This document shows positions 1 to 64,000 of a stretch of 64,000 nucleotides of DNA, piece after piece. The DNA lies in assembly GCA_025062195.1 (NCBI GenBank), contig JANXAS010000011.1, positions 6,149-70,148 of the forward strand, in the 5' to 3' direction. Numbering within the stretch: the first letter of the stretch is position 1; each line of letters begins with the position of its first letter. Both the position numbers and the translations under genes were made by a program. This stretch comes from Armatimonadota bacterium (GTDB taxonomy: Bacteria > Armatimonadota > Fervidibacteria > Fervidibacterales > Thermosaccharophagaceae). The notes under the pieces are model-generated. The model was given only the letters and a program-made list of their open reading frames with translations. It did not search any database and was not told the origin of the DNA.

Positions 1-266
1 GTATGCAACCTTTGCGGGCTATCACGCGCAAATTTTGCGTGCGCCTCATCATCAGCTTTATTGGCACAGTGCAACTTAACTTTAGCGTGCTCGCTCAATT
101 TGGATAGAGTTGCGCATGTGGCATTGTTTTGCAGTAGCTGATGACGGTCAATTAAAAACAAACCGAAAGATGCGGGCAGATTGACAGCTGCGCTGCATTC
201 AACTGCGCAATTCACAGCATCAAGGACAATGCTGCACATTAATCTTGTATTCGGTGGTGAAGGTGT

Positions 267-947
267 GTGGCTAAGAGAATATGGCTTGCTTGGAGCAGCG
301 GAAAAGACTCGGCGCTCGCATTTTATACTCTTCGGCAAGGTGGAAGGTGGGACGGTTTTGAAGTTTGTGCTCTCATTTGCACCGTCACAGAAGATTATGG
401 GCGAGTCAGCATGCATGGTGTGCGCAGAGAATTGGTGCTCGCACAAGCTGAATCAATCGGAATGCCACTGATTGAAGTTCCCATACCGGCAAAATGCACG
501 AATGAGCAATATGAGGAAGCCATGCGCTTAGCACTTGAAAGAGCTATTAACGATGGTGTTGTTGGGGTGGCATTTGGTGACATTCATCTTGCGGATGTGC
601 GTGAATATCGTGAGCGGCAAATGGCTCAGCTTGGAATGCTGCCGATATTTCCGCTATGGGGCGAGGAGACCGGAGAAGTCGCTATAAAGTTTTTGTCGCT
701 CGGATTTAAAGCCATCGTCATATGTGTTGATTCGGAGCAGCTTAATCCTAACCTGTGCGGGCGTGAGTATGACGAATCGTTCTTGGGTGAGTTGCCAAGC
801 TCGGTTGATCCATGCGGTGAGAATGGCGAATTCCACACATTCGTTTACGACGGACCGATATTTGTAGAGCCGATTGAAGTTCGGCGTGGGGAAATAGTTA
901 TGCGAGATGGACGGTTTGCATTCTGCGATTTAACCATGAGCGGGTGA
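267..947 (+). CDS. PP-loop ATP pyrophosphatase of the Dph6/MJ0570 (diphthine-ammonia-ligase-like) family
   Basis: 226-aa ORF from GTG 267. N-terminal PP-loop variant AWSSGKDS and C-terminal CGENGEFHTFVYDGP block, both typical of this family. The TGA stop overlaps the next start (GTGA). Confidence 0.7.
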   Translation: MAKRIWLAWSSGKDSALAFYTLRQGGRWDGFEVCALICTVTEDYGRVSMHGVRRELVLAQAESIGMPLIEVPIPAKCTNEQYEEAMRLALERAINDGVVGVAFGDIHLADVREYRERQMAQLGMLPIFPLWGEETGEVAIKFLSLGFKAIVICVDSEQLNPNLCGREYDESFLGELPSSVDPCGENGEFHTFVYDGPIFVEPIEVRRGEIVMRDGRFAFCDLTMSG

Positions 948-1993
948 GAAAGATGAAAACCGATGGGCAAGTGGTGACTCTCAAGGAAGCAATGCATTAT
1001 GAGGTGCTCCCCGATGGTTCTATTAAATGCACCCTTGAGCCACGCCAGTGCATCATTCACGATGGTGAAAGAGGCTTCTGCGGTGTTAGACAGAACTTGA
1101 AGAGGAAGCTTTGGGCTTTGACATATTCAAAGGTTGCAGTTGTTGACATTGAAACACTTTACCGGCATCACTTTTATCATGTCCTTCCGGGCGCATACTT
1201 TCTCACTGTGGGCACTGCCGGATGCAACATGAACTGCCAATACTGTGAGACGGCTTCAATATCGCAGGCAACGCTTGAGGCTGTGGAGAGCGAATATGCT
1301 ACACCGCAGATGCTCCTTTGGATGGCACTTGAGCGCGGCGCTGTCGGAATATTGTTTGCGCACAATGAGCCAGTGGTGGATTACGAGTTCATGATTGACA
1401 CATTTAAGCTTGCAAAGGATTTTAAGCTGCGCACCGCATGCCATACTGCAGCGAAGATATTCGCAAAGCCATTGGCTGAGCTTTGTCGGCATTTGGATGC
1501 CATAAACATTGACTTGAAAGCCTTTGACGAAGACGTTTACGAAAGGCTTTGTCAAGGCAGTCTCAAGACAACAAAGGAAGCAATCGCTACCATTTCAAAG
1601 CTCGCCAATGTGTTCATGGAAGTGACATATCTGCTTGTGCCGGGGTTCAACGATGACTTAGAGCAAATTAAGCGGATGTGCGAATGGCTGCTTAAGACCG
1701 CCGGAGATGAAGTGCCATTGCACTTTATCAGATTCTTCCCAGCACATAAGATGAAGGACGCCGACCCGACACCAATTGAGCTCATCTACGAGCGCCGTGA
1801 GCTCGCTATGAATATGGGTTTTAAGTATGTCTACGGTGGCAATCTGTTTGGCGACAAATCCGAGTTCACATACTGTGCCAAATGCAAAGCCGTAGTCATT
1901 GAGCGAAGCGAAGATGGCATCCCGACTTTGCGCATGCGCTCTGGAAGATGTGAGGCATGCGGCAATGCCATCCCCGGAATATGGAAGCTGTGA
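944..1993 (+). CDS. AmmeMemoRadiSam-type / PflA-like (COG1180) radical SAM enzyme
   Basis: 349-aa ORF. CNMNCQYC radical-SAM CxxxCxxC motif, Cys-containing N-terminal segment, and a C-terminal CAKC...CEACG zinc ribbon ending PGIW as in this family. GTG 944 overlaps the upstream stop by 4 nt (alternative ATG 953). Confidence 0.75.
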   Translation: MRKMKTDGQVVTLKEAMHYEVLPDGSIKCTLEPRQCIIHDGERGFCGVRQNLKRKLWALTYSKVAVVDIETLYRHHFYHVLPGAYFLTVGTAGCNMNCQYCETASISQATLEAVESEYATPQMLLWMALERGAVGILFAHNEPVVDYEFMIDTFKLAKDFKLRTACHTAAKIFAKPLAELCRHLDAINIDLKAFDEDVYERLCQGSLKTTKEAIATISKLANVFMEVTYLLVPGFNDDLEQIKRMCEWLLKTAGDEVPLHFIRFFPAHKMKDADPTPIELIYERRELAMNMGFKYVYGGNLFGDKSEFTYCAKCKAVVIERSEDGIPTLRMRSGRCEACGNAIPGIWKL

Positions 1994-2043
1994 GGGCTCA
2001 TATTTCAAGGCGACATCTGAACTCTTAGCTATGTAGCGCCGTG

Positions 2044-2116
2044 GCTTGTCCACTGCGGTCGCTCAGCTTCCGCCACCCAAAATGATGGCGCCGCATGATG
2101 GTTTTTGTCGCCTCGC
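2044..2116 (+). repeat. Dispersed repeat family Rep-2, copy a
   Basis: GCTTGTCCAC-TGCGGTCG left end matches the reverse complement of copy c (40726-40804). The TTTTGTCGCCTCGC right end is identical to copy b. Internal hairpin CGCCA/TGGCG. Lies 51 nt after the radical SAM stop. Confidence 0.6.
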
Positions 2117-2423
2117 AATTCAAATGCCGGTATGGAAGGCATGTTTTGAAAGTTTTCAAATGTGCCTGCTAAGGCTATTTGCTGCAAAGCTTACCGGGTG
2201 CTTGTTTAGGTTAAAGGCTCTTCAATGAGCCAAAAAGGCGGGCAGAGATTGAGAGGAATCTTTGAGGCATTGTGAGGATGGGGTTCTCGCCGAACAAAAT
2301 TCGAGCAAGCTGGCGATGGGAAGTAGACAGATAGGTAGCATTGTAGCCCACTTGCAAGTCCGCCATCTTCAAAACTCTTCTCCAACAACATTTTGAGCAA
2401 ATAGCACCTGTCAAATTGTAGCC

Positions 2424-3608
2424 TCAGCGTCCATGACAAACCGCACAAGTCTCCTCGCGCTTGTGACACTTGAAGCAAACTGACTTTGGATCAAAGCTCG
2501 CCACATCCTTGTGCTTGAGCGCAAACCCCTCAGGGTGTGGCAACGGAACACCGTGACAAGCATCGCAAGCATTCTTCCCGTGACAGCGCTCACAAATCTT
2601 TTGCTCTTCCTTTTTCACCTTAGCATGCGCTCTTCGGTAATCTTTTGGGTGCGGCATCGGCAAGCCATGACATGCATCACACCAAGATTGTGCATGACAG
2701 CGCATGCAAAGACTTGCGTTAATCTTTGCCTCGTTGTGCTTGCGCTCATAGCCCTTTGGATGGGGCATCCTGATGCCATGACATGAATCGCAGAAGGAAC
2801 TTGAATGGCACATAAGGCAATTCTGCCCAGCAAGGAAGAGCTTGCCGTGGCGCTTCATGAAATCGGGCTTGATGTGGGATGATGGTTTTCTGACGATGTG
2901 ACATGAATCACAAAACGAGCGCTCATGGCATTGCAAGCATTGAGTCTCTTTTTTGCGGGCGTGTTCACCATGCTTTGCGGCAAAGCCCTTCACATGGCTG
3001 GATGGTTTGCGCGGCTTGTGGCACAGGTCGCAAAATGCTTCACTATGGCAATCCAGGCACTGCTGTCTATCTTTTGTTTCCTTTGGATGGCGCTCAAGCC
3101 AATCTTGCCCGTGAGTATTCGGCAATGCTGTCTGCGGGCGAGCATGACATAACGAGCATTTCTTTGGCGCACGCTTATCATCGTGGCATTCCAAGCACAC
3201 ATCCATTGGCACAGCGCCATGCTTCGGATATGGCTTGCCCGGCTCTCGCTGCTTGATGTCTCTATGACAATCGCTGCAATGGTCACCCCTCTCAATATGC
3301 TTCATGTGCGAGAATGTAATTCGGTAGGCGCTTTCTCCGAGCGTGATGACGCTGTGGCATTCAAAGCATTCCAAATTAGCGATGTGGCGTAGGCGTTCGC
3401 TTAGAGAGTGTGAGGCTGAAATTCGCTTTGCATTGGTGTAGCGCGCCTCAGCCTCGTAGAGGCGCTTAACATCTCGCTTCACATAGTGCATATGAATCAT
3501 TAGCAGCGCCGATAACAAACTCACTATGACAATCGGAGAAAACATCAGCGCGAGTTTGAAGGACATTATTATAGCCCGCCTCAGCTTCACCGCTTTAACC
3601 CCCGACAC
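2424..3608 (-). CDS. Membrane-anchored 16-haem c-type cytochrome
   Basis: 394-aa ORF (GTG 3608; alternative Met 3566). One N-terminal TM helix. 16 CxxCH motifs account for all 32 Cys. Tandem doubled-CxxCH modules. Confidence 0.85.
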   Translation of the reverse strand: MSGVKAVKLRRAIIMSFKLALMFSPIVIVSLLSALLMIHMHYVKRDVKRLYEAEARYTNAKRISASHSLSERLRHIANLECFECHSVITLGESAYRITFSHMKHIERGDHCSDCHRDIKQREPGKPYPKHGAVPMDVCLECHDDKRAPKKCSLCHARPQTALPNTHGQDWLERHPKETKDRQQCLDCHSEAFCDLCHKPRKPSSHVKGFAAKHGEHARKKETQCLQCHERSFCDSCHIVRKPSSHIKPDFMKRHGKLFLAGQNCLMCHSSSFCDSCHGIRMPHPKGYERKHNEAKINASLCMRCHAQSWCDACHGLPMPHPKDYRRAHAKVKKEEQKICERCHGKNACDACHGVPLPHPEGFALKHKDVASFDPKSVCFKCHKREETCAVCHGR

Positions 3609-3678
3609 AGCTCAGATATGCACATGGGCAGTTTTTGACCAAGCAGTTTGCAAGCCAATTTCAACTGCCTCACCGCCT

Positions 3679-5301
3679 CTAACTGTTAGTGCTGCGGTGC
3701 TCATATTCAAGTGCGTGTCTTTCCTTTAACTCCCTCAGGCTAATCTTACCGGTTAGCCAAACCGTGCTCATCGGAAATACATCGGGACGAAGATGCGCAA
3801 AGTATATGTGGAAGCAAAGGAGGGCGAATGTTGCAAGCACAGCTTCATGGCTGTGTAACGCATGAGCGATTTCAACGAGCTGTGGCGATGTGCGTTCGGC
3901 GACAAGAGGCGCTTGCCAAAGCATTATGCCCGTTACGCCCATCATCAATATGCCCCAGCCTGCCGCCCAATAAAGGAACTTCTCAACGAAGTTGTATCGC
4001 CCCATCTTGGGTGGTTCACGGCGTATTCGTAGCAGGAAAAGTATGGAGTGATAGAAGTCAACGAAGTCCTTAAAGGTCGGAAGCATCTCTGTGCGCCTAT
4101 TGCCGAGAGCAAACTGGACGAGAAGATAGAGCAGGTGATAAACAACTGCAATGAGCATAACTATTCCTGCAACTCTATGTATGATGGCAGCGTTATCAAC
4201 CCCGCCGAGAAGCTCAAGAAGGAACAGCGAGATTGGTGACCAAAAGCCCTTTAGTGGCAAGCCAGTTAGCATTAGTGCCATAACGCTGCCCATGAAAAGA
4301 AAGTGTTGAAGGATTTGGTGGACATTCCAACGCTGCACATACCCTTTTAGCTCTTCGCCCTCCTTATGAATAGCTCTGGCGCACCAGAGCGCCCCCATCA
4401 CAACTGCGTCAAGCAACGTGTATGCGAACATTGAAATGAGCACGATGATGACGAACAGCTCAAAGAGCAAGTTGACCCAGTAGACTGCTGGACGCTCTGA
4501 GGGCGAAGCCAGCTTGTGCGTGAATGTGAGGGCAAATTTTTCGCCGCCGCCTTCGTGGCAGTTTGCGCACAACAAAGAGCGCTTTGAAGGGTGCATCATA
4601 GAGGCAGGGTCACTTGGCGAAAGTATGCTGTGGTAGCCATGACATGTGACGCAGTTGGCGCTGCGCTTGCTCCCAAGGTGCAGCTTCTTGCCGTGAAAGC
4701 TGCCCAAGTAAGTTGTGACAGTGTGTGTGTTAACTTTGTGCCGTAGCATCATTTCTTTGTTGGCGTGACACTTGGCGCATACCCATATGACATTGCTCGG
4801 ATATATTAACGAGCGTGGATCTTCATTGCTGAGTATATAATGGCTGCCATGACAATCGGTGCACATCGGTGGGTCATCACTGCCACTTAGTATGCTCATT
4901 GCATGCTCGCTTTTGCTGTATAGCTTGAAATGCTCCTTGTGGCATTCAATGCATGCAGCCAGTGCCGGCTGAGAGAGCCTATAAGCGCGCCTAACAAAAG
5001 GCTTAATCTCATTCGGTATATCTCTACGGTAGCCGCTCAAGGGGGAGTTCATTGTAATCTGGTGCGATTTTTTCATGGGACGCATGTTCGTGTGGCAATC
5101 GGTGCATTTGAATTTCCCATGCACTGAGGATGCAAACCTATCCGGGTTAACATAGAGGCTGCGTATCAATCCGTTTGGCAACCTTATGTGTAGCTTTTCG
5201 TTTGCGTGGCACGAAATGCAATGTTCCTGAGATGAGGCATATTCGTGCTGCAACCAAAGCAGAAAAACGATTATGCATGCTGCTATAGAGCGCCGAATCA
5301 T
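3679..5301 (-). CDS. Fusion protein: heptahaem cytochrome c domain plus integral-membrane cytochrome b (FdnI/PhsC/HydC-like); CbcL-like architecture
   Basis: 540 aa. Signal-peptide-like N-terminus. 7 CxxCH motifs in the first ~260 aa. The C-terminal ~270 aa has about 5 TM helices and conserved His blocks (RWNVHQILQH, HRVAG, HALHSHE). Confidence 0.8.
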   Translation of the reverse strand: MIRRSIAACIIVFLLWLQHEYASSQEHCISCHANEKLHIRLPNGLIRSLYVNPDRFASSVHGKFKCTDCHTNMRPMKKSHQITMNSPLSGYRRDIPNEIKPFVRRAYRLSQPALAACIECHKEHFKLYSKSEHAMSILSGSDDPPMCTDCHGSHYILSNEDPRSLIYPSNVIWVCAKCHANKEMMLRHKVNTHTVTTYLGSFHGKKLHLGSKRSANCVTCHGYHSILSPSDPASMMHPSKRSLLCANCHEGGGEKFALTFTHKLASPSERPAVYWVNLLFELFVIIVLISMFAYTLLDAVVMGALWCARAIHKEGEELKGYVQRWNVHQILQHFLFMGSVMALMLTGLPLKGFWSPISLFLLELLGGVDNAAIIHRVAGIVMLIAVVYHLLYLLVQFALGNRRTEMLPTFKDFVDFYHSILFLLRIRREPPKMGRYNFVEKFLYWAAGWGILMMGVTGIMLWQAPLVAERTSPQLVEIAHALHSHEAVLATFALLCFHIYFAHLRPDVFPMSTVWLTGKISLRELKERHALEYEHRSTNS

Positions 5302-5307
5302 CCGACC

Positions 5308-6660
5308 TCACTCGCCCACCTCTATGTGCTCGTTGCGATCGCCACTCAAGTTGCTCATAGCGCTGAGAAGCTCAACGCACGCCTCAATCGCTTTTATCTT
5401 GCCCTCATCGGCAGCTGTTGCTCTCAGGCGTTCAATCAGGGGGTGAAGAAGGCGCTTCATCAGGCGCTTTGTGAGCATGTCAACCACTTTGATTTCATCA
5501 TCGCCGCGTGGCGAAAGCCTGCCCATAAACTCGCTCAGAGTTTTCAAGCGCACTTGCTCTGCAGCTTTGAACATATTCACCACAATCGGCTCAACTCGCT
5601 TTGCGAGCCACCAACGCCAAAAGGCTTCAACCTCTCTCTGGACAATCGCCTCAGCCGCTTGCGCCTCATGTTGGCGCAGCTTGCGATACTCCTCGGCTAT
5701 ATCGGTTAGGTCATCAATATTTAAAAGCTTCAGTCCGTTCAATTGAGCAGCACTCGGTTCAACATCCCTTGGCACTGCAAGGTCAATGACCAACATCTGC
5801 TTTGAGTTTTGCGTGCGCCTTGAAAGTGCTTCGGCAAGCATGTTCTGGCTCAACACGAAATTCGGCGAACCGGTGCAAGAGACAATTATGTCGGCACCCG
5901 GCAGCCAACTTGGAAGTTCATCCAGTGATATGGCTACAGCGCCGGATTGACCGGCTAAATCCAAAGCCCGTTCAATTGTCCTGTTTGCGACCACGACTTT
6001 CCCTATGCCGTTCTTTTTGAACAGGCGCAGCGTGAGCAAGCCCATTTCTCCCACACCGATGAGCAGCAATGTTGCGCCGCCAAAATTGCCATATATACGC
6101 TTTGCCACATGAACTGCAGCATGTGGTATTGATGTTGCCCCCTCAGAGATGCGCGTCTCGGTGCGCACACGCTTACCAACATTAATGGCTCGCATGAACA
6201 GCCGCGATAGTATGGAGCCGCAGCATTTCAAGCGCATTGCCAGTTCATACGCATCCTTGATTTGCCTGAGTATTTGCGGTTCACCGATGACCATTGAATC
6301 CAACCCAGCTGCCACACGGAACAGGTGGGCGCAAGCACCCTTATCATCGGCTACATAGAGACCGGATATCAGCCTTTCCCTGGGCATGCGATGTTGGCAG
6401 CATAAGAATTCAATTAGCGCCATAGCGTCTGTTCCGTTAAGGACGGCATATATCTCCACACGGTTGCATGTTGATAGGAACACAACCTCATTAACGCCAT
6501 CAATTGAGCGCAGCGAACGAAGCGCATAGGGCACATCAACCTTGCACAGCGAGAGCCGTTCACGGACATCAATATTCATCGTGCGGTAATTGCCGCCAAC
6601 GAGCACCAGCTTAGGCGCTTCGCTATTTCGGTGAGCTTGCAATTGCCTCTCTCTTTCCAT
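5308..6660 (-). CDS. hemA: Glutamyl-tRNA reductase
   Basis: LVLVGGNYRT...RE N-terminus, CNRVEIY catalytic-Cys block and LLIGVGEMG NADPH Rossmann motif. The ORF is open to 6789. ATG 6660 or 6732 avoids overlap with ccmF, so the start is uncertain. Confidence 0.9.
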   Translation of the reverse strand: MERERQLQAHRNSEAPKLVLVGGNYRTMNIDVRERLSLCKVDVPYALRSLRSIDGVNEVVFLSTCNRVEIYAVLNGTDAMALIEFLCCQHRMPRERLISGLYVADDKGACAHLFRVAAGLDSMVIGEPQILRQIKDAYELAMRLKCCGSILSRLFMRAINVGKRVRTETRISEGATSIPHAAVHVAKRIYGNFGGATLLLIGVGEMGLLTLRLFKKNGIGKVVVANRTIERALDLAGQSGAVAISLDELPSWLPGADIIVSCTGSPNFVLSQNMLAEALSRRTQNSKQMLVIDLAVPRDVEPSAAQLNGLKLLNIDDLTDIAEEYRKLRQHEAQAAEAIVQREVEAFWRWWLAKRVEPIVVNMFKAAEQVRLKTLSEFMGRLSPRGDDEIKVVDMLTKRLMKRLLHPLIERLRATAADEGKIKAIEACVELLSAMSNLSGDRNEHIEVGE

Positions 6661-6757
6661 GTAACTTTCACCCTTAAATCCACCTGGGACAGATGAGCAC
6701 ACATTCACTTTATCTACCGAGCCAGTAGACATTTTAGCACAGGTATCACTGCCAAAC

Positions 6758-8971
6758 TTAAAAAGCGTTGCTATCGCTGCGACTCGCATAGCGCTTTGAG
6801 AAGACGAGTGCCATCAACCCACCGATCAGAATGAGCACGCTGCCAAAACGGAGCAAGTTCATGAATGGCTTAATGCTCAGCTCAACGATAGCATGCAACG
6901 ACTTTGCAGAGGTTTTCGGGCGCTCAACCGATAGCCGTATTAATCCCTCATCAGCATTCATTGCGAGTATGGAAAATGTGGCGCTTTCATCCGGCAGGCT
7001 CTCGTCAACCCCTTCACCGGATGCCGTTAATCCGGGTGAAACTAAGTGCCGCACACCGGTCGTCATCTGGTGCACCTCAAGTATTGCTCTTGCAATGAAC
7101 TCATCTGTCCGACCGAAAACATGTTCGCCAACCTCAAATTTGATGAACCGTATGTTCATGTCAAAAGCTCGTTTCTCCTCGCCCTTACGCAGCACCAAAG
7201 TGATGCGTTCGCTCTCACTTAAAAGCTCAATTGGCGATGCATAGATATCGCTCAACAAAAGCATCTTTATGCTCGGCTGGCGCACAACGCCATATGGGCT
7301 GTCATAAACCCTCATCTGCATGCTGCGCTTAGTCCCATCGCCTTCAATTACCAATGTAATGTGAGCATCCTTTTGAACCATGCGTGGGCTTTTGGGCTCA
7401 ATCTTACATGCGACTTTGTATCCAAGGGCTGTCTTGCTCTGACCAATTGCGAGCCTCAGTGTTTGAGAGCGTTCAAAAGAGGCTGAAAGTGATATTCCGA
7501 GCATGAGCGCAGCCACGCCGATATGCGCGATGCAGCTTCCGAGGCGATGCTGAGAACGGCTAATAGCATTCCGAAGAAGATTGAAGTTAATCAAGAGTGC
7601 TGCGACGGATAACAGCGTGGCTGCAATGTGGTATGGGTTTCGCATGCCGAAGAGGAATGCAGTGCCGGCTGCTATACACCCGATGAGGAACGATGCCATG
7701 ATTAAGCGCACACCATATCGTGTTTGGATACCTAAGCTAAGAGCGATGAGAAGCGCCAACGCAAATGGAGCCAAAGCACGGTTGTAAAAACTCGGCGATG
7801 CGCTCATGCTCACTCCAAATGGAGCTGTGAAGAGCGGCAGCGATGTCCCAAGCTCAATAATGCATGCCATTAGGATAAGAAGCACTGTTGCGCACCATGA
7901 GGCGAAGTTGACCGAATGAACCGATGTCCATGCCGGCTGGGCTTTAAGGTTGTGCCAGTAGCGAGCTGACACCGCTATTCCAACGACACTGTAAGCTATT
8001 AGCGATGCAAGGAGGGTTATATTGACCGAGCCGTGAGCTTCCCCGAAGACATGCACAGAGACCTCACGCAATATGCCGCTCCTCGTGATGAATGTCGCAT
8101 AGATGACGCTAACATAGGCAAACATGCAAAGCAGCGAGCAAGTTCTACAAACGGTCCCGCTACGCCTCTGAATCGCAAGGGTGTGTAAAAGTGCTGTCAG
8201 CAGCAGCCATGGCACAAGGGATGCATTCTCAACCGGGTCCCAACCCCAATAGCCACCCCACCCGAGAACTTCGTAGCTCCAATAAGCGCCGATGATTATG
8301 CCTGCTCCCAGCACAAGCCACGCAAGCAACACCCACTGGCGCACTATCTTAATCACTCGCTCATTGTTCGGCTCTCTAAGAAGCATGGGTGAAAGAGCAT
8401 ATGGTGCGGAGGTGAGTGCATATCCGCACAACATCAATGGTGGATGAACCACCATCCAAAAGTTACGCAGCAACGGGTTAAGCCCATGACCATCATCTGG
8501 CTTATGCGGGAGCACTTCAAAAGGGCTTTTGCAAGCCAACGCCACAAGCGCAAAGAGCTGCGCAAACGCAAACAGCGAAATGACGCTGAGAGCGCCATTG
8601 CCTAATGAATTGGTCGTCCTCGCAAGAGCGATGCCGATAAGCAATCCGAACCACGCCCAGAGGAGCATTGAACCCTCTTGACCAGCCCAAAAGGCGCTTA
8701 TACGATACCACAACGGCAACTCATTTGAGGTATGCGCAGCCACATAGGCTACATCGTATCTTCGTGCGCAGAGCAAAAACACCAAGATAGCCGATGAAAG
8801 GGTCACGCAAAAAAACGCAAAAGCGATGCTCAAGTGCGCTAACCGGCGTGCGTTAGCTGCCTTGAGATGCTGAAGCATGCTTGCAGCTACGGCAATAGAC
8901 AGCGAAACTGCAGACACCCAAATTAACGCCTCCCCAAGCACCGGAATAGCGATGGAAGCGTGCACATTCAA
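6758..8971 (-). CDS. ccmF: Haem lyase, CcmF/NrfE family (System I cytochrome c maturation)
   Basis: 737-aa polytopic membrane ORF. WWD-type motif WGGYWGWDPVENASLVPWL matches CcmF rather than CcsA. Long periplasmic C-terminal region ending in a TM helix. Confidence 0.8.
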   Translation of the reverse strand: MNVHASIAIPVLGEALIWVSAVSLSIAVAASMLQHLKAANARRLAHLSIAFAFFCVTLSSAILVFLLCARRYDVAYVAAHTSNELPLWYRISAFWAGQEGSMLLWAWFGLLIGIALARTTNSLGNGALSVISLFAFAQLFALVALACKSPFEVLPHKPDDGHGLNPLLRNFWMVVHPPLMLCGYALTSAPYALSPMLLREPNNERVIKIVRQWVLLAWLVLGAGIIIGAYWSYEVLGWGGYWGWDPVENASLVPWLLLTALLHTLAIQRRSGTVCRTCSLLCMFAYVSVIYATFITRSGILREVSVHVFGEAHGSVNITLLASLIAYSVVGIAVSARYWHNLKAQPAWTSVHSVNFASWCATVLLILMACIIELGTSLPLFTAPFGVSMSASPSFYNRALAPFALALLIALSLGIQTRYGVRLIMASFLIGCIAAGTAFLFGMRNPYHIAATLLSVAALLINFNLLRNAISRSQHRLGSCIAHIGVAALMLGISLSASFERSQTLRLAIGQSKTALGYKVACKIEPKSPRMVQKDAHITLVIEGDGTKRSMQMRVYDSPYGVVRQPSIKMLLLSDIYASPIELLSESERITLVLRKGEEKRAFDMNIRFIKFEVGEHVFGRTDEFIARAILEVHQMTTGVRHLVSPGLTASGEGVDESLPDESATFSILAMNADEGLIRLSVERPKTSAKSLHAIVELSIKPFMNLLRFGSVLILIGGLMALVFSKRYASRSDSNAF

Positions 8972-9103
8972 TCACCCTTTAAACCGTGGTTTGCAGCTGG
9001 ATACGAAAAAAACCACCAAGGGACTTACAGCGCACCAACAGACACTTCGTTTGGCTCGCCAATAGCTTCGCCAACGAATACTATGGCGCATTTGAGCTAT
9101 GCC

Positions 9104-10423
9104 TTATGACATGCGAAAATATGGGCGGTGTTGTGGTGCAAGGTGGCGCTCAACATATTCACCCCATGGCTTCCTATAAGTGCGGCAAAGGTGTTGATTG
9201 GCTTCCTCGTCCCCGATTACCAACTCTTTCTCTGCATCCCATCGTATGACCCTGCCAACCTTGAATGCTATATTCACGAGATGTAAGGCATTGGTTGAAA
9301 GGTGCCCCCATTCAATCGGCGCAACAGTTTGCTCACGGCTTTTTACACAATCAAGGAAGTTGCGCACATGGGGCGGGTGCTGCGGAGAGCCGCCGCGTTT
9401 CATTGGTTCCCCTCTTCCGGGCTCCGGTATCACCTCAAAACCTTCTCGAGTCAACACGAGCGTCCCATTTGTGCCATAGAAGGCTATGCCGTAGCCTTTT
9501 CCTTCAATTGGGCGCGCATTTGTATGATAGACGGAAGCTTGCACATAGAAATCGCCATAGTCAAGGAAGCCATCTTGAGTGTCCGGCGTCTCCCTATTGT
9601 CCTGAAGAGCGTATTTGCCACCAACTGACATGGCTGTCTTTGGAGCAGTCACGCCGAGTATCCAGTGGACTGTGTCAATGTGGTGTATTGCCCATGCAAG
9701 CATGAATCCACCCGAGTAATCCCAAAAGAACCAGTAGCCCGGCGCATTGCACCTATTGCGGTTGAACTTCCGGTATGGAGCAGGTCCAAGCCACATATCC
9801 CAATCAACGCCTGCTGGCGGATTTTCATCCGGAGGGCTGCCTATACCGAATGGCGTTTCGTTCCACGCGTTCCAGAAGCGCACCCTTACAATTTTACCGA
9901 TGACACCCTTTCGTATCAAATCCCTTGCTTCGGCATAGTGAGCACCGCTAAGCTGCTGTGTGCCATGCTGCGTGACTCTCTTAAATCTCTTTGCAGCATT
10001 AACTGCAGCTCTGCCCTCGGCTATGTTGTGGCTGAGCGGCTTTTCAACATAGACATCCTTTCCAGCTTCACACGCTGCTATAGTTTGGATGCAATGCCAA
10101 TGGTCTGGTGTAGCTATGAATACGGCGTCAATATCCTTTCGGTCAAGCAGCTGCCTGAAGTCCCTGTATGGTGTAGCCTTCCCGTCGGTCAGCTTGACAG
10201 CTGCTGCGAGCCTGTCGTCCTTCACATCACAAACTGCTGCTACAGCAACATCTTTATTTGCCATCGCCATACTCATGAGACCCTGCCCCATACCACCAAC
10301 ACCTATGAAGCCGAGGGTTATTTTTTCGTTAGCACCAAATGGTGAAGCGGAGCGAAAAGTTAAGAAAAGAGCGCCGGCTCCAACAAATTGCCGTCTTGAG
10401 AGCTTTGATATTTTGCCCCCCAT
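9104..10423 (-). CDS. Gfo/Idh/MocA-family oxidoreductase with twin-arginine signal
   Basis: 439 aa. SRRQFVGAGALFL Tat-like leader, LGFIGVGGMGQG Rossmann motif and VYVEKP motif. Confidence 0.85.
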   Translation of the reverse strand: MGGKISKLSRRQFVGAGALFLTFRSASPFGANEKITLGFIGVGGMGQGLMSMAMANKDVAVAAVCDVKDDRLAAAVKLTDGKATPYRDFRQLLDRKDIDAVFIATPDHWHCIQTIAACEAGKDVYVEKPLSHNIAEGRAAVNAAKRFKRVTQHGTQQLSGAHYAEARDLIRKGVIGKIVRVRFWNAWNETPFGIGSPPDENPPAGVDWDMWLGPAPYRKFNRNRCNAPGYWFFWDYSGGFMLAWAIHHIDTVHWILGVTAPKTAMSVGGKYALQDNRETPDTQDGFLDYGDFYVQASVYHTNARPIEGKGYGIAFYGTNGTLVLTREGFEVIPEPGRGEPMKRGGSPQHPPHVRNFLDCVKSREQTVAPIEWGHLSTNALHLVNIAFKVGRVIRWDAEKELVIGDEEANQHLCRTYRKPWGEYVERHLAPQHRPYFRMS

Positions 10424-10598
10424 GAAACATCACCTCACATTGCGCTTGCGGCTTTGCCGAGCGCTATTTTATGAGCATCGCTATATTTTGGCTTTCCATC
10501 CAAAACAAAGGTTGCCAAACTTAAGCCATCCATGCTGCTTAGTGTGGGTGCAAACGAGTTAAAATTCTGTGCAGCTATAAGGAGGGGGTGAGAAGGCT

Positions 10599-11153
10599 AT
10601 GATTACACGGCAACAGGCATGGCAATGGGTTTGTGAGTGGGTGAGCAATGAGAATTTAAGAAAGCATCTGCTCGCCGTTGAGGCTGCGATGCGCCACTAC
10701 GCGCGCATTTATGGTCAGGACGAAGATGTTTGGGGGCTCGCTGGATTACTCCACGACATCGATTATGAGCGTCATCCCGAACCACCGGAGCACCCACAAG
10801 TTGGCGCTCAGTTCTTGCGCGAGAATGGTGTCCCGCAAGAAATCGTTGAGGCGATACTTGGGCACGCCAACTGGACTGGTGTGCCGCGCAATTCACTCAT
10901 GGCTAAGGCACTCTATGCCTGTGACGAACTTACAGGCTTGCTTGTCGCTACGGCGCTTGTCATGCCGAGTAAAAAGCTATCGGAGGTCAAGGTTGATTCT
11001 GTAGTGCGCAAAATGAAGGACAAATCTTTTGCGAGGAAGGTTGACAGGCAAGCAATCGTTGATGGCGCAAACGAACTTGGCATGCCACTTGAAGAGCACA
11101 TCGCTAATGTGTTAGCAGCAATGCAGGGCATAGCCGAGCAACTTGGGTTGTAA
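10599..11153 (+). CDS. HD-domain phosphohydrolase
   Basis: 184 aa. H...LLHDIDYE HD signature. ATG preceded by AAGGAGGGGGTGA. Confidence 0.75.
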   Translation: MITRQQAWQWVCEWVSNENLRKHLLAVEAAMRHYARIYGQDEDVWGLAGLLHDIDYERHPEPPEHPQVGAQFLRENGVPQEIVEAILGHANWTGVPRNSLMAKALYACDELTGLLVATALVMPSKKLSEVKVDSVVRKMKDKSFARKVDRQAIVDGANELGMPLEEHIANVLAAMQGIAEQLGL

Positions 11154-11178
11154 CTGACATTCGAGGGGGTGATGGCGT

Positions 11179-12063
11179 ATGATGGATAGACGGAATTTCC
11201 TTATAAGCGTGGCTGCATTTCTTGGCGGGAGGGCGTTTGGCGTTATTGAAGGGGGTGAGGAGAAATTGAAATCGCCAACACAGCTTGTGTCGCTCGGTAA
11301 AACAGGGATAAAAGCAACACTTGTCGGAATAGGCACTGGTATGCGTGGTTGGATGCGCCAATCAAACCACACGCGGATGGGAAAAGAGGCGTTTATCAGG
11401 CTAATCAGGCATGCATATGATAGGGGCATAAGATTTTTTGATGTAGCAGACCTGTATGGGACGCACACATTCTTGAGAGATGCAATTAAGGGAATACCGA
11501 GAGAGGACATTGTCATCCAATCAAAGATTTGGTTCCGCAAGGAGGGCTTGCCGGAACAAGTCACAGATGCAATGGAAGCAGTTGAGCGTTTTCGCCGTGA
11601 ACTTGGCACCGATTACATTGACATTGTGCTCTTGCATTGCACCACTGATGGTGGATGGCTTGACCAGCTTAAACGAATGCGTGAGCAGCTCTCGGAAGCC
11701 AAAGAGAAAGGCATCATCAAAGCACATGGGACTTCCTCGCATAGCATTGATGCACTGAAAGCTTCTCTTGCTTCGGATTGGGTTGATGTGCAGCTTGCCC
11801 GCATAAATCACGCTGGAAGTCATATGGATGGCAAGCCCGACGAAGTAGCCGAGTTGCTGCGCAAGATGCGTTCCGCCAATAAGGGTGTAATCGGGATGAA
11901 GATATTTGGTGAGGGCACCTTTAGGGCAAAGGAGCAGCGCTGGGCAAGCTTGCATTTTGTATTGACGCAGCGTTGCGTGGATACATTCATTATCGGCTTT
12001 GAGCGCCCAAGTGAGATTGATGAGACCATAAAGATGGTTGAGGAAATACTTGTCTCACTCTAA
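11179..12063 (+). CDS. Aldo/keto reductase with twin-arginine-like leader
   Basis: 294 aa. MMDRRNFLISVAAFLGG leader. AKR blocks GIRFFDVADLYG, IQSKIW and DIVLLHC. Confidence 0.8.
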   Translation: MMDRRNFLISVAAFLGGRAFGVIEGGEEKLKSPTQLVSLGKTGIKATLVGIGTGMRGWMRQSNHTRMGKEAFIRLIRHAYDRGIRFFDVADLYGTHTFLRDAIKGIPREDIVIQSKIWFRKEGLPEQVTDAMEAVERFRRELGTDYIDIVLLHCTTDGGWLDQLKRMREQLSEAKEKGIIKAHGTSSHSIDALKASLASDWVDVQLARINHAGSHMDGKPDEVAELLRKMRSANKGVIGMKIFGEGTFRAKEQRWASLHFVLTQRCVDTFIIGFERPSEIDETIKMVEEILVSL

Positions 12064-12202
12064 GTTTTGGTGCGAGATTTGTCTCTTATCATGCTCCCAA
12101 AGGCAAATGGAGCGCTGTTCAAAAGGGCTCTAAGGATTTGAAGGCAGGGACAGATTCAAGAACGGTGGGAACAGTTCTGGCACGGTAAACTGCGTCTTCG
12201 GG

Positions 12203-15055
12203 GTGATGAGAGTGTTTCCTAATGGCATCAAGGTGAGTGCGATATACATGCTCACTTTTCTCTGGTGGCTTGCTATTGCAACGGCACGGGGAGAAGGTGA
12301 AAGCGTCGTGTCAGCTGATGTTGAGAAAGTTTTGGCTGAGTGGAACTTTGAGAGGGTAGGCGACCTTGAGGGATGGCAACCAAACTCGCACATGAAGGAT
12401 GTAAGTGTGAAGGACAGCATACTCAGCTTCGCCACATCTGGCAGTGACCCAATACTTGAGCTTCGCCCGTTGATTGACATTCCAACATCACCATGGCAGG
12501 CGATTGAAATACGGATGCTCGCCACAAAGGATGGCATAGCTGAATTCTTTTGGAGCAACACGACGCAGACCAAGTATGGTGGCTTTGCCCCGGAGAAAAG
12601 CACGCGCTTCTATGTCTATGGCGATGGCAAGTGGCGCACATATCGTGTGACACCGTTTTGGCATCCTGAGGGAAAGATCATCAGGCTGCGATTTGACCCA
12701 TATGATGGTGCATCGTTTTCCATTGACTTTATTCGCGTCGTGCAGCTTAAAGTCCCACATCAGATTGAGGGTGCTGAATTTGAATTCATTGGCACAGACT
12801 GCGCTTGGAGAGCAATTGGCGGGATAAACCTGTCTGCTGGGAAAAGTGGACTGCAAATTAACATTCAGGATGTGCATGGATACCTTATAAGCCCGCCAAT
12901 TTCAATCAATGCCGAAAAGGAAAGCTATATCTCGCTTTGCATGTCTGCAGACAAAGGTGAGGTCGCCACAATTGCATTCGTCTCAGAGAAGTCGCACCAC
13001 CTTCAAATCTTCACCTTCCCAATAGTCGCCGATGGGAAGGAGCGCACATACACATTGGACATGCTCTCATCGCCGCGCTGGCAAGGAAGGATTATAGCTG
13101 TTGGGCTTCGTCCGAGTGACAAAATTGGCGCAAAATGCATTTTGAGATGGGTGCGCGTTACGGACAAGCCCGTCGGGGAGCCACACATCGCAATAACATC
13201 TTTTGCTCCGGAAGATGCGCCTCTCAGGGTCGGCAAACCAGCTACGCTTACGGCGATCATTGCTAACAGGGGTGGAGAGCCTGCGGTAAATGTGCAGACA
13301 TCGCTTGAGCTGCCAAAGGGTGCACGCACAATCGAGGTTGATGTAAGCGCTGCGGGCGTGACTAAGAAACCCAATGGCACAATTGCATTGACCAAACTCT
13401 CCTTCGGTGATTTAGCTATATGGCGCTGGAGGGTGATTTCAGAGAAACCCATAACAGGTGAGGCGAGGCTTCATGTGAAAGCTCTTAACGCACCACCTGT
13501 AACGACAACGCTAAAATTCTCATTCAAGCCCGCACTTAAGCTTCCAAGGGCAAGTTATGTCCCTGAACCGAAGCCTGTCCGTGGCAAGTATGATGTTGGT
13601 GTTTACTACTTCCCGGGCTGGAAGACAGCATCGCAATGGATGCCGATAATCAGTTTCCCCGAAAGGAAGCCGTTGCTTGGTTGGTATCGTGAGGGCGATC
13701 CCGAAGTCGCCGATTGGCACATCAAGTGGGCTGTTGAGCATGGCATTACCTTCTTCGCCTACGACTGGTATTGGGTGCGTGGAGCAAGGCAGTTGGAACA
13801 TGCCTTACATGATGGCTACATGAGGGCACGCTATAGACACATGCTCAAGTTTTGCCTGCTTTGGGCAAACCACAACCCGCCAAATACATCATCGCTTGAA
13901 GACTGCATAGCTGTAACTCGTTTTTGGATTGAGCATTACTTTCGCCGCCCCGAATATTTGACCATAGATGGAAAGCCAGTCGTTATCATCTTCAGCACAC
14001 ACCGATTGAGCGAAGACTTGGGCACTTATGAAAATGTGCGCAAGGCATTTGATGCCATGAGGGGTGAATGCATCAAAGCCGGCTTACAAGGGCTTTACAT
14101 CATTGCGTGCGTCGGCAACGCTGCACACGCAGAGATGGCAGCCAAAGAGGGATATGACGCTGTGACGGCTTACAATTGGCCAACACTTGGCATGCCGCCA
14201 AGTTTGAGGCGAGCCTCGTTTGACAGCCTAATAGAAGCATACCGCAGGAATTGGGAGGACATAGCAGTTAGGAGTCCGATACCGCTCATGCTCCCAATAA
14301 GCGGCGGTTGGGATAGCCGACCTTGGCACGGTGAGAATGCATTAGTGCGATATGGACGGACGCCCGAAAACTTTAGACGCCACTTGCAGGATGCAAAACG
14401 CATGCTTGAAGACGAGCGCTTTAAAGGCAAGCTATTGCCGATGGTGCTGATTGAAGCATGGAATGAGTGGGGTGAGGGCAGCTACATTGAGCCGCATGCC
14501 GAATTCGCTTTCGGTTACCTTGACGCTATACGAGAAGTGTTTACCGACGCCCCAAAGGAGCATGCCGATATAACCCCATCGGATGCTGGGTTAGGTCCAT
14601 ATGAAGTAACTTTTTTGCCGAGCAGGGCTGCATGGGAGTTTGAACAGGATGACGAGGGTTGGGCTAACACAATGGGCATGAGGAACATAACTGTGATTGG
14701 CAAAGCTATCTGTGCTATCACAACATCAAACGACCCGGCGTTTTTCGGACCACCAATTCGTGTTGAGGTGGGTCAGTTTAAGTTCGTCCATTTAAGGATG
14801 CGTTTAAGAAGGTTAGATGGCGTCCACTTCAAAGACATAGGTCAGGTCTTTTGGCGCACAGCAACGATACCGGAGAGCGAGGTGACAAGTGTCAGGTTTG
14901 AAGTAATTGGCGATGGCGAGTGGCATGATTATGTGCTCAATGTCTCTGAGAATGTTCGTTGGCGCGGTATCATAACACGCCTTCGCCTTGACCCATGCAC
15001 TCAGCCCGATGTGCATGTTGAAGTTGACTTCATCAAGCTTATTGGTGAAAGGTGA
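12203..15055 (+). CDS. Secreted multidomain protein with central GH99-like/WbsX-like domain flanked by three copies of an uncharacterised ~140-aa module
   Basis: 950 aa with a hydrophobic leader. The central block GVYYFPGWK...KPLLGWYREGDPEV...HGITFFAYDWYW resembles the WbsX/GH99-like family. Modules at aa ~45-185, ~190-320 and ~800-950 share W.FE..EGW, I.(I/L)RM, GDG.W..Y, LR.DP and DFI(R/K). Confidence 0.55.
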   Translation: MMRVFPNGIKVSAIYMLTFLWWLAIATARGEGESVVSADVEKVLAEWNFERVGDLEGWQPNSHMKDVSVKDSILSFATSGSDPILELRPLIDIPTSPWQAIEIRMLATKDGIAEFFWSNTTQTKYGGFAPEKSTRFYVYGDGKWRTYRVTPFWHPEGKIIRLRFDPYDGASFSIDFIRVVQLKVPHQIEGAEFEFIGTDCAWRAIGGINLSAGKSGLQINIQDVHGYLISPPISINAEKESYISLCMSADKGEVATIAFVSEKSHHLQIFTFPIVADGKERTYTLDMLSSPRWQGRIIAVGLRPSDKIGAKCILRWVRVTDKPVGEPHIAITSFAPEDAPLRVGKPATLTAIIANRGGEPAVNVQTSLELPKGARTIEVDVSAAGVTKKPNGTIALTKLSFGDLAIWRWRVISEKPITGEARLHVKALNAPPVTTTLKFSFKPALKLPRASYVPEPKPVRGKYDVGVYYFPGWKTASQWMPIISFPERKPLLGWYREGDPEVADWHIKWAVEHGITFFAYDWYWVRGARQLEHALHDGYMRARYRHMLKFCLLWANHNPPNTSSLEDCIAVTRFWIEHYFRRPEYLTIDGKPVVIIFSTHRLSEDLGTYENVRKAFDAMRGECIKAGLQGLYIIACVGNAAHAEMAAKEGYDAVTAYNWPTLGMPPSLRRASFDSLIEAYRRNWEDIAVRSPIPLMLPISGGWDSRPWHGENALVRYGRTPENFRRHLQDAKRMLEDERFKGKLLPMVLIEAWNEWGEGSYIEPHAEFAFGYLDAIREVFTDAPKEHADITPSDAGLGPYEVTFLPSRAAWEFEQDDEGWANTMGMRNITVIGKAICAITTSNDPAFFGPPIRVEVGQFKFVHLRMRLRRLDGVHFKDIGQVFWRTATIPESEVTSVRFEVIGDGEWHDYVLNVSENVRWRGIITRLRLDPCTQPDVHVEVDFIKLIGER

Positions 15056-15061
15056 TATGAT

Positions 15062-18000
15062 ATGTCATCCAACCACCTTCAAATTGACTTAAAGCTGCGG
15101 TGCACACTCACGGTGGCTCTTTCATTTTTTCTGTTGGGCGCTAATTGCCCAGGCTTGGAGGGCAAAACAAATAGCCGACCTTGGGAGGTTGACTTGAGCG
15201 GCGAATGGAAATTCAAAGCTGGTGATGATGAACATTACGCATCGCTGCAGTTTGACGATTCAAGGTGGGAGACGCTGTATGCGCCAGCTTTGTGGGATGG
15301 GCAGGGTTATTCCGATTATGATGGCTATGGTTGGTATCGCAAATGGTTTTTCGTCCCAAAGGAACTGAGTGGGAAGGAAATCTTGTTTGAGCATGGTGGC
15401 GTAGATGACAACGATTGGGTTTACATTAACGGTGTGAAGGTCGGTGAGGGGAAGGGATGCTACATTCCCCGCAGCTACATCATTCCAGCAAAGCTCATAA
15501 AATATGGCGGGCGCAACTTGATAGCAATCCGTATTTACGACGGGGCAATGGGTGGCGGATTGGCAAGAAGCCCTCTGAGGGTGAGAGAGATGAGGCTTAG
15601 CGACCGCATAGCGATAAGCGGTGTGAGCATAGTTGGCAATGTGGGTAGTAGAGTGATGACGCTCACCATGACGCTGATGAGCAAGGATGGCAAACCACAC
15701 AAGCCTAAGTTGAGCGTGAGTGTAGTTGACCATTTTCTCAGGAAGCGCTTTCATAGATCGCTTGAGAGCCCCATCCAACCCAACGAACGGAAAGAGTTGG
15801 AATTCCAGTTTGAAGGCGGGGATAGCAAGGACTACCGTGTGAATGTCGAGCTGGCTGAGGGCAACGAGCGCGATCAATTGTTCTGGCATATCTTGAGCGA
15901 TATAACGAGCGGCATGCGCCCGACAATCGTCCTTTCTGGCGATTGGGAGATGATGCTTCCACCGGATGACAAGCTGTCGTTCCCACCAACTGGTAACTGG
16001 CAACCGATCAAGGTGCCGATGCTCAGCTGGGGAGGTTGGAGTGGAAAGAATCATCGGGTATGGTTTAGAAAACAATTTGAGATGCCAGGAGAGTTTTTTG
16101 GCAGGCGTATTATCCTTCGTTTTGAAGCGGTGGCTCATCATGCCGTAGTCTATGTGAATGGAAAGATGATAGGAGAGCACCTTGGTGGCTTTGAGCCATT
16201 TGAGTTTGACATAACTGAGGCAGCAATGGTGGGTGCTAAGAACGAGCTGCTCGTTGGCGTGACAGATTGGGTTGCCGGATTGGTTGAAGGTATCACACCG
16301 CCGGATGACACAGAAAAGATGCCCAAGGATTCAATGCTCATACCTTACGGTAATCGCCCGCAAGCAAGGCGTGGCATATGGGACGATGTGTTTGTGTATG
16401 CCAGAAACGCTTTGCACATTGCCGATGGGTTCATCATCACATCGGTTCGCAACAAAACTTTGACGGTCAAAGTCAGGCTGCAAAACGATACTGACAATGC
16501 TGCAAGCGTTGATTTAATTGGTGATGTATATGATGGCGATGTTAAAATGCTCTCATTGCCAAAGAAGTCCGTAACGGTGCCGGCGCACGGGAGCGTTGAT
16601 ATTGAACTTAGCAAGCCCGTGTCTTTGGAGGATAATGGCGCTGGCAAGAGAGCAAGCAAAGCCTTCAGGCTGTGGTTCCCACATGAACCATACCTTTATC
16701 GGCTGGCACTTCAATTGTTTAAGGATGGGCAGAGGGTTGATGAGCTGAACTTGCGCTTTGGCTTCCGTGAGATTTGGATTGATGGCATTGACTACCGGCT
16801 GAACGGGCGCATATTTAAATTGCGCGGTTTAGGTTGCCCACCAACCACTGCAACGCGTGAAGAGATACGGCATTACTACCTTGAGCGTTTGAAAGCCAAC
16901 TTCACGCTCGTTCGCTTTCACATGCAACCTCGCCAAAGGCACTTTTACGAGATAGCTGATGAAGTTGGCATGTGCCTCAAGGATGAGTCGGCGTTTTACT
17001 GTGCTGCAAATGTTTATGCCCTCGGTGAAGAGCGCCTCTGGCGCAACTTGAGTGAACACATAGCTGGCATGGTGATGCGTTCTCGCAATCATCCATCACT
17101 GCTAATTTGGAGCGTAGAGAACGAGATACTTCACTGTGGCGGAATGCGCATAAATGGGACTGATGAGCGTATCTACGAACTTGGCAAGCTCATAATGAAG
17201 CTTGACCCAACAAGACCAATTGAGTTTGAAGGCGATGGTGATGTAAACGGGCGTGCAGCGACAGTAAACATTCACTACCCAAGGGAGTTCGGCTGCCACG
17301 ACCACAACCTTTTCCCAAACGATGCCTATTGGCTCGGTAAAGAGGGGAATGATAGATGGCCACGGGAACTCATCTGGAAGCGTGACAAGCCATTAATAAT
17401 CGGCGAGTTCTGTTATTACCCATACAGCCGTCCACCCGGTGGCGTTTCCATATTCCTCGGGGATGCAGTTTATGTTAACCGTGAGATTGAGAGAGAAGCG
17501 CACCGAATTGGTGTTAGGATGTTATGCGATGGCACAAGGCGCATGGGGGTTGCCGGGCTTAATCCTTGGGTGGATGACTTGCGCTACAGCACTGAATGCT
17601 TGAAGCCAATAGCTGCCACGCTCAATCAATATGACAAGACCTTCTTATCCGGAGAGACAGTTGAGCGTGAGATAGCTGTTCACAATGACACATTGCACAG
17701 GCGCAAGTTGACTTTGACCGCCTCGGTCAAAGTCGGCAATGCTTTGTTGGCAAAGCGAAGCTTCAACTTGGACATGGATTGTGGTGAAATGCGCATTGTT
17801 AAGTTTGCTTGGCAGATGCCGAGCGTTAAGGAACGCACCAAGGCGTCGCTCAAGTTGAGCATACAAGATGGCGCAAGAGTCGTGTTTGATGAGGAACATA
17901 AGCTTTGGGTCTTCTCAAGGACACGATTGCAGATTCCAAAGGGTTTAAAGGTTGCCCTGTTTGATCCAGCTGGTGAAACTGCAAAAGCGCTCGCTAAGCT

Positions 18001-19165
18001 TGACTTGCATCCGCAAACACTTGGCGGCTTGAATGGTAAATTTCTTCAACAGGTTAACCTGCTCCTCATCGGTAAAGGCGCCACCGAAACTGAGGCGTTT
18101 AAGTCAGGTGTGAATGCGCTGCTCAAATTCATCCATGATGGTGGGATGGCATTTTGCTTTGAGCAATTATCGCAGCCTGAATGGCTGCCGATACAGCTTC
18201 GTTTGGATACACGCAGGGCTGCAACTATGGCTTATATCAGACATTCATCTCATCCGTTGCTTGATGGAATGCAACCGGATGATTTTAAATGGTGGCGCGG
18301 CGACCATTTCGTTGCGCGCTCATCGTTTGTAAAGCCATCCCGAGGGGCATTCCGAATATTGGTTGAATGCGGTGGCAGGGGTGGGCTTCGTTGGACACCA
18401 CTTGTTGAGCTGCTGTATGGAAGCGGGGCGCTCATAATGTGCCAGCTTGAGCTGACCGACAAACTGCCAGTTGAGCCGATAGCTCAAAAGCTGATGCATA
18501 ACTTGTTTGCGTATGCCATCTCATTCAAGCCATCCTCAATGAAGCGTATCGCGCTTATCTCTCCAAAGGGTTCACCGATGTTAAAGGCGTTTAAGGACAT
18601 AGGTATGCCGTTTGACGATGTTGCTCATCGCTTTGATGAGGTCAATTTTGATTCCTATGGGTTGCTCCTAATTGACGGTGATCTGCTTGAGCTATGCAAG
18701 GGGCGGCTGGATGAATTGCGCTCATTTATCTCCCGTGGCGGTATTGTATGGATACATCAACCAAAGTCGGTTGAACTTTTGCGCCGGATGACTTTGCGAG
18801 TCGTCGGATTGACGAAACAAAAGCTCGGCGGAAGAATCGTGAAGGCAAGCGATGATGAACTGCTTGCCAGCATCAGCAACTCCGACCTGTTTTGGTATCG
18901 TGAAGATTGCTGGTATGCTGATTGGGAGGGGCGCGGCAGCGGGTTAATTGATGACCCAGCCATCAGTGTTATTGAGCTTGCTGAAGGCGACGGAGTGAAG
19001 GCTCTCACAAAGCCGTGCGCATTGGCAAAGATAGAGATTGGAAATGGCTTTTTGCTCATTGATACACTGCGCTTGACAGACCCACCAAGCGAAGTCCGTG
19101 ACAAAGCTATGCGAATACTCTCGGCATTGCTGACAAGCCTTTTTTTTGCAACAGCGATAAGCTGA
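15062..19165 (+). CDS. Glycoside hydrolase family 2 protein (very long form)
   Basis: 1367 aa with a signal-like leader. Two GH2 N-terminal sugar-binding-type domains (YDGYGWYRKWF...VYINGVKVGE and HRVWFRKQFEMP...VYVNGKMIGEHLGGFEPFEFDIT). WSVENE catalytic block. Long C-terminal extension. Confidence 0.75.
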   Translation: MSSNHLQIDLKLRCTLTVALSFFLLGANCPGLEGKTNSRPWEVDLSGEWKFKAGDDEHYASLQFDDSRWETLYAPALWDGQGYSDYDGYGWYRKWFFVPKELSGKEILFEHGGVDDNDWVYINGVKVGEGKGCYIPRSYIIPAKLIKYGGRNLIAIRIYDGAMGGGLARSPLRVREMRLSDRIAISGVSIVGNVGSRVMTLTMTLMSKDGKPHKPKLSVSVVDHFLRKRFHRSLESPIQPNERKELEFQFEGGDSKDYRVNVELAEGNERDQLFWHILSDITSGMRPTIVLSGDWEMMLPPDDKLSFPPTGNWQPIKVPMLSWGGWSGKNHRVWFRKQFEMPGEFFGRRIILRFEAVAHHAVVYVNGKMIGEHLGGFEPFEFDITEAAMVGAKNELLVGVTDWVAGLVEGITPPDDTEKMPKDSMLIPYGNRPQARRGIWDDVFVYARNALHIADGFIITSVRNKTLTVKVRLQNDTDNAASVDLIGDVYDGDVKMLSLPKKSVTVPAHGSVDIELSKPVSLEDNGAGKRASKAFRLWFPHEPYLYRLALQLFKDGQRVDELNLRFGFREIWIDGIDYRLNGRIFKLRGLGCPPTTATREEIRHYYLERLKANFTLVRFHMQPRQRHFYEIADEVGMCLKDESAFYCAANVYALGEERLWRNLSEHIAGMVMRSRNHPSLLIWSVENEILHCGGMRINGTDERIYELGKLIMKLDPTRPIEFEGDGDVNGRAATVNIHYPREFGCHDHNLFPNDAYWLGKEGNDRWPRELIWKRDKPLIIGEFCYYPYSRPPGGVSIFLGDAVYVNREIEREAHRIGVRMLCDGTRRMGVAGLNPWVDDLRYSTECLKPIAATLNQYDKTFLSGETVEREIAVHNDTLHRRKLTLTASVKVGNALLAKRSFNLDMDCGEMRIVKFAWQMPSVKERTKASLKLSIQDGARVVFDEEHKLWVFSRTRLQIPKGLKVALFDPAGETAKALAKLDLHPQTLGGLNGKFLQQVNLLLIGKGATETEAFKSGVNALLKFIHDGGMAFCFEQLSQPEWLPIQLRLDTRRAATMAYIRHSSHPLLDGMQPDDFKWWRGDHFVARSSFVKPSRGAFRILVECGGRGGLRWTPLVELLYGSGALIMCQLELTDKLPVEPIAQKLMHNLFAYAISFKPSSMKRIALISPKGSPMLKAFKDIGMPFDDVAHRFDEVNFDSYGLLLIDGDLLELCKGRLDELRSFISRGGIVWIHQPKSVELLRRMTLRVVGLTKQKLGGRIVKASDDELLASISNSDLFWYREDCWYADWEGRGSGLIDDPAISVIELAEGDGVKALTKPCALAKIEIGNGFLLIDTLRLTDPPSEVRDKAMRILSALLTSLFFATAIS

Positions 19166-19438
19166 AGGGTTTATACCGTCTCAAAAAATGGTGTGTAACC
19201 CGACTTGCTGTAGTAGGGCAACCGAACAAATGAGCAGCGGACAATGAATCCTTCTTGTGTGTAGTTTCTTTCGCCACAAAATTTGTTCAAAAATCTTTTG
19301 GATGGATGTGGTCTGCCTGGAAAAAGTCATAATGAAAACAACGATGAAGGTGGCTTAATAGCTGCCCTCGCCTTCAGGTGCACAACTTCTTAATCAATAG
19401 AGCAGCGTTAGCAATTTGCTGGCTTTCGGCTCGCAGCA

Positions 19439-20780
19439 ATGGCGCAAGTTATCCGTGGAGAGGTGAGCATGAGCTGGTCAATGGAGGCATATTCAAATAA
19501 GCATTCAAGGCGTCAGTTCATTAAATCATCGGCTGCCTCAGCAATTGTTTTGGGGGTGCTTAAAACAAGCGAGGCTGGTGTGAATATTGGTGGAAGTGAC
19601 ATCATACGAGTTGGCGTCATAGGTTGCGGTGGAAGAGGGATTGGCGCTGCAGTTGATGCTATGGCTGCGGACGAAGGTGTGCGTATAGTTGCACTTGCAG
19701 ACTTGTTTGAGAGCCGAGTGCGTGCTGGGATGAAGCTGCTAAAAGAGCGCTATCCTAAGCAAGCCATCGTTGATGATGCTCATTGCTTTGTCGGTTTGAT
19801 GCATGCAAGCATGTGATTGAATGCAGCGATGTTGTCCTAATTGCATGCGCTTCAAAGTTTCACCCGCTTCATGTGCGCGCTGCTGTTGAGTCCGGCAAAC
19901 ATGTCTTTGTTGAAAAGCCACCAGCGATAGACCCGGCAGGGATTAAAATGCTTGCCGAAGCTTGCGTTTAGCCAAGAGGAAAGGGCTTTGCATTGTCTCA
20001 GGTCTGCAAAGCCGCTATCACACTGGGTATCGTGAAGCTGTTCAGAGAGTGCATGATGGTGCTATTGGTGACATCGTGGCAATTGAGGAAAATTTTCTCC
20101 GCTCACCTTACGGAGTTGTGCACCGCCAACCATGGATGAATGAGTTGCAATTCCAGCTGATGAATTGGTATCATTTCAGCTGGCTGTCGGGTGATGATGT
20201 CGTTCAATCGCTTGTTCACAACCTTGATAGAGCGACTTGGGTGCTGAGGGAACAAGCGCCAATCAGGGCGCATGGCATGGGAGGGCGTTCTGCATGGTTT
20301 GAGGAAGCCGCCGGAAATGTGTTTGACCATCACGCAGTCGTTTATGAATACGCTAATGGGGTGCGAGTTTATGCATTCTGCAGGACACAGGTCGGGTGCC
20401 ACAATGAAGTCTCAAGCAAGATATTTGGAACGAAGGGCACTTGCTACTTGACGGATATGCGCATTGAGGGCGAGAAGAAATGGCGCTATGCCGGTCCGCC
20501 ATGCAATCCATACCTTGAAGAGCACAAAGCATTGTTTAGTGCCATACGCTCCGGCAAACCAATCGTCAACGATTACATGGTGCGTTCAACGCTTGTCTCC
20601 ATAATGGGGCAAATTGCATGTTACACTGGTCAGCGCATCACATGGGAGCAAATTGAGAAGTCGGACTTCTACTATCCGCCGAAGCCTGAGGACTGCAGCT
20701 TTGAGATGGAGCCGCCGGTGAAGCCGGGGCGAGATGGTCTTTACTCGGTGCCTATACCCGGTGTTACGAAACTTATTTGA
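19439..20780 (+). pseudogene. Gfo/Idh/MocA-family oxidoreductase (Tat signal) disrupted by two frameshifts
   Basis: Three consecutive ORFs (19439-19816, 19783-19971, 19962-20780) in frames 2, 1 and 0 read as one protein: SRRQFIKS leader, VGVIGCGGRG, HVFVEKP and a C-terminal domain. The shifts lie near 19795-19797 (T run) and 19965-19970. Confidence 0.75.
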
Positions 20781-20898
20781 GTGTTAACAGGTTGTTGAGT
20801 TACAATTTGAGGCGGTGTGACTGTCACCGAACCAAACAGCGGCATGCTTGCCACATATGGTCTTCCTTCGCCGCTCATGAAAGGCAATCTACAGCCTT

Positions 20899-20963
20899 GA
20901 TGGTTCTAAACGGTCGTCGCCTGTAACTGGCGGCGCTAAATGGTGGGACTTTTGTCGCCTCGC
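20899..20963 (+). repeat. Dispersed repeat family Rep-2, copy b
   Basis: GATGGTTCTAAACGGTCG...CGTCGCC/GGCGGCG hairpin...GCTAAATGGTGGGACTTTTGTCGCCTCGC. Aligns along its length with the reverse complement of copy d. Lies 119 nt after the pseudogene stop. Confidence 0.65.
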
Positions 20964-21021
20964 TTTTAAAAGAGCAATTTGTGGCATCTTGATAAAAGTT
21001 TTTCATGGGCAGGATGTGCAT

Positions 21022-21049
21022 GTTACATTAATTTCTTGAATGGTATAAC
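21022..21049 (+). promoter_or_regulatory. Candidate sigma-70 promoter upstream of the ParB/Srx-like gene
   Basis: GTTACA - 16 nt - TATAAC, about 70 nt upstream of ATG 21122. Pattern match only. Confidence 0.25.
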
Positions 21050-21121
21050 GAGGTTCTTGCAGCTCAGCCCCTCTATCAAGCAGCCACATAGATCTGATTT
21101 TGCGGAGAGGTGAATTAGCCT

Positions 21122-22054
21122 ATGGCTAAGCAGCAAATAGTCTCAAGCAAGGAAAGGGTTGAACCAACAATTCCAGAAGATATTCAGGAGTTGGCAAAGC
21201 TGATTGAGAGCGACGGTGGGCAGGTGCTTGCCATATATCAAGAGCCATATGCGAATGCATGGCAGCTCTTTGTCATGCTGCCAATGGAAAGGGTGAAACC
21301 AACACCGTATCAGCGTGACTTATCCGACAACCATGTTGAACGCCTCGTTAATGTGATAAGGACTGTCGGGCGCTTCTTAGATCCAATTGTGGCTGTAAGA
21401 ATGCCGACGGGAGAGTATTGGACACCGAATGGAAATCACAGGCGCGCTGCACTTGAGGCTCTCGGCAAAAAGATGATACCAGCCATCCTCCTGCCCGACC
21501 AAACTGTGGCTTTTCAGATACTGGCGCTTAATACCGAGAAAGCACACAACCTAAAAGAGAAGTCACTTGAGGTCATACGCATGTATCGTGGTTTGATTGA
21601 AGGGATTGTCTTAGAGGACGCTTCCGGCTTGCGCGAGATTGATATGGCATTCCAGTTTGAGGAAGCATACTATGCCACCCTCGGCTTGATTTATGAGCGC
21701 GTAAAATCATTCAGCGGTGGTCCATATACAAGCCTGTTGAGGAAGGTTGACAGATTCCTTGAGTTGCCGTTGCGAGAAGCATATGAGGTGAGAGTGGAGC
21801 GCTCACAAAAATTGAGGCAGGCAGATGAGATCGTTGTGGGAATAGTTCGCAAGTTGAAGGAGAGGGGGATAACTCACCCATTCGTCAAGCACTATGTTGT
21901 CTCACAGTGCAATCCAATTGGAAGGGCACGGAAGGTCGCAATTGAATATGATGAGGCGATTGATAAGCTGACGCGAAACCTTCAAGAGTTTGATGTTGAG
22001 GCAGTCAGGGCAGAGGATATCGCGCATGCTGCAATAGTTGGTGAAAGTGAGTAA
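21122..22054 (+). CDS. ParB/Srx (sulfiredoxin-fold) N-terminal domain protein, orphan
   Basis: 310 aa. KPTPYQRDL and NGNHRRAALEALG blocks resemble ParB/Srx catalytic-arginine motifs. The C-terminal ~200 aa are unassigned. Good SD (GGAGAGGTGA). Confidence 0.55.
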   Translation: MAKQQIVSSKERVEPTIPEDIQELAKLIESDGGQVLAIYQEPYANAWQLFVMLPMERVKPTPYQRDLSDNHVERLVNVIRTVGRFLDPIVAVRMPTGEYWTPNGNHRRAALEALGKKMIPAILLPDQTVAFQILALNTEKAHNLKEKSLEVIRMYRGLIEGIVLEDASGLREIDMAFQFEEAYYATLGLIYERVKSFSGGPYTSLLRKVDRFLELPLREAYEVRVERSQKLRQADEIVVGIVRKLKERGITHPFVKHYVVSQCNPIGRARKVAIEYDEAIDKLTRNLQEFDVEAVRAEDIAHAAIVGESE

Positions 22055-22175
22055 CCGTGCCATGTAGAGCTTTTGTGATGCGAGCACCATCAAACGCTTG
22101 TTCATGGCTCATTGTATAGCAATGATGTTGAGGCGGTTGACGGGTTGGTTAATACTGCAACGGGGTGAGAGTTGA

Positions 22176-24323
22176 ATGCACCTAATGGCAACGCCGGTGA
22201 GCAAGCTTGGTTCCCGCTTTACGCTTATCTTTGACCCATGGGCTCATCAGGTTCTTCACTCTTCTCTGGGCAGGTGGCTTGACTTTCCAACAGACCTTGC
22301 GATAGGGATTGAAAGCAATGGCATCTGCAAAGCATTGCCCTTCACAAAGCGCTTTGAGCACTTTGAAGTTGTTGAGCAAAGGTTGCGCATGTGCGGGGTG
22401 ACTTTCATCGCTCGTTCGTTGCAACTTGGGCTCGGATTGAACGCAGAAATTATTTCACCGTTCTACCCACAGGATGAGTGGACATCCCTTGCACCGGTTT
22501 TCTTTTTCAGGCTCACCATCTTTCCTGTTGAGCGCCTCTTTTGGTCATCGGCTGAGAGAGCCCAAAAGCATGGCAGGGTGTTTTTGCTTCTGCGCCGTGA
22601 TGGGTTACACATAAAACCATCTTTTGATAGGCTCAAAATTTCATACGAGGTGCCGATGACAATATGGCGTGGTGAAAGATACCGCCCTAAAAACGGGGAT
22701 GTTGGACGGGATGTGTGGCGCTGTGAGGAACGAATATTGCCCCTCTCACCCGGAGCAAAGCTCCTTGAAGACGGCGTTGAATTTGAGTTTGACCTAAGTG
22801 ATGCATCAAGGTCGCAATTTGAGCTGCTATGGTGCACATATGTTGATGAGCCAGTGCTCAGCATATTTGGCGACCCAGCCTCTTTCAAATACATCTGGCT
22901 GTTCAGCGATGTTGACTCAGTGGCACACTTTGCCAGCGCCAACCGAAACGAGATGCTTCATAAGACGGCGTTGTTTGAAAGGTTGTTTGATGAGGCATTC
23001 TTGAGCAAGTCGCAAGCTGACCTTGTAAAGTTTGCCTTCCAAAACTTTTTGCTAAACACATGGTGGGTTGTGCGTGAGGATGGCAGCGATTGGTTTAGCG
23101 TCTGGGAAGGCTCATGCCATTACCACAGCACAGTTGATGTGGAGTATAACTGTGCCCTCGTTTACTTATCGCTGTGGCATGAGTTGCTTGAAATGTTGCT
23201 CAATGAATGGTCATGCTTTGAGATGCATGACGAGGTTGGAAATTATATAGCCCATGATATGGGGTATGGGCTTGAGGTTAGCAAGCAAGCATATCCGCAC
23301 CCAATGCAGGTTGAAGAGAACTCAAACTTCATCCTAATGCTATTTTGCCTGTGGCACTGGACCGCAAATGACGAACTAATTGAGCGCCATCGTGAGTTAT
23401 GTAAACGCCTGACCGAATACTTTGAACGCAGCGATACAACTGGCAATGGCTTCCCGAATTTGGGTGTGGCTAACACAATTGACGATGCGTCCCCTGCTGT
23501 TCAATATGCTCGTGAGCAAACTTACCTTGCTGTCAAAACACTTTGCGCATGCCATGCAGCCTCAATTATGGCCGAAAAGTTGGGCGATGATGAATGGGCA
23601 TCTCAATGCCGCAGCATAGTTGACCGCATAAAAAGAACACTTGATGAGCGGGCATGGCTTGGTGACCATTACGCAGTTTGCCTTGAAAGGACTGCGGAGG
23701 GACTTGTTGATGTATGGACTGGGGAGGAATTGCATGGCGAGTTGCGCGGTTGGGATGCCTATTCAATTTACACTGCCAATGGATTGCTATATCCGCTCCT
23801 ATGCGGTGAAGTCCCGCCAGTCAATCTTGAGAGAGTGAGAGCGGATTTGGTTAACTCCTATTTAATGGCGCTTAACGAATATGGATGCACTCACACAAGC
23901 GCTGACTTGAGCAATGTCTGGGTATCGCAGAACCTGTGGCGAGATTTTGTGGCTTCATACCTTGGCGTTGACTTACCGGACAATTCCAGCCGTTACTTTG
24001 CCCTTCAAGAGCTAATGAATACTGGCATGCTCACAAAAGGCTTCATTGACACCTATTTCACGAACAACCTTTGCTTTTACCCTCGCGGCATCACCTCCAT
24101 CGGCTATCTGCTTTCGCTCTGCGGGTTGCAGATTGATAGGCGTAAGGGATTGGTTAAGCTCAAGCGATGCGCACCATACCCATGCCGCATACCATTGCTG
24201 CCGCTCGCCATTTGGAGAGAGGGCATCATACCATTCGTTGTTTACGAACTTAAGGATGGCGAAATTGTGGGGCGTATAATTGGCGAGCAAGCGCTTGTTG
24301 ATTTGAGAGTTGAATGGACTTAG
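22176..24323 (+). CDS. GH52-like glycoside hydrolase (divergent)
   Basis: 715 aa, no signal peptide. The blocks WFSVWEGSCHYHSTVDVEYN, AHDMGYG, NGFPNLG...TIDD and the C-terminal FYPRGITSIGYLL parallel conserved GH52 beta-xylosidase blocks as I recall them. Confidence 0.5.
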   Translation: MHLMATPVSKLGSRFTLIFDPWAHQVLHSSLGRWLDFPTDLAIGIESNGICKALPFTKRFEHFEVVEQRLRMCGVTFIARSLQLGLGLNAEIISPFYPQDEWTSLAPVFFFRLTIFPVERLFWSSAERAQKHGRVFLLLRRDGLHIKPSFDRLKISYEVPMTIWRGERYRPKNGDVGRDVWRCEERILPLSPGAKLLEDGVEFEFDLSDASRSQFELLWCTYVDEPVLSIFGDPASFKYIWLFSDVDSVAHFASANRNEMLHKTALFERLFDEAFLSKSQADLVKFAFQNFLLNTWWVVREDGSDWFSVWEGSCHYHSTVDVEYNCALVYLSLWHELLEMLLNEWSCFEMHDEVGNYIAHDMGYGLEVSKQAYPHPMQVEENSNFILMLFCLWHWTANDELIERHRELCKRLTEYFERSDTTGNGFPNLGVANTIDDASPAVQYAREQTYLAVKTLCACHAASIMAEKLGDDEWASQCRSIVDRIKRTLDERAWLGDHYAVCLERTAEGLVDVWTGEELHGELRGWDAYSIYTANGLLYPLLCGEVPPVNLERVRADLVNSYLMALNEYGCTHTSADLSNVWVSQNLWRDFVASYLGVDLPDNSSRYFALQELMNTGMLTKGFIDTYFTNNLCFYPRGITSIGYLLSLCGLQIDRRKGLVKLKRCAPYPCRIPLLPLAIWREGIIPFVVYELKDGEIVGRIIGEQALVDLRVEWT

Positions 24324-24396
24324 GCGATACCGTTAAGAAGCTGTGCAGCCGAATGTAGTGCCACTGTTAAGTCACCACCCCTCAAATTTTCAGTTT

Positions 24397-24495
24397 CGCT
24401 CTTAGCTCAAAAATTTGTCGGTGCACACCTGTTCATACCCCTGGGCTTTATCCAACCGTTGATAAAGAAGCAAGTGAGCGCCAAATTCATTCAAC
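24397..24495 (+). repeat. Dispersed repeat family Rep-1, copy 4 (degenerate hairpin)
   Basis: CGCTCTTAGCTCAAAAATTTG...CTGGGCTTTATCCA...AGTGAGCGCCAAATTCATTC is colinear with copy 3 (53333-53462). Confidence 0.6.
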
Positions 24496-24567
24496 AACTT
24501 ATAGGGCAATGTTCACGCCAAACATGAAAAGGTGAAATTCTGTTGAGCCAAAAGGATATGCAGGGGC

Positions 24568-24591
24568 GCCTTTGGAAAAGGCATTTTTCTT
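24568..24591 (+). terminator. Weak intrinsic-terminator-like hairpin
   Basis: GCCTTT-GGA-AAAGGC (6-bp stem) followed by ATTTTTCTT, about 245 nt downstream of the GH52-like gene. Confidence 0.25.
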
Positions 24592-24724
24592 GCGAGCTAT
24601 TGTTTCTCTGCAAAACAACACCAGTTGCGCTACTTGCAACCACTCAAAAACTAATGCGGCATAGGCATCCTGACCATGAAGGTTTTTTAGCGAGATACCT
24701 TCAAACCTTATGAAGGTTGCTAAC

Positions 24725-25672
24725 TTAAGCGGTGCCACTCGCTTTAGACCATGCCTCGTAAAAGACACGCTTTGTCGCCGCAAGCACTGTTTCCCAATCC
24801 TGCCCCTCAAGTGGCTTTATCTCAAATGTGAGCAATGGAAGTTTCGTTGGGACGCTTCTTCTGAGATACCCGCTGTAAATGAGCGCCTCTATAAAGACGC
24901 GCAGTTCTTCAACATCGTTCTCGCCGCCGGCTATCCCAAATGGCGGATGCTGGTCACCATAAAGTGGGTGACCAACCTGTTTGACGCAGTTGCCAACATG
25001 AACATGTATCAGGTGTTCTCCAAGTGTAGCCATGCAGTCCTCTGGGGTTTCATTCAGTAAAGGCAGGTGGCTTAAGTCAATGCATATTCCAAAGTTGTCC
25101 ACTTGTTCTCTAACCCTATCTGCAAGCTCAGCTGCGTCTTGACTTGGACCAATGAGGCGTTTCCGATCAACATCTCTGTCAAATGTTTCAAGCGTTATCG
25201 TCAGCGGTTTGCCGTTGCTTGGCGCTTTCTCTTGCGCATACTGACATACTGTGACGATTGTATTGGTTAGTTTGTCCAACGCTTCGCCCTTGTTTTCCTC
25301 GCCCGGATATGGTCCACTGAGCATAGCCATTATGGCTGCGCCGATTTCATAAGCTTCGTCAACAGCGCTTTTGAGTGCTTCAATTGCCTTTGAGCGTTCA
25401 ACATCATCAAGCGAGTTTGGATTGAGGTTATTCCAAAGAATGAGCGGTTGAGCCGCATAGCCGATCTCCATGTGTGCATCTTCAAGCAACTCCCTGACCC
25501 GCTTTCGTATTTGCTCATCTGGAATATGTGTCAGCTCAACCGCTTGGAAAAACTCATCATTCGCAATTATGCGAAGCGTCTCAATTGCTGCTTTTGGGTC
25601 ACGAGCTGCGTGTGGGAATGCCATGAAGTGCACTAACCCGATGTGCAAACTGCCATGCCATAGGTGTGCCAT
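24725..25672 (-). CDS. Sugar phosphate isomerase/epimerase (xylose-isomerase-like TIM barrel)
   Basis: 315 aa. ICIDLSHL and HVHVGNC metal-ligand-type blocks. SD GGAGGGGAGG. Confidence 0.7.
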   Translation of the reverse strand: MAHLWHGSLHIGLVHFMAFPHAARDPKAAIETLRIIANDEFFQAVELTHIPDEQIRKRVRELLEDAHMEIGYAAQPLILWNNLNPNSLDDVERSKAIEALKSAVDEAYEIGAAIMAMLSGPYPGEENKGEALDKLTNTIVTVCQYAQEKAPSNGKPLTITLETFDRDVDRKRLIGPSQDAAELADRVREQVDNFGICIDLSHLPLLNETPEDCMATLGEHLIHVHVGNCVKQVGHPLYGDQHPPFGIAGGENDVEELRVFIEALIYSGYLRRSVPTKLPLLTFEIKPLEGQDWETVLAATKRVFYEAWSKASGTA

Positions 25673-25881
25673 TTTCCTCCCCTCCGTTGGAAGTTATGCT
25701 CATATCACAAAATCATCCACACCAACATCGGCGGGCTAATCGTTCCACCAACTAAGCTGTGTCATACTAAATGTGACGACACTGCCTCGCTAAGGTAAAT
25801 TGAGTTTGTGTTGATTGTTGGGAGAACCCGCCTAAGATTGGTTTCAATGCAAACATCTCTGCATGTTGAGGGGGAATACAA

Positions 25882-27027
25882 ATGCGATACCGAGAGCTTG
25901 GTCAGACGGGTCTTTCTGTGTCTGTTTTGGGCTTTGGGTGTATGCGTCTGCCTAAGCTTAAGGATGATACCAAGGTAGTTGACAGAGATGCATCAGTGAG
26001 GCTCTTTCTAAGGGCTTATGAACTTGGAGTCAATTTCTTTGACACCGCATACATTTACGATGGTGGCGACAGTGAGCGTGCGTTGGGTGAATTCCTAAAG
26101 CATGTCGCAAGAGAGAAGGTAGTCATCCAGGACAAGAACCCTGTTGGGCATCAGTGGTGGCAAATTCCGGGTGATGAAGCTCCAGCATCGTTGTGGCGTA
26201 GGTGTCTTGAGGAGATGCTTGAAAGACTTGGCACTGACTACATTGATTTGTGCCTCTTCCATGACACGCAAATGGTAACCTTCCGCATACTCGTGAAAGC
26301 TCGCAATGGCTTGCTGCAGGAGGCGCTCAAAGCCAAGGAAGAGGGGTTGATAAAGCATATTGGCTTTTCGTCGCACGACACCCCTCATAACATTATCCGC
26401 ATGATTGAGATGTCAGAGGGCGCTATTGAATCCATCGTCATCCAGTATAACTTGCTTGATAGGCGCAACGAACCTGTGATTGACTATTGCCGAAGGAATG
26501 GCATCGGAGTCGCTATTATGGGACCGATTGGTGGCGGCAGGCTTATTCATCCATCCGAGGTTTATGAAAAAGCGCTCGGTGTGCACAGCACACCCGAGTT
26601 GGCGCTCAGGTTTGTGCTTTCAAATCCTGGTGTGAGCACAGCTATGTCAGGTATGAACAGCCTTGAGCAACTTGAACAAAATGCAGCCGTTGCATCAAAC
26701 ATGCAACCGCTCTCGCAACAGGAGATTGAGTTGATTGATCGGATGCAGAAAGAGAATGAACGCTTGCTAAATCTGTATTGCACTGGCTGCAACTATTGCA
26801 TGCCATGCCCAAATGGCGTGAACATACCGGCAAACTTTGCCGCGATGATAACGCTGCGTGTTCACGGTCTTAAAGAGCTTGCTATCAGACAGTATAAGGG
26901 GCTCGGCGAATCATCAGCTGAAGCTTGTGTAGGATGCGGTGAGTGCGCTGGTAAGTGCCCACAATTTATTGACATCCCAAATCGCATCAAGGAAGTGGCA
27001 GAGACATTTGCAGCCTTATGCAAGTGA
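25882..27027 (+). CDS. Aldo/keto reductase fused to a C-terminal 2x[4Fe-4S]-type ferredoxin domain (COG1453-like)
   Basis: 381 aa. MRYRELGQTGLSVSVLGFGCMRL AKR start. C-terminal CTGCNYCMPCP and CVGCGECAGKCP cluster motifs. Confidence 0.8.
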   Translation: MRYRELGQTGLSVSVLGFGCMRLPKLKDDTKVVDRDASVRLFLRAYELGVNFFDTAYIYDGGDSERALGEFLKHVAREKVVIQDKNPVGHQWWQIPGDEAPASLWRRCLEEMLERLGTDYIDLCLFHDTQMVTFRILVKARNGLLQEALKAKEEGLIKHIGFSSHDTPHNIIRMIEMSEGAIESIVIQYNLLDRRNEPVIDYCRRNGIGVAIMGPIGGGRLIHPSEVYEKALGVHSTPELALRFVLSNPGVSTAMSGMNSLEQLEQNAAVASNMQPLSQQEIELIDRMQKENERLLNLYCTGCNYCMPCPNGVNIPANFAAMITLRVHGLKELAIRQYKGLGESSAEACVGCGECAGKCPQFIDIPNRIKEVAETFAALCK

Positions 27028-27055
27028 CGCAAACACCCGTTTGAAATTGAGATTA

Positions 27056-28609
27056 TCACACCTTTCGCGAGAGCAAAGATGGTAATAGCTTGTCCAAAAG
27101 AAGGAAGGCTTCCTCCTTAGTTCTAACTCGCCCTTCGAGCTGTGCCTCCCTGACAGCATGTAATGCTTTCCCAACGATGGGACCCTGTGGTATGCCATAG
27201 CGCTTCATCACATCATGCCCACTTAGCAACTTCGGGTATGCCTGTAGCTCCTTAAGGCGTTTTTGAACTTTAATCAACTCAAGGAGAACCTTCATTTGCA
27301 TCGTCATTTCTTCAAGCGTCATATCAACACCGCGTGTTGCAAGCATATCAGCGAGCGAAACAAAGATGATGGCTGTGCCAACCTGCTCGCCAACTTTTAT
27401 CCAAAAGCGCCTCAAGGTCCTATCGGAAAGTGACTCGCCCCTGGCAAGCCACAGCGGATACATGTGCCATCTAACGGTCTGGACTATAAGATGTGTTTCC
27501 CTGTTGCTCAACCTGAGCCGCTTGCATATTTGTTCAGATGTCTCGGCACCCCTCACCTCATGCTTGAAGAAATGCAAATCGCCATCGCTGTTTCGGCTCA
27601 TCGTAAGAGGTTTTCCAACATCGTGCAGCAGAGCCGCCATTTTTAGCGCGAAGAGACGAGTGCGACGCTCAACAATCGGATTCATCTGATGCTCAATGTA
27701 TGACTTAAGTTCGCCGTGCAGCGCCACTCCTATGTCTCTCCATTCTTCCTCAATCCAGTCTGTGCCGCTGATGAGCATCTCAATGAACCTGACCGACTCA
27801 ACTGAGTGCCTGAAACCATCAAGGTGATGATAGCCTCCTGCGGGGATGCACTTCAAACTTTCAAGCTCCGGAAGCACTTTTCCAAGCAAACCAACTTCAT
27901 CCATCATCCCGAGCATGCGAGAGCCATTATAGCTTTGAAGCATGGATGCAAACTCATCTCGTATCCGTTCCCATGAGCAATTCGCTATGAGGCTGCTATT
28001 AGCTTCAATGGCGCTGAGCAGGCTTTCATCTATCTTGAATCCGAGAGTGGCAGCGAAGCGAAAAGCCCGTAACATACGCACCGGGTCATCCAGAATCAAC
28101 TTGGATTCAATTCCGCTGTGCATCCTGATAACGCCACGAATTAAATCATCGTAGCATGATGAGGCATCTGGGAATTGTAAGGTGGCTTTGGTGGAGTTCT
28201 TTGCTCGCCTTATGGTCTCAATCGGTATTGCTAATGAGTTTATAGTGAAGTCTCGGCTTAATAGGTCATCTTCAATGGAGGTCTTGATGCCAGTTATATC
28301 AAGCTGCAATTGTTCATTGTTGTATCGCTTTACAATCCTCGCTATCTTTGGCTCTTCATGCAATGATACAAACTTGCCACCAATGGCACTTGCAAGCGCT
28401 GTGCCATATTCGTATGGATCGCCGCTCACCGCTATATCCATGTCATCCGAGACAGTGCCCAAGATCATATCCCGGACAAACCCGCCGGCTATATATGCCC
28501 TCATATTCAGCTGCTTTGCAACCGAGCCGGCACAAGCTATAGCGTTCCAATGTCTTTCAGGTAGCTTAATGAGTGTGACGCTCATTGTGCGCAATCCCAT
28601 TCGTTTCAT
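27056..28609 (-). CDS. CCA-adding enzyme / poly(A) polymerase family nucleotidyltransferase with HD domain
   Basis: 517 aa. GGFVRD...DMDI nucleotidyltransferase head, RDFTINS, and LLHDVGKP HD domain. Confidence 0.8.
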   Translation of the reverse strand: MKRMGLRTMSVTLIKLPERHWNAIACAGSVAKQLNMRAYIAGGFVRDMILGTVSDDMDIAVSGDPYEYGTALASAIGGKFVSLHEEPKIARIVKRYNNEQLQLDITGIKTSIEDDLLSRDFTINSLAIPIETIRRAKNSTKATLQFPDASSCYDDLIRGVIRMHSGIESKLILDDPVRMLRAFRFAATLGFKIDESLLSAIEANSSLIANCSWERIRDEFASMLQSYNGSRMLGMMDEVGLLGKVLPELESLKCIPAGGYHHLDGFRHSVESVRFIEMLISGTDWIEEEWRDIGVALHGELKSYIEHQMNPIVERRTRLFALKMAALLHDVGKPLTMSRNSDGDLHFFKHEVRGAETSEQICKRLRLSNRETHLIVQTVRWHMYPLWLARGESLSDRTLRRFWIKVGEQVGTAIIFVSLADMLATRGVDMTLEEMTMQMKVLLELIKVQKRLKELQAYPKLLSGHDVMKRYGIPQGPIVGKALHAVREAQLEGRVRTKEEAFLLLDKLLPSLLSRKV

Positions 28610-28615
28610 TCACCC

Positions 28616-30292
28616 CTATGGCGATGTCACCATGCACGAGCCCGAAACCGGCGTTGCAATGACATAGCATGGTTCAAAGCCTCTCGGTTCATAATAGCGC
28701 TCGCTCATGACTTCAATGAGCCTTTTCAGGGAATCATCCCTCACCAACGCCATAATACACCCTCCCAAGCCAGCACCGCAAAGCTGTGCACCCAAAACGC
28801 CATCCACCCCGTTTGCAACATCAACCATAAAGTCAATTGATGCTGTGCTACACCTGTAGCTACCTGGTTGGCGCCAAACTTCGCTGCCTTCCGATTCACC
28901 GGCTGGTGACCTTTTGCACGCCTCAATCAACTTTGCAAGATGCGCATCGCTGCACGGGCTTACATATCTCCTCATGTGACCTCTTCTATCCATCTTTGCA
29001 ACTCTATCGCCGTCATGAGATATGTTTATGAACAATCCAAATTCTTCGATTCGTTCCTGAGCGAGCAATTCGGCAGCAAGCCTGCTGCGCTCACATTCGG
29101 AGACGCCAAACAAACAAACGCCCCTTATTGGATAACCCTCTTTTGGCGGAGCATGCATTGAAGCCACTTTAAGTGCACGCTCATGCCACTTCGGTGAAAG
29201 GAGCTTAAGTATTTCCCGAAGCGATGCCCTCAGCGGCAATTCAAGAATCAACCTATAAACATCTGCTGTGCTCCCAACGACCTGAGATCTAATGTCGCTG
29301 AATTGCTTAAGGACACTCTGCAACTCTGGGTGACGTTCCAAGATAAGCATAAAGCCAAATTCGTAGCAAGCAACACGCTGATTAAAGACATCACGGGCAT
29401 TGCCAGCCTTGTGTGCGATTTCAAACGAATGGAGTGCCACCACCTTGTAGCCCTTTGGGAAGGGATTGTAGCTGACCGAAAGCGGATTCATTGTTATGTG
29501 CGATACATAACCAGCTTTTGCATACTTTATTGCTGCATGGTCACCTGCGCCACCCCTTGTGCCGACATACCATTCACCGTAACCGCAAAGCCTGACAAAT
29601 TCCTCACGGTCAAGTTGAAGTCCATTGAGTGATAGCAATGCCTCGCTTGCCAGCATGAACAGCGCTGACGATGATGCAAGCCCAGCTGATGGTGGCACAT
29701 CACCATAAACCACGATATCCATCCCTTTAAGGCTCGGGCATAAGGAACCGTCATGCAAACGGAAACGCTCCTGCAACATGACTGCGGCACCTTTGATGTA
29801 ATCGGTCCAATGAATCGGCTCGCCGCTTTTTCGTCTCTCCTCAACTTGCGCCATCGTCCAACTGTCCCATTCAGAAATGTTCATGAGCTTGCGTGGTGGG
29901 AGAGATTCCCCGATCTTGAATTGCCTCGGCGTGTATTTGTGAGCTTCAACATTATGTGCGCTTATGACATCATCCTTTCTTGGGGCAGCAACTGCAATGA
30001 GTTCGGCACTGAGAGCGATTGGATTAACTGCACCGCCACGATGGTCAATATGCCGCCCCATAAGGTTTAACCTTCCGGGGGCTCTCACAAGTATGATTTT
30101 CCTCCTCAGTCCCAGGAGGCTCAAAGCAGCCTCTAAGACGAGCTTGAAGGCGTGTCGTCGCTCGTTCAACAATCCTTCATCAGCACCATAGAACATTTGC
30201 ATATGGCTTTTGAACCTGTGCCAGTCGGAGACGAAATTAAGCCACTGTTCCACCGTCATGAGCTTCGTCATCCACATCATCACTTCACTCAC
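28616..30292 (-). CDS. GHMP kinase, galactokinase-like, long form
   Basis: 558 aa. GRHIDHRGG (galactokinase signature-like), GDVPPSAGLASSSAL GHMP motif and C-terminal GAGLGGC. The start is uncertain: GTG 30292, or ATG 30280/30277 behind AAGGTG. Confidence 0.7.
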   Translation of the reverse strand: MSEVMMWMTKLMTVEQWLNFVSDWHRFKSHMQMFYGADEGLLNERRHAFKLVLEAALSLLGLRRKIILVRAPGRLNLMGRHIDHRGGAVNPIALSAELIAVAAPRKDDVISAHNVEAHKYTPRQFKIGESLPPRKLMNISEWDSWTMAQVEERRKSGEPIHWTDYIKGAAVMLQERFRLHDGSLCPSLKGMDIVVYGDVPPSAGLASSSALFMLASEALLSLNGLQLDREEFVRLCGYGEWYVGTRGGAGDHAAIKYAKAGYVSHITMNPLSVSYNPFPKGYKVVALHSFEIAHKAGNARDVFNQRVACYEFGFMLILERHPELQSVLKQFSDIRSQVVGSTADVYRLILELPLRASLREILKLLSPKWHERALKVASMHAPPKEGYPIRGVCLFGVSECERSRLAAELLAQERIEEFGLFINISHDGDRVAKMDRRGHMRRYVSPCSDAHLAKLIEACKRSPAGESEGSEVWRQPGSYRCSTASIDFMVDVANGVDGVLGAQLCGAGLGGCIMALVRDDSLKRLIEVMSERYYEPRGFEPCYVIATPVSGSCMVTSP

Positions 30293-30390
30293 ACCTTTTT
30301 AAGCCCTCAATGTCTAAGCCATATTTGCAAGACTTTTGTCTACCGTGTAGCGAGCGAATTAGGTGGCGAGAACACCGTGAATGATTCAAG

Positions 30391-30422
30391 GCGGGTGGAT
30401 AAAGCCCACCCGCATTTTCTTC
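30391..30422 (+). terminator. Intrinsic-terminator-like hairpin in the GHMP-kinase/fur divergent region
   Basis: Perfect 8-bp GC-rich stem GCGGGTGG/CCACCCGC with a 7-nt loop, followed by ATTTTCTTC. Plus-strand polarity only. Confidence 0.4.
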
Positions 30423-30648
30423 AGGTGCATTCCGTGCACCATGCTGCTCACGATGCCCGCATTTTTACCCATCATAACTGCATCAAACCAAGCTGTTCAA
30501 CAGAAAGCGCTGGCTTTCGGTAATGCGAACATCCCCAACGGCGCAGAGCAGCATCGGCATCCTCCCAGAGAAGCCCTCCAATGGCAATCCATTAAAGCTG
30601 TAAAGTCATCCGGGCAAGCCACTGTGTCGCTCTCAACTGCAATCAGCC

Positions 30649-30689
30649 GGACACCAATTTATAGCATGCGTCATAATTGCATTTGCTAT
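30649..30689 (+). promoter_or_regulatory. Candidate fur promoter with overlapping imperfect palindrome (possible autoregulatory operator)
   Basis: GGACAC - 17 nt - CATAAT. The nested inverted repeat ATAGCATGC...GCAT..TGCTAT (30661-30689) overlaps the -10 element and the first ATG. Confidence 0.2.
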
Positions 30690-31161
30690 GAGGGGAAGGG
30701 TCAAAACATCGGAATTATACTCGCTGTTGCGCGCTCGCGGGATGCGTGTGACTGCGGTTCGCAAAGCCGTTGTTGAGGAACTTAGCAGCAGACGCCACAG
30801 CGATGCCGAGGAGCTTTGCCAAAGGCTCGCTGCAAGAGGGGTTAGTAGGGCATCTGTTTATCGCACCCTTTCATTGTTTGAGCGAATCGGCATAGTCTCA
30901 AGGGCACTTTATGGCGAACGACATAGCCACTTTGAACTCGCACTCTTACACCAGCCTCATGATCACCTTGTGTGTATACGCTGTGGACGAGTCGTTGAAT
31001 TTGAATGCCACGAAGTTGATCGTTTACAGGCTGAGATCCTGAAGGAACACGGCTTTGAGCCTGTCGGGCGCGTTTTTGAAATACGAGGGTTGTGCCAGCA
31101 GTGCCGTATGAAGGTGGCAGGGGGCAAGTTAATGCATCGTGCCACCGAGAAGCAAAGATAG
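30688..31161 (+). CDS. fur: Fur-family transcriptional regulator
   Basis: 157-aa ORF (alternative start Met 30742). Winged-helix N-terminus. HDHLVCIRCGRVVEF and C-terminal CQQC metal-site motifs. Confidence 0.85.
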   Translation: MRGRVKTSELYSLLRARGMRVTAVRKAVVEELSSRRHSDAEELCQRLAARGVSRASVYRTLSLFERIGIVSRALYGERHSHFELALLHQPHDHLVCIRCGRVVEFECHEVDRLQAEILKEHGFEPVGRVFEIRGLCQQCRMKVAGGKLMHRATEKQR

Positions 31162-31191
31162 GTCATCGCAGCCTGCTCCTTTAGCGCTCAT

Positions 31192-32136
31192 TTAGAGGCT
31201 TGAAAACGGTTCAGGTAAGGGGAACCGCATCTCCTCACGCACAAATTCAATTTCCTCAACTTGAGTCTCAGGATGGCTTAACTGAAGCAGTTTCTCAACC
31301 ACTCCTACGACTATTGACTCTGGTGTTGATGCGCTCGCAGTGATGCCTATGGTTGCCATGTCGCAAAGCTGAACTACATCAATGTCGTCTTTGTCCTCAA
31401 CAAGGAATGCTGTCACACCGCTCCCGCTCGCAACTTCGCATAACCTCTGCGCATTTGAGCTGTTATGAGAGCCAACGACGAGTATGCCATCACACACTTG
31501 AGACAACAGCTTGACCGCTGTTTGTCTATTCTGAGTTGCGTAACAAATATCCTCTGACGGTGGCGCTTCAAGGTGCGGGAAGCGCTTTTTTAGCGCCTCA
31601 ACTATAACCCTCGCAGCATCAACGCTCAAAGTCGTTTGAGTTAAGTAGACAACCTTATCCGGATTGGGAAGCTCTATACTTTCAACCTCGCTTGGGTCGC
31701 TTACAACCACAGTTTGTGTTGGCGCTTCTCCCATCGTCCCCTCAACTTCATCATGCCCCTTATGCCCTATGAGCACGATTGAATATCCCTTTGCTGCATA
31801 TCTTCTCGCCTCAGCGTGCACCTTGTTCACGAGCGGGCATGTGGCATCAATAACCTTTAACTTCTTTTGCTCTGCCTTCTCACGAACGAGCGGAGAAACA
31901 CCGTGAGCGTTGAAAACAATGAGAGCACCGTCTGGGACCTCGTCTATTGAACGAACGAAGGAGGCACCGCCCCTGCGCAACTCTTCAACAACATGCCTGT
32001 TGTGCACAATCTGCCGATGAACATAAATCGGGTGAGGGAATTGACTGAGCGCCATTTTAACCGTTTCAATTGCTCGCACAACACCTGCACAAAAGCCTCT
32101 CGGCTTAGCGAGAATAATGCGGCGAAGCTTTATCAT
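31192..32136 (-). CDS. ispH: 4-hydroxy-3-methylbut-2-enyl diphosphate reductase
   Basis: PRGFCAGVVRAI, VHNRHVV and ATCPLVNKVH blocks. The ORF is open to 32166; Met at 32136 gives the canonical N-terminus. Confidence 0.9.
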   Translation of the reverse strand: MIKLRRIILAKPRGFCAGVVRAIETVKMALSQFPHPIYVHRQIVHNRHVVEELRRGGASFVRSIDEVPDGALIVFNAHGVSPLVREKAEQKKLKVIDATCPLVNKVHAEARRYAAKGYSIVLIGHKGHDEVEGTMGEAPTQTVVVSDPSEVESIELPNPDKVVYLTQTTLSVDAARVIVEALKKRFPHLEAPPSEDICYATQNRQTAVKLLSQVCDGILVVGSHNSSNAQRLCEVASGSGVTAFLVEDKDDIDVVQLCDMATIGITASASTPESIVVGVVEKLLQLSHPETQVEEIEFVREEMRFPLPEPFSSL

Positions 32137-32319
32137 TCCCCGCATGGCTTTCCCATCACCCTGCACAGAAACAGAAAATGCCGCAAAACTGGCTTTTGAC
32201 TGGCTGCTCAGGAATTAGCCCTCAACTCAGGAGTTGGCATTCAACTTTAAAGTTGCCACAACTTGGGATGCGCCGCCAAAATGCGAATGACAATAATTTG
32301 GTAAGCGCTTTTTTCACAA

Positions 32320-32510
32320 CCATGCTATGGGCTTTAGCCCATAGCCACTGACGAAACCTCTAAGCGCCGTCTTTAGACAGCGATGAAAATTCTCGCCGAA
32401 TCAATTTGGCGAGAATTTGCTTCGTCATCAAACACTGGCTAAAGCCAGTGGCATGGATAGCTAAGCGCTGAATACGAACCAGCAAACTTTTGAGTAAAGA
32501 GCGCTCACAT
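32320..32510 (-). repeat. Dispersed repeat family Rep-1, copy 1 (most complete; 137-bp core with 38-nt terminal inverted repeats)
   Basis: Left arm 32320-32357 against the reverse complement of right arm 32419-32456 gives 26/38 identity. Each arm holds its own hairpin around GGCTTTAGCC (32324-32345 and 32433-32450). Central perfect 11-bp stem 32387-32397/32408-32418. Flanking box CAAACTTTTGAGTAAAGAG at 32483-32501. Confidence 0.75.
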
Positions 32511-32605
32511 TAATGTTTGGCTAAAAGCAGCTGCAATATGATGTCCATCTGCGCCGTGATGGCACTATAACTTGCTCCGTGCATTACTGCAAACCTTTTG
32601 GGGTA

Positions 32606-32614
32606 GTGCTACAA
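32606..32614 (+). promoter_or_regulatory. Candidate extended -10 promoter element (TGcTACAAT) upstream of the kinase-vWA module
   Basis: TGCTACAAT matches TGnTAnAAT. It would give a ~210-nt leader before ATG 32833. Pattern match only. Confidence 0.2.
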
Positions 32615-32832
32615 TCACGACTGATGCAGTTTTGAGGAGCACAGCGGAAGCAATGGCTTGCACAAATAAGACGCACGAGGACGGCGAGAAAAAATTATGT
32701 CTGCCTAACACTCTCTGATGGATACACTGGTTGCAAGGTGAGACTACTTGACAGATGAGGACATCACAGCTGGTGCGGGTAAAGCGAAATCTCTTTAGTC
32801 TTCTCCGAGCTTTGGAAGGTGATTAAACTGGC

Positions 32833-34107
32833 ATGCAGATGTGTCCCGAGTGCAGCGCTGATAACTTATCAGGGGCAGTCAATTGCTCAAGGTGCGGTGC
32901 ACAGCTTAAGGGTCTGCTTGGCTCGGGAACGCTGCTAAATAACCGCTATCGTGTGATTAAGGTTCTCGGATGCGGTGGCATGGGTGCGGTATATCTCGCT
33001 GAGGACTTAGCTTTATACGGGCGCAAGGTCGCCATCAAGGAAAACTTTGACACCTCGCAGGAAGGCAGGAAGCAATTTGAGATTGAAGCGAGGATTCTGG
33101 CAACACTATCACACCCCAACTTGCCCAAGGTGTTTGATTTCTTCACAGCGGGCGGAAAGCAATATGTTGCTATGGATTACATTGCCGGTGAAGATTTGCT
33201 CAACCATGTGGAGCAAAATGGACCACAAGGGCTTGAAGAGGCATTGAAATGGTTCTGGCAGGTGTGCGATGCTGTTGAGTATCTTCACCGTCAGTCACCG
33301 CCTGTAATACACCGAGATATCAAGCCGGGCAACATCAAGATACAGCCAGATGGCAGGGCTGTCCTTGTTGACTTTGGCATAGCTAAGTTCTACCGCCCGG
33401 GACAGCAAACTACTTCGGGTGCACAGGCAGTCACTCCCGGTTTCTCACCCATTGAGCAATATGGCAAGGGCATCACAGACCAACGCTCCGATGTTTACTC
33501 ACTCGCAGCAACGCTTTATTTTGCGTTAACTGGTGTGACTCCGCCAGAAGCAGTTGAGAGGTTAACGCACAACAGGCGACTCATTTCCATACGCAGCATC
33601 AATCCGGATGTTACAGAGGCAGTTGAGCGCGTGATTGAGAAAGCCCTCAAGTTGCACCCGAGTGAGCGCTACACAAGCGTGCGCGAATTTAGCGAAGCAC
33701 TTCGTATGGCGATAGCACAACCGGCGCAAAGCGCTTATCGGTGGGGCAGCTATCCACACAGTGGTCATAGGATGCCAACGAGCCAACGGGGCGCACAGAG
33801 AAGAGGTGGATGGCAAACACCACAACATCCAATTCCATATCCAACACAGTCTGCAGATCCATCCGGGTGCCTATTTCAACTCTTTGAAGTGCTCTTCTGG
33901 CTCATCATTGCGTGGAGCTTCGGATGCTGCGTAACCGCTTTCATTATCTACCTGCTTACCGCTCTGGGGTTGGTGTGGAGTTCTGGGACATTCATTGTGA
34001 CCGGAAATCCATTGCCGCTGCTATTCTTTGCCCTATGGGTCTTGATACTGTTGCGAATGACACGCATGATGAATGCGGCACGCAGAAGGCAAAGGAAGAG
34101 ACCTTAG
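32833..34107 (+). CDS. Ser/Thr protein kinase with N-terminal double zinc ribbon and C-terminal TM anchor
   Basis: 424 aa. CPECS...CSRCG zinc ribbon. Hanks motifs GCGGMGAVY, VAIK, HRDIKPGN, DFG and SPIEQ. Pro/Gln-rich linker followed by about 3 TM helices. SD GGAAGGTGA. Confidence 0.85.
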   Translation: MQMCPECSADNLSGAVNCSRCGAQLKGLLGSGTLLNNRYRVIKVLGCGGMGAVYLAEDLALYGRKVAIKENFDTSQEGRKQFEIEARILATLSHPNLPKVFDFFTAGGKQYVAMDYIAGEDLLNHVEQNGPQGLEEALKWFWQVCDAVEYLHRQSPPVIHRDIKPGNIKIQPDGRAVLVDFGIAKFYRPGQQTTSGAQAVTPGFSPIEQYGKGITDQRSDVYSLAATLYFALTGVTPPEAVERLTHNRRLISIRSINPDVTEAVERVIEKALKLHPSERYTSVREFSEALRMAIAQPAQSAYRWGSYPHSGHRMPTSQRGAQRRGGWQTPQHPIPYPTQSADPSGCLFQLFEVLFWLIIAWSFGCCVTAFIIYLLTALGLVWSSGTFIVTGNPLPLLFFALWVLILLRMTRMMNAARRRQRKRP

Positions 34108-34166
34108 GGGCAAACTCATCAGGCGGCGAGATTTGGTCACAGTTTGTTTTCGGGGGTGTATCTGGC

Positions 34167-35519
34167 TTGGGCTCAATCAAACTATCCCACAAGTTGAGCT
34201 ACAGCGTTGTTCCGTCAGGTGGAAGCACGCGACTGATTTACTTGCTCTTGAGGATTGATGCGACTGATGCCTCTTCGGTGCAGGCGCCGATGGCGCTCGT
34301 GGCGGTCATTGACAAGAGCGAGTCAATGATGCTCCCTATGGTCACAGAGGAGCAGTTGGAGGAACTGCGCCGGCGCGGCATCGTGAGGAGCACCGAGAGG
34401 GATGGCGTGCAAGTTTGGGAATTCCGCGGCTTTATGCTTCCGCCGGAATTGCGCGATGCTCCTCGCCCATTTGATTTCGTCAAACGCTCCCTGCGCTCCG
34501 CCGTTGAGCATCTTCAAGACTATGATGAATTTGCACTCATTGCCTTTGCTGCGGAGGCACAGGTTGTCCTGCCGATGCGTTCTGGGAAAATGCGCCACGA
34601 GATGATCAAAGCGCTTGATAGTGTTGAGAGGTTGCAGCTCGGTGAGGAGACGAAAATGTCAAAGGCGCTTGAAATGGCGCACGAGCAACTTGCGCTGAGG
34701 TTGGGTGAGCCAAAGTTGCTCCGAACCATCGTCATCAGCGATGGATATGCCCTTGATGAGAGCCAGTGCATTGATGCAGGTAGGCGTATGGCAGATGATG
34801 GGATCAGGATAAGCACGATGGGTGTTGGGGTGAATTTTAATGAGGAGTTAATGGTCAAGCTTGCAGACATATCCGGTGGCGAAGCGTTTTTTGTGCCAGA
34901 CCCCTCACATATACCCGATGTGCTTAATAGCGAACTTTCTCATTCAAGGCTGATTGCGCTCAGGCAGGCTAATTTGAAGCTGCGTTTCGCTAAAGGTGTT
35001 GAGATACGCAAGGCATACAAGATGCGTCCGGCAATTGCGCCGGTTGAGCGAATTTATGCCAGCGGTGGTCAAGAGATTGAACTTCACATTGGTGACCTAC
35101 AACTCGGCATTAGTGAGTTCCTGCTTGAATTGCTTGTGCCACCAAGGCGTGACGGGGTTTACCGAATTGTTCAAGTTTGGCTCAGCGGCACCATAGATGG
35201 CTGGGAGAGCAATATTGCAAATGCGGATGTGGTGCTGCGATACCAGAGTGGAGTTGCGCCCACCCAACCGGATGGCGAAGTGATGCGTGTTGCTTCCTTA
35301 ATCAGTGCAACGGAGTTGCAGACAAGGGCTTTGCATGATTTGAGGGTTGGGGACACAGTTTCAGCTACGCTTAAACTTAATGCTGCAAAGACGCGCCTAT
35401 TGAGCGCCGGTGCAAACACAAAACACATTGATGAATTGCTCTCCGAGATTGAGAGATATGGGAAGGCATCACCCCATGCCACAAAGAGAATGCGATATGA
35501 GACGCGCCGCCTATCATAA
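34167..35519 (+). CDS. Cytoplasmic von Willebrand factor A (vWA) domain protein with ~230-aa C-terminal beta-rich region
   Basis: The ORF is open from 33912, but that part overlaps the kinase by 196 nt. In-frame TTG 34167 sits 8 nt after GGGGGTG. MIDAS motif DKSES...VISDG. No signal peptide. Confidence 0.75.
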   Translation: MGSIKLSHKLSYSVVPSGGSTRLIYLLLRIDATDASSVQAPMALVAVIDKSESMMLPMVTEEQLEELRRRGIVRSTERDGVQVWEFRGFMLPPELRDAPRPFDFVKRSLRSAVEHLQDYDEFALIAFAAEAQVVLPMRSGKMRHEMIKALDSVERLQLGEETKMSKALEMAHEQLALRLGEPKLLRTIVISDGYALDESQCIDAGRRMADDGIRISTMGVGVNFNEELMVKLADISGGEAFFVPDPSHIPDVLNSELSHSRLIALRQANLKLRFAKGVEIRKAYKMRPAIAPVERIYASGGQEIELHIGDLQLGISEFLLELLVPPRRDGVYRIVQVWLSGTIDGWESNIANADVVLRYQSGVAPTQPDGEVMRVASLISATELQTRALHDLRVGDTVSATLKLNAAKTRLLSAGANTKHIDELLSEIERYGKASPHATKRMRYETRRLS

Positions 35520-35544
35520 TTGAGCTTGCGAGAGGTGATAAAAC

Positions 35545-36309
35545 TTGGGTGAACACATCAGCGACCAAAAGCAGTGTCCTAAATGTGGCGTCCAAAACAA
35601 GCTGAGTGCTAAGTTCTGCAGGGGTTGTGGGGCGCCGTTGGCACAAAAAGCACCAGTGGCAGGAAGAGGCACTGCAATTGAAACCTTAAAGAATGTAGCC
35701 ACAGTTGGCTTGCGCGCTGCTTATCGCGAGCTGTTTGACCCTCAACCGCAACTTGCTGGCACTGTGAGTGGCGTAAGTGTCAGCGAGAGTGCGGAGGTAA
35801 AGTTTGAACCGATGTGGCTGGTAGCAATTTGCGCTTGGTTGGTTGGCTTGTCCCTTGCGTTTGCGCCACGAGTTCTTTCTGGCTTCCTGCTTCTGATAAC
35901 AGCCTGCATTATCTTGCTTTTTCTCTCGTGGCGTTCTTCGGGTAAGCCATACATATCGTTGCTCTCATGGTTAGCGTTAGCAAGCGCGTTTTCAAAGGGC
36001 GGTGCAAAGGTCACGGCTGTGAGTATGAAAGTGAGAGATAGATCCGGGCAGGATGTTGAGGTCACATTCATTGGTGAACTGAGCGGTGTTGCTCCGAGTG
36101 TGGGAGAGCAGATTCAAGTTTGGGGAGTGTATGAAGATGGCGCAAGAACGAGGATGAGAGCTTGGAAAGCACAGGTTGTAAGTGCTGGAGAGTCAGAGCG
36201 CACAGAACCTTTGCGCACGCAGCGCTTGCTGCCGCTCATCCCATTGCTGCTGTTTCCATATCTCGGGTTTGCACTGCTTGCCCTGCTTCGCCTTTTGACG
36301 GGTAGTTAG
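35545..36309 (+). CDS. Zinc-ribbon membrane protein of unknown function
   Basis: 254 aa. TTG start 6 nt after GAGGTGA. CPKCG...CRGCG zinc ribbon, 3-4 TM helices, a ~60-aa soluble beta-rich segment (VEVTFIGEL...IQVWGVYEDG) and a terminal TM helix. Confidence 0.65.
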   Translation: MGEHISDQKQCPKCGVQNKLSAKFCRGCGAPLAQKAPVAGRGTAIETLKNVATVGLRAAYRELFDPQPQLAGTVSGVSVSESAEVKFEPMWLVAICAWLVGLSLAFAPRVLSGFLLLITACIILLFLSWRSSGKPYISLLSWLALASAFSKGGAKVTAVSMKVRDRSGQDVEVTFIGELSGVAPSVGEQIQVWGVYEDGARTRMRAWKAQVVSAGESERTEPLRTQRLLPLIPLLLFPYLGFALLALLRLLTGS

Positions 36310-36508
36310 AATGCCCGACAAACTCTGCCATGATAATCAGCGGGTTAAAAACTGCGGCGAGCTTTACTGGTTTTTTCCAAAAGGACAAGTAACTTGTTGA
36401 CTGCCTATGCTTGTATCACTTGCTGCATTCGCACCATCATTGCTTTTAAGAGATGTAAAACTTCCGCCGGGTTGTTTCATATAGGGAATCCATGTGAGGT
36501 GAAAGCAA

Positions 36509-37813
36509 TTGGCGCATCAAGGCGAGAAGGGTTTGCGTGGCAGGTTAAAGTTCGGGATTAAACTCGGCTTGGAACGCATAAAGAAGATGCTTGAGCTTGC
36601 TGGCAATCCGCAGGAACGCTTCAAAGCCATAATCGTTGGCGGAACAAATGGCAAAGGTTCTGTCAGCCATATGTTAGCGAAGGTGCTCTCGGAGAGCGGC
36701 TATAAGGTTGGGCTATACACATCACCGCACTTGGTGAGCTATAGGGAGAGGATACGAGTTGATGGCATGCCCATTTCAGAGCACGATTTTGAAAGGTTGG
36801 CAAACTGGGCTGAGGAGATTGCAAGGAGAGTTGAGCGGGATGAAGGCTTAGATGCTCCAACCGAGTTTGAGTTGCTCACTCTGATGGCGTGCCAGTATTT
36901 CTGCGACGAGTGTGTTGACATCTCGGTAATGGAAGTTGGGCTTGGTGGGAGATACGATGCCACCAATGCACTCTCACCCATGCTCTCAATCTTGACCATT
37001 GTATCGCTTGACCACACTGACAGGCTCGGGAGAACTCACTTGGAGATCGCCAATGACAAGATTGGTATAACTCGCCCAGATGTCCCATTGGTCACTGCGG
37101 AGCACAAGTTCGGTGTGCTTGAATTCATTCAATCCTATTGCTACCTTCATCGCATACCATTGCGAGTAGTCGGAAAGGATGTGCGTTGGAAAAAGCTGTG
37201 GGCTTCCTACGAGGGCATTTGCGGCGATTACAAGACATGGCGCTCTATATACCCCGAGCTGAAGTGTTCGCTTGGGGGAGATTTTCAGTTTTCAAATTTG
37301 GGGTGCGTTGTCGCTGCTGTTGAGTTGCTTAGGCAGATGGGTATGGGAATCACAGAAGAGCGTTTTCGAGTAGGTGTTGGGAATGTAAAATGCTACGGCA
37401 GACTTGATGTGCTTCATCGCAATCCGTTTGTAGTTGCTGATGGCGCTCATAACCCAGCAGCTGCTTCCTCTCTCAGCAGAGCACTCAGAACGCTATTTCC
37501 TTACAAGCGGCTTGGCTTAGTCATCGGCATAATGAGCGACAAAGATGTATACGGCATACTTGGTGCGCTTGCGCCGCTTGCCGATGTTATCTTTGCGACT
37601 CAGGCTCAAACTGAGAGGGCTTTTAAAGCGCACGAACTTGCCAGGGCAGCTTCAATGTGGGGCAAGCCGGTTCATGTGCATGATAGTGTCCAGAGAGCAT
37701 ATGAAGCTGCGAGGGAGTGGGCTGAGGATGAAGACATGGTTTGCGTCACCGGTTCCATCTATGTGATTGGTGAGCTGCCGGAGTATCAGCATTTGGCTCT
37801 CCAACCAATTTGA
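36509..37813 (+). CDS. folC: Folylpolyglutamate synthase / dihydrofolate synthase
   Basis: 434 aa. TTG start after GAGGTGA. VGGTNGKGS P-loop, MEVGLGGRYDATN and ADGAHNP blocks. Confidence 0.85.
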   Translation: MAHQGEKGLRGRLKFGIKLGLERIKKMLELAGNPQERFKAIIVGGTNGKGSVSHMLAKVLSESGYKVGLYTSPHLVSYRERIRVDGMPISEHDFERLANWAEEIARRVERDEGLDAPTEFELLTLMACQYFCDECVDISVMEVGLGGRYDATNALSPMLSILTIVSLDHTDRLGRTHLEIANDKIGITRPDVPLVTAEHKFGVLEFIQSYCYLHRIPLRVVGKDVRWKKLWASYEGICGDYKTWRSIYPELKCSLGGDFQFSNLGCVVAAVELLRQMGMGITEERFRVGVGNVKCYGRLDVLHRNPFVVADGAHNPAAASSLSRALRTLFPYKRLGLVIGIMSDKDVYGILGALAPLADVIFATQAQTERAFKAHELARAASMWGKPVHVHDSVQRAYEAAREWAEDEDMVCVTGSIYVIGELPEYQHLALQPI

Positions 37814-37840
37814 GCATCCCAGTGTATGGGAGTGGAGACG

Positions 37841-38674
37841 ATGAAGGTGGGCATAGTCGCATTTCCGAACGAGATTGAAAGCTACATAACGTGGGCTTGC
37901 ATTAACGGTTTTGAGCACATTGAGATTGACCTTTACAGCGAGCCGCAACGCTTGGAGAGATTCCACGGGTGGCGAATTAGGTGCCTACAAAATCTGCTGT
38001 GCCAGACCAATATGAGTGTAAGCCTTCATGCACCTTACACATTGAATTTAGCCGAACCTTTGCCATACCTTCGGACATGCGTCTTCAAATATGTTGAGAG
38101 GTTGATGTGGCTTGCCGATTCCATTGGTGCTCTTTGGGTGTGTGTTCACCCGGGGTATGCAATAGGCATCCCATCGCTTGTGCATTTGCGCGCTGAGGCA
38201 CTTGAGAGGTCATACGATAGCATTGAGCATCTGCTCAAGCTTTGCGAGCGCTACGGTGTAACGCTCGCCCTTGAGAATTTGAATCCAATTCCATTAGATG
38301 GCGAGCTTATCTTTCTCTGCGACAACCTCTTGGAGATGCAACGGACACTTGAAAGGTTCAACACGCCAAGGTTGCGCATGGTCCTTGATGCCGGGCATGC
38401 GAACACAGCTGAAGGTGTAGTTGAGTATGTTCATAAGCTTCATCAGTTCATCGTCGGGATACATGTGCACGATAATGATGGTGCGCATGATAGCCATAGC
38501 TTGCCGGGAGATGGCACTCTGCCATGGGACGAGTTCATCTCGGCTTTAAAGCTGGTTGGTTTTTCCGGCCCTCTAAATGTTGAGCTGTTTGATGACAAAC
38601 ACAAACTTGAGGCTAAAAGCTTCATTGAAAGGCTGCTGCAAAAGCATGGCATAAGGCGGGGTGAGGCAGCCTGA
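37841..38674 (+). CDS. Sugar phosphate isomerase/epimerase (AP-endonuclease-2/xylose-isomerase-like TIM barrel)
   Basis: LHAPY, CVHPG, LALENL, DAGHAN and HVHDNDG...H blocks. ATG 37841 follows GGGAGTGGAG. The ORF is open from ATG 37826. Confidence 0.75.
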   Translation: MKVGIVAFPNEIESYITWACINGFEHIEIDLYSEPQRLERFHGWRIRCLQNLLCQTNMSVSLHAPYTLNLAEPLPYLRTCVFKYVERLMWLADSIGALWVCVHPGYAIGIPSLVHLRAEALERSYDSIEHLLKLCERYGVTLALENLNPIPLDGELIFLCDNLLEMQRTLERFNTPRLRMVLDAGHANTAEGVVEYVHKLHQFIVGIHVHDNDGAHDSHSLPGDGTLPWDEFISALKLVGFSGPLNVELFDDKHKLEAKSFIERLLQKHGIRRGEAA

Positions 38675-38688
38675 GAGTAGCTGTTGCT

Positions 38689-40605
38689 TTGTCGGGGAAG
38701 CCTTGCGGTTACATTGGCGTGCCTGATATTGAGAGCGTTACAGTCTCCTTTGCGGCAAATGAGCTGTGCCGATACCTTGAAGCCATATGCGGCGGCAAAT
38801 TTGAGGTCCGCCCGATAGGCAATGCGATACAGCTGCCGGAGAATTGCATTATCTCCCTTCATCTCGCTCACACGCAACGCTCCTTTGATGAGGCTGTAAG
38901 ATCCAAAGATGCCTACTCGGTGGTTGTCAACGGTAAAGGGATAAAATTGAGCTCGCTCAGCGAGCGCAGCCTGCTCTATGCCGTCTATGAGCTGCTTGAG
39001 CTCATCGGATGTAGATGGGTGTTACCATTAAGGCTGCACGAATGCATACCAAGGCATGCTGACATCGTCCTTCCAACGCTTTCTTTGACCCGTGAACCAT
39101 CCTTTGAGGTGCGCGGCTTCGTTGAAGACCCAAAGCATGTCCCGTTTGGCGACGAACGAATGTTAGAGCTGCACATACAAGAGGTCACATCGTTGATTGA
39201 TTGGCTTGGGAAGATGCGCCTAAACAGTTTTCTGCCGCACCGTGTTGAACCGGATGATGTGCTTAACATCATCCTGCCGATGATGAAAGTTCGCGCAATT
39301 GAGCGCGAGGTTGGAGGGCACATCATTCCAAGCCTTTTACCAAGGGAGTTGTTTCACAGCCGTCCAGAGTTATTTCGGATGAACCCGGATGGTGAACGGA
39401 CTGCCGACGGCAATCTCTGCCCATCAAATGAGGATGCACTTTCCATCGTTGCATCAAACGCTGAAAGGCTTGTATCATCAACCTGTTCACCATTCCTTCA
39501 CCTTTGGGGCGAGGATTTGGTCAAAGGCGGATGGTGCAACTGCCCTGCCTGCTCACATATGACACCGCAGGAGCAATACCTGCGAGTTTGCGAGGCTGTC
39601 TCATCAAGGTTGCGCCTAAGCGGTTTAAAAGCCGATGTTGGCTACCTTGCATATCATGACACGCTTGAGCCAACATTTTGCGAGGTCGGCGAACCGATTT
39701 GGTTCGTTTACGCGCCAAGAGAAAGATGCTATGCCCATGCCATAAATGATAGGCGTTGTGAAATAAACAGGCGTTACTACAACGCCCTATGCATGCTTTG
39801 CGAGGCATTTGAAGGGCGCGGCTACATCTTTGAATACTACGGTGATGCTCTCCTATTTGGCTCACTCATGATGCCATTGACAAAGACTCTGAAGATGGAT
39901 TTGAAGGCTTATTTAGAGCTCGGATTGAAGCGTATAACCTGTCTCTCATTTGGCGGCTATAGTTGGTGGGCATATGGATTGAACCTGAATGCATTTGCCA
40001 GAATGGCATGGAGCGTAGACTGGTGTTGGCGTGCTGAGGATTACTTTGAATCGCTATATGGAAGCTATGGTGGAGCTATCGCTTCAATTTATGAGCGTGT
40101 TGAGTTGGCGCTATTGCCATTGGCTGAATATCATGATCTCATGCTCGCCCTTGTGAAGGACGCCGAGGACGCTTTAGGGAAGGTAAAGCGAATTGAACAT
40201 GCCATATCAGTTTTGAACGAGTGCCACAAAGAATCGTTGGCACTGTGGCAACAGATGCACAAGGACGGCGAAAGGTTTCTTGCAATGAGATGGCTATGTG
40301 ATATTGAGCTTATGCGCATAACGGTTTTACTGCTTATGCTTCTGCTGCACATGCTTGGGAGCAAAAGCAAAGCCGAGCACTCAACGAATGTCCTTGAAGG
40401 GGCAGCACAGGCTTCACCGCTGTTAGCCCGACAGCTGAAGCTTCATCCGGGAGCGATTGAGAGACTAACTCGCTCAGTGGCGGCAAAGCTTTCACCCAGT
40501 AACCGAAGTGTTCACAATCTCTTGCTCGGCACTTGGGGATGCATCGGCGCACCAAAGTATTTGAAGCGCATAGTTGAACGCATAAAGAGGCTTGAGCACC
40601 TGTGA
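38689..40605 (+). CDS. DUF4838-like protein (GH20/GH67-N-like beta-sandwich plus TIM-barrel-like region)
   Basis: 638 aa. N-terminal FAANELCRYLEAICGG...SLLYAVYELLELIGCRW and the Cys motif GGWCNCPACS resemble DUF4838 family members as I recall them. TTG start is uncertain. Confidence 0.5.
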   Translation: MSGKPCGYIGVPDIESVTVSFAANELCRYLEAICGGKFEVRPIGNAIQLPENCIISLHLAHTQRSFDEAVRSKDAYSVVVNGKGIKLSSLSERSLLYAVYELLELIGCRWVLPLRLHECIPRHADIVLPTLSLTREPSFEVRGFVEDPKHVPFGDERMLELHIQEVTSLIDWLGKMRLNSFLPHRVEPDDVLNIILPMMKVRAIEREVGGHIIPSLLPRELFHSRPELFRMNPDGERTADGNLCPSNEDALSIVASNAERLVSSTCSPFLHLWGEDLVKGGWCNCPACSHMTPQEQYLRVCEAVSSRLRLSGLKADVGYLAYHDTLEPTFCEVGEPIWFVYAPRERCYAHAINDRRCEINRRYYNALCMLCEAFEGRGYIFEYYGDALLFGSLMMPLTKTLKMDLKAYLELGLKRITCLSFGGYSWWAYGLNLNAFARMAWSVDWCWRAEDYFESLYGSYGGAIASIYERVELALLPLAEYHDLMLALVKDAEDALGKVKRIEHAISVLNECHKESLALWQQMHKDGERFLAMRWLCDIELMRITVLLLMLLLHMLGSKSKAEHSTNVLEGAAQASPLLARQLKLHPGAIERLTRSVAAKLSPSNRSVHNLLLGTWGCIGAPKYLKRIVERIKRLEHL

Positions 40606-40725
40606 GCGTTTGTGCTCACGAGGCTCATCAAACTCAACTTCTACTTCTGGGTCACCTGTAAAGCTTTTGCTGTTGTCATGCCATTTCAAAAATTCTCTAA
40701 GCAACATGACAGCCGTTTGAATCAC

Positions 40726-40804
40726 GACAAAAACTCCCACCATGTAGCATCGCCGCTTGTGGGCGACGGGATTTAAAGAATTTAAACGACCGTTGTGGAC
40801 AAGC
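40726..40804 (-). repeat. Dispersed repeat family Rep-2, copy c
   Basis: GACAAAAACTCCCACCATGTAGC...TCGCC/GGCGA hairpin...(17-nt insertion)...AAACGACCGTTGTGGACAAGC. Lies 121 nt after the DUF4838-like stop. Confidence 0.65.
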
Positions 40805-40978
40805 TGCGATGCCGCATGGGCTTGATGTCACCTTAATTTCTGAAAACGGAGTTAATGTGCGAGGACAGATAGGATGCCATTGCGAGTTGACATGGCGATG
40901 CAAATGAGGCAAGCTACTTTTTGCGGGTGAATTTTAAACTGTCGCATGTTGTAATTTGGCGAAGGTGATACAGCTGCT

Positions 40979-42397
40979 ATGTGGAACTATGTGGGAAAGT
41001 TTAACTTGAATGCTGGCTTAAAAAGGGTAGGCGTTGCAATTGCATTTTTAGTTTTGACCGGCATCTTGAAGCCTCAGGGCGCTGAAGGGGCAACAAAGGT
41101 TTATGTGCTTGACTTGAAGGATGTGGTCATAACTCAGGTGACCGTTGATGTCATCCGTGAAGCCCTTGAGAGGGCAAACTCCGAGCATGCCCAATGCCTT
41201 ATCATTCAACTCTCAACTAACGGTGGCATGGTTGAGGCAACTCAAGATATCATTGAGGAGCTTTTGAACGCCCCATTGCCAGTGGTAGTCTATGTTGCCC
41301 CGAGAGGTGCAAGAGCATTCTCTGCCGGGACTTTCGTGCTCATTGCGGGACATGTAGCTGCTATGGCGCCAGCAACTTCAACTGGTGCTGCGCACCCTGT
41401 CACAATACCGCTAACTCCGCCACCATCAAGCGAAGAAGAAGCCAAGAGACAAAAGGACGCCGAATCAATAATGCTTGATAAGCTTACCAATGCCTTGATG
41501 AGCACAGCGAAAGCAGTTGCTGAAGAGAGGAAACGGAAGTTTGAGTGGGCTGAACGGGTTATAAGAAACAGTGAGGCTCTAACAGCTAATGAGGCGCTAA
41601 AGATGGGTTTGATTGACATGATAGCCGAAGACTTGGGCGACCTGCTCTCAAAGCTTGACGGGCGCAAAGTGAAGGTGGGAAGGGGCGAAGTGAAACTCAG
41701 GACAAAAGATGCAAGGGTGGTATACATCCAGAGGACAACAAGACAGAAGTTCCTTGAGATATTGAGCCATCCAAACATCGCATACATCTTGCTGCTCGTT
41801 GCTACATTCTGTTTCCTGATAGAGATTTACAACCCCGGAGCGATAATTCCTGCGGTGATAGGTTCAATAGCTTTCCTTCTCTTCCTTTACTCGTCAACAC
41901 TTCTTCCGGTGAACTGGGTTGGTGTGCTGCTCATACTGCTCAGTATAGCCTTCTTTGTGGCTGAGCTGTTTGTTGTGAGCCATGGTGTGCTTACAGCCGG
42001 TGGATTGATATCGCTTGCCCTGGGCGGCTATATGCTCATTGATATGCGCAACCCACAGTTTTGGGGCATAGCGCTGAGGGTCTCTGTGCCAGTAATTATG
42101 GCTACAGTCACCATGTTCGGCGGTTTTATAACGCTTGTAATCTGGAAAGCCATTAGCGCTCATATGAGGAGGGTTGTTGTTGGTGCTGAGGGGATGGTTG
42201 GCAGGATTGCGATAGCCCAGACCGCACTTACACCGAGAGGGACAGTCCTAATGGATGGCTCGTTTTGGAATGCTGAGTCTGTGAATGGTCATGTTAGGGC
42301 AGGGGAGAGGGTTGAAGTTGTGGCAGTTGATGGATTGCTGCTTAAGGTCCGTCGTGTGAATGCCACAAACTCTTCAAGCCTTTCCAGCAACACTTGA
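40979..42397 (+). CDS. nfeD: NfeD-family membrane-bound ClpP-class serine protease (long form)
   Basis: 472 aa. Signal sequence, ClpP/S49-like domain (STNGGMV...YVAPRGARAFSAGTF), multiple TM helices and a C-terminal OB-like domain. Confidence 0.8.
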   Translation: MWNYVGKFNLNAGLKRVGVAIAFLVLTGILKPQGAEGATKVYVLDLKDVVITQVTVDVIREALERANSEHAQCLIIQLSTNGGMVEATQDIIEELLNAPLPVVVYVAPRGARAFSAGTFVLIAGHVAAMAPATSTGAAHPVTIPLTPPPSSEEEAKRQKDAESIMLDKLTNALMSTAKAVAEERKRKFEWAERVIRNSEALTANEALKMGLIDMIAEDLGDLLSKLDGRKVKVGRGEVKLRTKDARVVYIQRTTRQKFLEILSHPNIAYILLLVATFCFLIEIYNPGAIIPAVIGSIAFLLFLYSSTLLPVNWVGVLLILLSIAFFVAELFVVSHGVLTAGGLISLALGGYMLIDMRNPQFWGIALRVSVPVIMATVTMFGGFITLVIWKAISAHMRRVVVGAEGMVGRIAIAQTALTPRGTVLMDGSFWNAESVNGHVRAGERVEVVAVDGLLLKVRRVNATNSSSLSSNT

Positions 42398-42486
42398 GCT
42401 GTGCATAATTGAATTTGACGCCCTTCTGATTAAAGGCGGAGTTGCGGCGCAAAATTTAATCTCATTGGACTCCTTTGGGGGTGAAG

Positions 42487-43302
42487 ATGATGGAAGCGTT
42501 TGAGCGGTTGGTATTTCACATCATATTTGTGGCTGGTGTATTTATCATCGTTCTCCTCTCTCAGGCGATCAAGATCGTGCAAGAATGGGAGAGGGGAGTA
42601 ATACTCAGGTTGGGCAGATTCCAATCGGTTAAGGGACCTGGGCTGTTCCTCATCATACCGTTCATTGACAGGATGATCAAGATTGACCTTAGAGTTTTCG
42701 TTATGGATGTTCCAAAGCAGGATGTAATTACGAGGGACAATGTGCCTGTTAAGGTTAACGCCGTGGTTTACTTTCAAGTGCTTAATCCTGCGTGGGCTGT
42801 TACAAGGGTTGAAAACTATGTCGCTGCAACGCAACAGCTTTCACAGACAAGGCTGCGAAGTGTCCTCGGCGAAAGCGAGCTTGACGACTTACTGGCAAGG
42901 CGCGTTGAACTTAACAGGCGCTTACAACAAATCATTGATGAGCAAACTGACCCTTGGGGGATTAAGGTCATCGCCGTTGAAATAAAAGATGTTGAATTGC
43001 CCGCTGGAATGCAAAGGGCAATGGCAAGACAAGCAGAGGCGGAAAGGGAGAGAAGGGCAAAGGTAATCAATGCTCAAGGCGAATTGCAAGCTGCGGAACA
43101 GTTGGCTCAGGCTGCCGAAATAATGGGGCGTCATCCAAATGCACTTCAATTGCGTTACCTTCAGACGCTTTCCGAGATAGCCTCTGAAAAGGCTACAGTT
43201 GCAGTTGTGCCAGTCCCCATTGATCTGCTGACACCATTTTTGGCTTCCGCCGGTGAACGAATAATGCAAGCAAGGGGTATAGCCTCTCCATCATCGGACT
43301 AA
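42487..43302 (+). CDS. SPFH/band-7 (stomatin/slipin-like) protein
   Basis: N-terminal TM helix, then [16 protein letters not shown]...PFIDRM...[12 protein letters not shown] 42487/42490 lie behind GGGGGTGA. The ORF is open from TTG 42475. Confidence 0.85.
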
Positions 43303-43357
43303 CTAATTTGGCTGTGGACAAAGGTTTATGATTGAGAGAAAGGTGATGGCATAATCC

Positions 43358-43747
43358 ATGTGGCGTTCACCCACAAGGAAAGCATTGCTGCGTGATATAC
43401 GAATTAGGCAATTGAGGGCTGAGTTAAAGCGCCGGTTAAAGTGGTTGGCAGTCTCAAGCTGGAGGGCACTTTTAAATTTCAACAGATGGCTATGGGGCAT
43501 GGTGGGCATAAAGGCACAGGACATATATGTTGCCACGCTTGTGAGCAAAAGGCATGACGAGCTCTATAAGATCGGGGAAAAGTGCTATGAGCTTTATCGC
43601 CGCGGGCATTTAGTGCACGATGAGTTGGTTGCACACTTGAAGCGAGTTGAGATGTTGGATTCCCAAATAGATGCATGGGAGATTGAGCGGAAAATATTGC
43701 TTCCAAGTGATGTGCAATTAGACAGCCATAATAGCAAGGGTGAGTGA
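43358..43747 (+). CDS. Hypothetical protein (basic N-terminus, helical)
   Basis: 129-aa ORF. ATG sits 11 nt after AAAGGTGA and 55 nt after the SPFH stop. No recognisable motif. Confidence 0.45.
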   Translation: MWRSPTRKALLRDIRIRQLRAELKRRLKWLAVSSWRALLNFNRWLWGMVGIKAQDIYVATLVSKRHDELYKIGEKCYELYRRGHLVHDELVAHLKRVEMLDSQIDAWEIERKILLPSDVQLDSHNSKGE

Positions 43748-43804
43748 ATTGAAATATTTAACCTTTCCAACTGTGCTTAAACGCCCTAAGGGAGGGAAAG
43801 GGAG

Positions 43805-44341
43805 ATGCCCGAAACGCAATCATTTGATTCATCATTCTCATCGTCTCGGGCAAGCTCAGACGAACTTGAGGAATTTCGCAGGCGCTTGATGACGCTGCTA
43901 TCGCCCTATCGTGGGAAAGTCGGCTTTGGAAACCTGCGTTATGAGGAGAGGGAATGGGGGGGAGATGACGGCAAAGTCACAAGCTTCGCTATAGTCTACG
44001 AAACTCCCGGTGGTTCAACCAATCAGATAACTGTAACTCATGGCGAGGACAAAGGGTTTGCGCTTTTAAACGGTGACCCGCCCGAGGAAACTTATTTCTC
44101 CTCTGTTGATGAGGTTTTGAAAGCCGTAGAGGAAGCAGTTAGACAGATACCACACCGGCGCATTGAAAAGCTGAAGGCAACAGTTAAGCAATGGGTGGAA
44201 AGCGGGAAATCGCTGCACGAGTTGCTGCAAGAGATAAACAGGCTCGTTAGGAGTGAGTTCAAGGGTGGCAGCATCACGCATCAAGAGTTGAAGATGGCAA
44301 TACAGTATTGCATCCAACTCTCTTCAGAGACGCGTGGATGA
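43805..44341 (+). CDS. Hypothetical protein
   Basis: 178-aa ORF. ATG directly follows AGGGAGGGAAAGGGAG. Ser-rich N-terminus. No recognisable motif. Confidence 0.5.
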   Translation: MPETQSFDSSFSSSRASSDELEEFRRRLMTLLSPYRGKVGFGNLRYEEREWGGDDGKVTSFAIVYETPGGSTNQITVTHGEDKGFALLNGDPPEETYFSSVDEVLKAVEEAVRQIPHRRIEKLKATVKQWVESGKSLHELLQEINRLVRSEFKGGSITHQELKMAIQYCIQLSSETRG

Positions 44342-44407
44342 AAAAAACTGTGAGCTGTCTCTCATCCATGGCTGTGTAATATTTCCCCATCAGAATGCTC
44401 AAACATT

Positions 44408-45136
44408 TTGGGCGAGGTTCATACGGCAATGGTTAGGTGCATCTTCATGCCCAACGGATGTCGGTGGGATGAGCAAAGGGAAAAGTATTTTGAAAGGTTG
44501 CGTGCCCACATGGTCCAGACACAGCTTCGTGCTCGTGGCATCAAAGATGAGCGTGTTTTAAAAGCTTTCATGGAAGTGCCCAGGCACAGATTTGTCCTCC
44601 CCGAGAATATAAAAGAAGCCCATGAGGATCATCCGCTGCCCATAGGGTTTGGTCAAACAATTTCACAACCTTTTATGGTCGCAACTATGACGGAGGCGCT
44701 AAGCCTTCGCGGCGATGAGAAGGCACTTGAAGTTGGCGCTGGTTCTGGATATCAAGCCGCTATACTTGGAAAGCTTTGCAAGGAGGTCTATGCGATTGAA
44801 CGCATACCGGAGCTTGCTGAGAGAGCTAAGAGAACAATTGAGGAACTCGGATATACAAATGTGCACATAGTCGTGGGTGATGGAACGCTCGGACTGCCGG
44901 AGCACGCGCCGTATGATGCAATTGTCGTTTCTGCAGCAGCTCCAGACATACCGCCCGCCTTAATTGAGCAACTATCCGATGGCGGGCGGCTCGTCATACC
45001 AGTTGGGTCACAATATTCACAGGTGCTCATTCGTGTAACGAAGTCCGGCGGAAGGATAAAGCGGGAGGAGATTTGCGCCTGTGTCTTTGTGCCACTTATA
45101 GGCAAATATGGATGGCAAGAGGATGTCGCGTGGTGA
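44408..45136 (+). CDS. pcm: Protein-L-isoaspartate O-methyltransferase
   Basis: GQTISQPFMVATMTEAL and LEVGAGSGYQAAIL SAM-binding blocks. The start is uncertain (TTG 44408, ATG 44429 or 44447). Confidence 0.85.
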   Translation: MGEVHTAMVRCIFMPNGCRWDEQREKYFERLRAHMVQTQLRARGIKDERVLKAFMEVPRHRFVLPENIKEAHEDHPLPIGFGQTISQPFMVATMTEALSLRGDEKALEVGAGSGYQAAILGKLCKEVYAIERIPELAERAKRTIEELGYTNVHIVVGDGTLGLPEHAPYDAIVVSAAAPDIPPALIEQLSDGGRLVIPVGSQYSQVLIRVTKSGGRIKREEICACVFVPLIGKYGWQEDVAW

Positions 45137-45502
45137 TGGTGAGCATATACCAAAAACGAAAATGAAAGCGGCTTGAAAGTTGCCCTCACATTTGGCTATG
45201 TAACTTTTTGAACAGTTGTTGGGCAAGCGGTAATGTTTCGTTGGGGTGGTTGAAAGCCCGCCATAAAATCACCCCAAAAACAAGTGACGCAAAACGGTGC
45301 GAATGATAAGAATTGATAAAAATGGCGAATCCGAGCTCTCTTTGCTGCAAGCCTTGCTTGTTAGGTTTGTATTTAGCCATGAAGCATAAGCGGAGGCGCG
45401 TTAAGTTGGTGCAAAGTGCAATGTTATCATTTTGCTTGCATTTTGCGCTCGCTTCGCGCTCCGCACTCACTTTGATGGCACTGCGCTTTTCTTCGTGCCT
45501 TA

Positions 45503-45536
45503 CTAAGAACCAACAAACTTTTGAGTAAAGAGTGAC
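45503..45536 (-). repeat. Dispersed repeat family Rep-1, copy 2 (partial)
   Basis: AACCAACAAACTTTTGAGTAAAGAGTGA is 25/28 identical to 32476-32503. A diverged continuation may reach about 45420. A GCTTTAGCC box lies at 45553-45561. Confidence 0.55.
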
Positions 45537-45706
45537 TCCGAGAGTATAAGGAGCTTTAGCCAAGAACAAAAGTTTTCGTGTCTTTAAACTTTCATGCTGA
45601 AGCTGCCGCCCAAATGCGTCGTTTAAATGTGAGTGGTGCTTGCGGCTTAACAGCCGCCGCTATATTCGCTGCGTAAGTTCAGTTTGGAAAACGCTTACCC
45701 GAGGGA

Positions 45707-46561
45707 TTGGCGATGATGAACAGGATGACTATCAAAAACGAGGTTGAGTTTTCGGGCATTGGCATACATACTGGAGAGCTCGTCAAAGTGAGGCTTGTTC
45801 CGGAGATGGAGCCGGTTAAGGAAGCCCCAACTGGCGTAATCTTCGTGAGGGAAGGTGTTGCCATACCGGCTCATATTACATTTGTATCATCCTCTCGGCG
45901 GTGTGTTGTGCTCTCAAACGGTGGTGTGAGCGTTGGCACTGTTGAGCACTTACTGGCAGCCCTATGGGCATTTGGGATCACGGATGTGCGCATTTATGTG
46001 GAAGGTCCAGAAATACCCATCGGTGAAGGCAATGCGATGCATTGGGTGAAATTGCTAAGTGAGGCTGGTGTGCGTGAGTTGCCTTACGAGAGGAGCTTAA
46101 TACGAATTAAAGAGCCAATTGAGGTGGGCGATGAGCAAAAGGGGATATATGCTATGGCTGAGCCGTGCGACAGGCTCTGTGTGCATTACACTTTCAAACA
46201 CGAGCGCCCATTCATTGGGACACAGAGCTTCTTCGGCTACGACCTAAGGGGGTTGTTTGTAAATGAGATTGCTCCAGCACGCACATTTGGGTTCATTGAG
46301 GAGGTTGAAGAACTCCGCAGGGCAGGGTTGGGCAAAGGTGGCTCATTGGATAATTGCTTGATCGTCTTTGCCGACGGTTACTCTGCGCCACTAAAGTTTG
46401 AGAACGAACTTGTAAGGCATAAGGTGCTTGACCTGTTGGGTGATACAGTGTTGCTTGGTAGGGAGCTAATAGCGCGAATTGAAGTTTGTATGGGTGGGCA
46501 TGATTTACATCTGCAACTGATGAAGCGCATATGGAAGAGGGTGATAAGGGATGAAGGGTGA
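45707..46561 (+). CDS. lpxC: UDP-3-O-acyl-N-acetylglucosamine deacetylase
   Basis: 284 aa. TVEHLLAAL, ARTFGF and HKVLDLLGD blocks. Confidence 0.9.
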   Translation: MAMMNRMTIKNEVEFSGIGIHTGELVKVRLVPEMEPVKEAPTGVIFVREGVAIPAHITFVSSSRRCVVLSNGGVSVGTVEHLLAALWAFGITDVRIYVEGPEIPIGEGNAMHWVKLLSEAGVRELPYERSLIRIKEPIEVGDEQKGIYAMAEPCDRLCVHYTFKHERPFIGTQSFFGYDLRGLFVNEIAPARTFGFIEEVEELRRAGLGKGGSLDNCLIVFADGYSAPLKFENELVRHKVLDLLGDTVLLGRELIARIEVCMGGHDLHLQLMKRIWKRVIRDEG

Positions 46562-47048
46562 ATTCAAAGTTGAGGAGATACTTCCGCATCGCTACCCGTT
46601 CCTGTTTATTGACAGAATAATTGAGCTCGAGCCGGGCAAGCGTGCCGTTGCCGAAAAAAATGTCTCAATAAACGAGTCGTATTTTCAGGGGCACTTCCCT
46701 GGATACCCTGTTATGCCAGGTGTGCTTATCCTTGAAGCTATGGCTCAGACGAGCGGATTGATAATCCTGAGCATGAAGGAGCATAGAGGCAAGATTGGAT
46801 TGCTCGCCGGAATGGAGAGAGCAAGGATACGCCGCCCGGTATTCCCGGGAGACAAGTTGGTAACGCATGCCGAATTCGTCAACGCCAAAAGTAACATATG
46901 TTTGATAGATGCAAAAGCTTATGTTGATGGCGAGCTTGTGGCTGAGTGCAGATTTATCATGGCGCTTCAAGGCGATCAAATACTTCAGAGCAGCAGAGCA
47001 AGAAATTCAGAGGCACCCGATGTCCGTAGGTGTGAGCGCAATGCCTAA
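46551..47048 (+). CDS. fabZ: 3-hydroxyacyl-ACP dehydratase
   Basis: LPHRYPFLFIDRI and FQGHFPGYPVMPGVLILEAMAQ blocks. Overlaps lpxC by 11 nt. About 25-aa C-terminal tail. Confidence 0.9.
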   Translation: MKGEFKVEEILPHRYPFLFIDRIIELEPGKRAVAEKNVSINESYFQGHFPGYPVMPGVLILEAMAQTSGLIILSMKEHRGKIGLLAGMERARIRRPVFPGDKLVTHAEFVNAKSNICLIDAKAYVDGELVAECRFIMALQGDQILQSSRARNSEAPDVRRCERNA

Positions 47049-47159
47049 CTTGCGTCGGCAAAACTTGAAAGCAGTATGGCTGTCTAAGCGTTATGAGATG
47101 CACCGGTGAAAATAATCGCGGTGGTAACCACTCCACAGGGTTGAGACAACATAGCGGGA

Positions 47160-48065
47160 GTGTTAGCGATGAGAGAAGCGAAAAATGATGAGGCACTCGA
47201 AGTTGAAGAGAGCGGGCTAATGGAACAAATGTTCGCACACAGAAAGCGGTTTGAAGAGCAATTTAAGTGTATCATTCATCCGACCGCTATAGTTAGCCCG
47301 AAGGCTGAGATTGGCGAGGGCGTCATCATAGGTCCATATGCAGTTATTGAGGACGATGTGTTCATAGGTGATGGGACAATAATTGAAGCTTATGTGGTGG
47401 TTAAGCGTTGGACAAACATCGGAAGGAACAATCACATTTACCCTGGCACAGTTCTTGGTGGGGAGCCTCAGGATGTCAAATTCTCGGGTGAGAGAAGCTA
47501 CTTGATCATCGGCGACAATAATGTGATACGGGAGCATGTAACAATACACCGCTCAACCGGTGAGGACAACGCCACCCGCATTGGGAACAATTGCATGATC
47601 ATGGCTTACTGTCACATAGGACACAACTGCCTTGTGGGTGACTATGTAAATATTGCAAGTTACACAGGCATAAGCGGGCATGCGGTCATTGAAGACCATG
47701 CGACTCTTGGCGGGATGGTTGGTGTGCATCAATACACAACAATAGGTCGTTTGGCGATGGTTGGGGGCATGTCAAAAGTTGTTCAGGACATCCCACCGTT
47801 CATGCTTGCCGATGGGCGCCCGGCTCAGGTGAAGGGGATTAACAAGGTGGGTTTGGCAAGGGATGGAGTTCCACCTGATGTGCGCATGGATTTGCACCGC
47901 GCTTATAAGCTCCTATACCGCTCAAACTTGAACACCACACAGGCAATTGAAGCCATCATAAAGGAATTAAGGCTGAGCCCCGAATTGCTTTACCTTCTGG
48001 ACTTCATCAAGCGAACTGGTGAAGGTAGGGCAGGGAGACAAAGGGACAGGCGTCCAACAATTTGA
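47160..48065 (+). CDS. lpxA: Acyl-ACP--UDP-N-acetylglucosamine O-acyltransferase
   Basis: [21 protein letters not shown] and hexapeptide repeats. The true start is probably Met 47220/47229, giving the canonical N-terminus. Confidence 0.85.
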
Positions 48066-48183
48066 ACACATGTCCAAAATGTCCATCACAGTAACAGCCC
48101 CATCATTATCGGTCGCTATGGCGATGGCGAGCGATAAACATAAAAGTTGCAGGCTCAAATCATACCTTCCGGGAGATGCTACC

Positions 48184-49401
48184 ATGCGTGTCTTCCTTTC
48201 AGTCGGAGATGCCTCCGCTGACCTTTATGCATCACTGCTCGTTGAAGAGATGCGCTGCACCGGGATTAAGTTTGAATTTTGGGGCATAGGTGGACCGAGG
48301 ATGAGAAGTAAAGGCATCCGCTTGCTCGCTGAGACAACAAAGCACAGTGCTATAGGCTTCTTCGCAGCACTGCCGCATCTGCTCCCTATGTGGAGCATAT
48401 TCAGGCGGACTGTCTTCTGGCTTGAGAAATATCGTCCAAATGTGTTGGTTGCAATTGACTTTGGCGCAGTCAACAGGCGCTTGACAAAGCTTGCAGCCAA
48501 TATGGGTATCCCGACGGTCTACTACATTCCACCCGGCTTCTGGACAAAGAATGTGAACTCGGTGCGCCGTTATATTCACCCGAAAGTCATCTATGTGCCC
48601 ATTTACGATTGGCAGAAGGATATACTACTTTCAGCCGGCGCTGATAAAAGACAGGTCGTTTTTCTTGGGCACCCTCTGGTTGATGCCATGCCGGATAATT
48701 TGACCCGAAGGGATGCTGAGGAAAGATTGAAATTGCCCCACAAAGCGAAATGGGAAAGACCAATCAGAATTGCACTCTTGCCCGGAAGCAGGATCGGGGA
48801 GGTGACAGAAAACATCGGACTCATGACTAAGGCAATTTGTTATGCTGTCCGGAAGACCAAGGTTGCTGATGTTGAATTGCTTTGCGCGATTTCGCCGACA
48901 GTGGACTCAGGCAAGTTAATGAGGGCTTTAAATCGGGCTACTAAGCAGCTCAAGGGGATACAAGTTCTTGTCTTTGACGGCATGACTCACGAAGTTTTTA
49001 TGGCTTCAGATGCTGCTATTGCTGTAACAGGAACTGTCACACTTGAAGCAGCATGGCTTGGCATCCCGACAATCGCTATATTCACAACTAACTGGCTTAA
49101 CAGAACGAACGCTATCGTTATACACAAGCTGAGCTTACCGTTTTCTGGATGGGGATTTGTAGCGCTGCCGAACAGGTTGCTCGGAAGAAAAGTCATGCCA
49201 GAATTTGCATTATGGGCTTGCACACCAGAAACGGTCGGTGAGCAAATTGCAATGTGGCTTATGAACCCAGGCGATGCTGAGGCAGTTGCATGTGAGCTTC
49301 TGCAAGTCCGAAAACTTATGGGTGAGAAGGGTGCATCAAAGCGCGTTGCCGAATTGGTCATCCAACATGCCTTGGGTTTGACCGAGGTGCATTGCAACTA
49401 A
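48184..49401 (+). CDS. lpxB: Lipid-A-disaccharide synthase
   Basis: MRVFLSVGDASADLYASLL canonical N-terminus at ATG 48184 (GGGAG 9 nt upstream). The ORF is open from 48019, but that extension overlaps lpxA. Confidence 0.8.
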   Translation: MRVFLSVGDASADLYASLLVEEMRCTGIKFEFWGIGGPRMRSKGIRLLAETTKHSAIGFFAALPHLLPMWSIFRRTVFWLEKYRPNVLVAIDFGAVNRRLTKLAANMGIPTVYYIPPGFWTKNVNSVRRYIHPKVIYVPIYDWQKDILLSAGADKRQVVFLGHPLVDAMPDNLTRRDAEERLKLPHKAKWERPIRIALLPGSRIGEVTENIGLMTKAICYAVRKTKVADVELLCAISPTVDSGKLMRALNRATKQLKGIQVLVFDGMTHEVFMASDAAIAVTGTVTLEAAWLGIPTIAIFTTNWLNRTNAIVIHKLSLPFSGWGFVALPNRLLGRKVMPEFALWACTPETVGEQIAMWLMNPGDAEAVACELLQVRKLMGEKGASKRVAELVIQHALGLTEVHCN

Positions 49402-51293
49402 TGAGCGCAAATCAAAAGTGGCTGATTACGATAACCAAATTCAAAGGGGCTCTTGAGAGCCTTCACAGAACAGCTTTTGTGCGTTTGCTTAGCGAGTTTA
49501 AGCCCTATTGGAAAAGCCTGTTTTTCGCCCTCATCTTTATCGCGCTCGCTGAGGGAATAAGGCTATATCTTGTATGGCTCACACAGGACTTGCTCAAACC
49601 CATGATTTACGAGGGGTTCAAAGAGCAACGCTGTGACCCGATAATAGAGTCGCTAAAAAGAGCGCTGTCATCACTCGTATCTTCGCCTCGGTATGCTCAA
49701 CTTGCTTCAATATGCATTGCTGTCATTGTGTTTGCCTTCCTGAGGGCGCTTTTCACATTCGCGCACACATTCATGACTAACCGCGTTTGCCAGAAGGTTG
49801 TGGTCAACCTCCGTCACAAGCTTTATTCCCACATGCAACGCCTCTCACCAGCATTCTATGAGGCACACGGAACCGGTAGGCTGCTTTCTCATCTCACTAA
49901 CGATTTAAATGTGCTTCAAGTTATCAGCGCCATCGGTATACAGGACATAATCACAACACCGCTCCAAATGCTGGGAGCATTCCTCCTTATGCTCCGCCTG
50001 AGCTGGCAATTGACATTGATCGTGATGTTTATAGTCCCGATAACGGCGTGGCTCATCTACATAACTGGCAGGAGAATTAAGGTTGTGACAGGGCGCATAC
50101 AGGCAGCTCTTGCCGAAATGATGCGCACGCTAACCGAAGCACTTTCATCAATGCAGCTTGTGCAGGTGTTTAATGCCGAGAGGGAGGCGCTTGAGCGCTT
50201 TCGGGAAAAGAACATGACCGTTTACAGGGAGATGCTTAGGAGCCTGCGCCTAAAATCGGCTCTCACACCGCTCGTTGAGTTCATAGCCCTTTGTGGTGTT
50301 GCTGTTGGCTTGCTCATCGGTGGATATGAGGTCGTCTCGGGAAGGATAACGCCAGAGAGCCTTGTCCCGTTCATGATTTACTTTCACTTGCTTGCCTCCG
50401 GCTTCCGCAATTTGAGCCGAATAAACATTGTCAGAGAGGAAGTGAGCGCAGCGAGTGAACGAGTCTATTCAGTGCTTGACATACCGCCACAAGTTATGGA
50501 TGCACCGGATTCAATTGAGCTTGAAGATGTGAGCGGACACATAAAGTTTGAGGGTGTCACCTTCGTATACCCCAACGGAAAGGTTGTGCTTGGCAATGTT
50601 AGCTTTGAGATAAAGCCAGGCGAGAGTGTCGCACTCGTTGGACCAAGCGGTGCCGGGAAGACAACTATAGCCCGCCTGCTATTGCGATTGTATGAGCCAG
50701 TCAGCGGGAGAATACTCATTGATGGGCATGACATCAGGCAAATCAAGCTCTCAAGCCTGAGAAGGTTTATTGGCTTTGTCCCTCAGGAGGTATTGCTGCT
50801 TGATGGCACCGTCTTTGAGAACATAGCATTTGGGGAGCCAAACGCAACTGAAGAGGATGTGCTGCAAGCTGCAAAACTTGCTAATGCCCACGAGTTCATA
50901 TGCAGCTTGCCCGAGGGCTATAAAACTGTCATTGGTGAGCGCGGCGCGCGCCTCTCAATGGGACAAAGACAAAGAATAGCGATAGCGAGAGCAATCATAC
51001 GGGACCCAAAGATACTCATCCTTGATGAGGCAACCTCAAACTTGGATAGCGAATCAGAAGCCGAGGTTCAAAGGGCGCTTGAAAGCATACGCAACGGAAG
51101 AACGATGCTCATAATAGCCCACCGACTAACCAGCATAAGGGGTGTTGATAGGATTCTCGTGCTTGTTAATGGCGCAATAGTTGAGGAGGGTTCGCACGAA
51201 GAGTTAATTGAAAAGGGCGGTCTTTACCAAAAGTTACATCAGCTTCAGGTTGTTGGTATTAACAGGGGTGATGCAAGTGCCCAAGTTGGGTGA
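49401..51293 (+). CDS. msbA: ABC transporter permease/ATPase, lipid A flippase-like
   Basis: Six-TM domain plus NBD (GPSGAGKTT, LSMGQRQRIAIARA, ILILDEATS). ATG overlaps the lpxB stop (TAATG). The msbA assignment rests on context. Confidence 0.7.
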   Translation: MSANQKWLITITKFKGALESLHRTAFVRLLSEFKPYWKSLFFALIFIALAEGIRLYLVWLTQDLLKPMIYEGFKEQRCDPIIESLKRALSSLVSSPRYAQLASICIAVIVFAFLRALFTFAHTFMTNRVCQKVVVNLRHKLYSHMQRLSPAFYEAHGTGRLLSHLTNDLNVLQVISAIGIQDIITTPLQMLGAFLLMLRLSWQLTLIVMFIVPITAWLIYITGRRIKVVTGRIQAALAEMMRTLTEALSSMQLVQVFNAEREALERFREKNMTVYREMLRSLRLKSALTPLVEFIALCGVAVGLLIGGYEVVSGRITPESLVPFMIYFHLLASGFRNLSRINIVREEVSAASERVYSVLDIPPQVMDAPDSIELEDVSGHIKFEGVTFVYPNGKVVLGNVSFEIKPGESVALVGPSGAGKTTIARLLLRLYEPVSGRILIDGHDIRQIKLSSLRRFIGFVPQEVLLLDGTVFENIAFGEPNATEEDVLQAAKLANAHEFICSLPEGYKTVIGERGARLSMGQRQRIAIARAIIRDPKILILDEATSNLDSESEAEVQRALESIRNGRTMLIIAHRLTSIRGVDRILVLVNGAIVEEGSHEELIEKGGLYQKLHQLQVVGINRGDASAQVG

Positions 51294-51309
51294 GGAAACA
51301 CAATCTGGT

Positions 51310-52665
51310 ATGCAAGGCAACGGCTCAAGCCTAATTTATGCCATCTACAACATGGCACTTAATGGTGCAACGCCAGTCATCGCCCTATACATTGTTTACA
51401 GGTTGCTGGTAATGCGTAAAGGGTTAGGGGCGGTGAGAAATTGGTTTGGCGATATGCCGAAGCCGGGTTCAAACGGCAAAACAAAGCGCCTATGGGTGCA
51501 TGCCGTTTCAGTTGGTGAAGTGATGGTGGCACAGGCGTTAATCAAAATGTTGCGCCAACTTATCCAAGACGCATGGATGGTCCTGACTACAGTGACGGAC
51601 ACCGGAAACATTGTCGCCAAAAGACTGGCAAGCGAAGTTGACGCAGTGGCTTACTTACCCATTGATTATCACTGGAGTGCAATGAGAGCAATGAGAATTA
51701 TCCGCCCTAATGCTCTCGTGCTCATTGAGGGTGAACTCTGGCCAAATATCATAAGGTGTGCTAAGAGGAATTCATCAGCCATCATACTCGCAAATGGTAG
51801 GGTGTCGGATGCAACATACCATAGAGCGCTCACTTATGGACAGCCATTTTACAGGACACTGCTAAGGCAGTTTGATGCTCTTCTGATGCGCACAGAGATT
51901 GATGCGCAACGAATCATATCAATTGGTGCTGAAGAAAGCAAAGTTCACATAACCGGCGACATAAAGCTTGATGTGCACCAACTCAGCAATGAAGAACTTG
52001 AGCTCCTCCGCAAAGAGCTGCTGATGGAATTCGGCATCCCCGAGAGCAGTTTGGTGTGGGTTGCCGGGAGCACCCACCAAGGTGAAGAGGAATTGCTACT
52101 TGAGGTCTACAAAAGACTGCTGATTCACTTCCCAACGCTTCGTTTGATCATAGCTCCAAGACATATTGAGCGCTCAAGTGAGGTCGCTGCACTAATAGCA
52201 AGGAATCGCTTTTGGTGTGTGCGCCGGAGCTCTCTCCTTCATGGCACAATTGAGCCAAAGGCAATTAGCATGGCGACAGCCACACCCGTATTCTTGCTTG
52301 ACACGATGGGCGAACTGAAACGCATCTATGCTATGTCTACAGTGGCATTTGTTGGTGGTAGTTTAGTGAAGCGCGGCGGACACAACGTGATTGAGCCATT
52401 GGCATATGGATGTCCGGTAGTCTTTGGAAAGCATGTGGATAATTTCAGACCGCATGCTGCTGTGCTGCAATCTGAAGGTGTCGGATTTGTGGTGAGCGAT
52501 GCAGATGAACTTTTTGGCACTATGCTAAAGCTGCTCTCCTCACAGATGATGCGCACGCAGATAAGATGGCGCTCCAAAAAGCTACTTCAAGCCCACAGTG
52601 GCGCTGCATTCAGAACAGCAATGCACATTGCCAAATTGATAGCGGCACAAGAATCACGCCCATGA
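51310..52665 (+). CDS. waaA: 3-deoxy-D-manno-octulosonic acid (Kdo) transferase
   Basis: LWVHAVSVGEV block, typical two-domain GT30 length, and lipid A context. The ORF is open from 51208 and overlaps msbA. ATG 51310 is preferred. Confidence 0.8.
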   Translation: MQGNGSSLIYAIYNMALNGATPVIALYIVYRLLVMRKGLGAVRNWFGDMPKPGSNGKTKRLWVHAVSVGEVMVAQALIKMLRQLIQDAWMVLTTVTDTGNIVAKRLASEVDAVAYLPIDYHWSAMRAMRIIRPNALVLIEGELWPNIIRCAKRNSSAIILANGRVSDATYHRALTYGQPFYRTLLRQFDALLMRTEIDAQRIISIGAEESKVHITGDIKLDVHQLSNEELELLRKELLMEFGIPESSLVWVAGSTHQGEEELLLEVYKRLLIHFPTLRLIIAPRHIERSSEVAALIARNRFWCVRRSSLLHGTIEPKAISMATATPVFLLDTMGELKRIYAMSTVAFVGGSLVKRGGHNVIEPLAYGCPVVFGKHVDNFRPHAAVLQSEGVGFVVSDADELFGTMLKLLSSQMMRTQIRWRSKKLLQAHSGAAFRTAMHIAKLIAAQESRP

Positions 52666-52792
52666 TTTGCGGTATTTTCGCCGCTCAGAAATGGTGTCAC
52701 TTTTGCGAACACTGCTGAATGATGCGGCGCAATATGCATCTTGCCCGAGATTCTGTTGGCTTGAGGGCATAAGCATTTTTTAACGCCACTAT

Positions 52793-52851
52793 GACAGAAA
52801 CTGCCACCCTGTAGCGTTGCTCCTTGCAGGCAACGGTCGTTTGTAACTATC
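52793..52851 (-). repeat. Dispersed repeat family Rep-2, copy d
   Basis: GACAGAAACTGCCACCCTGTAGCG...CGTTGC/GCAACG hairpin...GTCGTTTGTAACTATC. Colinear with the reverse complement of copy b. Lies 128 nt after the waaA stop. Confidence 0.65.
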
Positions 52852-53332
52852 AAAATTGCCACATGTCCTTCATGGGCGAGGTGAAACCTAACAGCCATCG
52901 GATTTTTAGGGCATGACAGTAGCTCTGCCCTCCGAGGTTATACAATTCCAAGAAATTAGTGTGGCGTGGGCATAACGCACATGAATGCTTTGTAGGATGC
53001 TTTCGCTGTTGTTTTGCGCTGTCCCTTGCCTACCGAAGTGAACTACCGTCGGCTGAAGCTAATAGTTCACTGCGCCCATTATTTATGTGGGTGGGATTCA
53101 AAGACCATCAGGGATAGACTCTGACGGGTAGGTTAGGGGTATACCATTGGCACTGGTAAGGAATTTATAGTATCCAACCTAACTTATTGCAGAACAAACA
53201 AACGGCTGGGCAACATACCATCCGATTCTTAGGCATTTTTAAGCACAATGCTTCAACTGCTTTTTAGCGTTGCCGAACTTTTTGGACTGAAAATGCTTGC
53301 CAAAATGAACGAACACAAGCATTGAAAAGCCA

Positions 53333-53462
53333 ACTTTGCTCAAAAAAACTTGTTTTCGCTTTTCACACATGCCGCTGGCTTTAGCCAGCGGTTAGTGACG
53401 AATTAGTGAGCGCAGAATTCATTCGGCGAAAAATTTCTGTCGGGGATAAATCCTGACGCTAC
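53333..53462 (+). repeat. Dispersed repeat family Rep-1, copy 3
   Basis: ACTTTGCTCAAAAAAACTTG...CATGCCGCTGGCTTTAGCCAGCGGTTAGTGACGAA...AGTGAGCGCAGAATTCATTCGGCGAAAAATTTC. 8-bp hairpin 53372-53379/53384-53391. Colinear with the reverse complement of copy 1. Confidence 0.7.
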
Positions 53463-53497
53463 ATAATTTGTATGCTGCCTTGGTCTCTGAAATAGTG

Positions 53498-54451
53498 TTA
53501 CCGCGGCTTAACATAGTAACCAAATCTCCTGAGCGCCTGTTCATCCCTGCGCCAATCCTCTGTCACCTTTACCCATAGCTCAAGGAATACGGGCTTTCCA
53601 AGGTATTGCTCAATGGAGAGCCTCGCATCTTGCCCTATGCGTTTTATCATTGTGCCACCCTTACCAATCACGATTTTCTTTTGGCTCTCTTTCTCAACAT
53701 GGATTGTAGCTGCAATGTATGCTTTTCCACCGGGGCGCTCCTCAAATCTCTCCACAAGCACTGCAATACAGTGTGGCACTTCTTGATGGAGATTGTGCAG
53801 GACTGACTCGCGAATTAACTCAGCGAGCATGAACTTCTCCGGCATCTCCGTTATAGTCCCCTTTGGGTAATAACGCGGACCTTCGGGGAGCAGCTCAACA
53901 ATCTTCTCAACAAGTTTTCCAACATTGTCGCCGCGAGTCGCCGATATGTCTATGATGTATTCAAATTCGCCGAGAGAGGCGTATTGCAAACTATGTTCGG
54001 CAAGCACATCCGGCTTTACCAGATCTCGCTTATTGAGGGCGAGTATGACCGGTGCCTTTGAGTGCTTTATTTTGTTTGCCGCAAGTTTGTCCTCCGGCGT
54101 AGGTGATATAGAGACATCCACGACGAAGACAATAACATCGGCATCGGGCAGCTGTGCCATTGCTTCATCAACCAGGAAGGTTCCCAGCTTATGTTTTGGC
54201 TCATGCATTCCGGGGGTGTCCACGAATATGATTTGTGCCGTCTCAAGCTCAACAATCCCGAGAATGCGATTGCGAGTTGTCTGCGGCTTCGGTGAAACAA
54301 TAGCCACCTTCTCTCCAACGAGCAAATTGAGCAATGCTGACTTACCGACGTTTGGTCGTCCCCATAGTGTCACGAAGCCGGATTTGAAACCGGGCGGCAC
54401 ATCTTGTGATAAGTCAAGTCCATTCAAACTACTCTTGAGACACTCATCCAT
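53498..54451 (-). CDS. era: GTPase Era
   Basis: FKSGFVTLWGRPNVGKSALLN, DTPG, NKRD and a C-terminal KH domain. Met 54451 is preferred; the ORF is open to 54475. Confidence 0.9.
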   Translation of the reverse strand: MDECLKSSLNGLDLSQDVPPGFKSGFVTLWGRPNVGKSALLNLLVGEKVAIVSPKPQTTRNRILGIVELETAQIIFVDTPGMHEPKHKLGTFLVDEAMAQLPDADVIVFVVDVSISPTPEDKLAANKIKHSKAPVILALNKRDLVKPDVLAEHSLQYASLGEFEYIIDISATRGDNVGKLVEKIVELLPEGPRYYPKGTITEMPEKFMLAELIRESVLHNLHQEVPHCIAVLVERFEERPGGKAYIAATIHVEKESQKKIVIGKGGTMIKRIGQDARLSIEQYLGKPVFLELWVKVTEDWRRDEQALRRFGYYVKPR

Positions 54452-54899
54452 GCTTGACACCCCAATCATAACCAATTATCCGAGTGTTGTATGGCAACCT
54501 ATGTTCATCTGGGCTCTGTCGGTTGTAAGGTTTGTCAGGGCAGTTTAGCACATATGCCATCTCATTCCCGATGGCAGTAAAGCCATGCCACACCCTTGGC
54601 GGTATCATCACAAGTATGCGATTGTGGTCACCCATCACAAACTCGTTAATTTCGCCGTTCGTTGGTGAGTCGTCCCTAAGGTCGGCAAGCACAAGCTTTA
54701 TCATGCCCTTGATCGCGCACAGGTAATCAGTTTGATGTTCATGCATGTGCCATGCTTTTATGACACCCGGATAGCATGTCGTAATGTATACCTGACCAAA
54801 CTCACGGAATATATCATCATCACATCGCAGCACTTCAAACAGAAAGCCGCGCTCATCAGCATGCACAACCAGCTGCTTTACAGCCACACCGCAAATCAT
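54444..54899 (-). CDS. RmlC-like cupin (dTDP-4-dehydrorhamnose 3,5-epimerase family, short form)
   Basis: HADERGFLFE, GVIKAWHMH and IPPRVWHGF blocks. ATG 54899 lies 5 nt after AAGAGGTGA. Its stop overlaps the era start. Confidence 0.7.
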   Translation of the reverse strand: MICGVAVKQLVVHADERGFLFEVLRCDDDIFREFGQVYITTCYPGVIKAWHMHEHQTDYLCAIKGMIKLVLADLRDDSPTNGEINEFVMGDHNRILVMIPPRVWHGFTAIGNEMAYVLNCPDKPYNRQSPDEHRLPYNTRIIGYDWGVKHG

Positions 54900-55112
54900 G
54901 CTCTTCACCTCTTAATGCTTATCGCCAGACTATACGAGGTAGATGTGCCCATCCCGCACACAAATGATGCCATAGAGTCGTCATTTAAAGTGAAAGCCAG
55001 CAAGCCATAGACCACCCCCTCCCGCACACCAAAACCCTTCACACTGCCACACCCATGGCTTGCTGGCATTTTGATAGCTTCCTTGAAACCGAGCCCAGCT
55101 TATGCGAACGAT

Positions 55113-56390
55113 TTATAACCCAACAATATACCCATAACGCGCCCTGAACTCTTCTGGCGTCATCTTGGCTTTTGAGGCGAGCTTGTTCAGCATTTCCTCA
55201 TCTTCAAAGTCCTCGCGCTTAAGCCTTATCATGTAGTCATAGGCGCATCTATAAAGGTCGGAGTTAAGGTCAACCTTCCTTGTTCTCGCCCTGCCTGTCT
55301 GCGGATCTATGAATTCATCAAAAGCAAGCACTTTTCTCTCCCCCCGTATGATGCAAACCATGCCACCATCACGCAACTTCGGGTCAGTCGGCTCCTCCCT
55401 CAGAAATTCAATCGCACCATGCCCAAGTTGGCGTGTGTAAATCATGTCAAATACATTTGGCGGGGCACAGCGCAACTCATACCCGAGTGTCAAATCAACA
55501 ATCGTTATCTTATCACCGCGCTCCTTAAACCGCTGCTGTATGCGTCTCTTAATGACATCTCCAAGCGGGACCTCAGCCAAGCGCAGGTGCCCGTGTTCGT
55601 CACGCTCAATGACAACGCCAGGCATCGCTTCTAACTCCTCGGGGTCAAGTTTCTCACCGATACCCTCGGCTATTACAGCAACGCCATCTTCTCTTCCGAG
55701 GACTTTACTCTTCAGTATTGCCCCCTCAATTACATCGCAGACCTCGTCAAGCTTTATCTTATCTTTCGGGAACTCCTCGGGGATCACTGTGACTGTTGCA
55801 CCCGCTGCACTGCCAATGCCAAGTGCAAGGTGACCAGCTGCTCTGCCCATTGCGACAATGAAATACCATCGGACTGCAGTGCGTGCATCATCTATCACAT
55901 TTCGCACCAAACTCGCGCCTACCTCACACGCGGTCGTAAAACCGAATGTGGGGGTATTGTCCGGCAGTGGAAGGTCATTGTCTATCGTCTTTGGAACATG
56001 TGCGACGCGCAGTTGACCGCCGGACTCCCTGGCTATGCGATGCGCTACAGTAGCTGTGTCATCACCGCCGATGGTAACAAGGCATGTTATGCCAAGTTCA
56101 CGCAGGGCGTTGAGCGTGTTGGGAACACCATCGGGACGCTTGAGCGGGTTAGCACGAGATGTCCTAAGTATTGAACCGCCGAGAAAATGAATCTGTGAAA
56201 CATCCTCAATTGAGAGCGGCTTGACCTTTGTAGTATCACCCCTCATGAGATGCTCAAAGCCATCATAGATTCCGATCACATTCCAGCCCAAGTTGCGTGC
56301 CCTTATAGTAGCAGCCTCTATAACTCCATTTATGCCCGGTGCCGGACCTCCGCCAACAAGTATCCCTACTTGTTGCTTTACTTCCGCCAT
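55113..56390 (-). CDS. 6-phosphofructokinase, probably PPi-dependent type
   Basis: 425 aa. GGGPAPGINGVI, TIGGDDT (Asp where ATP-dependent enzymes have Gly), PKTIDNDL and MGR blocks. Confidence 0.8.
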   Translation of the reverse strand: MAEVKQQVGILVGGGPAPGINGVIEAATIRARNLGWNVIGIYDGFEHLMRGDTTKVKPLSIEDVSQIHFLGGSILRTSRANPLKRPDGVPNTLNALRELGITCLVTIGGDDTATVAHRIARESGGQLRVAHVPKTIDNDLPLPDNTPTFGFTTACEVGASLVRNVIDDARTAVRWYFIVAMGRAAGHLALGIGSAAGATVTVIPEEFPKDKIKLDEVCDVIEGAILKSKVLGREDGVAVIAEGIGEKLDPEELEAMPGVVIERDEHGHLRLAEVPLGDVIKRRIQQRFKERGDKITIVDLTLGYELRCAPPNVFDMIYTRQLGHGAIEFLREEPTDPKLRDGGMVCIIRGERKVLAFDEFIDPQTGRARTRKVDLNSDLYRCAYDYMIRLKREDFEDEEMLNKLASKAKMTPEEFRARYGYIVGL

Positions 56391-56407
56391 AGTTACTTCA
56401 CCCCCTG

Positions 56408-57940
56408 TTAAGACCTCTGGATTGGATTAATGCCCCACTTGCGCATTCGGCGATACAATGCCGAGCGGCTTGTGTTTAACGCCTGTGCACACTTGTCTAA
56501 ATCCCAATCGTAGACCTCAAGCAACGCAAGCAACTCGTTGCGCTTCGTTGTATCGTTTGAGTTTGATTCATCCGCTTCCTCCACTTCAAGCTGTGCGGGG
56601 AATCTTAAACCTGCCTCCATTACTGCCTGCCTTATGTGCACTGGCAGATGATGCGGTTGTATGTATCCACCCTTGCACACGACAAAAGCATACTCAAGGG
56701 CATTCTCAAGCTCCCTTATGTTGCCCGGCCAATTGTAATTGAGGAAGATATGCATTGTATTTGGGCTTACACCCTCTATAGGGCGTCCGGTATCTCGCCT
56801 GAACTTCTCAACGAAGTGATCAACAAGGAGGGGTATGTCATCGCGGCGCTCTCGCAGAGGCGGGATGTGAATTGGGATGACATTGAGCCGATAGAACAGA
56901 TCCTCCCGAAAGTGCCCCCGCTTAACAGCCTCCCTAAGGTCCCTGTTGGTTGCGGCTATGATTCTCACATCCACTTTTATCGTTTTCGTTCCACCGAGCC
57001 GCTCAAATTCCCTTTCCTGAAGCACTCGTAGGAGTTTAACCTGCACTGCTGGGCTTATCTCGCCAATCTCGTCAAGGAAGATAGTGCCCCCGTGCGCAAG
57101 CTCAAACCTGCCTGGTTTGTCCGTCACTGCGTCCGTGAACGCACCACGAACATAGCCGAAAAGTTCAGCTTCAAGTAGCGTCTCAGGTATAGCGCCACAG
57201 TTGACTTTCACAAACGGTCCGTTAGCACGAAGGCTCGTTTGATGAATAGCTTGAGCCACAAGTTCTTTACCTGTGCCTGTCTCGCCATAAATCAGCACTG
57301 TGGCAAGTGAATCACTTATGTCCTCAATGAGTTGATAGATTTGCTGCATCGCCTTACTTCGCCCAATCAGCGGACCAAACCTATCCCTGTGCTTTGGTGG
57401 GGTTTCCCTGTGCTTGTCAGCTGACACATCCCGCAGGAACTCAATGCCGCCAATTATTTGGTTATGCTCGTCCCTTAGTAGGCGGACGCGCACCCTAACA
57501 GTGGAAATGCCGTTCTTGTTGTTGAGGAGTTGCATCTCCGTTTCCGGAGGTTCGTTGCCAGTCTGCATTGCTATTGCCAATGGACAACCAATGCCACATC
57601 TGCTGCTGTGGTAAACCTTGAAACATGAAACACCAATCACATCCTCTTCGGTTGCTCCGATAAGCTGTCTTGCTGCCGTGTTAATAGCCAAAACTTTTAG
57701 GTCACGATTGACTACAATTGCAGCTTCGTTCATTGACTCCACAAGTGCAAGAAACATTTTGTGGTAGCCATCGCTGTCAATGTAATGCTTCACACTGGCA
57801 TCGTGTGTGTGGATGAGGCTTCTTCTCTTTGCACTGCTGCTTGGGGAGCGCCTTTTACCTTTGCGAGAAACAACGGTGGTGTCAGAGGATGTGGCAGCGC
57901 GTTTGGGCTTGCTTGCGTCTCTTCGCCTTGAAGTGGTCAT
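56408..57940 (-). CDS. Sigma-54-dependent transcriptional activator (PAS - AAA+ - Fis HTH)
   Basis: GETGTGKE Walker A, GAFTDA (GAFTGA variant), EAELFG and a C-terminal HTH. ATG 57940 follows GGGAGGAG. The ORF is open to TTG 58003. Confidence 0.85.
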   Translation of the reverse strand: MTTSRRRDASKPKRAATSSDTTVVSRKGKRRSPSSSAKRRSLIHTHDASVKHYIDSDGYHKMFLALVESMNEAAIVVNRDLKVLAINTAARQLIGATEEDVIGVSCFKVYHSSRCGIGCPLAIAMQTGNEPPETEMQLLNNKNGISTVRVRVRLLRDEHNQIIGGIEFLRDVSADKHRETPPKHRDRFGPLIGRSKAMQQIYQLIEDISDSLATVLIYGETGTGKELVAQAIHQTSLRANGPFVKVNCGAIPETLLEAELFGYVRGAFTDAVTDKPGRFELAHGGTIFLDEIGEISPAVQVKLLRVLQEREFERLGGTKTIKVDVRIIAATNRDLREAVKRGHFREDLFYRLNVIPIHIPPLRERRDDIPLLVDHFVEKFRRDTGRPIEGVSPNTMHIFLNYNWPGNIRELENALEYAFVVCKGGYIQPHHLPVHIRQAVMEAGLRFPAQLEVEEADESNSNDTTKRNELLALLEVYDWDLDKCAQALNTSRSALYRRMRKWGINPIQRS

Positions 57941-58066
57941 ACTCAACTCCTCCCAACAAACCCGCTTGTGTGAAGCAGTTGCCACAGCTGTTTTATGAGC
58001 CAACTTCCATACGCTACATTATGCCAACACAACGTGCATATGGGAACCAAACGGCACTGTCACCTA

Positions 58067-59569
58067 CTACATTGACTGACTGCGCCATATCGTCCCTAAT
58101 AGCTTGATAGCATAGTGAAGTATTATTGCGATGGCGAAGCAGGAAACATTGCCGATGACCGTCCACAGCAGGAAGTTAAGCTTTGTCATCAGCATCACAT
58201 ACGCAAGGATTCCATACGAACTCAAAAAACCAAAAAGCACCGCCAACCAATTTATGCGCACCGGCAGGAGAGCAAACACCATTAATGCGAGTATGCCGTT
58301 CGTTAATATTCCCATAGCTTTGTTCCAAGCTACCTGTGCATACCCTAAACCGATAAAACACAAAGCCATGACTATTGAGAGAGCGCCCCAAAAGAGCGTT
58401 AACAGGCGAGCCACAAGTAGGTAATGCCTATCGCTGGCATTGCGGCAAATAAAGCGCTTATAGAAATCCTCAACACAAACTGTGGATGCCGAGTTCATGC
58501 TTGAGTCAATACTTGACATTGCTGCTGCAATTATGGCAGCGATAATTAGCCCTGAGATGCCCTCGGGAAGGACGCTCACAACAAAATATGGGTAAACGGC
58601 ATCGCGCATTTCCTTCCTTGAAAATATTTCCACCATCGGATCAGGGTGTAGCTTGTAGTAGACGAAAAGAAGGACACCGAGGAAGTAAAAGAAGTAACCC
58701 AAAGGTATGTAACCCAAGATGGCTATCCAAACGCTCGCGTTTGCCTTGGCTGTTGACTCTGTAGTCATGTAGCGTTGAACCATGTCCTGTTGGGTTGAGT
58801 AGATGCGCATTGTCTGAAAGAGGGTTTCGAGTATGAGCCAAGGGGTTACAACCTCCGCAAAATCTATCCGCCAGTCAAACATGCGCAGTTTGCCATGCTC
58901 AATAGCAATCGCTATCGGGTTATCCGCATATACAAAGATAGTAGCATAAAGCATGGATAGCACTGCCCCAATTACAAGCACGACGACTTGAACCACATCC
59001 GTCCATATCACAGCCTCAATTCCGCCAGCTACTGTGTATGCGGTGGCTACACCGCCCATCAGGAAAATCAGCGAGCGCAAATCCATTCCGGTAGCCGTAT
59101 GAAGGGTCAATGCTGTTAGGTATGTGATAAGACCCATTCGGACTATTGATAGGGAAATGAACGAGACTGAGGCGAGCAAGCGAAGCAAAACATGAATCCT
59201 CATCTCAAAGAGCTCGTAGACACTTATAACACCTGCTTCCCTATATTTCGGCAACACGAATTTGGTTACAAGGAATGCCGTCACAATAAGGAATGGCAGT
59301 TGAACTGAGAAAAGCATGTCAAACTTGCCGAAGGATATCGCCGGCAAAGCGAGCATTGTGAGGGCTGAAAGATAGGTTCCAAGCAGCGATAAGCCAACTG
59401 CTATGTGATTCATCTTGCCATTTGCTATGAAGAAGCTGCGAGCTCCTTTCACCTTCGGGGTCAAAATAAAGCCGATAAGGAGCATGCCAACGAAGTATAG
59501 TGAGAGAGTCAACCAGTCAATTAAACCAAAGTGTGATTGAGCAACATTAATCCCAAAATCATTCGCCAT
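58067..59569 (-). CDS. Sodium:solute symporter (SSS) family transporter
   Basis: 500 aa with about 13 TM segments and an SSS-like N-terminal pattern. ATG lies 6 nt after GGAGTGA. Confidence 0.7.
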   Translation of the reverse strand: MANDFGINVAQSHFGLIDWLTLSLYFVGMLLIGFILTPKVKGARSFFIANGKMNHIAVGLSLLGTYLSALTMLALPAISFGKFDMLFSVQLPFLIVTAFLVTKFVLPKYREAGVISVYELFEMRIHVLLRLLASVSFISLSIVRMGLITYLTALTLHTATGMDLRSLIFLMGGVATAYTVAGGIEAVIWTDVVQVVVLVIGAVLSMLYATIFVYADNPIAIAIEHGKLRMFDWRIDFAEVVTPWLILETLFQTMRIYSTQQDMVQRYMTTESTAKANASVWIAILGYIPLGYFFYFLGVLLFVYYKLHPDPMVEIFSRKEMRDAVYPYFVVSVLPEGISGLIIAAIIAAAMSSIDSSMNSASTVCVEDFYKRFICRNASDRHYLLVARLLTLFWGALSIVMALCFIGLGYAQVAWNKAMGILTNGILALMVFALLPVRINWLAVLFGFLSSYGILAYVMLMTKLNFLLWTVIGNVSCFAIAIILHYAIKLLGTIWRSQSM

Positions 59570-59584
59570 AGGTTATCACTCCAA

Positions 59585-61606
59585 TCAAATCCAGAATATG
59601 ACATTGCCCTGCTTGCCAGTGATGGCATCTATAATTAGCCACACGGCATTACATACGAATTGACCGAGCACAAGCCCAAGGAAAAATGGGCGTGCACGAA
59701 CATATGCGCTCATCCCTCCATAGCGCAATAGCACCCCTTTAATCATCCACGCAAGAAAACATGTGAACCAGATTTGATCCATCAGCCAAATTGTTGAGAC
59801 GCAAAAGCCGATTGGATGAAACGGCCACCACATCCACTGTCGTCTGGCTATGGCAAGCAAAAGCGTTATTAGTGCGCCAGCCAACCTCACCCAATATCCA
59901 GGAATAAATACGCCCGGCATCGTGGTGAGCTTGCCATGGATGTAGTCATATGGCACTCTCGGACCTCCCACAAGATACCATTGATTCAAATTGACGCCGC
60001 CATATATGTAGCCAAGATGTAACATTGTTAAGCAGGATACAATGAGGGTTGAGACAGCTGACGCATACATGCAGAAGAACAGCGGTGGACGGTTGATTCG
60101 CATTTGCGTGGCTATCTTTAGCCCATGGGCAGCTGATGCCATAACATTAGTCCTTATGTCAGCACACCAAACATAAGTTAAGGCGAGCGATGCAAGCCCC
60201 TTTGATCCAATCGGGGAGACACCAAGAGTTGACACTGTCATTGGCGGCGCAATTGCTGGAGCAACAGCTTCTCCCAAACCGGACTCAACAACTATGCGAA
60301 CAAGCCCGATGAAGAAGATGAAAGCATATCCAAGAAAAACCGGTATGACAAGCCAAGGCAATCCACTGTAGGCAAGCCAAATTGACATGACGACAAAGCC
60401 AATAAGCATGCCGATGAAGGCAACATGATATGGCATTATCTCGTCCTCGTATTCCTTTGCGCTGGGGGAGCTTATGCGCAAAGAACGCTTTGCAACATCA
60501 ATCAGGTAGCCGCGTGCATTCCAAAATGCCAATGCAACGAGCGTCAGCAGCGCACCAGTTCCAAGATGCTTATACGGCACATATGGGGCGCCATATGTCC
60601 CTTGATCTTCGCGCATCTCAATTCCATAGACGGTTAGGAGACCTCGCACGAGAAGACCGATAAGGTTGAAGAACCAAAGGCTGAATGCCACATCAAGGTT
60701 GACGAGATAAAAGAAACCGAGCATGGGAAAGCTGAGGCGGAATGTTATACTAACGAGCTGCCTGAACCATTCAAGCGGGAATGAGCGAGCAAGCACAATC
60801 TTTGGAACCTGCGGAAAATAGAAGTTCAATCCGATGAGCGAACTCACAGAGAACGGCATCGCAAAGCCGAGCCATAGCATCCTGTTTTGAAAAAATGGGG
60901 CGATAGTATGATGGCTCTCCCTTTGACACATTTCAAGCGGCAGGTGAACAAGGGGGTAAACCAAGCGCTCATGCTCAACCCACTGGCGGCGGAACAACAC
61001 ACTTATGCAAATCATCGTGAAGTAGAGTGCGAGCAGGAATGGAAGCCATGCAATTAGCACCGGAAGCCAAACTTCAGCGAATGGTATCTGCCACCACTTC
61101 ATTCGTGATGCGCCTGCATAACCCTCAAAGAAGTCACGCACAGCTTGAAAATCATTTGGGATAAGCCATTTGGGCAAGTTGGGCAAGACCGTTGTATCCC
61201 AACCAAGTTCTGGGTTAACCTTGGCTTTGTATAGCGGCGTTGCAACAACTGGGACTAACTGTGCGCCTAAGCCCATAGTGCTTATGGCGCATGCAATTAT
61301 GCTCATGATGTAAATTAGTGAAAGCTCCTGAGGGCTTAATGTTAGCCTCGGAGAGATGAGGCGCAAAACAGCGTTTACCGGTAGAGAAAAAAAGAAGAGC
61401 ACAACTATGGCAGCTGGTGTTGTGAAGTCAAGCGCCATGTAAGAGCCTCTTATAACATGTGTGCCATATTGGTCACCGATGGCAATGCCGATTGCACTCA
61501 TCAACCCAAGTAAGATTGCCCGCCCGGTAAATGCCTCCCGTGTAACTTCAGCTGTTGATTCCTCAAGGCGCATTGTCGGTTGGCTTTCCTTTGTGCGCCT
61601 TTGCAT
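59585..61606 (-). CDS. Large polytopic membrane protein of unknown function
   Basis: 673 aa with more than 12 hydrophobic segments by eye and no motif I recognise. Its stop lies 15 nt before the SSS transporter start. Confidence 0.6.
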   Translation of the reverse strand: MQRRTKESQPTMRLEESTAEVTREAFTGRAILLGLMSAIGIAIGDQYGTHVIRGSYMALDFTTPAAIVVLFFFSLPVNAVLRLISPRLTLSPQELSLIYIMSIIACAISTMGLGAQLVPVVATPLYKAKVNPELGWDTTVLPNLPKWLIPNDFQAVRDFFEGYAGASRMKWWQIPFAEVWLPVLIAWLPFLLALYFTMICISVLFRRQWVEHERLVYPLVHLPLEMCQRESHHTIAPFFQNRMLWLGFAMPFSVSSLIGLNFYFPQVPKIVLARSFPLEWFRQLVSITFRLSFPMLGFFYLVNLDVAFSLWFFNLIGLLVRGLLTVYGIEMREDQGTYGAPYVPYKHLGTGALLTLVALAFWNARGYLIDVAKRSLRISSPSAKEYEDEIMPYHVAFIGMLIGFVVMSIWLAYSGLPWLVIPVFLGYAFIFFIGLVRIVVESGLGEAVAPAIAPPMTVSTLGVSPIGSKGLASLALTYVWCADIRTNVMASAAHGLKIATQMRINRPPLFFCMYASAVSTLIVSCLTMLHLGYIYGGVNLNQWYLVGGPRVPYDYIHGKLTTMPGVFIPGYWVRLAGALITLLLAIARRQWMWWPFHPIGFCVSTIWLMDQIWFTCFLAWMIKGVLLRYGGMSAYVRARPFFLGLVLGQFVCNAVWLIIDAITGKQGNVIFWI

Positions 61607-61636
61607 TTATCTTCGCCCCCAAAGCACTGCTGATGT

Positions 61637-61652
61637 AGCTTTTCCGGCACCA
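61637..61652 (-). promoter_or_regulatory. Candidate sigma-54 (-24/-12) promoter
   Basis: The minus strand reads TGGTGCCGGAAAAGCT. GG and GC have the exact consensus spacing of TGGCAC-N5-TTGC. It sits in the 58-nt trmB/membrane-protein gap, about 30 nt upstream of ATG 61606. The -12 region (AAGC) is weak. Confidence 0.3.
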
Positions 61653-61664
61653 AACGATGTAACT

Positions 61665-62762
61665 TCACTCTGTTCCGCCGACATCCCATCCAAGCCATCT
61701 GTGAACGGCATTGCCCAAATTACTTCTTTTGACCTGTTTTAAGTTGGCGATGCGCATAAGGACTTGAGCGGCAACCCCCAATGATTGTTGGATGCCCCTT
61801 GTCACATTCAGGCGGCATGCCGGATGGATTTGAACAACTGTTTCACCAACTCGGCTTAATGCCCTCACAATAAATCTCTGCTGCATCTTCCCCTCAACAC
61901 AAAGCATGGAGAGAAGCAAGCCATTGCCATCGCGCTCAATAAAAACCTCTTCACATTTGATCACCAGCATTGGTTGCTGAACCCACACACCAACCTCTAT
62001 ACTGCTGGCTATGATGTTCCAATCATTTATCTGACCGCCAATGATGACATGCGGCATGGGCAAAGATTCCTCCAAATGAGCTAATGGGTAGTGCTGCGAG
62101 ACCCACTCTGGCAGTTCGTAATAGCCTGTCTTTGCGAACCGCAGCATGTATATTTGCCGTCCATGTGCTGTCCACTTGCGGTAATACTTTGTGGCAAAGC
62201 CATCTGGAACGCCAACGCAAAATCCATTGCTACCAACCGCTGGAGATAATGCGTTGATAGAGCTTGCAAGTTCCAATGCGCTCATAGCGTAAGAGTGTGA
62301 ATCGGTGACCATCATGAATGTGCCATTGATGCAGAGTCTTGATGCAACGAGGCAGACAAAGGGTTCGTCAACCAGGCGCCTTTTGTAGTGCCTCGGCTTC
62401 TCCCAAGGGTCTGGAAAGTTCAGATATATTGAACTCAGTGAAGAGGGCGAGAAAAGCTTTGAGAGGCATGTCCCGCCTTCTCCGTGGATCAAAAGGACAT
62501 TGGTTAACCCGCAAGCAACAACCCTATTCCTTGCCTTGCGCAGGTAGTGCAAAGCGTATTCAACACCGATGAAATTGTGTTCCGGACGCATTGAAGCCAT
62601 AGCGGCTATGAACTCCCCATTGCCGATACCTATCTCAAGTTCAATTGGTGCGTCTCGGCGAAACAGCATACGCCATTTTGGACGCACTGGCAATTCAAGT
62701 TCTGCGAGAAGAATGTCATTTGATGAGGGCATGTCGCATGCCTCAAGTGCCATATCATTCAC
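61665..62762 (-). CDS. trmB: tRNA (guanine-N7)-methyltransferase fused to a ~150-aa C-terminal domain of unknown function
   Basis: ELEIGIGNGEF, FIGVE and LNFPDPWEKPRHYKRRL TrmB blocks in the first ~210 aa. The extension has no recognisable motif. Confidence 0.75.
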   Translation of the reverse strand: MNDMALEACDMPSSNDILLAELELPVRPKWRMLFRRDAPIELEIGIGNGEFIAAMASMRPEHNFIGVEYALHYLRKARNRVVACGLTNVLLIHGEGGTCLSKLFSPSSLSSIYLNFPDPWEKPRHYKRRLVDEPFVCLVASRLCINGTFMMVTDSHSYAMSALELASSINALSPAVGSNGFCVGVPDGFATKYYRKWTAHGRQIYMLRFAKTGYYELPEWVSQHYPLAHLEESLPMPHVIIGGQINDWNIIASSIEVGVWVQQPMLVIKCEEVFIERDGNGLLLSMLCVEGKMQQRFIVRALSRVGETVVQIHPACRLNVTRGIQQSLGVAAQVLMRIANLKQVKRSNLGNAVHRWLGWDVGGTE

Positions 62763-63666
62763 CTATCCCGACCCTCACATAACCTCCCATTGCTTTATAC
62801 TCGTCAACCGAGATAAGCTCTCGCTTTACGCTTTTCCCATCAAGGACAAGGACACGGTATGTGCGCACGGTGCACCCCTGTATACCTTCGGAGACGCGCA
62901 CAACCCTTCCGTGTTTCAACTCACGCTCATATATCACAGTTGGGGTTGGCGGGTCATGCCACTTAATCTCACTCTCAATGATGCACTTTGCCCTGTAACG
63001 AAAGCTGCTCAATAGGCGGCATTGAAGCACCTCGTCATTCACTCGAAACTCAATCCGCACTGGCTCGTCATACGGATTGCGAAGCTTTAAATCAGCAATT
63101 CCGTATGCCACGGCTGCATCCCTTCCCGGGGAGACATAAGTTGGAAGCCATTGGTGCGGATGTCGCTCAATGATCTCAAGTCCTGCAAGCAACGCCGCAT
63201 TGTAAAGTGCTGAGGATGTCTGGCACACTCCGCCACCGAAGGCGAGAACTATCTCGCCACCATAGCTTACCGGTGCTCTCTTGTAACCGCGGTCTCGTGT
63301 CCAAGGACCCACGGCTTCGTTGAATGAAAATGTGCTACGGGGCGGTATGACTTTCCCGTTAAGAGCTTGTGCAGCAAGCTTTGCATTATGCTTTTGAGCC
63401 TTTGTCCTCCCGACAAGGCTCGTTGAGAAGTTGCTGAGTTCTCTCTCTCTCGGCTGGCTCACAATGAAGACGATTATACAGGCAGCGCTTGTGCAGACTG
63501 CAAGCATTGCGCAAGATAAAATAAAGCGATCCACAAATTGGCACCTCCGTCGTCCAGAAAACGCATCGGGAGCAAAAGCGTGAGCCATCATAAAGATTAA
63601 CACAGCGCTAATAGCAATCCGTTGGCGATTGGCAATATGAGTGCCTCGTTGGTGCAGGTTGCCCAT
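62755..63666 (-). CDS. VanW-family protein
   Basis: N-terminal TM helix. FSFNEAVGP and GGGVCQTSSALYNAALLAGLEIIERHPH VanW blocks. Overlaps the trmB start by 8 nt. Confidence 0.75.
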   Translation of the reverse strand: MGNLHQRGTHIANRQRIAISAVLIFMMAHAFAPDAFSGRRRCQFVDRFILSCAMLAVCTSAACIIVFIVSQPRERELSNFSTSLVGRTKAQKHNAKLAAQALNGKVIPPRSTFSFNEAVGPWTRDRGYKRAPVSYGGEIVLAFGGGVCQTSSALYNAALLAGLEIIERHPHQWLPTYVSPGRDAAVAYGIADLKLRNPYDEPVRIEFRVNDEVLQCRLLSSFRYRAKCIIESEIKWHDPPTPTVIYERELKHGRVVRVSEGIQGCTVRTYRVLVLDGKSVKRELISVDEYKAMGGYVRVGIGE

Positions 63667-63753
63667 CTTATGTTGCTATGGCGGGCATCTATGATAAACT
63701 ATGCTAAGAAATTTTAGGCAGGTTGCGACATCAAAAGTAGCGAGGTGATTGAG

Positions 63754-64000
63754 ATGTTCGTTTCAGTGCGTGACTCAGTTGTTATGCATGCTGGTTACGA
63801 GAAGCTGATTGACGGCTTAAGGGACATAGATGTATGGGCAGTTGAGCTTAACATTGACAGGCAATTGAGGGTGGCATCGCTAACCGAACCGGGCAAGCTC
63901 GTAAGCATTGTAGCAGATGAGGAGGTTGAAGCTTACAAAGAGGAGCTTGAAAGGAACGGAGTTAGAGTGAGCGCTCTGCTCCTCTCAAACAACTTTGGTG
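63754..64000 (+). CDS. Partial CDS (5' end only), possibly TIM-barrel sugar phosphate isomerase/epimerase
   Basis: ATG 63754 lies 5 nt after GAGGTGA and the frame stays open to the window edge (82 codons: MFVSVRDSVVMHAGYEKLIDGL...). The family guess is weak. Confidence 0.45.
   Translation, partial: MFVSVRDSVVMHAGYEKLIDGLRDIDVWAVELNIDRQLRVASLTEPGKLVSIVADEEVEAYKEELERNGVRVSALLLSNNFG

Follow-up and report, generated by a model that had tools for sequence, protein, structure and literature searches.

An ArnB-type vWA protein encoded between a zinc-ribbon kinase and a zinc-ribbon membrane protein in an Armatimonadota genome

Described systems with comparable parts

The closest described system is the archaellum regulatory network (Arn) of Sulfolobus acidocaldarius (PDB codes 8S05, 5A8J and 5A8I). 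In Sulfolobus, the ArnA zinc finger (RanBP2-type, four cysteines) contacts the β-sandwich and C-terminal domain of the vWA protein ArnB, and threonines in the ArnB four-helix bundle are phosphorylated by the Hanks kinases ArnC/ArnD at ...IEpTpTRR (PMC12852372, PMC6509490). The phosphosites, RMELIEpTpTRR and ISESIEpTpTRR, lie in a bundle equivalent to that of the protein described here (PMC6509490). The ArnAB complex (8s05) was deposited under the title 'archaeal ortholog of the Sec23/24 core motif'; in the Sec23/Sec24 core of the COPII inner coat, this motif combines a vWA-like trunk, a β-sandwich and a helical domain, in that order, and includes a zinc finger (PMC12852372). A second theme, TerY-P and its actinobacterial counterparts, joins a cytoplasmic MIDAS-intact vWA protein to a ribbon-bearing Ser/Thr kinase, places the kinase ribbon at the C-terminus and includes OB-like or β-rich and TM elements (Anantharaman 2012 via PMC11090510; Kaur 2020, PMC7159879).

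The three genes and their products

The window, a stretch of 64,000 nucleotides, contains three co-directional genes on the + strand: a kinase gene (gene 1, 32833-34107, 424 aa), a vWA gene (gene 2, 34167-35519, 450 aa counted from TTG) and a membrane-protein gene (gene 3, 35545-36309, 254 aa counted from TTG). The source is a hot-spring Armatimonadota genome. The first-pass annotation had placed the starts of genes 2 and 3 at TTG 34167 and TTG 35545; these follow ribosome-binding sites (GGGGGTG, 34152-34158, spacing 8 nt; GAGGTGA, 35532-35538, spacing 6 nt), and start codons agree with the public annotation of identical proteins from an 'Armatimonadota bacterium' MAG. The intergenic gaps measure 59 nt and 25 nt, and no terminator-like site was found on the + strand. 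PolyA_pol, GalK-like, FUR and LytB genes lie upstream and FolC, AP_endonuc_2, DUF4838 and NfeD genes downstream. As had been remarked on first reading, none of the usual vWA or kinase partners (MoxR, FHA or PP2C) is among the identified neighbours, and no FHA domain was found within the whole 64-kb window. The 666-nt LytB–kinase spacer holds a nested palindromic REP/MITE-like element (32320-32456; arms 32320-32339/32437-32456 and 32381-32401/32404-32424), with related copies at 53368-53437 and 24434-24492 and no match to an Rfam family. This repeat, which had already been noticed, is context and lies outside the module; for a second, 'Rep-2-like' element reported just after the last stop codon, no further copy was found in the window.

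Gene 1 (32833-34107, + strand) is predicted from its motifs to encode a catalytically competent, membrane-anchored Hanks-type Ser/Thr kinase with an N-terminal ribbon of RanBP2 pattern, an assignment that upholds the original description. The Pfam Pkinase match (E 5e-37) spans residues 39-282 and the kinase motifs read from the translation are complete (GCGGMG46, VAIK66, HRDIKPGN160 and DFG180). The ribbon (32842-32895, residues 4-21) has the pattern C-x2-C-x3-N-x6-C-x2-C (C4-x2-C7...C18-x2-C21), with weak Zn_Ribbon_1 and DZR matches in Pfam (E 2e-3). A linker rich in Pro, Gln, Gly and Arg leads from the kinase domain to a hydrophobic C-terminal region (33865-34074, residues 345-414) with two or three predicted TM helices (Kyte-Doolittle windows up to 2.3), which is followed by a basic tail, RRRQRKRP. 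An Armatimonadota MAG has the identical kinase among its annotated proteins, and there are orthologues across Fervidibacteria.

Gene 2 (34167-35519, + strand) is, according to its AF2 model (pLDDT 84.8), a cytoplasmic ArnB-type protein in which a vWA domain with MIDAS, a β-sandwich and a four-helix bundle form the Sec23/24 core fold; the model runs in the order β-strands, vWA, β-sandwich, four helices. The vWA domain (34290-34949, residues 42-261) matches Pfam VWA (E 6e-16, profile position 15 beginning at residue 100), and the MIDAS residues (D49-x-S51-x-S53, T162 and D192) are invariant across ten homologues. After DxSxS comes an insert, about 45 aa long, that is specific to the family. The N-terminus has no hydrophobic segment, which together with the VWA match and invariant MIDAS bears out the proposal of an intracellular vWA protein with an intact MIDAS. 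The β-sandwich (34950-35246, residues 262-360) is probably joined, as in ArnB, by the N-terminal strands (residues 5-31). The tail of about 230 aa had been called β-rich; this holds for the sandwich (about 100 aa), whereas the remainder is modelled as a four-helix bundle of about 80 aa (35274-35513, residues 370-449; helices 370-393, 397-413, 419-431 and 436-449). The last helix carries the motif T439-K-R-x-R-Y-x-T446-R-R-L, of which T439, K440, R441, R443, Y444, T446, R447 and L449 are invariant alignment columns; the window protein ends in '...RYETRRLS'.

Structure and profile searches, which the first-pass annotation had suggested for this tail and for gene 3, revealed the ArnB-type architecture. 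Foldseek of the gene 2 model against the PDB gave as top matches 4fx5 (E 1e-26), ArnB (8s05, chains A/B; 3e-22) and vWA2 (5a8j; 4e-19), with TM-scores of 0.63-0.73 over about 440-470 columns; Sec23/24 appeared lower in the list at E about 1e-13. Searching PDB sequences with the family profile ranked 5a8j first (E 2.6e-13), in an alignment that takes in a shared motif, 'DPSQ(I/L)P', and continues into the sandwich. The best structural match, 4FX5, is a vWA protein from Catenulispora acidiphila (TM 0.69/0.72); it aligns with family-profile positions 102-417, about 315 residues, but its identity to gene 2 is only about 15%. We know of no function or partners for bacterial vWA proteins of ArnB architecture such as 4FX5 and YfbK. 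The latter, from E. coli, is cited as a further example in PMC12852372.

Gene 3 (35545-36309, + strand) encodes a membrane protein predicted to expose a ribbon like that of the kinase, and an OB-like barrel, to the cytoplasm, in the order zinc ribbon, linker, TM hairpin, small β-barrel and final TM helix. Of the topology first assigned, the ribbon, β insert and final TM helix stand; in place of three or four TM helices, two clear ones precede the final one (hydrophobic spans at residues 87-133 and 227-253). The RanBP2-type ribbon (35575-35628, residues 11-28; C11-x2-C14...C25-x2-C28) has the same C-x2-C-x3-N-x6-C-x2-C pattern as that of the kinase, confirming the suspected match between the two membrane proteins, and 11 of 22 positions are identical in direct comparison. 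The sole Pfam match above cut-off was Zn_Ribbon_1 (E 3e-7); Zn_ribbon_RanBP fell under the family cut-off (E 3e-4), local Foldseek returned RanBP2/Nup153 zinc fingers (probability 0.94-0.99, with non-significant E-values), and by sequence the ArnA zinc finger (E about 1) is no nearer to this ribbon than ribosomal and RanBP2 ribbons are. The barrel (36016-36177, residues 158-211), predicted to be cytoplasmic, is the best part (pLDDT 76-87) of an otherwise weak model. Its Foldseek matches were all OB folds (RPA, IF1 and Teb1) and weak (E >= 0.03). A VWG...RAWK motif is conserved throughout the family, for which a profile search found 26 representative clusters at E<1e-10; the N-terminal ribbon is present in all ten of the clusters scanned. 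The family (zinc ribbon, two TM helices, OB-like barrel, TM helix) is unnamed and undescribed.

Gene neighbourhoods in relatives

The order of the three genes is kept in at least six related lineages, at protein identities down to 51-60%. The co-occurrence for which a test had been suggested at the outset stands as to gene order; it is confined, however, to one genus-level lineage (Ca. Thermosaccharophagus and one related lineage), in which a whole housekeeping block of about 12 kb, including FolC and AP_endonuc_2, is equally collinear and tightly spaced. Because the triad occurs in this one lineage and its housekeeping flanks are equally collinear, its conservation does not separate function from inheritance. 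Nor is tight spacing specific to the triad, since FolC lies only 14-46 nt from gene 3 in some relatives, comparable to the gaps within the triad.

No kinase gene, gene 3 or gene for an FHA or ribbon protein lies near the orthologous vWA genes of Ca. Fervidibacter and Ca. Caldisaccharidevorator (38-44% identity to the window protein; about 14 loci with the whole gene, up to 8 kb per side, contig permitting). Downstream of the vWA gene, several Fervidibacter species carry genes for a NuoH-like protein and ApbE; the context in F. sacchari PD1 is different. The orthologous kinase of the sister genera (52% identity) stands alone in Caldisaccharidevorator; in Fervidibacter, genes for an FHA protein and for a TM-FHA-zinc-ribbon protein, the latter with the domain content of ArnA, come after it. 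On unrelated metagenomic contigs (58-64% GC), relatives of gene 3 directly adjoin zinc-ribbon kinases on the same strand in four of four informative loci (L097, L099, L100 and L101), which makes the kinase and gene 3 a recurrent pair; no vWA gene was found in these distant arrays. The kinase and gene 3 family are probably the older, widely recurring pair, which the vWA gene joined only in the Thermosaccharophagus lineage.

A candidate phospho-switch and its alternatives

By analogy, the triad can be given a name: ArnB-type vWA protein, RanBP2-type ribbon and Hanks kinase make up the Arn parts list. As the most likely reading, at a probability of about 0.5, we propose that the locus encodes a membrane-proximal phospho-switch of ArnA/ArnB/ArnC type. 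The description of the module as new and unnameable finds only partial support, given the Arn parts list and the domain-level overlap with the TerY-P theme. Gene 2 shares the three-domain build of ArnB, with homology detectable by both structure and profile; a Hanks kinase and RanBP2-pattern ribbons are encoded beside it; and its Thr/Arg-rich last helix ('ETRR') resembles the ArnB phosphosites, a resemblance of four residues. There are also differences: the host is a bacterium without an archaellum, the ribbons have no accompanying FHA domain and are carried by the kinase and a second membrane protein, the kinase gene belongs to the same cluster as the vWA gene, and the vWA domain carries the 45-aa insert.

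A less likely but substantial alternative is that the genes are neighbours through descent alone: the kinase and gene 3 would work as a pair, as in other bacteria, and the vWA protein would act independently, its gene having landed between theirs in a Thermosaccharophagus ancestor. The variable, kinase-free contexts of vWA orthologues, the distant arrays and the collinearity of the entire block all point this way, and in Fervidibacter, where the vWA gene lies elsewhere, independent action is obligatory. Against this, even where identity falls to about 51-60%, the vWA gene has kept its place in the triad and the gaps have stayed short; gene 2 belongs to the sole vWA class known as Hanks-kinase substrate and zinc-finger partner; and its C-terminus is invariant, Thr-rich and basic.

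A membrane-recruitment or coat-like module, with the vWA protein as a Sec23/24-core-like adaptor recruited by a zinc-ribbon membrane protein for protein sorting or membrane remodelling, appears very improbable. The Foldseek hits to Sec23/24, the identical domain order and the title of the ArnAB deposition favour it, and the core motif would be completed at the membrane if a membrane protein contributed the ribbon; yet the TM-scores against Sec23/24 reach only about 0.5, no gelsolin domain, small GTPase or Sec13/31-like partner is present at the locus, and ArnAB is a regulator and not a coat. Sec23 and Sec24 are far larger, carry zinc finger and gelsolin domain in the same chain, and depend on Sar1 and Sec13/31.

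The conflict or stress-response role first suggested, as an anti-phage system akin to the TerY-P triad (vWA, PP2C and kinase-zinc ribbon) or to single-gene kinase defence of PD-T4-6 type, has equally little likelihood, and hallmarks of defence were not found. In its favour, the kinase matches the PADLOC PD-T4-6 and mad6 models (E 1e-63 to 1e-58), and the TerY-P and actinobacterial kinase-ZnR/β-rich, PP2C and vWA theme shares part of the domain set seen here (vWA, STK, zinc ribbon, OB-like barrel, TM; PMC11090510, PMC7159879). Those PADLOC matches, however, are confined to the generic Hanks domain, and neither the vWA protein nor gene 3 matches any PADLOC model at E<=0.1. The PP2C of that theme is missing among the identified neighbours, the locus has no nuclease or further effector, the block is vertically inherited housekeeping with the GC content of its surroundings and lies outside any variable island, and gene 2 is a three-domain ArnB-type protein of 450 aa unlike the stand-alone TerY-like vWA. 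The cluster differs from that theme also in the N-terminal position of the kinase ribbon and in having a ribbon, β-barrel and TM elements in a separate protein.

In the proposed phospho-switch, modelled on Sulfolobus, the vWA protein would be kept at the membrane by one ribbon, or by both, docking on its β-sandwich and C-terminal surface, and the kinase might phosphorylate the conserved last-helix threonines T439 and T446. Phosphorylation would alter the bundle and thereby the choice of partner, for which FHA proteins encoded elsewhere are possible candidates. The kinase, FHA and TM-FHA-zinc-ribbon genes of Fervidibacter indicate that the class encodes every Arn-type part.

Structure of the vWA protein

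Three genes on the forward strand form the locus (the triad): gene 1 (32833–34107, 424 residues) encodes a kinase, gene 2 (34167–35519, 450 residues from TTG) a vWA protein and gene 3 (35545–36309, 254 residues, also from TTG) a membrane protein. These positions agree with the first-pass annotation, as do the ribosome-binding sites that it proposed, GGGGGTG ending 8 nt before TTG 34167 and GAGGTGA ending 6 nt before TTG 35545. An annotated Armatimonadota MAG contains proteins identical to all three, with the same starts. The intergenic gaps measure 59 nt (genes 1 and 2) and 25 nt (genes 2 and 3), and none of the three proteins reaches an NCBIfam equivalog cut-off.

The gene 2 product matches the Pfam vWA domain (E 6e-16), lacks a hydrophobic N-terminus and has a MIDAS (the metal-binding motif of vWA domains) whose residues Asp49, Ser51, Ser53, Thr162 and Asp192 are invariant in ten homologues. 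An AlphaFold2 model computed from a ten-sequence alignment (pLDDT 84.8, pTM 0.75) comprises N-terminal strands (residues 5–31), the vWA fold (residues 42–261), a β-sandwich (residues 262–360) and four helices (residues 370–449). The tail, previously described as β-rich, is not all-β in this model, in which the sandwich is followed by a four-helix bundle. [quoted passage not shown]

A Foldseek search of the PDB with the model matched a vWA protein from Catenulispora acidiphila (PDB code 4fx5; E 1e-26, TM 0.69/0.72), ArnB in the ArnAB complex (8s05_A/B; E 3e-22, TM 0.63/0.73) and the ArnB paralogue vWA2 (5a8j; E 4e-19, TM 0.52/0.63). Several Sec23/Sec24 structures were matched with an E of about 1e-13 (TM about 0.5), a range that also includes pilus adhesins and ITIH1; the deposition title of 8s05 itself reads 'archaeal ortholog of the Sec23/24 core motif'. 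The top match of the sequence profile to the PDB was 5a8j (2.6e-13), in an alignment running from the vWA domain via a common DPSQ(I/L)P motif into the sandwich; ArnB (8s05_A) scored 1.2e-6 and the alignment to 4fx5 covers profile positions 102–417. On the basis of these structural and sequence-profile matches to ArnB, vWA2 and 4fx5, gene 2 encodes an ArnB-type cytoplasmic vWA protein.

The chain ends in ...SPHATKRMRYETRRLS, within which Thr439, Lys440, Arg441, Arg443, Tyr444, Thr446, Arg447 and Leu449 are invariant across both Fervidibacteria clades. The 'ETRR' helix lies in a bundle equivalent to that of ArnB, and the likeness of this short motif to the ArnB phosphosite peptides is only suggestive.

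Directly after the DxSxS of the MIDAS lies a family-specific insert of about 45 residues (34329–34466, residues ∼55–100), with invariant SESMMLPM and RDGV.V.E segments and a predicted helix and β-hairpin; because of this insert, the Pfam VWA match begins only at residue 100. In P0014, a distant vWA relative of 541 residues from a 91-kb JGI contig, a single chain unites an FHA and a vWA domain. This fusion independently supports a bacterial link between cytoplasmic vWA proteins and phosphothreonine signalling.

The zinc-ribbon kinase and the gene 3 family

Gene 1 matches the Pfam protein kinase domain (E 5e-37) and, weakly, a zinc ribbon. Direct reading reveals the kinase motifs GCGGMG, VAIK, HRDIKPGN and DFG, an N-terminal ribbon (C4-x2-C7...C18-x2-C21) and a hydrophobic C-terminus (residues 345–414) corresponding to transmembrane (TM) helices, so that the product is a membrane Hanks kinase, apparently competent by its motifs. 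Gene 3 has a Pfam zinc ribbon (E 3e-7; C11-x2-C14...C25-x2-C28) and no other Pfam match, a TM hairpin at residues 87–133 and a last TM helix at residues 227–253. The two ribbons are identical at 11 of 22 positions and both match C-x2-C-x3-N-x6-C-x2-C, so that the proposal of ribbons on both membrane proteins holds, by Pfam and by direct reading, with the RanBP2 pattern in each.

Orthologues of the kinase in Fervidibacter and Caldisaccharidevorator show 52% identity to it in a region that extends from the ribbon through the kinase domain and linker to the first TM helix, and they likewise begin with MQMCP.CS. In Fervidibacter, the genes after the orthologue encode a small FHA protein and then a multi-TM–FHA–zinc-ribbon protein, while the Caldisaccharidevorator orthologue stands alone, without such partners. 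Among the Ca. Fervidibacter loci (L093 8332–9849, L094 and L103 8248–8706), the FHA protein 3′ of the kinase has 146–152 residues; the next gene in L093 and L094 encodes a 356-residue protein that has several TM helices at its N-terminus, then an FHA domain and, at its C-terminus, a zinc ribbon; it thus combines the domains of ArnA, the zinc-finger FHA protein of Sulfolobus, with a membrane anchor.

The model of gene 3 is weak overall (pLDDT 61). Its best-modelled part is a small barrel, whose PDB matches are all OB folds and non-significant, and we tentatively regard the barrel as OB-like. The ribbon gives a local, non-significant structural match to the RanBP2/Nup153 fingers. A specific kinship of this ribbon with the ArnA zinc finger was also considered, but the sequence comparison (E about 1) supports nothing beyond the ribbon class.

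Only seven close relatives of gene 3 were retrieved by a word-based search. A profile search of 1.84 billion representatives returned 26 at E < 1e-10, covering the membrane and β parts, and all ten relatives scanned carry the N-terminal ribbon and no further Pfam domain. From these matches, the predicted layout of the family is a zinc ribbon, a Pro/Ala-rich linker, a GGRAAY-type segment, a TM hairpin, a small barrel (VWG...RAWK) and a last TM helix. A metagenome scan queried with 11 sequences of distant family members returned only six contigs of 58–64% GC. On each of the four contigs with usable flanks, the immediate same-strand neighbours of the gene 3 relatives are zinc-ribbon Hanks kinases, and many of these genes form arrays. 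Ribbon–kinase–RDD and ribbon–kinase–TPR–FGE-sulfatase types occur among the kinases; a vWA gene is present on none of these contigs. Since they pair the two without a vWA gene, the kinase and the gene 3 family constitute a recurrent pair, linked independently in other bacteria.

One such array (L097 5290–15128, 58% GC) contains three zinc-ribbon Hanks kinases (RDD, TPR–FGE-sulfatase and plain membrane types) interleaved with four gene 3-like or ribbon proteins. It is preceded by an rve_3 transposase and two TPR proteins and followed by a HerA-like ATPase.

Comparison with the archaellum regulators

[quoted passage not shown] Phosphorylation of bundle threonines in ArnB (the TT pairs of RMELIETTRR and ISESIETTRR) by the Hanks kinases ArnC and ArnD exposes a surface that is then available to the FHA domain; these studies also drew attention to the bacterial structural relatives 4FX5 and YfbK and the Sec23/24 parallel (PMC12852372, PMC6509490).

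At the locus described here, the kinase is encoded 59 nt upstream of the vWA gene, and the conserved Thr439 and Thr446 of the vWA protein occur in an 'ETRR'-like context. Whereas ArnA unites finger and FHA domain, the window kinase and gene 3 each have the ribbon without FHA. The whole window yielded no FHA domain, and the first-pass annotation had already listed FHA among the missing partners; only Fervidibacter has FHA and FHA–ribbon proteins after the orthologous kinase. We assign a probability of about 0.5 to the proposal that the three proteins together form an Arn-like switch, in which the kinase would phosphorylate the C-terminal bundle of the vWA protein and a ribbon would dock that protein at the membrane.

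Distribution, alternatives and significance

When one genome per species was scanned with the profile, full-length vWA relatives turned up only in the class Fervidibacteria, with identities of 59–77% in Ca. Thermosaccharophagus, 43–44% in Ca. Fervidibacter and 38% in Ca. Caldisaccharidevorator. By these identities, the window derives from an organism resembling Thermosaccharophagus. Searches with tblastn using nine window proteins against all fetched loci placed kinase, vWA and gene 3 side by side in all Thermosaccharophagus loci and in one more divergent lineage (L102; kinase 60% identical). The suggested co-occurrence of the triad stands for these loci but does not extend to the sister genera: in about 14 whole-gene vWA loci of Fervidibacter and Caldisaccharidevorator, the flanking DNA (at most 8 kb on each side, contig permitting) contains neither a kinase nor gene 3 and neither an FHA nor a ribbon protein, and the gene context varies. 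The vWA gene lies between kinase and gene 3 only in the Thermosaccharophagus lineage and the triad is lineage-specific. At distant vWA loci (L032–L092; Opitutaceae, Desulfuromonadales and others), the vWA gene is not linked to kinase, FHA or ribbon genes, except for a single kinase in L049; these loci say nothing about the window family.

In several Fervidibacter contigs, namely L004, L005 and L006 (7395–9439), L010 (7453–9468) and L012 (2110–4200), the vWA gene has downstream of it, on the same strand, genes for a NuoH-like membrane protein (PF00146) and an ApbE flavin transferase; in L012 the vWA gene is split into two called ORFs (251 and 201 residues). The downstream context is different in F. 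sacchari PD1 (L020).

Within the triad loci, GalK-like, FUR, LytB, FolC, AP_endonuc_2 and DUF4838 genes also keep their order, at similar or higher identity, and gene 3 lies only 14–46 nt from FolC in some species; conservation within the lineage therefore cannot tell function from inheritance. The main rival explanation, that the vWA protein acts on its own and is linked to kinase and gene 3 by position only, is a serious contender with perhaps one chance in three, given this collinearity and the solitary vWA orthologues on one side and the Arn-type partners flanking the window gene on the other.

The spacer between LytB and the kinase (32167–32832) is 666 nt long, against ∼195 nt in a 77%-identical relative (L001). 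It contains the upstream repeat reported at first reading, a nested palindromic REP/MITE-like element (32320–32456; no Rfam match) with two related copies in the window, both on the reverse strand (53368–53437 and 24434–24492). Just past this element, upstream of the kinase, is one copy (32468–32501) of a 34-nt direct repeat, the other (45499–45532; 88% identical) lying 13 kb away. The gene 3–FolC spacer (36310–36508) is 199 nt in the window, about 170–190 nt in L001 and 14–46 nt in L003, L008 and L009, indicating that sequence was inserted in the window's sub-lineage; neither a repeat copy nor an inverted repeat was detected in it, and the 'Rep-2-like' element placed after the last stop has no second copy in the window and could not be confirmed as a repeat. 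No Rfam family matches anywhere in the window, long spacers included, and a promoter and terminator scan was uninformative, its counts not exceeding those of shuffled sequence.

An unlikely but consequential reading is a bacterial membrane Sec23/24-core assembly, in which the RanBP2-type ribbon of gene 3 or the kinase would complete the vWA/sandwich/helical core in trans under Ser/Thr-kinase control. Sec23 and Sec24 hold zinc finger, trunk, β-barrel, helical and gelsolin domains in one chain, whereas the modelled vWA protein has only trunk, sandwich and helical domains, with neither a ribbon in cis nor a gelsolin domain. If such an assembly exists, the ArnAB/COPII principle of recruitment by zinc finger plus trunk would operate in bacteria too, and a function would emerge for the undescribed gene 3 family, whose members occur with zinc-ribbon kinases in several phyla. 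A coat-like Sec23/24 role is unsupported and very improbable.

Related bacterial themes appear in work from the groups of Aravind and Koonin. One is the TerY-P triad, made up of the TerY vWA protein, a PP2C phosphatase and a kinase–zinc ribbon or kinase–OB fusion (PMC11090510). Its cluster includes PP2C, whereas none of the identified window neighbours (PolyA_pol, GalK-like, FUR, LytB, FolC, AP_endonuc_2, DUF4838 and NfeD) is a PP2C, in line with the first reading. TerY-like vWA proteins stand alone, while the window protein has 450 residues and two extra domains; the TerY-P kinase carries its ribbon or OB fusion C-terminally, while the window kinase has an N-terminal ribbon and C-terminal TM helices, with a ribbon and OB-like barrel on a separate protein, gene 3. 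A defence or TerY-P system, the conflict role first suggested, is unlikely and was rejected as the main explanation. PADLOC gave only generic kinase-domain matches (up to E 1.6e-63, through the Hanks domain, with models that include PD-T4-6, a single-gene kinase defence of variable defence contexts) and none for gene 3 or, at E ≤ 0.1 and with TerY-P components included, for the vWA protein; neither PP2C nor an effector is present, and the kinase gene is vertically inherited in a housekeeping block of unremarkable GC. The neighbouring genes, both in the window and in the syntenic loci, also include no AAA+ gene of the kind that adjoins vWA genes in vWA–MoxR systems; MoxR had been listed as absent at first reading.

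The combination had been called unnameable. Given a characterized archaeal precedent and described bacterial cousins for its parts and its logic, the locus is no categorical novelty. What is new is the arrangement, in which an ArnB-type protein is flanked by a ribbon-kinase and a ribbon-membrane protein without FHA or phosphatase, together with the bacterial setting and the unnamed gene 3 family travelling with zinc-ribbon kinases. Practical value is limited: only a few uncultured species from hot springs have the triad, and all mechanistic steps are inferred. To our knowledge, the ArnB-type vWA proteins of bacteria are represented by structures alone (4FX5, YfbK), to which neither a partner nor a function has been assigned. 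The locus sets such a protein between a Hanks kinase and a zinc-ribbon protein, the kinds of partner that define the ArnA/ArnB/ArnC switch, and therefore offers a candidate counterpart in bacteria that can be tested. It also bears on the use of the Sec23/24 core motif (zinc finger, trunk, sandwich and helical domain) outside eukaryotes, and the recurrent placement of the gene 3 family beside zinc-ribbon Ser/Thr kinases in unrelated contigs points to an accessory component of bacterial Hanks-kinase signalling that had gone unrecognized.
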